Source of the DNA: a virus
UHGV virus genome: UHGV-0121619
Reading direction: 5' to 3' (one strand)
DNA length: 10,766 nt
Shown here: positions 1 through 10,766 of the stretch, piece after piece
Layout of the letters: the number at the start of each line of letters is the position of its first letter
Position numbering within the stretch: the first letter of the stretch is position 1
Notes under the pieces: model-generated
Seen by the model: the letters and a program-made list of their open reading frames with translations, nothing else
Database searches by the model: none
What the model was told of the DNA's origin: nothing
Position numbers and translations under genes: made by a program

Positions 1-283
1 TAGCGCCATAGCGTGAGCGGTAATTACGCAGGCGCGGGTCGATATATTCAGGGAAGTGGGTATATGTGGCTTTGCGGAATGGTCGGATTGATGTCTGGTA
101 AATTCGCTCGCGTTCTTCTTTCTCTGCAAGCCATATACAATGGCGAAATTCCTTTTCCTCTTTCGTTTCCTGCGGTAGCGACATTATCCGGTCGTAGTTT
201 TTCCTGAATTTATCCAGCACCTCCGATACGGAATTGCCGGAACAGCGGCGCGGGTCATCCGCACCATACTGAGGCGCTGGCAT
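1..283 (-). CDS. hypothetical protein, 5' portion only (runs off left edge of window)
   Basis: ATG at 281-283 (minus) preceded by AGGA about 7 nt upstream; reading frame stays open to position 1 (MPAPQYGADDPRRCSGNSVSEVLDKFRKNYDRIMSLPQETKEEKEF...). Absent from ORF track, presumably because no stop lies in the window. Same strand as erf/ssb operon. Confidence 0.4.
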   Translation of the reverse strand, partial: MPAPQYGADDPRRCSGNSVSEVLDKFRKNYDRIMSLPQETKEEKEFRHCIWLAEKEERERIYQTSIRPFRKATYTHFPEYIDPRLRNYRSRYGA

Positions 284-306
284 AATGGAATCCTTATTTT
301 GCTAAT

Positions 307-690
307 CTAGAAGGGGATTGAATCGTCGTATTCAGGATGATTTTGATGATTGCTACTTTGCTGCTGTTGGCTGTTTCCTGAAGTTGCAAATCCAATCTTT
401 GCATTCAGTAATTCAAGAGTGATTGATTGACCATTTTGCCCCTGATAAACATCTACCCTGATGTTTTCTCCGGTAATTTCCACAATGCCACCTTCAACAA
501 GAACACTACGGTAGTAATCCGCTTGCGCTCCCGGCTTGGCAAATACAACGGCGCTGTAGTTTGTCCATTCTTTCTTTTTTGTCTGGCGATCGTAATACTG
601 AACGCCAGCACGGATGTTGAATCCGATATTTTCCCCGGCCTGAAACTCTCTTGCGGGCTTGTTTAGTCTTACAGTAATCGAATGTGCCAT
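307..690 (-). CDS. ssb: phage single-stranded DNA-binding protein (SSB-like)
   Basis: 127-aa ORF with acidic C-terminal tail ...PEYDDSIPF resembling the DDDIPF tip of bacterial SSB; Gly/Gln-rich linker before the tail; start codon overlaps erf stop (TAATG at 688-692). Confidence 0.7.
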   Translation of the reverse strand: MAHSITVRLNKPAREFQAGENIGFNIRAGVQYYDRQTKKKEWTNYSAVVFAKPGAQADYYRSVLVEGGIVEITGENIRVDVYQGQNGQSITLELLNAKIGFATSGNSQQQQSSNHQNHPEYDDSIPF

Positions 691-1295
691 TAAGCAGCAG
701 CTCCTTCTAATTCGTCTCGTCTGATGTTGTAAACGTCCTGCGCTTTGTGCTGCTCAGGTGTGCCTTCGAGCATCTTCCACGCTTTGGCGAACGCCTGTTT
801 AAGCTCTTCTACGGTGTTTTTCTGCATTGCTGCGTCAGTGAATGCTTTTAGAACCTGTTCAGGTGTAGGTGATGGTTTTGATTGCTTTGCTGCTGCGTTC
901 TGTTGATGTTTATGCTCGTCTGTATCTGCATCTTTCGCATCATCAATGCCGAACAAACCATTGAGGCAATACTTGCGTGCATAAGAGCTTGTAGCTCCCG
1001 TAACTTGTGCAGAATCCATTCCTTTCTTGCTTTCTTCCTCTCGTGCAAGAGCGGTTGCCGTATGACTGTTTTCGCCATCGGTAATAGTTGCCGTGGCTTT
1101 CACGTAATACCGATCACCAATCAACACAACTTCATCGCTGATTGATAAAAACAGACCATTCAGTAACGGCTTAACGCCTTCAAGAATGTCTTCGCAGCTT
1201 CTGTATTTATATTTGCCGAATGAGTTGTACTGATTCTTTGGCGCGTTCAGATTCTCCTGAATAGCTGCCAGTCTTGCGTAAAATTCTTTGCTCAT
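690..1295 (-). CDS. erf: Erf-type single-strand annealing recombinase (P22 Erf-like)
   Basis: 201 aa from ATG 1293-1295 (ORF track start at 1325 is an upstream in-frame Met); sequence MSKEFYARLAAIQENLNAPKNQYNSFGKYKYRSCEDILEGVKPLL... recalled as very close to phage P22 Erf. Confidence 0.85.
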   Translation of the reverse strand: MSKEFYARLAAIQENLNAPKNQYNSFGKYKYRSCEDILEGVKPLLNGLFLSISDEVVLIGDRYYVKATATITDGENSHTATALAREEESKKGMDSAQVTGATSSYARKYCLNGLFGIDDAKDADTDEHKHQQNAAAKQSKPSPTPEQVLKAFTDAAMQKNTVEELKQAFAKAWKMLEGTPEQHKAQDVYNIRRDELEGAAA

Positions 1296-1396
1296 ATGAT
1301 TGTTCTCAGAATGGACAAGGCCCAAGGAAATAACGCTGATTTAATACTTCGACTCGGGACAAATTAAGGCATACCCGCATTCCTTCGCGGTCGCCA

Positions 1397-1555
1397 TTAT
1401 GGCGATACCAGAGAGCTTTCTGCGTGTACATGCGTCTCTGTAACTTGCTCTCCTTCACTGTGGTTGCAAGTGACATGAATATCTCCTTCGTTACCGATTA
1501 ATTCTTTCATCTGACGAATGAATTCTTCGTCTGACCAGTTATCTGTAAAACTCAT
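1397..1555 (-). CDS. hypothetical 52-aa protein in the arf/gam position between kil and erf
   Basis: ATG 1553-1555 overlaps kil-like stop (ATGA); translation MSFTDNWSDEEFIRQMKELIGNEGDIHVTCNHSEGEQVTETHVHAESSLVSP; below ORF-track size cutoff. An alternative 41-aa ORF (1306-1431, other frame) also exists; cannot decide from sequence alone. Confidence 0.3.
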   Translation of the reverse strand: MSFTDNWSDEEFIRQMKELIGNEGDIHVTCNHSEGEQVTETHVHAESSLVSP

Positions 1556-1704
1556 TTCCTGCGATACCACGGAAGGTTGATAGCTGATTTCATCGCTTTA
1601 TTTGCTTCAAGCCACATTTTTGAATCACCAATAAATCGGGCTATTACTGCTTTGTTCTGTGCAGCACGAAGCATCTGGTGATTAATGGCTATTTCATTGC
1701 GCAT
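1552..1704 (-). CDS. kil: Kil-like small protein (host cell-division inhibitor family)
   Basis: 50-aa ORF MRNEIAINHQMLRAAQNKAVIARFIGDSKMWLEANKAMKSAINLPWYRRK; strong GGAGG RBS 5 nt upstream of ATG 1702-1704; motif FIGD.KM recalled from lambda Kil; sits immediately downstream of and overlapping cIII-like gene as in lambda. Confidence 0.5.
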   Translation of the reverse strand: MRNEIAINHQMLRAAQNKAVIARFIGDSKMWLEANKAMKSAINLPWYRRK

Positions 1705-1823
1705 AACGCCTCCAGTTGTTTCTTTGCTGCTCTGATTAATTGTTTAACTCGGCGTGATAATTCAGATTCGTGCGGGTAGAAAGCGGACATGACGCCGCTA
1801 CCCGCTAAAATATATTCATTCAT
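1689..1823 (-). CDS. cIII: cIII-like protein (FtsH/HflB inhibitor family)
   Basis: 44-aa ORF MNEYILAGSGVMSAFYPHESELSRRVKQLIRAAKKQLEALCAMK; N-terminus and central amphipathic region align with recalled lambda CIII (MQYAIAGWPVAGCPSESLLERITRKLRDGWKRLIDIL); start ATG overlaps HNH stop (TAATG at 1821-1825). Confidence 0.6.
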   Translation of the reverse strand: MNEYILAGSGVMSAFYPHESELSRRVKQLIRAAKKQLEALCAMK

Positions 1824-2335
1824 TATTTGCTCCTGTAGAATTCGCCGTGATGCTTTCTGGCAAAGTCGCAGTAAGCTTTTTTGGCATCTTCTAATTCATT
1901 AAAGTACCCTAGATGTTTTTTCTTCCCGTTTAATTTCCCATAGGCAGCCCACTTTCTACTTTCCTTCTTCCATGTGACTCCTTTGCAACCTGATTTGTTG
2001 AGGGTATTTATTTTACTATTCATTGAATTCTGTGAGTAAGTTGCAAGCCTCAGATTGCAAATTCTGTTATCTGTCTTTATGCCATTTATATGGTCGATAA
2101 TACCTTCAGGCTCAACACCGAAAGTGATAATCCATGCAAGTCTATGTGCAGCATAGTGTCTTCCGTTAATGAAAATCCTTAAGTAGCCGCTTGTTGTTAT
2201 TGTTCCGGCAGTTCCACCTATCTTTCTTGCTCCATAAGATTTTAGCCATGTGAACTCACCAGAAATAGGGTTATATTTGACAACATTATTAATCTCACTT
2301 AGGGAAATTAATTCAAGAATCTTTATAAATGCCAT
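1823..2335 (-). CDS. HNH homing endonuclease with C-terminal AP2-like DNA-binding domain
   Basis: Likely start ATG 2333-2335 (MAFIKILE..., AGGA RBS upstream; ORF track start at 2350 is TTG). HNH motif region DHINGIKTDNRICNLRLATYSQNSMN and AP2-like segment GVTWKKESRKWAAYGKLNGKKKHLGYFNELEDAKKAY. Confidence 0.8.
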   Translation of the reverse strand: MAFIKILELISLSEINNVVKYNPISGEFTWLKSYGARKIGGTAGTITTSGYLRIFINGRHYAAHRLAWIITFGVEPEGIIDHINGIKTDNRICNLRLATYSQNSMNSKINTLNKSGCKGVTWKKESRKWAAYGKLNGKKKHLGYFNELEDAKKAYCDFARKHHGEFYRSK

Positions 2336-2419
2336 TTTATATCCTATCAACTGCGTTCATTAATCAGCGTTTACGCTCATGAATAAACACCTCTCGTGAA
2401 GCGTTATTGGTATGCATAT

Positions 2420-2443
2420 AAAAAGGCCCTCACACTGGAGGGC
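2420..2443 (-). terminator. intrinsic terminator-like hairpin within leftward operon
   Basis: On minus strand: stem GCCCTC (2438-2443 rc) / loop / GAGGGC (2426-2431 rc) followed by CTTTTTATAT; lies between the 108-aa gene and the HNH gene. Confidence 0.55.
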
Positions 2444-2549
2444 AAAGAAGATTTCCAATAATCAGAACAAGTCGGCTCCTGTTTAGTTACGAGCGACATT
2501 GCTCCGTGTATTCACTCGTTGGAATGAATACACAGTGCTTATTCGCAGC

Positions 2550-2876
2550 CTACATAATCATTCCGGTTATTATTACCATTTCAATATCGCTATCTTTCAT
2601 AATGATTGGAGTTGAGTTATCAACTTTACTTTTACTCCATTTTCCTGCATCAGTTTTTACCGCTCCACAATAAGAAAGCCAATCATCATCACAATGTTCT
2701 GGATCACTAATTCTGACAAGAACACGTGATAGTGCTTTTTCGATACTTTCATCACAATTAGCATTTGTGTAATTGCCGTGAGACAATTTCAAATCGTTAA
2801 CTTCATCTTCATTGGCATCAAAAATATAGATTTCAGTCGACTCTGGAACATTTTCATAAACCATTAAAACTTTCAT
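2550..2876 (-). CDS. hypothetical acidic protein (108 aa), early-left accessory gene
   Basis: Complete ORF MKVLMVYENVPESTEIYIFDANEDEVNDLKLSHGNYTNANCDES...; about 21 Asp/Glu vs about 10 Lys/Arg; no recognisable family. Confidence 0.5.
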   Translation of the reverse strand: MKVLMVYENVPESTEIYIFDANEDEVNDLKLSHGNYTNANCDESIEKALSRVLVRISDPEHCDDDWLSYCGAVKTDAGKWSKSKVDNSTPIIMKDSDIEMVIITGMIM

Positions 2877-2969
2877 TTTTACCCCATGTTGTTTATGCCA
2901 AAAATAAATGCCACCGTCAGGCAGCCTTGTTGTAAAGTCGGCGTTTGACTTTCTTGAGCATGGCTCACC

Positions 2970-3179
2970 TCAATCGTAATAAGCTGGAATTGATTTTCCG
3001 CGTTGCTTCTGGCGGCCTGAGCAGGTCACACCCATTTCACTGCGTGGCTTGCGGTAGTAAAGATTGTGCCTGTCTTTTAACCACATCAGGCTCGGTGGTT
3101 CTCGTGTACCCCTACAGCGAGAAATCGGATAAACTCTATTCACCCCTACAGAGAGCAAAAGAGAAACGCCGATGAACAA
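2970..3179 (-). pseudogene. remnant resembling the C-terminal region of lambda-type antiterminator N
   Basis: Last about 30 codons translate to KDRHNLYYRKPRSEMGVTCSGRQKQRGKSIPAYYD, closely matching recalled lambda N C-terminus (ERKNQRTWYSKPGERGITCSGRQKIKGKSIPLI); upstream part of the ORF lacks an Arg-rich RNA-binding motif; a complete P22-type N is present at 3770-4078. Confidence 0.35.
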
Positions 3180-3753
3180 CTCATGGTGGCAGGAACTAAT
3201 GCATTTTTTCCTGCAAGGAATGACACTTAAACAGTTGATTCATATGCTAATCATCCTGATCATATTGATTATTGTTATGCCGGTAAGCGTAAAAGAATGG
3301 ATAAACCTGCATAATCCAGAAATCCTTCCTCATTATTGGATGTATTACATCCTGTTGTTCTGCGTTAGCTATGTGCTTAACGGTGTTGTTAATTCCGCTT
3401 ATCACGCTGTGACTGAAAGAATTGAGGTATCCGCTGCTCAGAAGCGCAAATCTAAAGAAGAAAAATATGTGCAAGATTTGTTTGATTCGTTAACTCTTGG
3501 AGAAAGAGCGTATTTGGCATTCGCTGTAGCCGCGAATAACCAGCTAAAGACAGAAAAGGGAAGCCCCGAAGCAATCTCATTGCTCGAAAAAGGGCTTCTT
3601 ATTCGGATACCTTCTGCTACTGGATATCCTGAAATCGACCGTTTTGTTATCCCGGAACGCTATAGAAATGAGTGCTACATTAGGTTTGCTGGGAAGAAAG
3701 ACAGTCTTATGGATGAACTTATCGCTCAGGATAAGCATGGCAAAAACAAGTAA
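3172..3753 (+). CDS. sieB: SieB-like superinfection exclusion membrane protein
   Basis: 193-aa ORF with two N-terminal hydrophobic helices (LIHMLIILIILIIVMPVSV, HYWMYYILLFCVSYVLNGVV); convergent and adjacent to N as sieB is in lambda/P22. Family call from architecture and position, not alignment. Confidence 0.6.
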   Translation: MNNSWWQELMHFFLQGMTLKQLIHMLIILIILIIVMPVSVKEWINLHNPEILPHYWMYYILLFCVSYVLNGVVNSAYHAVTERIEVSAAQKRKSKEEKYVQDLFDSLTLGERAYLAFAVAANNQLKTEKGSPEAISLLEKGLLIRIPSATGYPEIDRFVIPERYRNECYIRFAGKKDSLMDELIAQDKHGKNK

Positions 3754-3769
3754 TTAGCAAATGATTTTA

Positions 3770-4078
3770 TCATCTCGCCGTCAGTTGTTTTGATTTCCGG
3801 TAGCCTGCCGCGTAAATGGCTACGTTTGGCAGGCAAATACTTCCACTGCATTCATCTGCCTTCTTGCAGCGAAGGCTTCCGAGTGATATTGCTTTTTCAG
3901 AAAGGCTTAAACGCTTTCTTGGGGCTTCCTGAACAGGTTCCTCACTGTCTGTGCCGAAGATAGAATCAATGATGTTGCAGATGGCATCACGCTCGATAGC
4001 CAGCTTTCTGCGCCGCTCATGACGGCGAGTTTTGGCATTTCCTGCAAATGTTGATTTCCCGTACACGATTACCGTCAT
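3770..4078 (-). CDS. N: antitermination protein N, P22 gene 24 type
   Basis: 102 aa from ATG 4076-4078 (MTVIVYGKSTFAGNAKTRRHERRRKLAIERD...), Arg-rich motif near N-terminus as in P22 gp24; AGGA RBS upstream; ORF track start at 4162 is an upstream in-frame Met. Confidence 0.85.
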   Translation of the reverse strand: MTVIVYGKSTFAGNAKTRRHERRRKLAIERDAICNIIDSIFGTDSEEPVQEAPRKRLSLSEKAISLGSLRCKKADECSGSICLPNVAIYAAGYRKSKQLTAR

Positions 4079-4197
4079 GATGTTTTCCTCATGTGAAATG
4101 GCTTTGGTGGTGATGCGCCAGATGCTGATCTTCTGGTTGCTGTCGTTGCAGCTGCAATTCACATCACCGCCAAACCCATCTCGTTTGGTATCTGTTT

Positions 4198-4232
4198 GCG
4201 CTTTGTCAGCGCCCCATCGAAGTTAAAGAGCC
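4198..4232 (-). promoter_or_regulatory. nutL (boxA + boxB), P22-type
   Basis: Minus strand reads GCTCTTTAA (boxA-like, 4223-4232) - 9 nt - GCGCTGACAAAGCGC (boxB hairpin, 4198-4212), between pL and N. Confidence 0.7.
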
Positions 4233-4269
4233 TGCCAATCTGTTCCGTTTGGCTACCAGCGTCCTGCTG

Positions 4270-4340
4270 ATGTGTTTAGTATCACCGCTAGTGGTATGCG
4301 TGTCAACACCGCCAGAGATAATTTATCACCGCAGATGGTT
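4270..4340 (-). promoter_or_regulatory. OL1-OL2-OL3 operators with pL promoter (lambda-type)
   Basis: TATCACCGCTAGTGGTA (4280-4296), CAACACCGCCAGAGATA (4304-4320), TATCACCGCAGATGGTT (4324-4340); on minus strand -35 TTGACA (4301-4306) and -10 GATACT (4278-4283), 17-bp spacer. Confidence 0.85.
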
Positions 4341-4482
4341 ATATGTATGTTTTTTATATAGATTTATTTTTTGCCGGGGTGTGTTGCTGTGGTGGTGTGA
4401 TCGAGAGATCAGAATTGCGATGTTTAGTGAGTTGTATCTATTTATTTTTCAATAAATACAATTGGTTAATGTGTTTTTAGGT

Positions 4483-4494
4483 GGGGGGGGGGGG
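4483..4494. repeat. homopolymeric G12 tract
   Basis: Twelve consecutive G at 4483-4494, directly visible; non-coding spacer between OL3 and the bidirectional terminator. Confidence 0.9.
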
Positions 4495-4512
4495 ATCGAG
4501 AGGCAAAGAAAA

Positions 4513-4540
4513 CCCGGCGCTGAGGCCGGGTGGGGTTTTG
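4513..4540. terminator. bidirectional intrinsic terminator ending the cI operon (tIMM-like)
   Basis: Stem CCCGGC (4513-4518) / loop GCTGAG / GCCGGG (4525-4530); plus strand followed by TGGGGTTTTGTT, minus strand followed by GTTTTCTTTGCC; begins 11 nt after the stop of the 56-aa gene. Confidence 0.65.
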
Positions 4541-4711
4541 TTATTGGTGCATTTGGCAGAGTGTAGTATCAGGTCCATAAGCCAAAGTAAAAACAGGCTT
4601 GTTGATCAATCCGTTGTTCTTTAATGATTGAATCATTTTACCTTGCTCGCTAACTTTTTGCTTGCTAAGTATTTCTGCCACTTGCTGTGTCAGTGATTTG
4701 TCTTTGCTCAT
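4541..4711 (-). CDS. hypothetical 56-aa protein, translationally coupled to upstream peptidase-like gene
   Basis: ATG 4709-4711 immediately follows peptidase stop TAA 4712-4714 (TAAATG); translation MSKDKSLTQQVAEILSKQKVSEQGKMIQSLKNNGLINKPVFTLAYGPDTTLCQMHQ; stop 4541-4543; not in ORF track (below size cutoff). Confidence 0.5.
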   Translation of the reverse strand: MSKDKSLTQQVAEILSKQKVSEQGKMIQSLKNNGLINKPVFTLAYGPDTTLCQMHQ

Positions 4712-5614
4712 TTATGACTCACTTTGTTCTGAGAATGGGAATGAAGACAGAACAAGAACCTGTCGATTTGTCTTATACATGTATTCATTAATGACGTTGT
4801 GCAGATTTTTTAACGCCATGCTAAAATCTTTGTCGTATGTAAAGTCTTCTACTTTAATTCTTAAGTCATTGATAAGAGTATTTATTCCTATCGTTCTTCC
4901 GTGAGAATGCCACTTTCCGTTGTCACTAAGAGCGGTAGCGATCATTTTAGCTCTCGCTTCTTTTTCCCTCTTGGAAACTAGCTTTCCTCGTTTTGTGTTA
5001 CCTTGATGAACCGTCCACTCTCTGAATTTATACTCTACAAGCCACTTCTTAAGCAAGTCTATTGATAGCTCTCTGGCTTGCTCGTATCTCCTTAAGTGCG
5101 CAAGATCTAACTGACTAAGCATCATTAGTTCAGCTTGGGTAATGGTTCCTTCTCTGGATTTAGTAATCATTTCTTCAACTTTATCAAGGTATCCCAAAGC
5201 AGGAACCCATTTACCGTCAGAGGATTGCACTTGAGGGTCAATGGGGCCTAATGAAGAAGCATAGTTCATGTAAATTTTATCTCCAGACATACACCATATT
5301 GTGCCTGCCGACATGGCCATATCTGGAATGATAAAATATACCTCTTGATAGAAATGCCTTGTAATTTCTACCATTTTTTCCACAGACTCAACAGAGCCAC
5401 CATTTGTATTGAGTATAATAACTAGAAATCTATTGGTACGACTGTTAGCCATCTCCCCAATAGCCTCAAGTTTTGGTTGGTAAACTTCTTTTGACCATGG
5501 AAAGATACCACCGTAGTACGCTATGACGTCGCAGCTTGGGAAAAAGTTATTTTTAAATTGCTCTAACTGCCAAGAAATGTATGTTTCTAGTGTTGAATCA
5601 AGATTTTGGCTCAT
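4712..5614 (-). CDS. ClpP/S49-fold serine peptidase-like protein in the rexAB position (candidate exclusion/defence gene)
   Basis: 300-aa ORF; block LVIILNTNGGSVESVEKMVEITRHF...YFIIPDMAMSAGTIWCMSGDKIYMNYASSLGPIDPQV resembles the GG...(A)ASGG nucleophile region of SppA/ClpP-fold peptidases (putative Ser102 in AMSAG); lies directly downstream of cI on the same strand. Confidence 0.75.
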   Translation of the reverse strand: MSQNLDSTLETYISWQLEQFKNNFFPSCDVIAYYGGIFPWSKEVYQPKLEAIGEMANSRTNRFLVIILNTNGGSVESVEKMVEITRHFYQEVYFIIPDMAMSAGTIWCMSGDKIYMNYASSLGPIDPQVQSSDGKWVPALGYLDKVEEMITKSREGTITQAELMMLSQLDLAHLRRYEQARELSIDLLKKWLVEYKFREWTVHQGNTKRGKLVSKREKEARAKMIATALSDNGKWHSHGRTIGINTLINDLRIKVEDFTYDKDFSMALKNLHNVINEYMYKTNRQVLVLSSFPFSEQSES

Positions 5615-5686
5615 GTGATACCTTGCTATATCAACAATTTACAATAACATGTTGCACTATCGGTTTTTTATTAATCACAATTGGAA

Positions 5687-6403
<717 letters not shown>

Positions 6404-6410
6404 TTAAATC

Positions 6411-6476
6411 TATCACCGCAAGGGATAAATATCTAACACCGTGCGTGTTGACTATTTTACCTCTAGCGGTGATAAT
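6411..6476. promoter_or_regulatory. OR3-OR2-OR1 operators with divergent pRM and pR (lambda-type)
   Basis: TATCACCGCAAGGGATA (6411-6427), TAACACCGTGCGTGTTG (6434-6450), TACCTCTAGCGGTGATA (6458-6474); pR -35 TTGACT (6448-6453) and -10 GATAAT (6471-6476); pRM TAGATA/TAGATT on minus strand. Confidence 0.9.
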
Positions 6477-6500
6477 GATTGCATGTACTAAGGAGGTTGT

Positions 6501-6701
6501 ATGGAACAACGCATAACCCTGAAAGATTATGCAATGCGCTTTGGTCAAACCAAGACGGCTAAAGATCTCGGCGTATATCAAAGCGCGATCAACAAGGCCA
6601 TTCATGCAGGCCGAAATATTTTTTTAACTATAAACGCTGATGGAAGCGTTTATGCGGAAGAAATAAAGCCCTTCCCAAGCAACAAAAAAACAACTGCATA
6701 A
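6501..6701 (+). CDS. cro: Cro repressor, lambda type
   Basis: 66-aa [41 protein letters not shown]... recalled as near-identical to lambda Cro; GGAGG RBS upstream. Confidence 0.95.
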
Positions 6702-6707
6702 GTAACA

Positions 6708-6742
6708 CCGCTCTTTATCAATCTGCACCGCCGACAACGCGG
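6708..6742 (+). promoter_or_regulatory. nutR (boxA + boxB), P22-type
   Basis: CGCTCTTTA (6708-6716) - 9 nt - ACCGCCGACAACGCGGT (6726-6742, 5-bp stem hairpin) immediately downstream of cro. Confidence 0.7.
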
Positions 6743-6754
6743 TAACTAATTAAG

Positions 6755-6772
6755 CACTCATCGAAAGATGAG
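6755..6772 (+). terminator. hairpin in the tR1 position (candidate terminator/pause structure)
   Basis: ACTCATC-GAAA-GATGAGT perfect 7-bp stem with GNRA-like loop between nutR and cII; no clean U-tract follows, so intrinsic termination is uncertain. Confidence 0.3.
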
Positions 6773-6807
6773 TATTAGTGATTATTTACCTATGGAAATA
6801 GTAAGAA

Positions 6808-7104
6808 ATGGAACAAACAAGTTACAGCAAACTATCACAGCGCGACGTTGATCGCGCAGAAACAGATTTACTCATCAACCTGTCAACGCTTACCCAGCGC
6901 GGTTTGGCAAAGATGATTGGCTGTCATGAATCGAAGATAAGCAGAACGGACTGGAGATTTATTGCTTCGGTCTTGTGTGCTTTCGGAATGGCATCAGACA
7001 TCAGTCCGATTAGCAGGGCTTTTAAGTATGCGCTTGATGGACTCACCAATAAAAAACGCCCGGCGGCAACCGAGCGTTCTGATCAAATACAAATGGAATT
7101 TTAA
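6808..7104 (+). CDS. cII: CII-like transcriptional activator (mosaic: divergent N-terminal part, lambda-like C-terminus)
   Basis: 98-aa ORF; C-terminal ...LTNKKRPAATERSDQIQMEF matches recalled lambda CII C-terminus; N-terminal two thirds differ from lambda CII. Confidence 0.8.
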   Translation: MEQTSYSKLSQRDVDRAETDLLINLSTLTQRGLAKMIGCHESKISRTDWRFIASVLCAFGMASDISPISRAFKYALDGLTNKKRPAATERSDQIQMEF

Positions 7105-7116
7105 CAACATCCAGCG
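7048..7116 (-). ncRNA. oop: oop antisense RNA (lambda-like), overlapping 3' end of cII
   Basis: Minus strand ...TGATCAGAACGCTCGGTTGCCGCCGGGCGTTTTTTATT matches recalled 3' half of lambda oop RNA including terminator and U-tract; candidate pO -10 TATAAT on minus strand at 7122-7127. The 5' end is approximate. Confidence 0.55.
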
Positions 7117-7126
7117 AGGTAATTAT

Positions 7127-7399
7127 ATGCGAAACAAAGGCTTTAATCCACCTGATACACACAAAGAAGTTAAGCGTTTGCGCTTCCTTCGTTCCATTGA
7201 TGAAAGAACTCAAATCTCTTTTGTGAAAGTTGCCAGAACTGAGCTTCTGAAGGCTGAGGCGAGGGCGTTGCTACCGTCTATACCAAAAGAGGAGGGATAT
7301 ACGTTCATTCCAAACGCATTTCTGGAAAAGCTGCTCAAAGAAGACATATCCGTAAGTCAGTTTAACGATGTTCTTAAGGTCTTTCGTCAAGGCAGGTAG
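7127..7399 (+). CDS. hypothetical 90-aa protein between cII and the replication initiator
   Basis: ATG 7127-7129 with GAGG upstream (MRNKGFNPPDTHKEVKRLRFLRSIDERTQISFVKVARTELLKAEARALL...); the ORF-track 145-aa version extends upstream into cII in another frame and is unlikely. Confidence 0.55.
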   Translation: MRNKGFNPPDTHKEVKRLRFLRSIDERTQISFVKVARTELLKAEARALLPSIPKEEGYTFIPNAFLEKLLKEDISVSQFNDVLKVFRQGR

Positions 7400-7401
7400 T
7401 T

Positions 7402-8349
7402 ATGAGCAATACAGCAAAAATCTACGATTTCAGCGCCGCACACGAGCGCAGGAGCAACAGGATGGAGAACCAGAAAACTGGTTACATTCCGTTGTACCGG
7501 AGCATTCTGAAACAGTCATGGGCGAAAGATGTTTATCTTCGCACCCTGTGGGAAAACCTTCTCCTGAATGCCGCCAGAAAGCCATACAAAGCGAATTTCA
7601 AAGGTCATGAATGGCATCTGCAACCCGGTCAACTGGTTGTGACAGCAGCTGATTTAGGTCTTCAGTTATGCGACAGGCATGGCAAGCCGGCAAGCCGTGA
7701 TCAGGTTGAGCGGATGCTTCAGGTTTTTGTGAAAGAGGGGATGATCTCCATTGATGGAGAGAAGCAAAAAGGTCGTGTGATAACCATCACAAATTACCAT
7801 GAATATGCTCAAAAAATGGACAATTTACCCGCACATGAAGCCGCACAAACAACCGCACATGATGCCGCACATGACGAAGCCAGTAATGGCGCGGCTTTCA
7901 GAGTACATGCCGCACATGAAAGCGCACATGAAGCCGCACAAACAACCGCACATCATGAACAAGAAGGTATTAACAAGAATATAAATAATGCCCCCCTACC
8001 CCCCAATGGGGGCGGCGATGGGCAGGTTAAACCTGAACGTCGCAAGGCAGAACGAATCGACTACGAATCCTTCCTGAACGCCTACAACACCGAAGTCGGT
8101 GACAGACTGCCACACGCTGTTGCGGTCAACGAGAAACGCAAACGCCGCCTGAAGAAAATCATCCCGCAACTGAAAACGCCAAACGTGGACGGTTTCAGAG
8201 CGTATGTCAGGGCGTTTGTGCATCAGGCAAAGCCGTTTTACTTCGGAGACAACGACACGGGCTGGACGGCAGATTTTGATTACCTGCTGAGGGAAGATTC
8301 GTTAACGGGAGTTCGGGAAGGGAAGTTTGCAGACAGGGGGATTGCATGA
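7402..8349 (+). CDS. replication initiator (lambda O / P22 gp18-like) with internal origin
   Basis: 315-aa ORF; N-terminus [10 protein letters not shown] resembles lambda O MTNTAKILNF; contains tandem iterons, AT-rich tract and Pro/Gly linker mid-gene; stop overlaps helicase start (ATGA at 8346-8349). Confidence 0.8.
7829..7957. repeat. origin-like iteron array: two clusters of four tandem 12-bp repeats (CCGCACATGAnG / CCGCACAAACAA)
   Basis: Units at 7829, 7841, 7853, 7865 and at 7910, 7922, 7934, 7946; followed by AT-rich 7958-7990 and C6-TA-C6-AAT-G5 hairpin-prone segment 7991-8013. Confidence 0.75.
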
Positions 8350-9722
8350 GACAGGATATCGAAGCGAGCGTTATCGGTGGCCTGCTGATTGGTGGATTAA
8401 CACCGACTGCCAGTGACGTTCTGGCAACGCTTGAGCCGGAAGCGTTTTCAATTCCGCTCTACCGGAAAGCCTTCGAGGTTATCCGCAAGCAGGCGAGGAA
8501 CAGAAACCTAATCGACGCGCTGATGGTTGCCGAGGCGTGCGGAGAGGAGCATTTCACGTCAATCCTGATGACCAGTAAGAACTGCCCGAGTGCCGCAAAC
8601 CTGAAGGGATATGCCGGAATGGTCGCGGATAACTATCACCGCCGTCTGGTGCTGGAAATCATGGATGAAATGCGTGAACCAATTCAGAGCGGAACCATCG
8701 ATACATCGAGTCAGGCGATGGACGAGCTTGTAAAGCGTCTCTCAGCCATCAGAAAGCCCCGTGACGAGGTTAAACCTGTACGGTTAGGGGAAATCATCAC
8801 TGACTACACTGACACGCTTGACAGGCGTCTGAGGAACGGAGAAGAGTCAGATACCCTGAAGACCGGAATCGAAGAACTTGATGCCATCACCGGAGGGATG
8901 AACGCAGAAGACCTGGTGATAATCGCTGCTCGTCCTGGTATGGGGAAAACCGAACTGGCGCTGAAGATTGCCGAAGGCGTTGCAAGCCGCGTTATTCCTG
9001 GTTCTGACGTCCGGCGCGGGGTATTGATTTTCTCAATGGAAATGAGCGCATTGCAGATTGCAGAGCGAAGCATCGCCAACGCCGGGAGGATGTCGGTTAG
9101 CGTGCTGCGAAATCCTGCATCGATGGATGACGAAGGCTGGGCGCGTGTTGCTAACGGCATGAGTCAGCTTGCAGATTTGGATGTATGGGTAGTCGATGCC
9201 TCGCGGTTATCGGTCGAAGAAATACGCTCAATCGCAGAACGGCACAAACAGGAAAATCCAAACCTCTCACTCATCATGGCGGATTATCTTGGCCTGATTG
9301 AGAAGCCGAAAGCAGACCGCAACGACCTCGCAATTGCTCACATCTCCGGAAGCCTGAAGGCGATGGCGAAAGACCTGAAAACGCCTGTTATCTCCCTGAG
9401 TCAGCTTTCGCGCGATGTTGAGAAGCGACCAAACAAACGCCCGACAAACGCAGATTTGCGTGATTCAGGAAGCATTGAACAGGACGCAGACTCAATCATC
9501 ATGCTCTATCGGGAAGCGGTATATGACGAGAACAGTAGCGCCGCACCATTTGCTGAAATCATTGTGACAAAAAACCGTTTTGGCTCGCTTGGTACGGTTT
9601 ACCAGCGGTTCTGCAACGGACACTTTGTTGCATGTGACCAGGATGAAGCCAGACAGATTTGCACAGCATCAAATGCGCCCGCTGCGCGTGGCAGACGATA
9701 TGCACAAGGGGCTGACGTATGA
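8346..9722 (+). CDS. DnaB-like replicative helicase (P22 gene 12 type)
   Basis: 458-aa ORF; Walker [13 protein letters not shown], DnaB-like N-terminal domain and C-terminal RecA-like core ([12 protein letters not shown]..., [11 protein letters not shown]). Confidence 0.9.
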
Positions 9723-9748
9723 CCATCTACGTCACTGAGCTAATAACA

Positions 9749-9780
9749 GGCCTGCTGGTAATCGCAGGCCTTTTTATTTG
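9749..9780 (+). terminator. intrinsic terminator after helicase gene (tR2-like)
   Basis: 8-bp stem AGGCCTGC (9749-9756) / loop TGGTAATC / GCAGGCCT (9765-9772) followed by TTTTTATTT. Confidence 0.7.
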
Positions 9781-9794
9781 GGGGAGAGTAAATC

Positions 9795-10001
9795 GTGGCT
9801 GAGTTGATTTTCTCTGCATTGAGGATTCTCGGTGCTATGTGGATGGTGGCGACGTTCATTGTGGTTGCCAGCAGTTTTGTCCGGTTGGTAGGCGAAGGTA
9901 AAGACCTGGTTGGTGTGCTTTTCGGTAGCATTTTCCTGTGGGTGATTATCGGTGTTATGCCTGTCGCTGTAGCAAAAATGGCGTGGCGTTTTGTGAGTTA
10001 A
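9795..10001 (+). CDS. hypothetical small membrane protein (68 aa, two predicted TM helices)
   Basis: GTG start 9795 with GGGAGAG RBS about 7 nt upstream; MAELIFSALRILGAMWMVATFIVVASSFVRLVGEGKDLVGVLFGSIFLWVIIGVMPVAVAKMAWRFVS is strongly hydrophobic. Confidence 0.5.
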   Translation: MAELIFSALRILGAMWMVATFIVVASSFVRLVGEGKDLVGVLFGSIFLWVIIGVMPVAVAKMAWRFVS

Positions 10002-10013
10002 TCGGAGGTTAAT

Positions 10014-10436
10014 GTGAGCAAGTGCCAAAAGTGCAATAACACAGGAATGTGTGATAGCGGAGGTTCTACTCCTTGGGGAGAGCCGATTTTTATTGAATGT
10101 GACTGCCTTATGAAAGATGACGAAAGCAGATGCCAGTTTGAAGAGAGTTGGTTACGACGTGGGGGCGAATCTTCAGACCTTATCCGTTACCCTGAAAATC
10201 ACCATGAAATTGGCAGTGGTGATATTGGTGGTCAATACGTGATGGACGATGTTCAAGGCCACTGGCAAACGTGGCAGGCATCGCGAGCAGCTATTGAAAT
10301 AACCGCGCCAAAGTTTATCGACAGCAGAGAAGCATTAGCCAAAGGGTTTACTGTTGATTATTCCAATGGCTTCGGTGATGCAATGGATGCTTATGAGGAA
10401 AACATCCGCGCCGCTGGAGTCAAAGTGAAGGAGTGA
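10014..10436 (+). CDS. hypothetical protein with N-terminal Cys-rich (CxxC...CxC) putative zinc-ribbon
   Basis: 140-aa ORF, GTG start 10014 with GGAGGT RBS upstream; MSKCQKCNNTGMCDSGG...IECDC; stop is 2 nt before ninB-like start. Confidence 0.55.
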   Translation: MSKCQKCNNTGMCDSGGSTPWGEPIFIECDCLMKDDESRCQFEESWLRRGGESSDLIRYPENHHEIGSGDIGGQYVMDDVQGHWQTWQASRAAIEITAPKFIDSREALAKGFTVDYSNGFGDAMDAYEENIRAAGVKVKE

Positions 10437-10438
10437 CG

Positions 10439-10766
10439 ATGAAGCAAACAATCTTCCTCCGAAGTAAGCAACAACAGCAAGCCGCAATAAATGCCATCCT
10501 CGCAACACCACTCGATAAAGACAAGCCAGTCACCATCCGCATTACTGACTACAAGCGCAACCTTGACCAGAACGCAAAATTTCACGTGATGCTGGCGGAT
10601 ATCGCTCGTCAGGTTCAATGGTGCGGCAAATGGTTAAAACCAGAACAATGGAAGGTTTTGTTGATTAGCGGTCATGCAGTGGCGACAAAGCAGGAAGCTG
10701 ATGTTTTGCCCGGGCTTGAAGGCGAATACGTCAACATTCGCGAAAGCAGCGCGCAGATGAGCGTGA
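10439..10766 (+). CDS. ninB: NinB-like recombination protein, N-terminal portion (continues beyond window)
   Basis: ATG 10439; MKQTIFLRSKQQQQAAINAILATPLDKDKPVTIRITDYKRNLDQNAKFHVMLADIARQVQWCGKWLKPEQWK resembles recalled lambda NinB (LDQNRK..., RQVEWHGRWL...ESWK); no stop in window. Confidence 0.7.
   Translation, partial: MKQTIFLRSKQQQQAAINAILATPLDKDKPVTIRITDYKRNLDQNAKFHVMLADIARQVQWCGKWLKPEQWKVLLISGHAVATKQEADVLPGLEGEYVNIRESSAQMSV

Follow-up and report, generated by a model that had tools for sequence, protein, structure and literature searches.

The UHGV virus genome UHGV-0121619 is represented here by a stretch of 10,766 nucleotides (hereafter designated as the window), which corresponds to the immunity and early region of a P22-like lambdoid prophage. 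Read along the minus strand, cI (5687–6400) is followed by an ORF for a ClpP/SDH-like protease, which takes the rex slot, then by a pL-like promoter, a boxA-like element and the antiterminator gene N; after N come sieB, which lies on the opposite strand, an ORF for a 108-aa protein, an HNH-AP2 gene, cIII, kil and erf. The right side of the window carries cro, cII, an O-like gene and a DnaB-like gene. The features around the 108-aa gene are listed in Table 1. Because the N_peptide match begins at residue 29 of a 130-aa ORF, the Met at 4078 is the probable start of N. No Rfam family was found in the window.

Table 1. Features of the early-left region around the gene for the 108-aa protein, with positions in the window (strand left empty where none applies).
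Feature	Position	Strand	Evidence or remark
kil	1552–1704	−	Pfam Lambda_Kil, 1.7e-20
cIII	1689–1823	−	Pfam cIII, 6.8e-26
HNH_3 + AP2 homing-endonuclease-like gene, next downstream of the 108-aa gene, in the ea10 slot	1823–2350	−	Pfam; GC content 36.7%
Intrinsic-terminator-like hairpin GCCCTC-N6-GAGGGC with T-run, downstream of the ORF	2416–2443	−	−10.7 kcal/mol, z = −2.0
Inverted repeat of 17 nt with a 4-nt loop, 82% complementary, directly at the left cassette junction	2501–2538		In conserved lambdoid flank
Single-gene cassette, 348 bp	2539–2886		blastn and alignment against HK140; GC content
CDS, acidic 108-aa protein, phrog_4658 family	2550–2876	−	ORF list, phrog_4658 match, dN/dS, AlphaFold2
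Putative GGGG Shine-Dalgarno-like motif, 6–9 nt 5' of the ATG	2882–2885	−	Read from ...AACATGGGGTAAAA followed by ATG
Terminator-like hairpin GCTGCC-TGAC-GGTGGC, then T-run, just upstream of the ORF	2900–2925	−	Weak: −8.2 kcal/mol, z = −0.66
ral remnant, last 17 nt	2917–2933	−	Homology to EP91A prophage and HK140 stops at 2933
~110 nt of unrelated sequence replacing ral	2934–3043		HK140 homology restarts at 3044, upstream of sieB
sieB, superinfection exclusion	3172–3753	+	Pfam SieB, 1.4e-25
Antiterminator N	3770–4078	−	Pfam N_peptide
boxA-like GCTCTTTA, candidate nutL between pL and N	4224–4231	−	Putative
pL-like promoter TTGACA-17-GATACT	4278–4306	−	10 of 12 consensus matches; taken as pL from its place between cI and N

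Two further parts of the window were observed in passing. The rexAB slot between cI and pL holds a 300-aa ClpP/SDH-type serine-protease-like ORF (4712–5614, −; Pfam SDH_protease, 1.6e-10) and also a 56-aa ORF (4541–4711, −), with a GC content of 38.5% and no PADLOC match; these ORFs could represent a moron expressed in the lysogen or a prophage defence gene not yet catalogued. Within the O-like gene (7402–8349), 12-nt tandem repeats (CCGCACATGAAG/A) form two arrays of ~3.7 copies each (7829–7874 and 7910–7953), which are probably origin iterons and which also generate His/Met/Cys-rich overlapping ORFs on both strands.

The 108-aa gene starts with ATG, and its product is MKVLMVYENVPESTEIYIFDANEDEVNDLKLSHGNYTNANCDESIEKALSRVLVRISDPEHCDDDWLSYCGAVKTDAGKWSKSKVDNSTPIIMKDSDIEMVIITGMIM. 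We confirmed the acidic ORF that the earlier note had described, together with its 'DANEDEVND' and 'EHCDDDW' clusters, and the net charge, estimated there at about −10, was computed to be −11 (12 D and 9 E versus 8 K and 2 R), with a pI of 4.36. Its per-residue acidity (−0.10) is the highest in the window; a 140-aa ORF in the nin-like region (10014–10436, +), which has an N-terminal Cys-rich motif, is nearly as acidic (net −11, −0.08 per residue). Neither a transmembrane segment nor a signal peptide was found in the 108-aa protein (maximum Kyte-Doolittle value over a 19-residue window, 1.1). Compared with an 81%-identical homologue, the gene shows 40 synonymous and 24 non-synonymous differences and a dN/dS of 0.07. 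Given this ratio, the full-length homologues in many phages and the conserved MKVL N-terminus, the ORF is a genuine gene under purifying selection and not a chance ORF. The conservation of MKVL across distant homologues also fixes the start codon. An ORF on the plus strand (2506–2673) was rejected as a hydrophobic antisense product of this AT-rich gene.

Hairpins lie on both sides of the gene, at 2925–2910 upstream and at 2443–2426 downstream. The one upstream has a counterpart in other phages just downstream of ral, and the one downstream is part of a flank common to many lambdoid phages and is annotated as 'terminator' in mEpX1. The inverted repeat at the left cassette junction could be an RNA processing or termination element. 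Since the distance from the upstream hairpin to the ATG is only ~34 nt, the gene probably lacks a promoter of its own, and promoter-like matches around it were no more frequent than in shuffled sequence. N-dependent early transcription is expected because pL, nutL and N all precede the gene and terminator-like hairpins flank it; to judge from this position, it would be transcribed only from N-antiterminated pL, as a delayed-early gene of the lytic cycle.

The cassette that contains the gene comprises the ORF and little besides, and comparison with phages that carry ral, HK140 among them, shows it to be an insertion. The window sequences at 2385–2538 and 2887–2933 are 89–97% identical to HK140, where they are ~11 nt apart just downstream of ral. 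With a GC content of 33.6% (versus 45.0% for the window) and a GC3 of 24%, the cassette is the part of the window lowest in GC. No direct repeats were found at its junctions, that is, no transposition signature. The E. coli EP91A prophage has the order N, ral and 108-aa gene, and the window matches it only as far as 2933. Judging from these alignments, ral is deleted in this phage and the 108-aa gene is kept. The earlier note had placed the gene in the ral/ea-gene neighbourhood of the pL operon; locus and operon were assigned correctly, whereas ral itself is absent here except for its last 17 nt, which survive together with the hairpin next to them. Variable presence between conserved flanks and signs of horizontal transfer mark the gene as accessory, and the analysis established that it forms a single-gene cassette which moves horizontally and which occupies a known hotspot of accessory genes, the N-to-cIII interval.

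In E. coli, the gene was found in 16 of 5,426 complete genomes, while the flanks are present in ~2,239; the exact protein occurs in 616 contigs of a large collection. At all 21 E. coli prophage loci compared, the gene lies in the pL operon and always downstream of N. The slot directly upstream of it is hypervariable: Ral occupies it at four of the 21 loci and an 81–83-aa phrog_2471 protein at five, while at others it is taken by membrane proteins (121 or 149 aa) or by proteins with lengths of 156, 210 and 227 aa. Downstream, the E. coli loci carry a 122-aa phrog_646 protein (which we take to be lambda Ea10), a cIII-like protein or homing endonucleases. Nearly all hotspot occupants belong to PHROGs of unknown function, the exceptions being the cIII-like protein and one PHROG labelled 'superinfection exclusion', and Ral is the only characterised anti-defence gene of the hotspot.

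Some of these neighbours deserve mention in their own right. The phrog_2471 protein, which is acidic, takes the ral slot at locus L002 (4518–4769, −) and also at L014, L016, L020 and L025, and its C-terminus ('...NKAA') is the same as in Ral, a likeness that suggests recombination inside the 3' end of ral. Endonucleases related to the HNH_3 + AP2 gene are present near homologues of the 108-aa gene at L013, L022, L024 and L054, and endonuclease-mediated exchange might help cassettes move in the hotspot. The 108-aa protein falls into a 90%-identity cluster (P0081, P0082 and P0089) whose representative is an unrelated 210-aa Cys-rich protein, the upstream neighbour at L026; the 163-aa and 210-aa 'members' of this cluster, considered as possible fusions, are really this unrelated neighbour and thus a clustering artefact, which accounts for the failure of an indexed search to retrieve the cluster of the 108-aa protein itself.

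Ral (PF11058), which acts in restriction alleviation, is the natural point of comparison. Both are small, phage-restricted and, by position, early accessory proteins of the same pL hotspot, and several E. coli prophages have the order N, ral and 108-aa gene. However, Ral is a basic (+3), Cys-rich protein of 66 aa, whereas the 108-aa protein is acidic, and the two show no sequence similarity: the 108-aa protein has no Pfam match, and the family HMM scores 0.5 bits on Ral. Because the two genes co-occur at some loci and are separate at others, they are neither allelic nor redundant. Silas et al. reported that orf184, from the ral accessory region, triggers the gop-beta-cII abortive-infection system (bioRxiv 10.1101/2023.04.06.535777). 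The product of orf184 is ~110 aa; it is not the 108-aa protein, as the deposited orf184 model begins MEALVVERSEDGYWT. The near-invariant motif of the family did not turn up in any of the 200 accessory genes of that screen, and a lone [VI]PE[ST] match among its sequences lies in ArdA and was rejected as chance. The RefSeq accession, the PHROG id and the homologue accessions are not mentioned in the literature searched.

The earlier note had recognised no known family. This stands for characterised families, since neither Pfam, NCBIfam nor PDB sequences gave a match and the PADLOC-DB defence-protein models gave 0 families at E <= 10; however, the protein is already catalogued, as phrog_4658 in PHROGs v4 ('unknown function'; E = 2.4e-38, residues 1–108 on positions 2–109 of a 109-position profile) and, in identical or near-identical form, as the RefSeq 'hypothetical protein' WP_001735521.1. 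Weak matches to 2Fe-2S ferredoxin and HORMA (E = 0.025 to 1) were regarded as noise, the fold searches giving them no support. A word-indexed protein search yielded few relatives, and the family was delimited by searching 1.84 billion cluster representatives exhaustively with HMMER, which returned only 73 of them (50% identity clusters) at E <= 0.001. All members tested match phrog_4658. Almost all are standalone proteins of 85–125 aa, and there were no informative fusions.

Homologues occur in at least six unrelated phage lineages, both temperate and virulent, that infect Gamma- and Betaproteobacteria; wherever the genome layout can be read, the homologue stands alone as a gene and has early or replication genes around it. 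The temperate carriers are lambdoid/P22-like phages of E. coli, Rac-like phages of Serratia, other integrase-carrying elements and a Burkholderia lambdoid phage. The Rac-like prophages of Serratia have the order repressor, homologue, kil, recE and recT, and in other temperate elements the homologue comes just after N or the repressor, or is the last early-left gene before xis/int. In two Serratia marcescens prophages (L028 and L029; 5029–5955), an abortive-infection gene with a BstA_C domain lies between the repressor and the early-left operon headed by the homologue, so that a defence gene stands alongside a candidate counter-defence gene. Four virulent groups carry the family: RB16/RB43-type T4-like phages, Jedunavirus (Klebsiella phages), Stephanstirmvirinae and a Demerecviridae phage of Aeromonas. 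Among Straboviridae, the carriers are RB16, RB43, other Pseudotevenvirus, many Klebsiella T4-like phages and further Straboviridae members; 195 phage records match, and the family appears to be widely kept in RB43-type and Klebsiella T4-like phages. At the T4-like loci examined (leB, RB16 and a Morganella phage), the homologue lies between ndd and the holin gene t, downstream of rIIB/ndd. It lies between the origin-binding protein and helicase genes in the T5-like Aeromonas phage and, in the Klebsiella phage vB_KpM_FBKp34 (Stephanstirmvirinae; L005, 3001–3333), inside a cluster of TerC, TerF-like vWA, TerD, TerD and TelA genes. No true plasmid was found to carry the family: the sole plasmid match, a Burkholderia gladioli record deposited as a plasmid, is a circular lambdoid phage genome. 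A family-pattern scan of GTDB species-representative genomes gave no confirmed relative. Since homologues are present in strictly virulent phages among early and replication genes, the function is argued to belong to the lytic cycle rather than to the lysogen.

Across 69 members, the best-conserved positions are L4, Y7, E8, P11, E12, T14, Y17, D20, H33, G34, Y36, N38, A48, L56, P90, D/E99, T104, G105 (invariant) and F106; a core of ~86 aa contains eight or more conserved polar or aromatic positions. Residues ~62–82, including 'EHCDDDW' and W80, are missing from the 86-aa forms, which make up about half of the family. Most members have a net charge of −10 to −14, with only ~6–8 acidic positions fixed in place, and conservation is strongest at the non-acidic P11, H33, N38 and G105. 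A small core in which many polar and aromatic residues are fixed is more in keeping with a specific interface or pocket than with a generic polyanionic surface.

AlphaFold2 gave a model with a pLDDT of 96.9 and a pTM of 0.88 from a 33-sequence alignment, which was required, since prediction from the single sequence was unusable (pLDDT 41). The modelled elements are beta1 (2–10), beta2 (13–20), alpha1 (23–32), alpha2 (43–56), a helical/loop insertion (~57–95) and a C-terminal strand (100–107). The product is thus predicted to be a soluble, acidic, single-domain alpha/beta protein in which a beta-hairpin and two helices are followed by a variable insertion and a C-terminal strand. Fold searches with the model retrieved no solved relative and, in particular, no solved DNA mimic, anti-restriction protein, sponge (Tad1, Tad2 or Acb2) or enzyme; likewise, Pfam and NCBIfam gave no enzyme domain.

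Given these data, we tentatively favour, at somewhat less than even confidence, the reading that the 108-aa protein is a stoichiometric inhibitor of a host factor, probably a defence system. A delayed-early accessory gene of the N-to-cIII hotspot, dependent on N antitermination in a lambdoid prophage, would produce a protein that binds and neutralises, stoichiometrically and early in lytic growth, a host protein widespread in Proteobacteria. The most probable target would be a defence system directed early against phage DNA that is entering or replicating, and binding would occur through the conserved patch E8, P11-E12, T14, D20, H33-G34-x-Y36-x-N38, D/E99 and T104-G105-F106 rather than by generic DNA mimicry. 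That the gene is expressed early, that its product acts by binding and what this product targets are all inferred here. A defence target is favoured over a core host function because the distribution is patchy and cassette-like. The label of the earlier note, 'candidate anti-defence or host-takeover factor', is reasonable, as the accessory hotspot, the early position and the early-gene relatives fit it; the anti-defence reading as such is supported by context and is plausible but unproven. Guilt by association is thin, since Ral is the sole characterised anti-defence gene of the hotspot, and the position cannot separate a defence role from a takeover role, because the operon also carries kil and cIII. 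The lack of the family on plasmids likewise counts against the favoured reading, as a general anti-restriction gene would be expected there.

The T4-like carriers bear on the same question. Their homologues lie in the same general early region as T4 Arn (anti-McrBC), Ndd and Stp, although there is no homology and no fold match to these proteins, and the RB43-type carriers lack arn (PMC2993671). In Table 4 of Petrov et al. 2010, RB43, RB16 and KP15 are absent from the lists for gene 42 (hmC synthesis) and arn, and how T4 relatives with unmodified DNA escape restriction was left open there (PMC2993671). Because of this absence, RB16-, RB43- and KP15-type phages would need other protection from restriction. 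Carriage of the family by T4-like phages without gene 42 and arn fits a counter-defence role; the correspondence is suggestive, weak and confounded by lineage. A broader proposal, possible but on the whole doubtful, is that phrog_4658 represents a structurally new class of counter-defence proteins in phages, one that neutralises a widespread DNA-targeting or early-acting immunity through a patch of His, Asn, Tyr and carboxylate residues. Such a class would be exchanged between lambdoid and Rac-like temperate phages on the one hand and T4-like, T5-like, Jedunavirus and phi92-like virulent phages on the other.

Takeover of the host apart from defence, by the binding of a core host protein (in replication, transcription, division, proteolysis or the nucleoid) for the benefit of lytic growth, is unlikely, and it is the rival that survives best. 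Kil, cIII, Ndd and T7 Gp2 are examples of host-takeover factors, and the gene shares its operon with kil and cIII, is directly upstream of kil in the Serratia prophages and is downstream of ndd in T4-like phages. Its apparently wide retention in RB43-type and Klebsiella T4-like phages (the 195 phage records) agrees with such a role, and the span over Gamma- and Betaproteobacteria would suit a conserved core target. However, the presence in E. coli prophages is very patchy (16 of the 5,426 genomes), and a swappable low-GC cassette is what one would sooner expect of genes in an arms race than of core takeover functions.

The conserved His, Asn, Tyr and carboxylate residues are just as compatible with a site for a ligand or metal, and the protein might then be a small ligand- or metal-binding protein or a mini-enzyme, such as a nucleotide immune-signal sponge or a divalent-cation site built from His and carboxylates. 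Pocket-type residues are indeed conserved (E8, E12, D20, H33, Y36, N38 and D/E99, with Y7, Y17 and W80), the size is like that of known sponge proteins, and one homologue resides in the TerC/TerF/TerD/TelA cluster. Against this, the model has no fold similarity to Tad1, Tad2, Acb2 or any enzyme, Pfam and NCBIfam give no signal, and W80 and its surroundings are missing from the short forms. We consider a ligand-binding function improbable.

The earlier note had likened the acidic clusters to those of DNA-mimic anti-restriction proteins. As a DNA mimic, the protein would have an acidic surface that stands in for the DNA backbone and fills the groove in which type I or other restriction enzymes bind DNA, in the manner of Ocr (T7 gp0.3) and ArdA, which are likewise small, acidic and devoid of enzymatic domains and are expressed early, as is expected of the 108-aa protein. 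The conservation of acidity throughout the family, with a net charge of −11 here, and the position of the gene next to the ral slot agree with mimicry. However, the charge density (−0.10 per residue, versus −0.08 to −0.16 for the hotspot neighbours) is ordinary for the hotspot, where Ral, the one proven anti-restriction protein of the slot, is basic, and it is less than half that of Ocr, presumably about −0.24 per residue. The 'EHCDDDW' cluster is apparently dispensable, being in the insertion that the 86-aa forms lack; the fixed acidic positions are few, and the top conservation is on non-acidic residues. ArdA and KlcA occur on plasmids, whereas the present family is off conjugative plasmids, an absence unexpected for a general anti-restriction function. 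Ocr is an all-alpha dimer and ArdA a three-domain elongated dimer, and neither has sequence or fold homology to the 108-aa protein. The structure and HMM searches against Ocr, ArdA and anti-defence folds that the earlier note had proposed were run and gave no match. The likeness to DNA mimics was therefore not borne out, and mimicry is quite improbable, even with the T4-like carriers that lack hmC synthesis genes (PMC2993671) counted in its favour.

A role in inter-phage competition or lysogen protection (superinfection exclusion or anti-satellite activity), like that of sieB, is suggested by the adjacent sieB gene and by the hotspot occupant whose PHROG is labelled 'superinfection exclusion'. 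It is very improbable, since the ~34 nt upstream leave no space for a promoter of its own, promoter-like matches are no commoner than in shuffled sequence, and a gene that terminators precede on the strand read from pL should not be expressed in the lysogen. In addition, the protein has no membrane segment and no PADLOC match, and its homologues occur in strictly virulent phages. Finally, a non-functional or chance ORF, for which nothing speaks except the missing annotation, is already refuted by the dN/dS of 0.07, the motifs conserved over the 73 cluster representatives and the pLDDT of 96.9.

At present, the 108-aa gene is one of many uncharacterised phage accessory genes. It is nevertheless a well-defined and good candidate for experiment, with orthologues in tractable phages such as RB43, and even without a function it offers a compact domain of 86–110 aa with a high-confidence model, no solved relative and clear residues to mutate. 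If the stoichiometric inhibitor that we favour neutralises a defence system, it would represent a structurally new inhibitor family, and its broad spread among phages would make it a tool for finding the target system. If phrog_4658 is a counter-defence class, it could help explain how phages of the RB43, RB16 and KP15 types escape restriction, and it would matter for the range of hosts open to therapeutic phages of Klebsiella, Enterobacter and Cronobacter, among which carriers are widespread.

Follow-up and report, generated by a model that had tools for sequence, protein, structure and literature searches.

A probable displaced 3′ end of the antitermination gene N beyond sieB and sas in a lambdoid prophage early region

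The segment at positions 2970-3061 of UHGV-0121619, a viral DNA stretch of 10,766 nucleotides that was analysed as a whole and is called the window here, is very probably the non-functional original 3′ end of an antitermination gene N, displaced by a 795-bp segment that holds a different (class-II) N C-terminal tail, the superinfection-exclusion gene sieB and the antisense RNA gene sas. We refer to the displaced piece as N′. On this reading, the apparent small ORF next to sieB amounts to the sas gene plus a truncated N pseudogene and therefore warrants no protein annotation, and the sieB-sas cassette would sit inside N, having brought its own replacement C-terminus and left the old one behind.

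In the window we see the early region of a lambdoid prophage, with erf (690-1325), cI (5687-6400) and cro (6501-6701), and to the right of nutR (6709-6743, with boxB ACCGCCGACAACGCGGT at 6727-6743) follow cII, O and a DnaB-type P, in that order. A pL-like promoter (4278-4306, minus strand; TTGACA-17-GATACT, 10 of 12 matches in a consensus scan) would, from its position, drive leftward transcription across N, antisense sieB, sas and N′. On the way lie nutL (4198-4231, minus strand), whose boxB GCGCTGACAAAGCGC (4198-4212) and boxA-like GCTCTTTAA (4223-4231) are exact pattern matches, then a complete N (3770-4078, minus strand; Pfam N_peptide, E 9.8e-42) and sieB (3172-3753, plus strand, 193 aa; Pfam PF14163 SieB, E 1.4e-25), whose counterparts in HK140, P22-like phages and others bear the annotation SieB. 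N′ is found about 1.2 kb from nutL, beyond the complete N and sieB. We take the boxB sequences of nutL and nutR to be P22-type.

Several accessory genes accompany this core. Between pL and cI, in the position of lambda rexAB, are two minus-strand ORFs (4541-5614), one of 300 aa that is ClpP/SDH-type serine-protease-like (Pfam SDH_protease, E 1.6e-10; PHROG 11747) and one of 56 aa (PHROG 28875); neither has a PADLOC match, and the pair could be a prophage-expressed accessory or defence pair. Further along the pL operon, the minus-strand ORF at 1823-2350 probably encodes a free-standing homing endonuclease, with HNH_3 and AP2 domains and matches to PHROG 99 (E 1.2e-68) and to PADLOC ‘homing endonuclease’ (E 4.8e-05). 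The 108-aa ORF at 2550-2876 (minus strand) matches PHROG 4658 (E 2.4e-38) and has no Pfam match; 991 blocks of the collection list it, and in pL operons of other prophages in NCBI assemblies it is placed after ral, sieB or other genes.

The minus-strand ORF at 2970-3179 encodes 69 aa from a TTG start, ends in NLYYRKPRSEMGVTCSGRQKQRGKSIPAYYD and, as the earlier note had described, overlaps the start of sieB at its 5′ end, by 8 nt at the ATG (3172). N′ makes up its last 29 codons with the stop (TGA, 2970-2972) and 2 nt of the preceding codon, on the minus strand, and would read YYRKPRSEMGVTCSGRQKQRGKSIPAYYD up to the stop. The likeness to the C-terminus of lambda N that the earlier note had drawn held up on alignment: lambda N ends in RTWYSKPGERGITCSGRQKIKGKSIPLI, and N′ is identical to its residues 82-105 at 17 of 25 positions (68%; BLASTP E 3e-10). 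ORF residues 32-68 align with positions 137-172 of the 176-position profile of PHROG 271, ‘anti-termination protein N-like’ (E 6.9e-11), a match confined to the end of the family profile, and a Pfam search with the ORF gave no match. Closer relatives are found among other intact N genes. All 29 C-terminal residues are identical to those of the N protein of phage HF4s (ending in NRIYYRKPRSEMGVTCSGRQKQRGKSIPAYYD), the N genes of SfI, Sf6 and N7 match the N′ DNA at 94-97%, and the 3′ end of the intact N genes in four IMG/VR loci (L291, L296, L303 and L314) is identical to it at 91 of 92 nt. From these alignments, N′ appears to derive from a class-I (lambda/21/HF4s-type) N gene. The RNA-polymerase-binding region of lambda N comprises C-terminal residues ~73-107, and the C-terminal end of the ORF would correspond to this region.

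N′ itself has no start codon, arginine-rich motif (ARM) or NusA-binding region. The ORF lacks the Arg-rich boxB-binding motif, as first remarked from the letters alone, in that its residues 1-39 (MFIGVSLLLSVGVNRVYPISRCRGTREPPSLMWLKDRHN) hold no ARM; the conserved central patch and NusA-binding region (...SLGSLRCKKA...) is likewise absent from it and is present in the N at 3770-4078. Similarity to intact N stops at 3061/3062, where TTTACTAC is followed by C. Mapping of the breakpoint against lambda- and P22-type genomes, a check proposed in the earlier note, placed the end of N similarity at the same point, with the sas block continuing rightward. The extent originally given for the remnant, 2970-3179, therefore stands for 2970-3061, which is N-derived, and falls for 3062-3179, which is not N. 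Intact N has, ahead of its YY codons, a stretch (TTAAA...CAG) weakly resembling 3062-3090; the resemblance is not distinguishable from chance, judged by hand alignment and by the PHROG match, which starts at residue 32.

The 5′ two-thirds of the ORF correspond to a homolog of P22 sas (~3051-3176, minus strand), antisense to the sieB leader and spanning the sieB ATG (3172-3174). It is identical to P22 sas at 123 of 127 nt (P22 11,387-11,513; Table 2 of PMC13397905, a 2026 small-RNA study in which the P22 numbering matches AF217253 and not BK000583 or NC_002371). From 3044 rightward the window DNA is 97-99.5% identical to the sieB upstream region of HK140 and many P22-like phages, and in lambda the sas block is conserved up to about 3151. 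The sas RNA is part of the sieB/esc system of P22 (Ranade & Poteete 1993, cited in PMC12197685, PMC7067206 and PMC13397905); according to the literature cited in PMC12197685 and PMC7067206, an infecting or induced phage produces this antisense RNA, whereupon sieB is translated into Esc and no longer into SieB. The 3′ end of the sas homolog overlaps the first ~11 nt of N′. Codons 1-39 thus amount to the gene of a known non-coding RNA, read in an arbitrary frame; the ORF is a chimera of the sas region and N′, and the 69 codons are an accidental open frame running through the one into the other. The sas homolog contains two similar short hairpins with loops carrying CUGUAGGGGU, which on the plus strand appear as a repeat, CCCCTACAG[C/A]GAG, at about 3111-3124 and 3145-3158. 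A sieB promoter within the ORF, as suggested earlier, is plausible only for the non-N block at ~3044-3151 that is conserved between lambda and P22-type phages, and that block has no convincing sigma-70 consensus; a sigma-70 scan of 2990-3172 for a sieB or sas promoter gave 7 of 12 matches at best, and a promoter was not placed.

The earlier note had offered, as an alternative, a stand-alone peptide from the N C-terminus, able to bind RNA polymerase but not to recognise RNA; its source could be the 69-codon ORF or, for a shorter product, the ATG at 3086. The frame is indeed open from 3179 to 2970 and a functional N ends in the same 29 residues, but the TTG start has no Shine-Dalgarno sequence (as read from the DNA), codons 1-39 lie antisense to the sieB leader, within a known non-coding RNA, and the internal ATG at 3086 is ACG in P22. 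Moreover, the family searches return only the C-terminal end of the N profile in PHROG and no match in Pfam, the exact ORF product is on record for no gene among 153 billion gene positions, and most of the relatives listed (92 of 128, see below) do not have the remnant. On these grounds we abandon the peptide, whose existence we consider extremely improbable. A further idea, that after prophage induction or superinfection such a free peptide is translated from pL read-through RNA containing sas and interferes with lambda/21-type N antitermination of incoming phages, strikes us as very improbable; if true, the peptide would occupy the N-binding site on RNA polymerase and constitute a second exclusion function on the sieB cassette.

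On the opposite strand, the plus-strand ORF 2945-3175 (76 aa) might itself have been the genuine conserved gene, with a sieB-coupled leader peptide as one possible product, an outcome that the earlier note had named as counting against its own reading. Its TGA overlaps the sieB ATG (ATGA, 3172-3175), a translational-coupling layout. However, it has neither a Pfam nor a PHROG match, its 5′ half is the antisense of N′, and the frame is lost across left flanks: lambda, HK140 and P22-type phages have unrelated sequence in place of that 5′ half, in which the frame meets a TAA two codons short of the block in common. The chance that this ORF is the conserved gene is in our view practically nil.

The other part of the evidence for a displaced N tail comes from the complete N gene. 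It carries a P22-type ARM, GNAKTRRHERRRKLAIERD, and together with the N_peptide match and the boxB sequences of both nut sites this bears out its description as a complete P22 gp24-type N. Codons 1-74, comprising the ARM and central region (3857-4078, minus strand), match the intact N genes of the same four IMG/VR loci, which were found on contigs with the tail motif, at 215 of 222 nt. Those intact genes encode MTVIVYGK...SLGSLRCQKAEEVERKQNRIYYRKPRSEMGVTCSGRQKQRGKSIPAYYD, and in them the part equivalent to 3857-4078 and the part equivalent to 2970-3061 lie only 28 nt apart, while in the window the two are separated by the 795 bp of 3062-3856, which hold the class-II tail, sieB and sas. Alignment of the window DNA with intact class-I N shows near identity up to codon 74 (ending in CTTCGCTGCAAGAAG) and then divergence. 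From there the window N continues into the class-II tail, DECSGSICLPNVAIYAAGYRKSKQLTAR (3770-3856, minus strand), which is also found in the N proteins of P22, HK620, 933W and VT2-Sakai; over window N residues 79-102 the identity to the N proteins of 933W, VT2-Sakai, HK620 and others is 91-96%, and residues 1-74 have 94.6% protein identity to N of Stx2a phages, which ends in a lambda-like tail. These alignments indicate that the functional N and N′ are two pieces of one gene layout split by the sieB-sas cassette, with mosaic recombination blocking proof that both pieces come from the same gene copy.

The existence of an intact N with the ARM of the window N and the tail of N′ also decides which part was exchanged: the C-terminal tail with sieB-sas, and not the boxB/nut module. 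The earlier note had read the remnant as a recombination scar from exchange of the N/nut specificity module, in which an N of lambda/HF4s specificity was replaced by an N of P22 specificity with its nut sites, the old 3′ end being left behind. The functional N and nut sites are P22-type, lambdoid immunity/N regions are known to swap as modules, and the C-terminus of HF4s N carries the identical N′ allele next to a different ARM (DNARNRRRARRQAQ), all as such an exchange would have it. However, given the 215/222-nt and 91/92-nt matches to one and the same kind of intact gene, no change of specificity is needed; the right breakpoint falls inside N after codon 74, rather than outside N or nutL; and the sas-N′ junction is common to phages with at least five N types. 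We thus retain the scar, as one of the N C-terminal region, and regard exchange of the whole module as rather unlikely.

How widely the junction is distributed was examined in a scan of IMG/VR for exact matches to its sas side (at least 120 stretches), which together with the loci collected earlier gave 128 scorable loci; the census contains near-duplicates and its counts are to be read as samples. In 128 of 128 scorable loci among the matches listed, sas is joined to the YY codons of N at the same nucleotide. A long N′ is found in 36 of the 128 loci among the matches listed, in two alleles that end in SKPLI or AYYD before the stop and that each also occur on intact N genes. The remaining 92 among the matches listed, with lambda, HK140 and P22 among the carriers, have only a vestige of ~17 nt of N′, and two loci among the matches listed show an in-frame intermediate, YYRNPLI followed by the stop. 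A deletion of 60 bp between two imperfect repeats, GTGGTTTGC and GTGGCTTGC, could account for the vestige. In lambda it reads GTGGATTGCGGTAGTAAA (17-18 nt, codons YYRN; lambda 34,373-34,390, or 1374-1391 of locus L001), and a split N explains this 17-nt relic of a second N 3′ end. The relic lies between orf28 and the sas-like block upstream of lambda sieB. To the right of the junction the functional N is of at least five types. The sas-N′ junction is old and common to lambda, P22 and HK140-type phages, and does not go back to an event in the window alone.

Two arrangements that might be expected around such a cassette were ruled out. Flanking direct repeats of the N 3′ end are not present, as the functional N contains no second copy of N′ in the long-N′ loci listed (best local alignment score 14 or less). 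Nor does the class-II tail always travel with sas and N′: of 104 scorable class-II-tail loci among the matches listed, 56 have no sas or N′ within 1.5 kb, and the tail is therefore not exclusively cassette-borne.

A second, independent junction family is found in mEpX1/PA28, where the remnant borders on an intrinsic terminator; this junction falls within about 10-18 nt of the codon at which sas is joined. Two families near one codon are mildly suggestive of a preferred boundary. Non-random clustering of junctions at the YY codon was tried and rejected: the ‘terminator-type’ variants are ~67% alike and hence count as one family, leaving only two independent families, which is not significant. 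For the long-N′ junction, a first scan of genome contigs gave no match and a second returned mostly lambda-contaminated assemblies of unrelated taxa, which say nothing about host range. The lambda-type junction was seen in GTDB species-representative assemblies (L135-L156) that include Shewanella, Pseudomonas, Kitasatospora, Neobacillus and Segatella MAGs; the contigs are ~48.4-48.5 kb or short, several with coverage near 1, and these matches look like lambda DNA contamination.

In all 36 long remnants listed, the frame is unbroken to the native stop, with no indels or premature stops. Distinct synonymous/non-synonymous codon variants number 7/8 and 5/6 in the remnants and 12/9 and 9/16 in intact genes, few changes that recombination confounds, and the long remnants may be under weak constraint. 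This preservation could reflect a cis role of N′ in RNA, whether by forming the 3′ end of sas, offering a site for its processing or stabilising it, or by supplying the translational-coupling or Shine-Dalgarno context for the next gene. The reported 3′ end of P22 sas (CUUUACUACCGC) falls within the first codons of N′, and GGTGAG, the Shine-Dalgarno sequence of the ORF that comes next, shares bases with the N′ stop. Yet the 92 vestige loci listed, lambda and P22 included, have lost all but about 17 nt of N′, and of the downstream ORF only a 14-codon stump is present in the window. Structure predictions for sas, made with and without N′, did not surpass those for shuffled sequences (z -0.47 and -1.36), and an Rfam search returned nothing relevant. 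Retention of N′ for such a role is in our judgement quite improbable; as most of the relatives listed do without the remnant, it is dispensable.

For the displaced N tail, we propose that the junction arose once, by illegitimate joining of a sieB-sas segment, from a phage with the alternative tail, to a lambda-type N at its final 29 codons. The cassette would since have spread by homologous recombination, as a double crossover into lambda-type N genes, with the conserved central N patch EKAISLGSLRCKKA as right arm and N′ as left arm, the latter pairing with the C-terminal coding region of the recipient class-I N. The segment 3062-3856 would bring with it the substitute C-terminal tail, the oppositely oriented sieB and sas, and because it includes that tail the N at 3770-4078 stays complete and functional. 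With N-gene homology on both sides the cassette would be copyable into any lambda-type N, and spread through the N′ arm would make N′ alleles nearly identical to those of intact N. The breakpoint after codon 74, the near-identical alleles and the missing second copy all fit a double crossover. The pL transcript would extend past sas and through N′, with no protein made from N′. More generally, N homology on both sides plausibly lets the cassette move between lambdoid phages by ordinary homologous recombination.

To the left of N′, 14 codons are left of the gene that normally comes after N (Sf6 gene 36 / mEpX1_038-like; 2918-2962, minus strand), a stump recognised from alignments with mEpX1, CFSAN064035 and 23AR1217. 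Its Shine-Dalgarno sequence is the one that overlaps the N′ stop, and its homology to relatives ends at 2930. A terminator-like hairpin, GCTGCCTGACGGTGGC and then ATTTATTTTT (2900-2925, minus strand; pattern scan), lies directly downstream of the N′ island; the hairpin is at 2925-2910 with a T-run, and the stump runs into it. The segment 2887-2936 has a 96% match to Stx phages such as VT2-Sakai.

Related prophages carry the same remnant in other surroundings. In E. coli SW070919 (ACVF34_RS10585) and CFSAN064035 (C6669_RS29800), PGAP/RefSeq gives an identical 93 bp the pseudogene label ‘regulator; incomplete; missing N-terminus’, so that N′ is a kind of pseudogene already known from RefSeq annotation. 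SW070919 is 100% identical over 2967-3124. Both strains resemble the window in having the remnant and its junction to the 3′ part of sas; they differ in that another gene, annotated ‘antitermination N domain protein’, takes the place of sieB and of the 5′ half of sas, so that just the 3′ 62 nt of sas are kept beside the remnant. Strain 23AR1217 has the identical remnant-sas junction and then a deletion, and IMG/VR locus L366 has a different N and sieB allele followed by sas, the AYYD remnant and the 108-aa ORF. Among the complete E. coli genomes in the collection, none covers at least 80% of 2900-3200.

Compared with known N genes, N′ shares with lambda/21/HF4s-type N the stop/Shine-Dalgarno arrangement that leads into the next gene. 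Unlike the intact N genes of lambda, 21, HF4s, N7, Sf6 and SfI, it consists of the last 29 codons only and lies 795 bp off, beyond sieB. The sas genes of P22 and the window are alike in being antisense to the sieB start; in P22, sas is followed by the 17-nt N′ vestige and then orf28/ral, whereas in the window it is followed by the full 29-codon N′. A similar relation is found between P22 and phage L. In its passages on gp24, PMC8022706 describes the L and P22 proteins as having the first 75 residues in common, unrelated C-termini and interchangeable function, and L as having no sieB. PM43, of the L/ST64T type, also has no sieB, and its gp24 gene ends in NRIYYRDVNPLGNKIHAVQKQRGKSIPAYYD and is directly followed by orf28/ral, while P22 has the class-II tail, sieB, sas and then the N′ vestige, a short relic of the class-I tail. 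P22 and L/ST64T gp24 are thus like the window: the class-II tail comes with sieB, and the class-I tail stands right before orf28/ral when sieB is absent. The same passages of PMC8022706 do not link the difference in tails to a sieB insertion or to a leftover fragment. The split of N proposed here accounts for the gp24 pattern, in which the same 75 N-terminal residues are joined to unrelated C-termini. Unlike the P22/L pair, the window has both N tails in one genome, one of them as a remnant.

Follow-up and report, generated by a model that had tools for sequence, protein, structure and literature searches.

A probable lambda-type spacer between OL3 and the end of the cI operon, with a conserved core and a G-run of variable length

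The interval at 4340-4540 of the DNA analysed here (UHGV virus genome UHGV-0121619, 10,766 nucleotides in its whole length, hereafter the window) is probably the lambda-type spacer that extends from OL3 to the end of the cI operon, composed of DNA upstream of pL, a filler, a mosaic core, a G-run drifting neutrally in length and the terminator Timm. By BLAST, window 4301-4531 aligns to lambda 35612-35825 with 87% identity (31311 being the offset from window to lambda coordinates), and the identity of the segment to lambda 35612-35825, HK542, mEp234 and HK97 ranges from 87 to 89%, with further matches in HK244, HK106, mEp332, CL707 and many Stx phages. In the lambda annotation, 35612-35825 is the spacer between OL3 and the rexB stop codon. 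An earlier sequence-only reading took the interval for non-coding DNA placed between OL3 and the terminator of the operon, and this is supported. As a feature, the OL-Timm spacer is already known, together with its terminator and the DNA upstream of pL, and the window is recognisable from its sequence as a lambda-immunity prophage in which the rexAB slot is filled by a different cassette. The features of the region are as follows:

4280-4296, 4304-4320 and 4324-4340: operators OL1, OL2 and OL3, lying with pL (sequence; lambda and HK542 annotation).
4306-4301 and 4283-4278, minus strand: -35 (TTGACA) and -10 (GATACT) hexamers of pL (sequence; promoter scan).
4341-4372: AT-rich DNA upstream of pL, TATATGTATGTTTTTTATATAGATTTATTTTTT, homologous to lambda 35652-35683.
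4373-4407: variable G/T-rich filler, GCCGGGGTGTGTTGCTGTGGTGGTGTGATCGAGAG, with indels and substitutions in an alignment of 51 unique spacers.
4403-4482: conserved AT-rich core, GAGAGATCAGAATTGCG...GTGTTTTTAGGT, common to lambdoid phages of several immunity types.
4483-4494: G12 homopolymer, C12 on the cI-operon strand (sequence).
4503-4531, minus strand: terminator Timm, with the hairpin at 4512/4513-4530/4531 and the U-tract at 4511-4503, UUUUCUUUGC.
4532-4543, plus strand: cassette-specific junction, GGGGTTTTGTTA.
4541-5614, minus strand: cassette in the rexAB position, comprising a 56-aa ORF (4541-4711) and a 300-aa protease (4712-5614).
5687-6400, minus strand: cI, 237 aa, upstream of the protease cassette in the operon.

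The promoter PWM scan placed pL and pR as the two top-ranked sites of the whole window (scores 13.2-13.5), which served as a positive control, and homology to lambda 35582 puts the pL start at about 4271. The spacer alignment resolves five zones, which are, from left to right, the immunity-specific operator and AT-rich DNA, the G/T filler, the core, the G-run with (GATC)G(A/T)GAGG, and the A-tract with the hairpin, the last being the invariant zone. Compared with the OL-rexB intergenic region of lambda (35652-35824), the spacer of the window likewise lies between OL3 and the stop codon with which the last cI-operon gene ends, its A/U tract and hairpin CCCGGCGCTGAGGCCGGG are identical (the hairpin corresponding to lambda 35807-35824), and the segment upstream of pL, with 3 substitutions between 4341-4372 and lambda 35652-35683, and the core match within the overall identity of 87%. 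The two regions differ in that lambda carries G5 followed by C instead of G12, in the filler left of the core, which is different and longer in the window, and in having GGTGAGAG on the left and GATCGTGAG on the right where the window has GATCGAGAG on both sides, the filler at 4373-4407 terminating in copy 1 of that motif (4399-4407). Lambda furthermore has rexAB downstream instead of the protease and the 56-aa ORF, so that the sequence after the hairpin differs. Wild phages of lambda immunity (HK542, HK244, mEp234, HK106, mEp332, CL707 and HK544; EF120455-EF120461) are annotated with the same architecture, consisting of pL, OL1-3, a conserved spacer, Timm, a variable cassette replacing rexAB, and cI. 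HK542 shares GATCGAGAG at the left and a G-run followed by GATCG at the right, but its G-run does not exceed G5, and the phages of EF120455-EF120461 are without the protease cassette of the window (the best phage record covers at most 41% of window 3700-6500). Three Dam (GATC) sites are found in the spacer (4399-4402, 4407-4410 and 4494-4497), two of them at the core's left edge with a distance of 8 bp, and the third abutting the G-run, whereas lambda has one at each place.

The hairpin and U-tract can be assigned to Timm, the candidate terminator of the operon formed by cI and the cassette. The hairpin comprises 7 pairs, 6 of them G-C, and is labelled Timm in EF120458 and EF120460, as the terminator of the pRM, pRE and pLit transcripts. 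Timm has been described as an intrinsic terminator directly after rexB, and lambda 35799-35824 has been used as 'timm' (PMC3349717). On the minus strand the hairpin ACCCGGCCTCAGCGCCGGGT is followed by TTTCTTTGCC, as found by the terminator scan, with a fold of -14.2 kcal/mol (z = -2.45), and the stop codon of the 56-aa ORF (4541-4543) lies 10 nt from the hairpin. The sequence-only reading had placed T-runs on both sides of the hairpin. The two are unequal: the minus strand has a proper U-tract (GGGTTTTCTTTG), and on the plus strand the hairpin is followed by GGGGTTTTGT, in which GGGG precedes TTTTG. The plus-strand run is derived from the cassette: the junction at 4532-4543 supplies both the weak T-run and the TAA stop of the 56-aa ORF on the minus strand. 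The same junction occurs wherever this cassette is found, behind several immunity types, and other cassettes bring other sequence. Bidirectional termination, which had been proposed as a property of the element, is thus not upheld, since the plus-strand T-run changes with the cassette; as far as the sequences indicate, it is a by-product of the end of this particular cassette and lies outside the conserved module.

Across the sampled loci, at least 28 different cassettes fill the rexAB slot. In the window, the 300-aa protein belongs to the SDH/ClpP-like serine proteases (PF01972; Pfam, RefSeq names), and PADLOC gave no match for either cassette protein. The protease cassette with its GGGGTTTTG junction stands behind at least six repressor types, and the pair of protease and 56-aa ORF is indexed in 1311 blocks of an assembly collection. 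It is possible that this pair constitutes an uncharacterised exclusion or defence cassette.

To follow the spacer beyond the window, viral, metagenome and genome collections were scanned by pattern for relatives, and E. coli genomes supplied others. The core, which spans GAGAGATC to just before the G-run (about 80 bp), was present in 55 unique versions in 173 loci and in about 1210-1290 of the 5426 complete E. coli genomes. Together with Timm, it is joined in 173-177 sampled loci to about 6 operator types on the left (crude clustering gave 17, a number inflated by register shifts, and about 6 was taken) and to about 28 classes of cassette ends on the right, with the right-hand joint falling exactly after CCGGG, the 3' edge of the hairpin. 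In one spacer (L233), a lambda-like left part is followed by a right part resembling that of Stx phages, which places a crossover inside the core. The terminator alone does not explain the conservation of an 80-bp core across immunity types, and we infer a role in providing homology for recombination. Core and Timm offer a dependable landmark of where pL control ends on its right side and where the variable rexAB slot begins on its left. An AT palindrome within the core, TATTTATT-TTTC-AATAAATA (4439-4458), was examined as a possible hairpin under conservation or a site for a protein; as a structure it was dropped, since its arms change without compensation in the core alignment. Core-less variants also exist (L188 at 9200-9340, L196, L204, L220 and L224), in which T-rich DNA upstream of pL is joined straight to the A-tract of Timm (...TATATTTTGGAAAAAGAAAACCCGG); their genes otherwise follow the normal order, and one of them is located on a 43.9-kb viral contig with the usual order of N, operators, Timm, cassette and repressor. 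Other operator-Timm spacers unlike the core were grouped as altA (L183, L185, L187) and altB (L186, L197, L199, L200), and are G/T-rich on the plus strand.

The G12 tract is the sole G/C homopolymer of at least 7 or A/T homopolymer of at least 8 across the 10.7-kb window. The G12 that the earlier reading placed at 4483-4494 is confirmed and is far beyond chance, and relatives carry a G-run of 2-10 at the same site. Its last G (4494) is also the first base of the second copy of GATCGAGAG (4494-4502) and of a Dam site. We measured the longest G-run in the 45 nt left of the hairpin in 221 hairpin-bearing loci, the window included. In the 220 relatives, the lengths were 2 (8 loci), 3 (59), 4 (65), 5 (69), 6 (10), 7 (7) and 8 (2), and length 12 was found in the window alone among the sampled loci. 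A single haplotype shows GGGGGC (G5C), G6, G7 and G8 while being otherwise unchanged. The prophage of E. coli EC416 differs from window 3851-7560 (3710 bp) by 2 mismatches and one 5-nt gap, the latter reflecting G7 versus G12, and a G10 is found in E. coli SY3626, where the haplotype is HK542-like and the cassette is another one, which marks it as an independent expansion. The predicted variability in length, for which a comparison across related prophages had been suggested, was therefore observed, with runs of 2-8 and 10 and with G7 on a near-identical background. Left of the core, a second G-run (4376-4379) is G4 here, G6 in lambda (about 35,683) and 3-9 in relatives (e.g. L068 and L233). 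As regards the loci themselves, the G10 of SY3626_hybrid (NZ_CP059283; L238 2540-2549) is at the homologous site, and EC416 (L004, NZ_AP027404) is 99.8% identical over 3.7 kb (3851-7560), with a collapse of similarity left of 3851 that marks a mosaic boundary inside or beside the N region.

Based on these comparisons, we propose the following scheme as probable for the region, in which (i) Timm would end the pRM and pRE transcripts after the last gene of the operon; (ii) core and Timm form a fixed and already known joint of the mosaic, to which operators of different immunity are joined on the left and unrelated cassettes on the right, with crossovers falling inside the core; and (iii) the G-run would be a hotspot of replication slippage whose length drifts and which has expanded to 12 in the window. 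Most likely the drift reflects neutral slippage at a site that tolerates it, where we infer both the neutrality and the mechanism. We read the length as unconstrained because the tract lies past the Timm U-tract, 14 nt beyond its end, is far from the pL start (about 210-220 bp upstream), is touched in the ORF list by non-conserved mechanical ORFs only and by no conserved one, and is bracketed by no -35/-10 pair in either the promoter consensus scan or the PWM scan. No element with a known dependence on spacing includes it. It would, however, appear as C12 in any RNA reading through Timm, so that tract length may still tune read-through, as the sequence-only reading suggested; the neutrality proposed here is a reading of position only. 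As it stands, the region is of little significance, being a textbook lambda immunity region in which G12 is another allele of a polymorphic homopolymer. The G-run is nevertheless a handy, fast-evolving marker for tracing closely related prophages.

Several other explanations were weighed against this reading. An error of sequencing or assembly that turned a shorter run, e.g. G7, into G12 appears quite improbable: homopolymers are error-prone, no second sampled locus has 12 and the nearest relative has G7, but further traces of homopolymer error were not seen, with cI (237 aa) and the protease (300 aa) both of full length, the protease sequence turns up unchanged in many other assemblies, a graded series from 5 to 8 exists, and the independent G10 comes from a hybrid assembly. 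We assign a very small probability to a contingency switch in which changes in G-run length would set an adjacent gene or promoter to its on or off state. The tract has the length needed for high mutability, its length is polymorphic on near-identical backgrounds and a second variable G-run flanks the core, so that the region resembles the contingency loci of Neisseria, Haemophilus and Campylobacter, in which a long G/C homopolymer differs in length among close relatives. However, the tract is neither in a conserved ORF nor between -35 and -10 hexamers, lies downstream of the U-tract of the terminator and has no gene evidently coupled to its length, and the runs of 4-5 that are modal in the relatives are too short for frequent switching.

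The sequence-only reading had further described imperfect direct repeats flanking a 170-bp AT-rich segment, and had considered them a possible insertion footprint. Repeats are indeed present, as exact copies of GATCGAGAG at 4399-4407 and 4494-4502 that extend to an imperfect 17-mer (4391-4407 versus 4486-4502; 82% identity, spacing 95), but the flanked core measures about 86 bp and not 170 bp. The idea that they are target-site duplications left by a small mobile element, with the AT-rich core as the insert, is almost certainly wrong, despite an exact 9-mer on both sides of the segment and the existence of loci without the core. An exact non-homopolymer direct repeat of at least 9 nt arises in 17-20% of dinucleotide shuffles of 4340-4540 (201 bp), which is within chance, and the two copies vary independently in relatives, as in lambda with its two different versions or in L016, which has GATCGAGAG on the left but G7 followed by TGAGG on the right. 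Terminal inverted repeats are absent from 4250-4650, where the sole inverted repeat consists of the A/T flanks of the terminator, and core-less loci miss the entire stretch from the T-tract to AAAG and not a unit bounded by the repeats. Each fetched core copy lies directly left of the Timm hairpin, which also speaks against insertion but is inherent in the way the loci were collected. The footprint of a MITE or other insertion was accordingly rejected on the repeat statistics, the absent inverted repeats and the end points of the core-less loci. The GATCGAGAG repeat would then be a coincidence of alleles. An ancient tandem duplication of a unit made up of AT-tract, G-rich stretch and GATCGAGAG was also considered and set aside, since the half-versus-half local alignment score of the spacer was reached by 51 of 500 shuffles for the window and 63 of 500 for lambda (10-13%).

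A rightward small RNA ending at the terminator had been suggested as well, and we regard it as highly unlikely. Its promoter would be the plus-strand pair TTGTAT (4432-4437) and TACAAT (4457-4462), and an RNA of about 65-75 nt would begin close to 4469, span the G-run and end at the hairpin, which would here be read in the opposite sense. Both hexamers fall in the most invariant blocks of the core, the pair has a PWM score of 8.7, which ranks 31st in the window, and in this cassette the hairpin is followed by GGGGUUUUGUUAUU, with a plus-strand fold of -23.3 kcal/mol. On the other hand, this best plus-strand promoter candidate is weak, with a 19-bp spacer, and was not called by the consensus scan. 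Rfam gave no match at any threshold, neither for the whole window at the gathering score nor for 4200-4750 at E up to 10, where eukaryotic snoRNA noise with E above 2 was all that appeared. There is no conserved 3' end, because the plus-strand sequence after the hairpin varies with the cassette and is U-rich in only some; for most cassettes the U-run is absent or poor. Moreover, the putative RNA body would coincide with the most variable part of the element (G-run and indels), and the literature searched yielded no transcript of this kind in lambda. The suggestion of a small RNA is consequently not sustained. Known prophage small RNAs were also considered as counterparts and discarded, as both the Pas sRNAs and the anti-sRNAs AgvB and AsxR map to the late (Q/PR') region.

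The base composition of the spacer is a property for which the preferred reading of a lambda-type spacer with a neutral G-run gives no account. Minus-strand RNA of 4341-4511 (171 nt) would contain 67 A, 52 C, 11 G and 41 U, i.e. 6.4% G, with 31 YC dimers. The C/G ratio lies between 2.4 and 4.5 in all 35 unique spacers examined. Two spacer families without similarity to the core have skews of +0.49 and +0.59, with a background 99th percentile of 0.50, and the three non-homologous spacer families in all range from +0.49 to +0.59, at about the 99th percentile of the background. Transcription-associated mutation bias is expected to give a skew of the opposite direction. So marked an excess of C over G suggests that something outside the best explanation is under selection. 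By the 78-nt criterion of Nadiras et al., positions 4258-4641 of the minus strand form a C>G bubble that covers 5504 %·bp and whose peak, at 35.9%, is higher than any other in the window. In that work, every tested template whose bubble exceeded 78 bp in length or 700 %·bp in area gave Rho-dependent termination in vitro. The primary-binding-site consensus of Rho favours A and C. The largest C>G bubble of the window by area is located elsewhere, at 9679-10475 on the minus strand (8959 %·bp), mostly opposite long plus-strand ORFs.

One can imagine, on this basis, that the spacer acts as a Rho-dependent back-up zone, in which Rho would load on Timm read-through RNA and halt it before OL and pL, keeping N and kil free of read-through in the lysogen. 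The C-run arising from the G-tract would serve Rho as an especially good ligand, and its expansion could tighten the insulation. This is possible, if rather unlikely. The read-through RNA would be untranslated, A/C-rich, G-poor and rich in YC dimers, as the consensus of Rho would favour, the bubble exceeds the values of Nadiras et al., and the skew is common to three non-homologous families and opposite in direction to that expected from mutation bias. The likeness to rut regions and C>G bubbles lies in an untranslated, C-rich, G-poor and YC-rich stretch of more than 78 nt on the transcribed strand; the difference is that the stretch considered here is known from sequence and is placed behind an efficient-looking intrinsic terminator, so that only read-through RNA would contain it. 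Against such a role, E. coli abounds in C>G bubbles, with about 2.2 per kb, many more than there are real terminators (Nadiras et al.), the AT hairpin gives the RNA some structure, and the papers found contain no experimental support for read-through or Rho action at this site. A zone of this kind would also be dispensable, because core-less variants exist in apparently complete 43-kb phage contigs, and a long C-run would not be required, because tract lengths of 2-5 are the norm. The more specific proposal that the OL-Timm spacer was selected as a Rho-loading insulator backing up Timm and shielding the pL/N operon, which CI represses, from the constitutive transcription of repressor and cassette, with the slippage-prone C-run as its heritable and adjustable part, seems unlikely to us, even though it would explain the extreme C>G asymmetry common to three unrelated spacers. 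If it were true, the insulator would add a second, factor-dependent layer silencing N and kil while cI and the passenger genes are transcribed, and the compositional asymmetry is the sole part of the region that might repay experiment.

At the left end of the spacer, we take the lambda IHF site and the pL2 promoter to lie in the AT-rich stretch homologous to 4341-4372. The IHF consensus WATCAANNNNTTR had 0 matches at up to one mismatch in 4340-4540, a search to be read with the caveat that real sites often deviate more. An UP element proximal to OL stimulates pL and, via CI looping, PRM (PMC3708714). The AT-rich left end lies where this element near OL has been reported, and a UP or IHF function may be presumed from the homology to lambda. 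The G/T-rich filler prompted a search for Chi, of which the window contains no exact copy; the count of one-mismatch copies equals the expectation, and a Chi-like sequence in the filler was dropped because that count was no higher than expected.

Finally, all 15 matches on genome contigs (L098-L112; one genome per species) carry the exact lambda allele, and 14 of them are in unrelated taxa, among them Shewanella canadensis (a contig of 48,542 bp), Paenibacillus, Kitasatospora, Desulfovibrio and Capnocytophaga, the remaining one being Citrobacter youngae. The lambda allele in the assemblies of unrelated taxa looks like contamination with lambda DNA, and these contigs contributed no diversity to the comparison. 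'Campylobacter phage CJLB-4' (MW057783) matches in the same way as lambda itself.

Follow-up and report, generated by a model that had tools for sequence, protein, structure and literature searches.

What occupies the place of rexA-rexB in this lambdoid prophage, and what could it do for the lysogen? The interval between cI and OL is the classic home of prophage-encoded exclusion, with rexAB as the example. We analysed a 10,766-nucleotide stretch of the viral genome UHGV-0121619, hereafter the window, which corresponds to a lambdoid prophage early region. Read from the right on the minus strand, it carries cI, a 300-aa open reading frame (ORF), a 56-aa ORF, a terminator, OL/pL and N. A first-pass annotation of the sequence had taken the two ORFs for a cassette that replaces rexAB and encodes a ClpP/S49-type protease with a coupled small partner.

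Alignment to lambda places the cassette in the rexAB slot. By blastn against lambda 33000–40500, homology ends at window position 4531 and restarts at 5691. The left flank, 4259–4531, corresponds to lambda 35570–35825 (OL/pL up to the rexB stop), and the right flank, 5691–6715, to lambda 37231–38255 (the cI stop through cro). Between them, a cargo segment of 1159 bp (4532–5690) stands in place of the 1405 bp that hold rexA-rexB in lambda. This swap between homologous flanks bears out the replacement described by the first-pass annotation, whose coordinates, Ser102 codon (5309–5311) and TAAATG gene junction were all correct. The DNA between the flanking blocks has no blastn homology to rexA or rexB, and its domain content is unrelated to theirs. 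Its GC content is 38% against 45% for the window, and this low value fits acquired DNA. The slot had also been called a variable cargo site, and other lambda-immunity phages agree: it holds rexAB in lambda, SfI and ev243, hicAB in mEp234 and HK106, an NYN-domain gene in ev099, and unnamed genes in HK542, HK244, CL707 and PhiR5_2.

The cassette is probably expressed in the lysogen from the cI operon, as rexAB is. Upstream lies a lambda-type cI repressor gene (5687–6400, minus strand; Peptidase_S24 and HTH_3 domains) with 97% DNA identity to lambda cI. Its stop codon is separated from the protease start by a 72-nt leader (5615–5686, minus strand) that is homologous to the leaders of cassettes behind other cI alleles. 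The 300-aa ORF (4712–5614, minus strand) and the 56-aa ORF (4541–4711, minus strand) follow with zero spacer, the TAA of the first abutting the ATG of the second. The cI operon then ends at a bidirectional intrinsic terminator (4512–4531) with a 7-bp stem, six GC pairs and T-runs on both strands. This terminator begins 9 nt past the stop of the 56-aa ORF, not 11 nt as first annotated, and it is lambda's own, kept within the block homologous to lambda 35570–35825. No consensus promoter is present on the coding strand within the cassette or the leader. Because the cassette lacks its own consensus promoter and a terminator follows the small gene, co-transcription with cI is the simplest reading. 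The far edge of the slot is the pL promoter (4278–4306, minus strand; TTGACA, 17 nt, GATACT), identified by homology to lambda OL/pL, and the N gene reads on the minus strand at 3770–4162.

Two small sequence features lie beside the coding region. The leader contains a perfect 8-bp palindrome, AACATGTT, at 5646–5653, which is a candidate operator or processing site. Between the terminator and OL, a C12 homopolymer on the minus strand (G12 on the plus strand) at 4483–4494 is a possible site of slippage or assembly error.

Profile searches, a structure model and conservation indicate that the 300-aa protein works as a soluble serine protease and belongs to a divergent SDH/S49-like subfamily. A profile-HMM search, named beforehand as a check on the proposed fold, found PF01972 (SDH_protease) in Pfam at 41.0 bits, above the gathering threshold of 31.3, over profile positions 94–216 of 286; NfeD1b_N and CLP_protease matched more weakly. 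The NCBIfam equivalog model NF047768 (Clp_like_SDH) reached 54.5 bits against a cut-off of 250 and covered core residues 60–149 only. With a score so far under that cut-off, the protein belongs to a divergent subfamily and is not a canonical SDH equivalog. It matches PHROG 11747 (function unknown) end to end (E 2e-99). The structure predicted from a 45-sequence alignment (pLDDT 90.3, pTM 0.87) found Bacillus subtilis SppA as its best solved match in Foldseek (E 4e-6), with ClpP next. These results support a ClpP/crotonase-type fold, in line with the earlier assignment.

Conserved residues outline a plausible active site. The predicted nucleophile is Ser102 (codon 5309–5311, minus strand), which had already been picked out in the first reading. 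In a profile search of PDB sequences its block, A-M-S102-A-G-T, aligns with S-A-S97-A-G-T of PH1510-N, whose Ser97 is the catalytic nucleophile. Across 45 sequences S102, K145, E79, E162, S237, H238, R240 and D257 are invariant, and the set K145, D126, D144, H238 and D257 is invariant or nearly so. Lys145 (codon 5180–5182, minus strand; motif G-Y-L-D-K) sits 43 residues past Ser102, at the start of predicted helix 139–154. This spacing resembles that between Ser and Lys in S49 enzymes, 41 residues in PH1510. Unlike ClpP, the protein has no histidine about 25 residues after the serine. From conservation and position, Lys145 is the likeliest general base, which would make a Ser-Lys dyad. The helical C-terminal half, about 150 residues peculiar to this subfamily, holds an invariant WHSHGR motif that could instead provide a catalytic histidine.

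The protease is probably active and cytoplasmic. Sequence prediction finds no membrane segment or signal peptide in it, and in lacking a membrane anchor it differs from the SppA/NfeD enzymes, PH1510-N included. Compared with a 94%-identical copy, the gene has a dN/dS of 0.04, a sign of strong purifying selection; this and the residues invariant in 45 sequences argue for a working enzyme. The first-pass annotation had also suggested phage morphogenetic or head proteins as substrates. The one pointer to this is a fold likeness to prohead proteases (PHROG 53, E 1e-6), and we do not retain it.

The 56-aa partner appears to combine a helix with a conserved, flexible tail. It is a basic protein (pI 9.3) that matches PHROG 28875 (function unknown; E 3e-30), has no membrane segment or signal peptide, and is encoded by a gene under purifying selection. 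Its AlphaFold2 (AF2) model is one long helix, residues 7–32, followed by a low-confidence tail that is, by this model, disordered. The best-conserved stretch of the protein in the partner alignment lies within the tail, at residues 34–47 (G-L-I-N-K-P-V-F-T-L-A-Y-G-P; codons 4571–4612, minus strand). Thirty aligned partners from different genera all keep Gly34, and G-hydrophobic-x-x-P-x-F/Y-x-L recurs among them as a pattern. A profile built from the small proteins finds additional members in marine and rhizobial genomes. We rejected an ArgR DNA-binding domain match (E 0.005), which falls far under the cut-off and disagrees with the single-helix model.

Protease and partner travel together. The protease family comprises 4334 database clusters at E ≤ 0.001, and from IMG/VR we sampled 64 complete loci at 44% identity or more, which yielded 44 distinct proteases. 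The coupling to a small ORF seen in the window proved general: all 44 are followed on the same strand by an ORF of 53–82 aa. The starts of these partner ORFs range from 31 nt ahead of the protease stop to 54 nt beyond it, and the median gap is 2 nt. The small proteins of different relatives are homologous, and the C-terminal motif G-hydrophobic-x-x-P-x-F/Y is common among them. An identical two-gene architecture occurs in six more genomic contexts: a Klebsiella Rac-like prophage; the Shewanella chromosome, between purC and ompA-like genes; a PIN/MazE/PIN_3/Fic cluster; a prophage remnant; a site adjoining trpC; and an island beside groEL with an integrase, a resolvase and a type IIG restriction-modification system. 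Because the coupled architecture recurs in 44 relatives and six further contexts, the two genes behave as a functional unit that moves as one. Comparative sequence evidence thus identifies the pair as a self-contained, horizontally mobile two-gene module. Its wide distribution, in many prophage repressor operons and also outside prophages, had been overlooked by the earlier reading.

Pairing may also reach past the subfamily analysed here. In a group of IMG/VR loci (L086–L092) whose proteases are 27–28% identical, an overlapping 69-aa ORF lies downstream.

Repressor operons are the usual address of the cassette in prophages. We looked at the gene just upstream in 37 non-redundant viral loci: 20 have an S24/HTH repressor there and 6 a Phage_CI_repr gene. 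E. coli seldom has the cassette: of 5426 complete genomes, 17 contain the protease and 20 some part of the cassette. All E. coli copies that we examined are within lambdoid prophages or the lambdoid part of a 111-kb plasmid, and each follows cI directly or almost so; at least four different cI alleles are represented. In two copies, L003 and L106, a single gene for a small membrane protein comes between cI and the cassette. Copies behind other cI alleles share window positions 4486–5699 or 4407–5714 with our sequence. Besides the leader and the terminator, the shared span takes in a footprint of the 3' end of cI, which shows that the module is exchanged by recombination in the flanks. Among 50,697 phage records there is no close homologue; the sole relatives there are 26–30% identical and occupy cargo-like positions in Shewanella, Gordonia and Porphyromonas phages. 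We also looked for a link with satellite islands: Pfam searches of L040 and other short viral contigs turned up nothing informative.

Individual E. coli copies record the movement of the module. In L003 (7072–7260) and L106, which have a different cI, a non-coding copy of the last lambda-type cI codons, CCTGAAGAGACGTTTGGGTGA, lies ahead of the cassette. There the cassette is also preceded by the small membrane-protein gene and a terminator, an arrangement that is a recombination scar, and hicAB sits just past the shared terminator. The plasmid copy, L002, is on pSM107_MCR (111 kb, named for mcr); there the cassette is part of a full lambdoid early region that also holds cI, cro, cII, O, P and the Red genes. 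This replicon is either a phage-plasmid or a resistance plasmid with an inserted prophage.

Comparison with known systems places the cassette near two of them. Lambda RexAB is an established system for excluding other phages, in which RexB, a membrane protein, is activated by RexA. The cassette shares with rexA-rexB the identical slot, the cI transcription unit, the same terminator, a two-gene make-up and, probably, expression in the lysogen. It is unrelated to them in sequence and fold, and it differs in that its proteins are soluble and one of them is a protease. In composition it recalls a pair, a hypothetical protein and an SDH_sah protease, that Fillol-Salom and colleagues reportedly described in Cell in 2022 on a phage-inducible chromosomal island, with phage protection validated but no mechanism given. 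DefenseFinder lists that system as FS_HP_SDH_sah, in which SDH_sah denotes PF01972. The likeness consists in two adjacent genes, one of them for a PF01972 ClpP-fold protease, on a phage-dependent mobile carrier; the difference lies in the carrier, a phage-inducible chromosomal island there and a prophage repressor operon here. We therefore regard the cassette as the same kind of element as rexAB by position and as FS_HP_SDH_sah by composition.

Searches of E. coli genomes limit how close that second relation can be. DNA probes from three protease subclades recovered only the 17 prophage copies in 5426 complete genomes. This excludes a close island-borne relative in E. coli but leaves room for a distant one, so FS_HP_SDH_sah, if it is from E. 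coli, is not a close relative.

The pairing matches no defence system in PADLOC. Neither protein matches any of the 5027 models of PADLOC-DB 2.0 at E values up to 1. The full-text literature that we searched by protein, domain and system names and by RefSeq accessions does not describe the pair, nor is it mentioned in the DefensePredictor paper or in a domain-centric screen. The earlier statement that the pairing is undescribed thus holds for PADLOC and the literature searched, and it is doubtful in view of FS_HP_SDH_sah. Two aspects appear to be new: a coupled partner that is always present and has a conserved tail motif, and the repeated placement in repressor operons of unrelated prophages. 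We also considered the Tai system (PMC11364771), whose proteins are unrelated to those of the cassette. A nearer parallel in logic is IetAS, a two-gene module of a subtilisin-like serine protease and an ATPase in which a presumed toxic protease is checked by its partner (PMC13069673). Here too a serine protease would be the toxic effector of a two-gene module, restrained by its partner; the protease fold is different, and the partner is a 56-aa helix-plus-tail protein instead of an ATPase.

We favour, at about an even chance, a lysogen-expressed protease effector that is regulated by the small protein and acts against phages by exclusion or abortive infection. The cassette would be co-transcribed with cI from pRM or pRE, with transcription ending at 4512–4531, and its products would be made in the lysogen. 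The 300-aa protein would act in the cytoplasm as a serine protease of the ClpP/SppA/NfeD fold, using Ser102 as nucleophile and most likely Lys145 as general base. The 56-aa protein would be its dedicated partner, a helix with a flexible, conserved C-terminal peptide that may occupy or gate the protease as inhibitor, pseudo-substrate or adaptor. Infection by another phage would free or redirect the protease, which would cleave a phage protein or an essential host protein and so block phage production. The outcome, exclusion or abortive infection, would be functionally analogous to rexAB and to defences of the toxin-antitoxin type.

Genomic setting makes such a role plausible. Placement in repressor operons and in defence or toxin-antitoxin islands, like the obligate pairing, suggests a defence or toxin-antitoxin-like function. 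Counting against it, some copies lie alone between housekeeping genes (in Shewanella and beside trpC), and these positions say nothing of defence. The conserved, disordered partner tail is a natural candidate for the segment that binds the protease groove; the SppA crystal structure 4kwb, in which C-terminal peptides are bound in the active sites, offers an analogy. Regulation poses a constraint of its own. Prophage induction shuts pRM off, so a labile antitoxin would free the protease in the phage's own lytic cycle; a simple labile-antitoxin model therefore needs a specific trigger or a counter-measure.

An alternative that we consider possible and on balance unlikely is an addiction module. 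The unopposed protease would be toxic, the small protein would neutralise it, and the pair would stabilise its host prophage or island without acting directly against phages. The pair has the compact operon and coupled translation of type II toxin-antitoxin systems (TAAATG here; the median gap among 44 relatives is 2 nt). In mEp234 and HK106 the rexAB slot is taken by hicAB, which also adjoins the cassette in L003, and one copy of the pair lies amid PIN/MazE, PIN_3 and Fic genes. Against this, neither protein matches a known toxin or antitoxin family in Pfam or PADLOC, and the small protein is modelled as a single helix without the DNA-binding fold of typical autoregulating type II antitoxins. 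Addiction overlaps our favoured explanation of a regulated anti-phage protease and does not exclude it, because many toxin-antitoxin modules also serve defence.

Decay of the E. coli copies bears on the same alternative, since orphan small genes outlast loss of the protease. Fifteen of the 20 copies are intact. One has an IS3 element within the protease gene, one has a frameshift, and three have lost the protease and retained the small gene; in none has the small gene alone been lost, and the protease never occurs without it. Inactivating events thus hit the protease 5 to 0, a bias that the 5:1 ratio of gene sizes alone predicts with a P of about 0.4. The pattern fits a toxin and its neutraliser, yet it fits gene size equally, and we give it little weight. 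One orphan is in E. coli FHI_NMBU_10 (L004, 5001–5293; also in H44 and H45), where a clean deletion has removed the protease gene and left the 56-aa gene by itself behind cI.

A more specific version of the favoured anti-phage protease joins the two ideas, and in this full form we think it rather unlikely. The cassette would be a novel protease-based toxin-antitoxin or abortive-infection module in which the antitoxin is a decoy whose conserved tail sits in, or is steadily consumed by, the active site of a soluble SppA/ClpP-fold protease. Infection would deplete or displace this decoy and free the protease, and unrelated temperate phages would have taken up the module into their repressor operons time and again as a lysogen-expressed defence.

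A role in lysogeny control is improbable. On this account the protease would act on switch regulators such as repressors, antirepressors, CII or Cro of resident or superinfecting phages. Position speaks for it: the cassette lies right after a repressor gene in 26 of 37 prophage loci, occurs in E. coli solely behind cI genes of several alleles, and moves with a footprint of the cI 3' end. However, a repressor operon is the usual place for lysogen-expressed cargo, as rexAB illustrates, and the pair also occurs with no repressor nearby, in Shewanella, beside trpC and in the restriction-modification island. The upstream repressors are moreover of unrelated types, S24 and non-S24, which makes a common repressor substrate unlikely.

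Least probable is peptide maturation, in which the protease would cut the conserved C-terminal segment from a small precursor to release a signalling or antimicrobial peptide: the motif does sit in a disordered tail, and SppA-type enzymes cleave peptides and can hold C-termini in their active sites (4kwb), but both proteins lack a signal peptide or membrane segment, and no conserved exporter, modification-enzyme or receptor gene lies nearby in Klebsiella, Shewanella or the four further contexts.

The rest of the window is a mosaic of lambda and P22-like parts in its recombination and replication modules. The recombination module (307–1325, minus strand) encodes Erf and an SSB-like protein ending in DDSIPF, not lambda Red. 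Replication genes (7402–9722, plus strand) encode an O-like initiator with a His/Ala-rich repeat and a DnaB-type helicase, not lambda P. A 175-aa ORF at 1823–2350 (minus strand) has HNH_3 and AP2 domains and a PADLOC match to 'homing endonuclease' (E 5e-5), which suggests a free-standing homing endonuclease gene that has entered the pL operon. Beside N, at 3172–3753 (plus strand), lies a homologue of the superinfection-exclusion protein SieB (Pfam SieB, E 1e-25; PHROG 1301, E 2e-123), and the prophage therefore has a second exclusion gene near the cassette. Between the homing endonuclease and sieB, an acidic 108-aa ORF (2550–2876, minus strand) has no Pfam or PADLOC match.

A conserved module of a protease and a mini-protein thus fills the rexAB-equivalent slot in many prophages that are unrelated to one another. 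Even without an antiviral role, its protease would be a widespread one that lysogens probably express. At 1.2 kb the cassette is a well-defined candidate that is easy to clone, and its obvious mutants are S102A, K145A, H238A and a truncation of the partner tail. The SDH_sah-type system has reportedly been validated by phenotype alone. If the cassette is antiviral, it would extend the known mechanisms of defence by a protease effector of the ClpP/SppA fold whose regulator is peptide-like, and it would also give a mechanism for the SDH_sah-type system.

Follow-up and report, generated by a model that had tools for sequence, protein, structure and literature searches.

Mosaic structure of a lambdoid cII gene and its abrupt breakpoint at the oop antisense terminator

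Introduction

The antisense RNA OOP of phage lambda (77 nt, 38675–38599) is transcribed from the promoter pO (TTGAGT-17-CATAAT, on the minus strand, with its −10 over the O start codon) as far as the terminator tO and, according to Krinke and Wulff as they are cited in PMC5488031 and PMC7067206, it pairs with the 3′ end of cII and acts via RNase III. In addition, the promoter reportedly depends on extended sequence rightward of the point where the RNA begins (PMC5869508), and the same paper cites Kobiler (2002) for the last 16 residues of lambda CII constituting an FtsH degron that is both necessary and sufficient for degradation.

Comparable arrangements have been recorded in other lambdoid phages. 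In the GenBank record of P22 (NC_002371), both a promoter and a terminator of oop are marked at the c1/oop locus, at the same place as in the sequence presented here, and that of HK633 carries a feature described as “similar to lambda oop,” again at the same place. An OOP transcript was detected by RNA-seq in BTP1, a P22-like prophage (PMC7067206), and OOP-like sequences have been reported in Stx phages (PMC5488031; PMC12197685). The oop regions of 23 lambdoid phages were aligned by Hayes et al. (2012), with differences of phage 21 in the oop/cII overlap (PMC3349717), and it is also at this location that a 33-bp lambdoid boundary, conserved across those 23 phages, has been defined (“sequence 5” of Clark et al., 2001; Hayes et al., 2012, Fig. 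S1; PMC3349717).

The object of the present analysis, which we call the window, is the whole 10,766-nt stretch of DNA of the virus genome UHGV-0121619, for which an earlier note, made from the sequence without database searches, had suggested a mosaic cII.

Results

The early region and its matches to lambda

The DNA of the window represents the early genes of a lambdoid prophage, and cII sits between cro and the replication genes in the rightward early operon, which is the position of its family:

First in gene order: Erf-type recombination module, then a sieB-like gene, then an N-like gene
4712–5614, minus strand: 300-aa ORF between cI and pL, at the position of lambda rexAB
5687–6400, minus strand: cI (ORF list, Pfam)
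6501–6701, plus strand: cro (ORF list, Pfam)
6808–7104, plus strand: cII, 98 aa (ORF list, Pfam, PHROG)
7127–7399, plus strand: orf90, 90 codons, between cII and the O-like gene (phrog_2519, function unknown)
7402–8349, plus strand: O-like replication gene
8346–9722, plus strand: DnaB-like helicase gene

The 300-aa ORF matches phrog_11747 (function unknown) and, weakly, families of head-maturation (ClpP-like serine) proteases, and an accessory or exclusion role in the prophage is possible. As for cII, its product belongs, by its profile matches, to the CII family of lambdoid transcriptional activators: Pfam Phage_CII (PF05269) covers residues 1–91 (profile positions 1–90 of 91, E = 2.4e-34, 117.9 bits with a cut-off of 21.3), the CII-like activator family phrog_191 is matched at E = 3e-38, and the solved lambda CII structures 1xwr, 1zpq and 8igr at E = 1e-9. 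Phage Stx2_16002 encodes a protein 100% identical to it, and across Stx1, Stx2, HK97 and mEp phages the overall identity is 84–100%.

When the window was compared by blastn with lambda 35000–41000, four matches were obtained in total: the cI–cro immunity block (5691–6715, 97.4%), the pL/oL region (4259–4531, 87%), an identical patch of 70 nt where the helicase gene ends (9719–9788), and a match of 59 nt at 7042–7100 (93.2%, E = 7e-20), which is the sole one across cII and its downstream flank. Lambda identity ends at 6715, right after cro; the immunity region is lambda’s own, and there is no likeness to lambda in the N-like gene, the post-cro region (that of nutR in lambda), the replication genes or the body of cII. 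No phage record covering more than 49% of the window was found, and the whole region is therefore a patchwork.

A junction within cII

The nucleotide sequence was compared segment by segment with that of 16 other phages, the segments being the following:

6808–7041, plus strand: cII body (helix-turn-helix and oligomerisation part), of the phage 21/HK97/Stx-phage type by nucleotide identity
7042–7082, both strands: 41-nt block, encoding LTNKKRPAATERS on one strand and the oop terminator on the other, defined by identity to lambda, 434, HK633 and Gally
7083–7126, both strands: last 7 cII codons, stop codon and spacer, with the 5′ half of the predicted oop on the minus strand, a non-lambda variant

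From 6861 to 7041 the body is 93–100% identical to those of mEp234, HK97, VT1-Sakai, imm21 and 24B, against about 50% for lambda, 434 and Gally, a figure that comes from forced global alignment and amounts to the unaligned level; from 6808 to 6860, identity to phages of the 21/HK97/Stx type is 81–96%, so that by segment the body is common to phage 21 (imm21), the Stx phages, HK97 and mEp234 at 81–100%. The first 17 or so codons (6808–6860), which hold the pRE −35 and the CII site, form a sub-mosaic of their own, 94–96% identical to mEp234 and 24B and 81–85% to HK97, VT1-Sakai, imm21 and POCJ13; beyond 6860 the bodies of HK97, VT1-Sakai and imm21 are 93–100% identical, and that of POCJ13 only 70–80%.

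The block that follows behaves differently. Pairwise alignment with lambda gives 41 uninterrupted identical bases at 7042–7082, and the identity is likewise 100% to 434, HK633 and Gally, with 68–73% to HK97, VT1-Sakai and mEp234; beyond 7082 nearly each codon up to the stop is changed relative to lambda, mostly at the third position. The plus strand of the block encodes K82 K83 R84 P85 A86 A87 T88 E89 R90 S91, with which the CII tail begins, and at the protein level 19 of the last 20 residues are identical to lambda CII, compared with 19 of the other 68 aligned residues (about 28%).

The maximum chi-square method, applied to the informative sites of the triplets window/lambda/HK97 and window/lambda/VT1-Sakai, places a breakpoint between 7041 and 7042 (chi-square 89 and 92; 0 of 2000 permutations), with 114 of 118 informative sites HK97-like in the body and 13 of 14 lambda-like to the right of 7041. 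From the 3′ end of oop (lambda 38599, window 7050) to this junction there are a further 8 nt. Thus, cII is genuinely mosaic, and the change of type at the oop terminator is abrupt. The earlier note had taken only the last 20 or so codons of cII to be lambda-like and had put the junction near 7040–7050, at the oop terminator; the tail does hold the only lambda match in the gene, the breakpoint shows the estimated position to have been right, and the alignments to lambda and other lambdoids that the note had proposed revealed this breakpoint rather than a uniform divergence.

The same pattern could be read without recombination, if cII had diverged uniformly in the distant past and the 41-nt identity had been maintained by purifying selection on a segment that codes both for the tail and for the terminator. 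Such a reading would draw on the RNA-level constraint to which the hairpin is subject (see below), and on the third-position changes past the block, which are those of an old divergence under protein constraint. However, the constraint fixes no single sequence, many alternative stems being in existence, and it would have to accommodate bodies 93–100% like that of the window which carry blocks of 68–73% identity, unalignable bodies which carry a block of 100% identity, and a breakpoint that none of the 2000 permutations reproduced. The mismatch between body and block requires exchange; selection without recombination is therefore very improbable, and it was rejected on account of both this incongruence and the breakpoint test.

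Even less credit, practically none, can be given to the junction being an assembly chimera or the artefact of a single sequence, which has nothing in its favor except the abruptness of the change. The 220-nt span over both junctions (the second is described below) is 98.6–100% identical in the eight complete Escherichia coli genomes listed, identical cII proteins are encoded in 12 viral contigs, and at least 50 phage records, the majority from Stx2a phages at 98.6% identity, contain a 721-nt region. An assembly artefact was accordingly rejected, as the arrangement recurs in many independent records. Among 5,426 complete E. coli genomes, 65 carry the 220-nt span, counted as genomes covering at least 80% of it.

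Assortment of the tail/terminator segment

Within the loci that were fetched, an exact 35-mer of the block is found on three types of body (21/Stx, lambda/434 and Salmonella g341c) and adjoins four downstream types, and the three body types that carry the identical 35–41-mer cannot be mutually aligned. Conversely, bodies 93–100% identical to one another carry at least four tail/terminator alleles, those of the window, of 24B/imm21, of HK97/mEp234 and of VT1-Sakai: unlike the window, the tail of phage 21 and 24B has a 3-nt loop insertion (RPVCKTERS), that of HK97 and mEp234 reads KKSPAATEDFKQIDMQF, with the stem UCCUCGG/CCGGGGA, and that of VT1-Sakai reads KKSPVAAGDSKQIDMQF. The 21-type bodies, for their part, are followed by a lambda-like oop 5′ part and pO in 45 of the fetched loci and by the window-like variant in 20, although relatives of the window are over-represented among these loci, and such counts therefore show which combinations exist and not how frequent they are. 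The tail/terminator segment does behave as a small, independently assorting unit.

A second junction, within oop

On the minus strand, the following elements can be read:

7050–7080, minus strand: oop intrinsic terminator, a 12-bp stem (7080–7069 with 7064–7053), loop UGCC and U6A to 7050 (terminator scan, fold)
7050–7115, minus strand: predicted oop-like antisense RNA of about 66 nt (3′ end by lambda register, 5′ end from the −10)
7122–7150, minus strand: predicted pO, with −35 TGGATT (7150–7145), a 17-nt spacer and −10 TATAAT (7127–7122), read from the sequence

The segment 7083–7126 is 95–100% identical to 24B and Gally and 41–68% to lambda, with 41% to lambda in the oop 5′ part (7105–7126), and hence a second junction, near 7083–7090, lies between the terminator block on one side and the oop 5′ half with its promoter on the other. 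The window-type oop 5′ part and pO are common to 24B and to Gally, which has a lambda-type cII body; the adjacent orf90 (segment 7127–7420) is 97–100% identical to Gally only, among the phages compared. No Pfam match was obtained for orf90, the position of which is empty in lambda and occupied by orf48 in P22 and gp53 in HK97. The oop 5′ half and the predicted pO travel with the downstream module of orf90 and the replication genes and not with the terminator block. It had previously been suggested that oop and the cII tail are kept as a unit; this is sound insofar as the tail/terminator segment assorts independently, but it fails for oop as a whole, which is split near 7083 and therefore was not moved as one unit.

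The predicted RNA overlaps the last 55 nt of cII, stop codon included (7050–7104), in the register of lambda 38599–38653, and folds at −21 kcal/mol (z −2.7) into the terminator and a small 5′ hairpin of 4 + 2 bp. The −10 of the predicted pO is a perfect consensus that overlaps the orf90 start codon, with a start near 7115, while its −35 matches the consensus in only 3 of 6 bases, because of which the site was unreported by a consensus promoter scan; the promoter call thus rests on sequence reading and on positional homology. At the place of the extended region of lambda pO, the sequence of the window has been replaced. The conserved 33-bp pO/oop box, ACTGGATCaATCcACAGGAGTaATTATGaCAAA, is present only in its central 18 bases, which align with 14 of 18 identical (window core ATCCAGCGAGGTAATTAT), and its left part, ACTGGATCA, is absent. 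Given the weak 5′ hairpin and the diverged box, promoter strength and RNA stability may differ from those of lambda, and by analogy with lambda the window-type oop would be transcribed from the predicted pO. A search of the available literature for primary expression data on the window-type oop in Stx phages found none, only reviews noting similar sequences. No OOP family was matched in Rfam over the whole window at the gathering threshold, and at a permissive E-value the region 6950–7200 gave only chance matches to MicC and His_leader (E of about 1).

The terminator hairpin and its constraint on the tail

The terminator of the window is the lambda oop terminator (tO) base for base, and the hairpin with its T-run (7080 to 7053, minus strand) was found independently by a terminator scan. 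All the cII alleles collected have a hairpin and U-run at the same place, although with different stems:

CGCUCGG/CCGGGCG: lambda, window
UCCUCGG/CCGGGGA: HK97
UCCCCGG/CCGGGGA: VT1-Sakai
CGUCCGG/CCGGACG: POCJ13
GCCUCGG/CCGGGGC: Midgardsormr38

Further variants of the stem are present in other phages. The diversity of alleles was obtained by searching DNA for the pattern of the conserved box, a search with a diverse CII alignment having given only proteins at least 95% identical, which served to count downstream partners. In an alignment of 15 alleles, 87.8% of the cells are paired, against 44–58% after displacement of the 3′ partners by one to three columns, the former value being lowered by the long-loop alleles of Hafnia and L103, which MAFFT misplaced and which were left uncorrected so that the alignment should not be adapted to the structure. 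Five pairs are changed on both sides, and none of 500 shuffles of the 15 alleles reaches the covariation score observed; at pair 19–41, 6 alleles have CG, 4 have GC and 4 have UA, and at pair 20–40, 9 have CG and 6 have GC.

The covariation extends to the protein. Residues 84 and 90 of the tail (codons at 7057–7059 and 7075–7077) co-vary as R/R, S/D and A/A across alleles, because the antisense stem pairs 7057 with 7076 and 7058 with 7075 on the other strand; these compensatory changes alter residues of CII, and RNA structure is therefore a primary constraint on this segment of the gene. Taking the 87 viral contigs in which a CII-family ORF ends at most 135 nt upstream of a conserved pO box, an antisense hairpin with U-run is found at or just past the cII 3′ end in 72, of which 53 have it inside the coding sequence, 10 across the stop codon and 9 downstream of it; under strict criteria, the hairpin and U-run were not found in the other 15. 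The pattern argues for selection at the RNA level that keeps the terminator hairpin across the whole CII family.

In the contig L109 (8902–9210) and some 25 similar viral contigs, the cII-like ORF has 73 aa and lacks a tail of the KKRPAATERS type, and an antisense hairpin (GAAAGCCG...CGGCUUUC) is found past the stop codon, upstream of the conserved pO box. These contigs represent a natural uncoupling of the CII tail from the oop-like terminator, a further point on which the earlier suggestion of a conserved unit lacks support.

It might be supposed, in consequence, that it is the antisense terminator, and not the function of the protein, which for the most part dictates the sequence of the CII tail, the FtsH degron being secondary and the block serving mainly as a crossover point; this we regard as a tentative and rather doubtful extension.

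The pRE site and promoter specificity

One further element lies within the first codons of cII:

6830–6817, minus strand: predicted CII-binding repeat of pRE, TTGCTGTAACTTGT, at an offset shared with other alleles

The motif TTGC-N6-TTG(C/T) is found at this same offset in all 17 cII alleles, that of the window included, in which the second half-site is TTGT, as it is in mEp234, 24B, P22 and g341c. The lambda equivalent of the predicted site, TTGCGTTTGTTTGC, has the same offset, and the site is annotated in mEp234, VT1-Sakai, HK633 and P22. Within the protein, the recognition-helix motif S-x-I/V-S-R is kept across alleles. The conservation of both the site and the motif therefore argues for a shared DNA target, and Wulff and Mahoney (Genetics, 1987) reportedly described cross-activation between the proteins of lambda, 21 and P22.

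The promoter specificity upstream had been thought exchangeable, an idea that does not agree with these observations. It belonged to a wider proposal, in which the cII tail and the whole of oop would form one inherited unit and the DNA-binding part would have been swapped to alter the target promoters. Conservation of the tail/terminator block on very different bodies is what this proposal would predict, and so is a body with so low a protein identity to lambda; but the second junction divides oop, leaving its 5′ half and promoter to follow the downstream module, and both the pRE motif and the recognition-helix motif are kept. We therefore consider the proposal improbable.

Discussion

The locus is very probably an ordinary lambdoid cII–oop locus, assembled by recombination from three sources and working by the same mechanism as in lambda. 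These sources would have been: (i) an allele of the phage 21, HK97 and Stx-phage type for the cII body (6808–7041); (ii) a lambda-identical stretch (7042–7082) for the start of the tail and the antisense rho-independent terminator; and (iii) a third variant (7083–7150), with the last cII codons, the oop 5′ half and the promoter, which would have come with orf90 and the replication module.

If it works as in lambda, pO, with its −10 over the orf90 start, would produce an RNA of about 66 nt that ends in U6A near 7050, and this RNA would pair with the last 55 nt of the cII mRNA and lead to its RNase III-dependent decay; the lower level of CII would in turn favor lytic growth. The tail, on the same analogy, would make CII a substrate of FtsH, so that CII would remain low unless lysogeny were favored. 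Compensatory changes in the stem would have dragged amino acids of the tail along with them, and the short conserved stretches could have doubled as crossover points between modules.

The cII/oop patchwork is real, it is common, and it has already been described in lambdoid phages, such that nothing in it should surprise a specialist. What it permits is the annotation of the oop terminator, the predicted pO and the pRE site, both here and in the many prophages of the Stx type in which the locus is arranged alike. The patchwork clearly exemplifies sub-genic mosaicism at a dual-coding segment, although it matters little beyond annotation, and it serves as a caution that a divergent CII body does not imply an altered promoter specificity. 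The window-type oop, which is shorter and has a weak 5′ hairpin, another −35 and a diverged box, is common to clinically relevant Stx2a phages, where it could set a different level of CII and, with it, a different behavior in lysogenisation or induction.

Comparison with known systems

The closest of the known systems is the cII/oop locus of lambda, with which the window shares the order cro, nutR, cII, oop and replication genes, a terminator and first 13 tail codons identical over 41 nt, 19 of 20 tail residues, a predicted antisense overlap of 55 nt, a predicted pO with its −10 placed on the start of the next gene, and a TTGC-N6-TTGY pRE site inside the first cII codons. It differs from lambda in the body (about 28% protein identity), in the oop 5′ half, which is some 11 nt shorter and is without the 11-bp stem I of lambda, in the −35 and all the DNA upstream of pO, and in the next gene, which is orf90 and not O. 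Nor does the window-type oop have the strong first stem-loop seen in the oop RNAs of lambda and of HK97. In P22, the promoter and terminator are annotated at the place of the predicted promoter and the terminator of the window, but the P22-type tail is shorter and of unrelated sequence, and its hairpin spans the stop codon instead of lying about 20 nt inside the coding sequence. Finally, the 33-bp lambdoid boundary has the same location (pO and the oop 5′ end) and, as here, joins modules of the immunity side to those of the replication side; in the window, however, its core has diverged, and the identity to lambda lies instead in the terminator block.

Follow-up and report, generated by a model that had tools for sequence, protein, structure and literature searches.

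Replication origins that lie inside the O initiator gene are textbook knowledge for bacteriophage lambda, and a short-repeat version has already been noted for phage L. The origins of lambda, P22, and HK97 hold four palindromic iterons of about 18 bp with start-to-start distances of 20/24/23 bp, each phage having an iteron sequence of its own, and the lambda iterons are bound by O dimers. The iteron sequences of P22 (L005, 1399-1487), HK97 (L004, 1402-1486), and lambda (L055, 435-521) are unrelated, yet their spacing is identical, which points to an O-some geometry that is probably strongly conserved in this subfamily. Iteron origins are also found in theta plasmids (F, R6K, pPS10, and P1), in which winged-helix Rep monomers occupy direct repeats. 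Plasmid iterons are typically 17 to 22 bp long, are phased at about two helical turns, lie outside the rep coding sequence, usually come with DnaA boxes, and serve both initiation and control.

[quoted passage not shown] In gene 18 of the Salmonella phage L, six imprecise 11-bp repeats were described as “likely the origin” in a publication that mentions the six repeats and not a two-block design (PMC8022706). The phage L record (MW013503) also annotates a rep_origin, which is termed only “putative,” and the origin annotation of P22 is given only “by similarity.”

The locus described here lies in a 10.8-kb stretch of viral DNA (10,766 nucleotides, referred to as the window), in which the early genes of a lambda-like phage are found (Table 1). 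The product of its O-type initiator gene matches Phage_rep_O (PF04492) over residues 20 to 132 of 315 (E = 3e-15), and the gene shares 98-99% nucleotide identity with the O genes of CUS-3, HF4s, and many Stx2a phages. The next gene encodes the presumed partner of the initiator, a DnaB-type helicase with 90% identity to P22 gp12. No sigma-70-like promoter was found in the interval 6900-8400. Elsewhere in the window, a 300-residue ClpP/SDH-like serine protease ORF (4712-5614, minus strand; Pfam SDH_protease, E = 1.6e-10; phrog_11747) lies between the N/sieB region and cI, the position held by rexAB in lambda, and is a candidate accessory or defence gene expressed from the prophage. A strong terminator-like hairpin of 12 pairs followed by a T run (7053-7080, minus strand) extends over the 3' end of cII, matching the position of the oop terminator annotated in P22.

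Table 1. Features of the early region and of the putative origin (positions counted from the first nucleotide of the window)
Feature	Position	Strand	Evidence
ssb, erf, and HNH endonuclease genes	in window		
N-like antiterminator gene	in window		
sieB	in window		
cI-type repressor	5687-6400	-	
cro	6501-6701		
cII	6808-7104		
O-type replication initiator gene, 315 aa, putative origin inside	7402-8349	+	ORF list; Pfam Phage_rep_O
N-terminal winged-helix domain of O, aa 1-142, presumed iteron-binding module	7402-7827	+	AlphaFold, Foldseek
Iteron block 1, four 12-bp direct repeats	7829-7876	+	TRF, hexamer phase, comparison of relatives
33-nt spacer between blocks, with conserved motif CCAGTAATGGCGCGGCT at 7880-7896	7877-7909	+	
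Iteron block 2, four 12-bp direct repeats, orientation as block 1	7910-7957	+	
AT-rich tract, 32 nt, 19% G+C	7958-7989	+	base composition
C-terminal module of O, aa 190-315, P22 gp18 / HK97 gp54 type	7969-8349	+	
C6-TA-C6-AAT-G5 element, right side of AT-rich tract	7991-8012	+	
DnaB-type replicative helicase, 458 aa	8346-9722	+	Pfam DnaB_C, E = 9e-78, plus DnaB N-terminal domain

Tandem Repeats Finder (TRF) detected two period-12 arrays within the initiator gene (7829-7874 and 7910-7953, with scores of 57 and 53). In register, the units of block 1 read CCGCACATGAAG, CCGCACAAACAA, CCGCACATGATG, and CCGCACATGACG, and those of block 2 read CCGCACATGAAA, GCGCACATGAAG, CCGCACAAACAA, and CCGCACATCATG. 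The repeat core in the window is CCGCACAT, and the conserved part of the unit covers positions 1 to 8, [C/G]CGCACA[T/A]. The whole window contains nine CGCACA hexamers, and eight of these fall inside the two blocks in exact 12-bp phase; all four exact matches to CCGCACATGA are inside the blocks as well. A first-pass annotation, made from the sequence alone, had proposed two clusters of four repeats here, and TRF, the unit register, and the hexamer phase agree with that proposal; its description of the iterons as shorter than those of lambda and split into two blocks also stands (12 bp versus about 18 bp). The units are asymmetric direct repeats without dyad symmetry. They are in frame and encode residues 143 to 185 of O as a (P/A/T/S)-A-H-x peptide repeat, so that the same DNA does encode a repetitive linker, and they lie inside the initiator gene, as had been stated at first pass; within this Phage_rep_O gene, they are between the DNA-binding N-domain and the helicase-side C-domain.

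No second array of the same kind occurs elsewhere in the 10.8-kb window. One iteron-like 11-mer stands alone toward the 5' end of O (GCCGCACACGA, 7435-7445). It was weighed as a possible additional operator and rejected, since relatives do not conserve it and its sequence disagrees with the A/G class of the locus; it is probably a chance occurrence. No DnaA box was found within 7829-8013, the count in the sequence is that expected by chance, and the closest sequences resembling a DnaA box, each with one mismatch, lie at 7153 and 8217. A search against Rfam matched no family in the window. The part of the gene that encodes the C-domain contains two further short tandem repeats, namely, a 12-bp repeat (TCAGAGCGTATG, 2.1 copies, 8195-8219) that is also present in HK97 and in the relative L006, and a 14-bp repeat (AGGGAAGTTCGGGA, 2.6 copies, 8290-8327) that is also present in L006. 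An apparent deficit of GATC (20 versus 42.7) was set aside, as the tool probably counts this palindrome on both strands in the shuffles.

The spacer between the blocks carries a motif, CCAGTAATG(G/A)CGCGGCT, that is common to the window (7880-7896) and phage L (L138, 1688-1704), although their initiators are only 22% identical. This motif may be a site for another factor, or it may merely reflect the peptide S-N-G/D-A-A. A candidate spacer hairpin (GAAGCC...GGCTTC; z = -2.8 in the window) was rejected, since its arms show no covariation across the 45 relatives described below.

The AT-rich segment reported after the repeats at first pass corresponds to the G+C minimum of the gene: the tract has 6 G+C in 32 nt, the lowest 32-nt value in O, and in the whole sequence 63 of about 10,700 stretches of this length (about 0.6%) are as low. 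Its top strand is A-rich (19 A and 7 T). An AT-rich tract was found in every relative, with 15-33% G+C in the first 40 nt, and in the window the tract is presumed to be the DNA-unwinding element.

To the right of this tract, the C6-TA-C6-AAT-G5 element was located as described at first pass, where it had been called a GC hairpin. The conserved sequence element is real, but its folding energy is unexceptional (-6.5 kcal/mol, z = -0.5, no better than shuffled sequence), and the hairpin was the weakest part of that description. A C5-6/C5-6/G5 element occurs 3' of the AT-rich tract in combination with three unrelated C-domains, namely, those of P22, HK97, the window, and L006; of L007; and of L045 and L053. 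The element of P22 sits inside its annotated rep_origin, that of L007 is at about 2013-2036, and those of L045 and L053 are downstream of their AT-rich tracts; one locus with a P22-type C-domain, L019, is without it. The Pro codon in these elements is always CCC, a rare Pro codon in E. coli, and such constant use of a rare codon points to a role at the DNA level. The element probably belongs to the right half of the origin, where it may bound the melted region or provide a loading or priming signal.

To compare this arrangement among relatives, we collected 47 relatives of the N-domain, with one genome per species, plus phage records, and units were defined from the protein pattern alone in 45 loci of Enterobacterales, giving 308 repeat units. 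The spacer is exactly 33 nt in all 45 loci. The comparison of repeat number among relatives that had been suggested at first pass gave a layout of 3+3 in 26 loci and of 4+4 in 19; a further locus, L023, was read by eye as 4+4. The two layouts differ by 8 codons, and the unit number does set the length of the protein linker, as had been claimed. On the N-domain tree, the copy number changed several times and was equal in both blocks throughout. At full length (4+4) and at least 95% identity, the region is present in 272 of 5426 complete E. coli genomes.

Equal blocks are nevertheless not an absolute rule, as two loci indicate. A 6+4 layout, with five identical CCGCACATGAAG units in block 1, occurs in a prophage of E. 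coli bR_120_Kylling (L056, 1270-1425; NZ_CP182374); it is the only length variant among the inspected E. coli genome rows and looks like recent slippage. L053, from a Symbiopectobacterium MAG, has a single block and keeps the AT-rich tract and the C/G element. In Xenorhabdus ehlersii (L010, 2380-2560), the O frame stops soon after the spacer and block 2 is missing. Both L010 and L053 appear to be decayed versions.

Across the 308 units, positions 1 to 8 are almost invariant ([C/G]CG[C/A][A/G]CA[T/A]), and positions 9 to 12 are variable. Codon usage in the repeat cores is highly restricted. Ala is encoded by GCA (139) or GCG (107) and never by GCC or GCT, whereas the conserved columns of the N-domain use GCC (85), GCT (71), GCA (34), and GCG (23); Glu is encoded by GAG (59) and never by GAA, whereas the conserved N-domain columns use the two codons equally (45 each). 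His codons in the cores are CAT in 248 cases and CAC in 1 (the N-domain has no conserved His column), and Gln codons are CAA in 31 cases and CAG in none. Unit position 5, at which A and G are synonymous, is uniform across the units of a locus in 43 of the 45 loci. Among 78 close relatives from viral contigs, 19% of core positions are polymorphic versus 44% of variable unit positions, and none of the 32 sites of the AT-rich tract is polymorphic. The scan of IMG/VR returned near-identical relatives only, and it informs polymorphism and yields no new iteron cores. The frozen synonymous sites, the uniformity within loci, and the polymorphism pattern together argue for selection on the nucleotide sequence, that is, selection that evidently acts on the repeat DNA and not on the encoded peptide.

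Similarity searches separated the initiator into two parts. Matches to HK97 gp54 were limited to residues 190 to 315 (96.8% amino acid identity by tblastn), and those to P22 gp18 were limited to residue 190 onward (59.7% by tblastn; 57% from residue 185 by BLASTP). Klebsiella phages matched residues 3 to 195 (77%), and a Yersinia phage matched residues 3 to 143 (74.5%), both by tblastn; their genes combine two-block repeats (CCGCACATGA or CCGCACATAA) with a lambda-O-type C-domain and a lambda-P-like partner gene. In the 45 loci, the C-domain joined to this N-domain and its repeats is of the lambda O type in 42, of the P22 type in 2, and of another type in 1, and lambda's own right-hand palindrome motif is present in 26 of the 42. 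The repeats are co-inherited with the N-domain, independently of the C-domain. The module junction lies in or directly after the AT-rich tract, and polymorphism among close relatives rises from 0% in the tract to 78% in the C-domain. The junction and this jump in polymorphism delimit the N-domain and repeats as one unit and the AT-rich tract, right element, C-domain, and partner gene as another; the C-terminal module is presumed to recruit the helicase. The classical lambda O picture of two modules is obtained here by sequence comparison.

Iteron cores change with diverged N-domains while the geometry stays the same. L006, with 52% N-domain identity, has 3+3 units (CCGATGAACCAT / GCGATAAACCAT), and the Enterobacter phage L007, with 47% identity, has 3+3 units of the GTCGAA/GACGAG type (GCGTCGAAGGTA / GTGACGAGCCTC); the spacers of both are 33 nt long and homologous in sequence. 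The L006 contig (OR850084.1, “Staphylococcus phage SA 1298 Kay,” 2692 bp) specifies an O protein of the enterobacterial lambdoid kind together with a DnaB helicase, which are very similar to those of E. coli and Salmonella phages; the organism named in the record is almost certainly incorrect, as a result of contamination or mis-binning.

The AlphaFold model of the N-domain (34-sequence alignment, pLDDT 73.7) includes helices at residues 82-88 and 99-112 and a beta wing at residues 115-129, and its best structure matches in Foldseek were all winged-helix DNA-binding domains (CAP, CodY, and MarR), at weak scores (E of at least 3e-3). A single-sequence model of the whole protein was unusable (pLDDT 40). 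Sequence searches of the PDB gave nothing significant with the protein or with a 31-sequence profile, for which the best matches were pArc (E = 0.013) and Fur (E = 0.06). One clade is set apart by G in place of A at unit position 5, a change that is perfectly matched, across the 45 loci, by the substitutions A82 to S/T and D100 to H in O (codons at 7645-7647 and 7699-7701 of the window). D100 is at the start of the third helix (99-112), which is the modelled recognition helix. This covariation falls on a single branch and represents one evolutionary event, and we treat it as a lead only.

We consider it likely, on the strength of these comparisons, that the repeats are the replication origin of the phage, with iterons bound by O in the linker-coding part of the initiator gene. 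The repeats lie between the Phage_rep_O and helicase-side domains and are followed by an AT-rich tract, as in lambda and P22, and the observed anatomy of the locus, selection at the DNA level, conserved geometry, and modular linkage of the repeats to the N-domain, together with the change of the core with the N-domain and the winged-helix model, all favor this explanation. From these features, we infer binding, stoichiometry, unwinding, and helicase loading as follows. The winged-helix N-domain of O would bind the eight asymmetric 12-bp sites, probably as head-to-tail monomers, given that no unit has dyad symmetry and that the repeat period is roughly one helical turn. The result would be two equally large protein arrays on either side of the fixed 33-bp spacer, and this nucleoprotein complex would destabilize the adjacent 32-bp AT-rich tract. 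The C-domain, which is of the P22 gp18 type, would then bring the phage DnaB-type helicase, the product of the next gene, to the opened DNA, and the C/G-tract element would bound the AT-rich tract on the right.

A more general proposal, which we offer tentatively and with some doubt, is that lambda-like phages have a second conserved initiator-binding half, consisting of two equal arrays of three or four asymmetric 11- to 12-bp sites around an exact 33-bp, motif-bearing spacer, with an assembly unlike the lambda O-some. If so, a bridge over the spacer would connect two head-to-tail monomer filaments, perhaps together with a third factor bound to the CCAGTAATGGCGCGGCT motif, and this half could be freely exchanged with the lambda-type half before the same AT-rich/helicase-loading half. 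The equality of the blocks and the fixed spacer would then be functional requirements and not accidents of descent.

Part of the repeat pattern could also be produced at the level of the protein or the message. If the repeats were only a His/Ala-rich protein linker with no DNA role, made uniform by slippage and gene conversion, the in-frame units and the (A/P)AH(x) peptide repeat would be expected, and slippage does occur, as the five identical units in L056 illustrate. However, the synonymous positions are frozen in 45 loci from a wide range of genera, whereas the residues at variable positions are free to change, and Glu substitutions always use GAG, which preserves the G at unit position 5. 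The homologous repeats of phage L have an 11-bp period and no peptide-level repetition, and the peptides of L006 and L007 are quite different while their DNA geometry is the same. A purely protein-level role therefore seems very improbable, and these comparisons largely refute it, to the point of effective exclusion. Frozen synonymous sites alone would fit selection on RNA as well as on DNA, and the conserved 8-mer could work at the mRNA level, where, for example, an RNA-binding regulator might recognize it or translation might pause at it. We give this reading hardly any credence, given the lack of an Rfam match in the window, the unexceptional single-strand fold of the region (z = -1.6), and the ready explanation at the DNA level for the linkage to a winged-helix DNA-binding domain and an AT-rich tract.

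Other readings keep the repeats as DNA sites and differ in what the sites do. O could bind them chiefly for autoregulation or for control of copy number, through titration or handcuffing, with initiation elsewhere in the phage, and the dual role of plasmid iterons is a precedent. This appears improbable, however, as an invariant AT-rich tract adjoins the repeats, their position matches those of the lambda and P22 origins, and the 10.8-kb window has no other such array, the isolated site at 7435-7445 not being conserved. A less remote, though still unlikely, reading is that the working origin consists of block 2 and the AT-rich tract only, with block 1 and the spacer as auxiliary elements for occupancy or regulation, like the extra iterons of the Stx phages 933W and P27; it does not exclude the origin reading favored above. 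The sufficiency of two iterons in lambda and the distal iterons of Stx phages are precedents (PMC7466680), L053 keeps one block beside its AT-rich tract, and expansion of block 1 to six units is tolerated in L056. On the other hand, core conservation and frozen codons are alike in both blocks, blocks of equal size around a spacer that is invariably 33 nt in more than 45 loci argue for joint action of the two, and L053, which comes from the MAG of a symbiont, may be a prophage in decay.

We found no specific description of the iteron sequence or of the HK97/CUS-3/Stx2a origin in the searchable literature, nor any of the n+n / 33-nt rule seen across the family. The layout, with short direct repeats in two equal blocks, is a little-described form of a known arrangement. 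This type of initiator is common, being present in the 272 E. coli genomes counted above, in CUS-3, and in some fifty sequenced Stx2a-converting O157 phages. Shiga toxin production is driven by phage replication (PMC7466680), and the frequency of the initiator in E. coli prophages and Stx2a phages lends the arrangement some practical weight. With several iteron cores, layouts of 3+3, 4+4, and 6+4, and three C-terminal partners, the family is a natural series that could be used to study how winged-helix initiators recognize short direct repeats and why the blocks keep their symmetry and the spacer its length.

Among known systems, the plasmid iteron origins offer an analogy, in that the window also has asymmetric direct repeats, presumably bound by a winged-helix protein, that adjoin a putative AT-rich unwinding element. 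The window differs from them in its 12-bp period, in the location of the sites inside the gene, and in having no DnaA box in or beside the element.

The likeness to ori-lambda is closer. In both, the DNA that codes for the linker of a Phage_rep_O initiator would also serve as the origin, and the order runs from iterons to an AT-rich tract, apparently with a G+C-richer element after it; the annotated lambda iterons and P22 rep_origin are at the position corresponding to the window repeats. As in lambda O, the N-domain would determine origin specificity and the C-domain the partner protein, with the module junction at the AT-rich tract. The parallel with ori-lambda drawn at first pass holds for position and logic but not for iteron design, as palindromic sites of about 18 bp are replaced by asymmetric direct repeats. 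The window departs from ori-lambda proper in its 12-bp units without dyad symmetry, its 4+4 layout, and its 33-bp spacer, whereas lambda has four iterons in one block. The N-domains of the two initiators are barely alignable, and lambda's right-hand palindrome (GTCAGAGAATTC/GAATCCTCTGAC) differs in sequence from the C6-TA-C6-AAT-G5 element. The partner in the window is a phage DnaB-type helicase, whereas that of lambda is the loader P, which recruits the host DnaB.

The origins in P22 gene 18 and in the gene for HK97 gp54 (“Eru2A”) resemble the window in their C-domain (57-97% identity) and in their type of helicase, and the right half, with its AT-rich and C-tract sequence TACCCCCTTACCCCCTAA(A/C)GGGGG, is common to all three. 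Their left halves, in contrast, follow the lambda design, with sequences of their own and a lambda-like N-domain. In the window, a two-block direct-repeat module appears to replace the left half of the P22/HK97 origin.

The left half itself is closest to that of phage L. The window O protein and L gp18 share 22% identity over their full length (BLASTP, E = 1e-10), with the motifs GQL..., GMI, and IT..Y in common, and the two belong to one N-domain subfamily and have a DnaB-type helicase gene downstream. Gene 18 of phage L reads as 3+3 units of TGTCCAACGGA with a 33-nt spacer and with an AT-rich tract after block 2; its spacer motif is CCAGTAATGACGCGGCT, versus CCAGTAATGGCGCGGCT in the window, and both carry the CCAGTAATGRCGCGGCT motif. 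Phage L differs in its 11-bp period, its unrelated core, its 3+3 instead of 4+4 layout, and its lack of a C/G-tract element. The 11-bp period is out of codon phase, which marks the repeat of phage L as a DNA feature and not a peptide repeat. On present sequence evidence, the origin in the window is best read as an L-type design joined to a right half of the P22/HK97 type.

Follow-up and report, generated by a model that had tools for sequence, protein, structure and literature searches.

Two small genes between a tR2-like terminator and ninB in a lambdoid virus genome look like N-dependent accessory genes of the nin region

What are the two small genes that lie between the replication genes and ninB in virus genome UHGV-0121619? 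The stretch of that genome analysed here (the window) is 10,766 nt long, and the features described below from the helicase gene to ninB are on its plus strand. Conserved genes without an assigned function have been recognized in the nin region since the HK022/HK97 and P22 genome papers. An earlier note on this DNA had described, directly behind a strong terminator, a GTG-started ORF for a 68-aa protein with two hydrophobic helices (here ORF-A) and an ORF for a 140-aa protein with a CxxC...CxC cluster (ORF-B), followed by ninB, and had proposed that this variable slot, where lambda has ren, holds exclusion or toxin genes. The layout, from terminator to ORF-A, ORF-B and ninB, was borne out in coordinates and in features. 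Judged by their sequences, ORF-A and ORF-B are real genes between tR2 and ninB, conserved and of the dispensable accessory type that the nin region of lambdoid phages carries.

The upstream boundary of the locus is formed by a gene for a DnaB-like replicative helicase (8346..9722; Pfam DnaB_C, 9e-78; DnaB N-terminal domain, 4.5e-13). This is the final replication gene of the pR operon. Its stop codon overlaps, as ATGA, the start codon of ninA (9719..9802), a mini-ORF of 27 aa with one hydrophobic helix, which corresponds to the 84-nt ORF annotated as ninA in HK620 and SPN9CC and whose TGA overlaps the GTG of ORF-A. The ninA reading frame spans an intrinsic terminator equivalent to tR2 (9748..9781). 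When folded, this element (9748-9771) has an 8-bp stem with six G-C pairs (AGGCCTGC/GCAGGCCT; 9748-9755 and 9764-9771) and an 8-nt loop, and is followed by TTTTTATTT, with the T-run beginning at 9772. HK620 and mEp235 have this element too, annotated there as tR2, a rho-independent terminator, and it hardly varies across 150 loci. The ninA block is conserved behind at least seven unrelated upstream genes, each with its own Shine-Dalgarno-like motif. Rfam gave no match anywhere in the window. Downstream, the packing is also tight: 12 nt lie between ORF-A and ORF-B, and 2 nt between ORF-B and ninB (Orf recombination mediator; 10439..10766, cut by the window end; Pfam NinB, 6.3e-44). Packing of the ATGA type is typical of nin operons (PMC8022706).

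ORF-A (9795..10001, GTG start) is preceded by the G-rich, Shine-Dalgarno-like sequence GGGGGAGAG (9780..9788), which was read from the sequence and is conserved in all loci. By composition and hydrophobicity, its product is a basic protein of 68 aa with two predicted transmembrane helices (pI 9.98; GRAVY 1.49; Kyte-Doolittle 19-residue peaks of 2.15 at residues 11-29 and 2.49 at residues 41-59). It is predicted to span the inner membrane twice in an N-in/C-in orientation, with both ends cytoplasmic and the short conserved loop RLVxxGKD periplasmic. The PHROG 1165 HMM matches it over its whole length (E = 3.5e-37; residues 1-68 on profile positions 1-68 of 68). Members of this family include HK022 gp58, gp69 of Stx2-converting phage 86, mEpX1 gp49 and ORFs of HK75, HK629 and HK630; they share with ORF-A the 68-aa length, the full-length HMM match and the position, and show no substantive difference from it. 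Indeed, ORF-A equals HK022 gp58 and Stx2-86 gp69, and its residues 2-68 are 100% identical to the HK75, HK629 and HK630 ORFs. The allele in the window is the common type-1.

ORF-A was found in 528 of 5426 complete E. coli genomes (about one in ten). Among the Stx2a-converting phage records searched, 48 contain it, and P22-like phages of Salmonella have it as well; a search with a profile of every ORF-A type revealed no relatives outside Escherichia and Salmonella. In 150 loci it keeps its place between the ninA/tR2 block and either ninB or ORF-B. In two loci (L149 and L164) an unrelated 60-aa ORF, also with two transmembrane segments, stands in place of ORF-A, which suggests that a small membrane protein has a role at this position. 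At the 5′ flank and the 3′ end of ORF-A, much of the conservation is seen in the nucleotides and may stem from recombination joints. No homology of ORF-A to any functionally annotated family was detected in Pfam, PHROG or PADLOC.

Small two-TM phage membrane proteins include the class II holins and pinholins (S21) and T4 Imm. ORF-A resembles these in size (~68-83 aa) and in the topology of a two-helix hairpin, a likeness of architecture, and its hydrophobicity profile shows the two transmembrane domains of a class II holin or pinholin. A holin was nevertheless rejected: ORF-A is in the early operon between helicase and ninB, not in a lysis cassette, and in the near-identical prophage and related genomes the holin lies beyond Q. 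Unlike class II holins, moreover, ORF-A has neither a dual-start motif nor a strongly charged C-terminal tail, the only charges in its tail (AKMAWRFVS) being K61 and R65. A Hok-like toxin was considered and likewise rejected. Lambda Ren is comparable in that its gene, too, is small, non-essential and placed between the replication genes and ninB. The Ren homolog was discarded because neither ORF had a Pfam match and both are downstream of the terminator. The identification of the locus with the ren slot did not hold, since mEpX1 and 933W have a Ren-like gene upstream of the terminator block alongside an ORF-A or ORF-B homolog downstream of it.

ORF-B (10014..10436, GTG start) has a Shine-Dalgarno sequence, GGAGG (10004..10008), 5 nt before its GTG, and its product begins MSKCQKCNNTGMCDSGGSTPWGEPIFIECDC. 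The 140-aa product reads as a soluble, acidic protein (pI 4.6, net charge -11; family median pI 4.9). The PHROG 343 HMM matches residues 27-140 (E = 1.9e-29) and also all 129 of the 129 relatives aligned. A precomputed match to PF26207 is present on each of the 120 homologs listed, and genes 95-99% identical to ORF-B are named 'phiTE_015 family protein' in RefSeq; the Pfam scan of ORF-B itself gave no matches, the copy scanned being one without the PF26207 model. A first search yielded 318 clusters of homologs and an exhaustive search 847 clusters at 50% identity. This family of some 850 clusters is spread over phages of Gamma- and Betaproteobacteria; it occurs in virulent phages as well, and its name derives from phage phiTE. 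HK022 gp59, mEp235 gp47 (likened in its annotation to the Sf6 gene 48 protein) and 933W ST933Wp31 are members. With PHROG 343, ORF-B shares the core SRxQFExxW ... WxxWQASRAAIEI ... AIRAAGxKVKE and the position upstream of ninB; from the family at large it differs in its N-terminal four-Cys module and in being a mosaic of two subgroups.

Three parts can be distinguished in ORF-B. Residues 1-31 (10014..10106) are an optional, zinc-knuckle-like module with four cysteines (C4, C7, C29 and C31), predicted to form a beta-hairpin. Residues 36-97 (10119..10304) are the family core, composed of a helix with ESRxQFExxW, a variable loop (~49-77), a helix with WxxWQASRAAIE and a strand, IEI; in the alignments F42, W87 and R91 are invariant, and R39, E43, W84, A89 and S90 nearly so. 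Residues 98-140 with the stop codon (10305..10436) are a C-terminal module that is exchangeable and closes with the conserved AIRAAGxKVKE. The mosaic is apparent in that the Cys module comes from one subgroup and the C-terminal part from another: ORF-B is 79% identical to full-length relatives and 96% identical to a short-form relative over the C-terminal 75%.

An AlphaFold model of ORF-B (pLDDT 86.2) places helices at residues 30-48 and 78-93, and in this predicted structure the two conserved helices pack via F42, W84 and W87 around the hypervariable loop. Comparison of this confident model with solved structures gave no significant fold match and no enzyme-like fold. An earlier model, made from close homologs (pLDDT 69), had matched only uncharacterised phage proteins in the Foldseek search of BFVD and nothing in the PDB; PDB sequence profile searches with ORF-B were also empty, and no catalytic motif was recognised in the family alignments. 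When ORF-B relatives bearing additional N- or C-terminal modules, and small ORFs nearby, were scanned with Pfam, only a DUF and the Lar control were returned.

As a small Cys-rich phage module, the N-terminal part of ORF-B is reminiscent of Lar and of DnaJ-type CxxCxGxG zinc fingers. Homologs of ORF-B have CPKCNGTG, which fits CxxCxGxG, and the ORF-B of the window has CQKCNNTG, that is CxxCxxxG; DnaJ-type fingers contain repeated CxxCxGxG units, whereas ORF-B has one CxxC plus one CxC. Lar was rejected, as none of 25 ORF-B family members matched Lar_restr_allev at E values up to 10, although 933W p32, the positive control, matched at 4.4e-05. The DnaJ zinc-finger Pfam models also gave no match to these 25 members at E values up to 10, and the sole Pfam hint for the set was a chance-level one (GRXCR1/2_C, E = 0.05, in two of the 25).

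That the entry to the nin region is a variable slot, as had been claimed, is evident from 80 loci, in which ORF-A is followed by an ORF-B-family gene (38 loci), directly by ninB (31) or by other ORFs (8). ORF-A occurs without ORF-B in 39 of the 80 loci and ORF-B without ORF-A in 12, as well as in 933W. Because each occurs without the other, we infer that the two act independently. In 933W, the ORF-B homolog shares this slot with an adjacent Lar-like restriction-alleviation gene. Strong positional synteny is common to all lambdoid phage genes and is a poor guide to function. Both genes are of unknown function, as the earlier note had stated: all of the homologs are 'hypothetical', and none is clearly structural or housekeeping; homologs of that kind were what the note had named as telling against its proposal. 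Pfam and NCBIfam scans of the two ORFs (with the Pfam copy that has no PF26207 model) gave no match, and PADLOC gave no families at E values up to 1.

It was of interest when the two genes would be expressed. A consensus scan detected no sigma-70 promoter-like site in 9300-10766, although a weak or activator-dependent promoter would escape such a scan. A prophage moron has its own promoter and usually its own terminator; these genes are instead translationally chained within an operon, and the flanking terminator/promoter pair of morons was not found around them. The N gene is present in the window at 3773-4162, and the region next to it also encodes the exclusion protein SieB. Since no promoter was found for ORF-A and ORF-B and they follow a terminator within the N-dependent pR operon, lytic-only expression would be expected. 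N-modified polymerase would read through tR2, and only then would the two proteins be made, presumably within minutes of infection or induction and not in the lysogen, which is the state in which exclusion genes do their work. On this evidence, ORF-A and ORF-B seem to be accessory genes of the lytic phase that depend on N, and not exclusion or toxin genes expressed in the lysogen.

Statements about what the two proteins do are drawn from position, composition and architecture. Most likely, ORF-A is inserted in the inner membrane, where it would modulate some membrane function of the host in the course of lytic growth; candidate targets would be the entry of secondary-phage DNA, a membrane-bound abortive-infection sensor or the timing of lysis. 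ORF-B is most likely a non-enzymatic binding protein; variable surfaces on its conserved scaffold would contact a partner from the host or the phage. This is suggested by its acidity, by the lack of a catalytic motif and of an enzyme-like fold, and by the replaceable loop and N- and C-terminal modules. Acidity by itself does not make ORF-B an inhibitor. Its role may be that of a host-takeover or counter-defence inhibitor, or that of an accessory to the recombination/replication genes next to it. The Lar-like neighbour in 933W and the synteny kept in Pseudomonas, Serratia and Erwinia prophages also speak for a binding scaffold. The explanation as a whole, namely real nin accessory genes with N-dependent lytic expression, a membrane modulator, a binding scaffold and mutual independence, is considered probable, if only somewhat so. 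A bolder joint reading, in which ORF-A (possibly with the chained 27-aa ninA) is a lytic inner-membrane effector of a type so far undescribed in lambdoid phages and ORF-B a modular counter-defence or host-takeover binder with a new fold, is doubtful. In that case ORF-A would, for example, prevent secondary DNA from entering, as Imm does, or counteract a membrane-bound abortive-infection system, and the variable loop and swap-in N- and C-terminal modules of ORF-B would set its target specificity.

Two alternatives concern the gene products themselves. The ORF-A frame might be incidental, the stretch being conserved as DNA or RNA (terminator, signals for ribosome binding and ninB coupling, or a recombination linker). 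The ninA/tR2 5′ flank and the last ~60 nt of ORF-A are near-identical in phages that differ elsewhere, the pN/pS of 0.40 denotes constraint that is only moderate, and the HK620, H-19B and NC_002166 records carry copies of ORF-A without annotation. The 68-codon frame is nevertheless open in all 150 of the 150 full-length alignments (84 of them inspected codon by codon; a few related loci aligned only partially), and variable sites are distributed 33/22/41 over the codon positions. Three lineages of ORF-A, 44-100% identical, are all 68 aa in length: the diverged copies of HK620 and H-19B (55-60% identity) and those of Salmonella P22-like phages (44%) keep length, hydrophobicity and motifs, and the two helices, the RLVxxGKD loop and the C-terminal motif are all retained at 44-57% identity. 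As the Salmonella type also starts with ATG behind its own Shine-Dalgarno sequence, and Rfam had no match, an incidental frame is very improbable. For ORF-B, the true product could be a protein of 108 aa initiated at the ATG at 10110, the Cys-rich stretch being an untranslated leader. This is the start assigned by the NCBI pipeline to the near-identical gene of E. coli strain 1506, excluding the Cys module, and that module is missing from most of the family (71 of 80 ORF-B loci, with nine having it; only six of 145 representatives begin with it). The local copies of the module are nucleotide-identical apart from the GTG/TTG start, so that dN/dS is uninformative. The GGAGG is identical in 10 long-form loci, 5 nt ahead of GTG or TTG, while inspection of the sequence before the internal ATG revealed no Shine-Dalgarno-like motif. 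Diverged homologs retain C4, C7, C29 and C31 and the motif DSGGxxPWGEP in their protein sequences, the module also lies inside longer ORFs (160-aa homologs), it is 68% identical over 28 columns to a 75-aa protein of Pseudomonas phage PPSC2, and its strands (12-18 and 24-28) are modelled as a confident hairpin by AlphaFold (pLDDT 87-89). By virtue of the strong Shine-Dalgarno sequence at GTG/TTG, the lack of one at the internal ATG, the conserved cysteines and the internal occurrences of the module, the long form is better supported, and the short one quite improbable.

The remaining alternatives concern function. The proposal of an exclusion or toxin role, under which ORF-A, and perhaps ORF-B, would be expressed in the prophage as moron-like cargo that protects the lysogen or kills the cell, gains from the variability of the slot, from the ability of a non-homologous two-TM ORF to take the place of ORF-A, and from the frequency of ORF-A in complete E. 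coli genomes. Small two-helix membrane proteins also include known exclusion proteins and toxins. The analysis gave this role no positive support. Against it are the absence of PADLOC, Pfam and NCBIfam matches, the lack of a promoter-like site or a moron-type terminator/promoter pair, the terminator directly upstream within an N-dependent operon, the translational chaining of ORF-A to its neighbours and the presence of SieB in the window, and it is held to be rather unlikely. That ORF-B is an accessory of phage recombination or replication, as a partner or regulator of NinB/Orf or the helicase and not a host inhibitor, is also unlikely, albeit not strikingly so. ORF-B-family genes lie 2-9 nt ahead of ninB in many loci, their place after replication genes and before NinB-like genes is kept in Pseudomonas, Serratia and Erwinia prophages (~30-40% identity), and the N-terminal add-on is zinc-knuckle-like; nin genes of known function, such as NinB and RusA, mostly act on DNA (PMC8022706). 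Yet many phages with NinB have no ORF-B, as in the 31 loci in which ORF-A leads directly to ninB, and ORF-B is paired with both types of NinB (97% and 35-43% identical). Its family is present in virulent phages too, and strong acidity is unusual for a DNA binder.

A literature search with the accessions, the PHROG ids, ninA and the nin region, lambdoid anti-defence and phiTE_015 retrieved no experiment or publication bearing on either protein, and no paper on PF26207; the nin genes are described, in general statements only, as non-essential and mostly of unknown function (PMC5630979, PMC2629481, PMC8022706, PMC11016777, PMC3349717, PMC11972413, PMC3475682). ORF-A and ORF-B are not new: both belong to families that have been catalogued before and occur widely among the lambda-like phages infecting E. 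coli and Salmonella, and they are ordinary mosaic content of the nin region. If a function were found, however, its reach would be wide, given that ORF-A is carried by about one-tenth of complete E. coli genomes and by Stx2a-converting and P22-like Salmonella phages, and that ORF-B represents a family of about 850 clusters with a confidently predicted fold and no solved relative. Both are therefore good and inexpensive choices for systematic work on phage 'dark matter'.

The window represents the early region of a lambdoid phage or prophage of the HK97/HK022 kind. HK97 matches approximately half of it at 97% identity, and the best match to the interval bearing ORF-A (a 68-aa two-helix membrane ORF) and ORF-B (a 140-aa acidic ORF) was a prophage of E. 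coli strain 1506 (98.1% identity, all 801 bases queried). Genes for an ERF recombinase (693-1325), the N antiterminator (3773-4162) and the CI repressor (5687-6400) lie on the minus strand; after CI come cro, cII, replication protein O (7402-8349) and a DnaB-like helicase (8346-9722), and ninB begins at 10439, at the right end of the window. A homing endonuclease with HNH_3 and AP2 domains (1826-2350, minus strand; Pfam 1.8e-15 and 1.2e-06, PADLOC 'HEase' 4.8e-05) is inserted amid the early-left genes. Adjoining the CI gene, in the place of rexAB in lambda, is a gene for a 300-aa ClpP-like SDH-type serine protease (4715-5614, minus strand; Pfam 1.6e-10); it had no match in PADLOC and is possibly a prophage-expressed defence or accessory gene.

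The earlier note described a strong terminator followed by a GTG-initiated 68-aa ORF, a 140-aa ORF and ninB, and all of these are present. The hairpin AGGCCTGC-N8-GCAGGCCT (9748-9771), followed by TTTTTATTT, is the sole terminator-like site in 9300-10766; the HK620 annotation labels the same hairpin tR2, and that of mEp235 labels it a rho-independent terminator. It is spanned by ninA, a 27-aa mini-ORF with one hydrophobic helix (9719-9802, plus strand), the ATG of which overlaps the helicase stop and the stop of which (9800-9802) overlaps the ORF-A start (9795-9797). In nearly every locus ORF-A is preceded by a conserved 80-nt block that contains the 27-codon ninA, the tR2 hairpin and the SD of ORF-A. 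Across 150 loci, at least seven unrelated upstream gene ends were joined to this block; the upstream stop always overlaps or abuts the ninA ATG, mostly as ATGA, and each upstream gene brings a different SD-like GGAG or GGGG, 6-8 nt before that ATG. Since each unrelated gene supplies its own SD-like motif, these results suggest translation of ninA, with ribosomes crossing the terminator hairpin, a passage that might modulate termination. The ninA frame was broken in about four of the 150 loci, and its N-terminus was swapped in about seven (three sequence variants). The arrangement of the block makes ORF-A the first substantial gene past tR2, with its translation linked to that of its neighbours in the manner usual for nin operons (PMC8022706).

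ORF-A (9795-10001; GTG start, 68 aa, preceded by a G-rich SD) is a genuine gene. Its match to PHROG 1165 (3.5e-37) spans the full length, and all 150 full-length copies aligned from related viral and genomic loci retain an open 68-codon frame, with variable sites richest at the third codon position (33/22/41) and a pN/pS of 0.40. Approximately 205-228 clusters, almost all of 68 aa, were retrieved from 5.8 billion protein clusters; those with an organism name were all from Escherichia or Salmonella, and none carried an informative protein name. Three lineages were distinguished: the type in the window (84-100% identity), an HK620/H-19B type (55-60%) and a Salmonella P22-like type with an ATG start (44%). 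Common to all three are a pair of hydrophobic helices, the RLVxxGKD loop and a C-terminal WVIIGVMPVxVAKxAWRF motif. With a pI of 10 the protein is basic, and the positive-inside rule (R10; K61, R65) predicts that both its termini are cytoplasmic. Phage records with ORF-A number 107, among them HK022 (gp58), HK75, HK629/630, mEp235, mEpX1 and 48 Stx2a-converting phages, and 528 of 5426 complete E. coli genomes carry it too. Intact but unannotated 68-codon homologs, of about 56% identity, were observed in HK620 (L002:2577-2783) and H-19B (AF034975.3 8088-8291).

ORF-B (10014-10436; GTG start, 140 aa, GGAGG at the ideal 5-nt spacing) ends 2 nt before ninB. It matches PHROG 343 (1.9e-29), and Pfam PF26207 was found on every homolog among the matches listed. 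Recent RefSeq records name genes 95-99% identical to it 'phiTE_015 family protein', a family on which literature searches found no paper. Clustered at 50% identity, the hits of an exhaustive profile search formed 847 clusters, most of them single-domain proteins 85-135 aa long, and a genome scan located relatives in prophages of Pseudomonas, Erwinia, Yersinia, Serratia, Providencia, Proteus, Arsenophonus and a few Betaproteobacteria, usually just past replication genes and ahead of NinB-like genes.

The ORF-B protein is modular. In its core, two helices (SRxQFExxW, on the N-terminal side, and WxxWQASRAAIE) flank a hypervariable loop, and the second continues into the strand IEIELP; an exchangeable segment and the conserved end AIRAAGxKVKE follow. 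The version in the window carries a minority N-terminal module, MSKCQKCNNTGMCDSGGSTPWGEPIFIECDC, present in 9 of 80 loci, the cysteines of which (C4, C7, C29, C31) are kept in diverged relatives. In some relatives this module is internal to a longer ORF, with another N-terminal module ahead of it; part of a 75-aa protein of a Pseudomonas phage shares 68% identity with it. Other add-ons in the family include an 80-aa module in Salmonella phage SPN9CC (L167:1937-2443) and a 35-aa module, MRWAIKHKSGRTLFVTSDEFIANNRRKMGWIVEEV, sometimes ahead of the Cys module; the add-ons of SPN9CC and of family members P0277 and P0033 matched no Pfam family. The NCBI start of the E. coli 1506 gene is an internal ATG; the long form, with the Cys module, appears preferable because of its SD, GTG/TTG start-codon variation and protein-level conservation. 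With a pI of 4.6 and a net charge of -11, ORF-B is acidic; the median pI of the family is 4.9. An AlphaFold model with a deep alignment was confident (pLDDT 86.2, pTM 0.64), predicting a beta-hairpin for the Cys module, helices at 30-48 and 78-93, and a C-terminal helix-strand unit.

The two genes are not a pair. In 80 loci, ORF-A was followed by an ORF-B-family gene in 38 (three of the long form), directly by ninB in 31 and by other ORFs in eight; ORF-A is absent at 12 of 80 ORF-B loci, as well as in 933W, and its alleles associate freely with either type of helicase and either type of NinB. In two IMG/VR loci (L149:2788-2970 and L164:2788-2970), an unrelated 60-aa two-transmembrane ORF (18% identity) lies exactly in the place of ORF-A, between the helicase and an ORF-B-family gene, which suggests that membrane character is what matters there. 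In a Pseudomonas putida prophage (L187:3854-4075), a 73-aa hydrophobic ORF is directly 3' of an ORF-B homolog.

The proposal that ORF-A and ORF-B occupy the ren slot does not hold. In mEpX1 the order is Ren-like gene, terminator block, ORF-A homolog and ninB; in 933W (L169:7551-8357) ren is followed by the same ninA/tR2 block, the ORF-B-family gene ST933Wp31, a Lar-like restriction-alleviation gene (Pfam Lar_restr_allev, 4.4e-05) and ninB. Ren-like genes thus sit before the terminator block, and ORF-A and ORF-B in the next slot, from tR2 to ninB, which the Lar-like gene shows to be able to hold anti-restriction cargo.

A role as exclusion effectors or toxins, as the earlier note envisaged, found no positive evidence. 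Both genes lie past the terminator, and a scan of 9300-10766 detected no consensus promoter; they would therefore be made only after N-mediated read-through, i.e. during lytic growth, which argues against the classic lysogen-expressed exclusion or toxin role. A recognised exclusion function is already encoded elsewhere in the window, by a SieB superinfection-exclusion homolog adjoining the N gene (3172-3750, plus strand; Pfam 1.4e-25). The earlier finding was correct as an observation, but over-interpreted on function and slot. For ORF-A we favour modulation of a host function in the inner membrane during lytic growth, and for ORF-B a role as a non-enzymatic binding protein, a conserved scaffold bearing variable surfaces, for which counter-defence or host takeover would be slightly ahead of a recombination-accessory role. 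Each of these functional guesses is held with low confidence. The data do establish the reality of the genes, the membrane character of ORF-A, the modular acidic architecture of ORF-B, the operon position behind a terminator and the presence of N, and we are much more confident in the general statement that both are real genes, independent of each other, and N-dependent lytic accessories from families that are catalogued but uncharacterised.

Databases already list both genes as hypothetical proteins of well-known phages, and what the window adds is one more mosaic combination and nothing beyond. Nin-region genes have been regarded for a long time as non-essential and, for the most part, as having no known function (PMC5630979, PMC8022706). 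The finding is of low interest in its present state; what interest remains lies in the prevalence of ORF-A in phages of pathogenic E. coli and in the apparently new fold predicted for the large ORF-B family.
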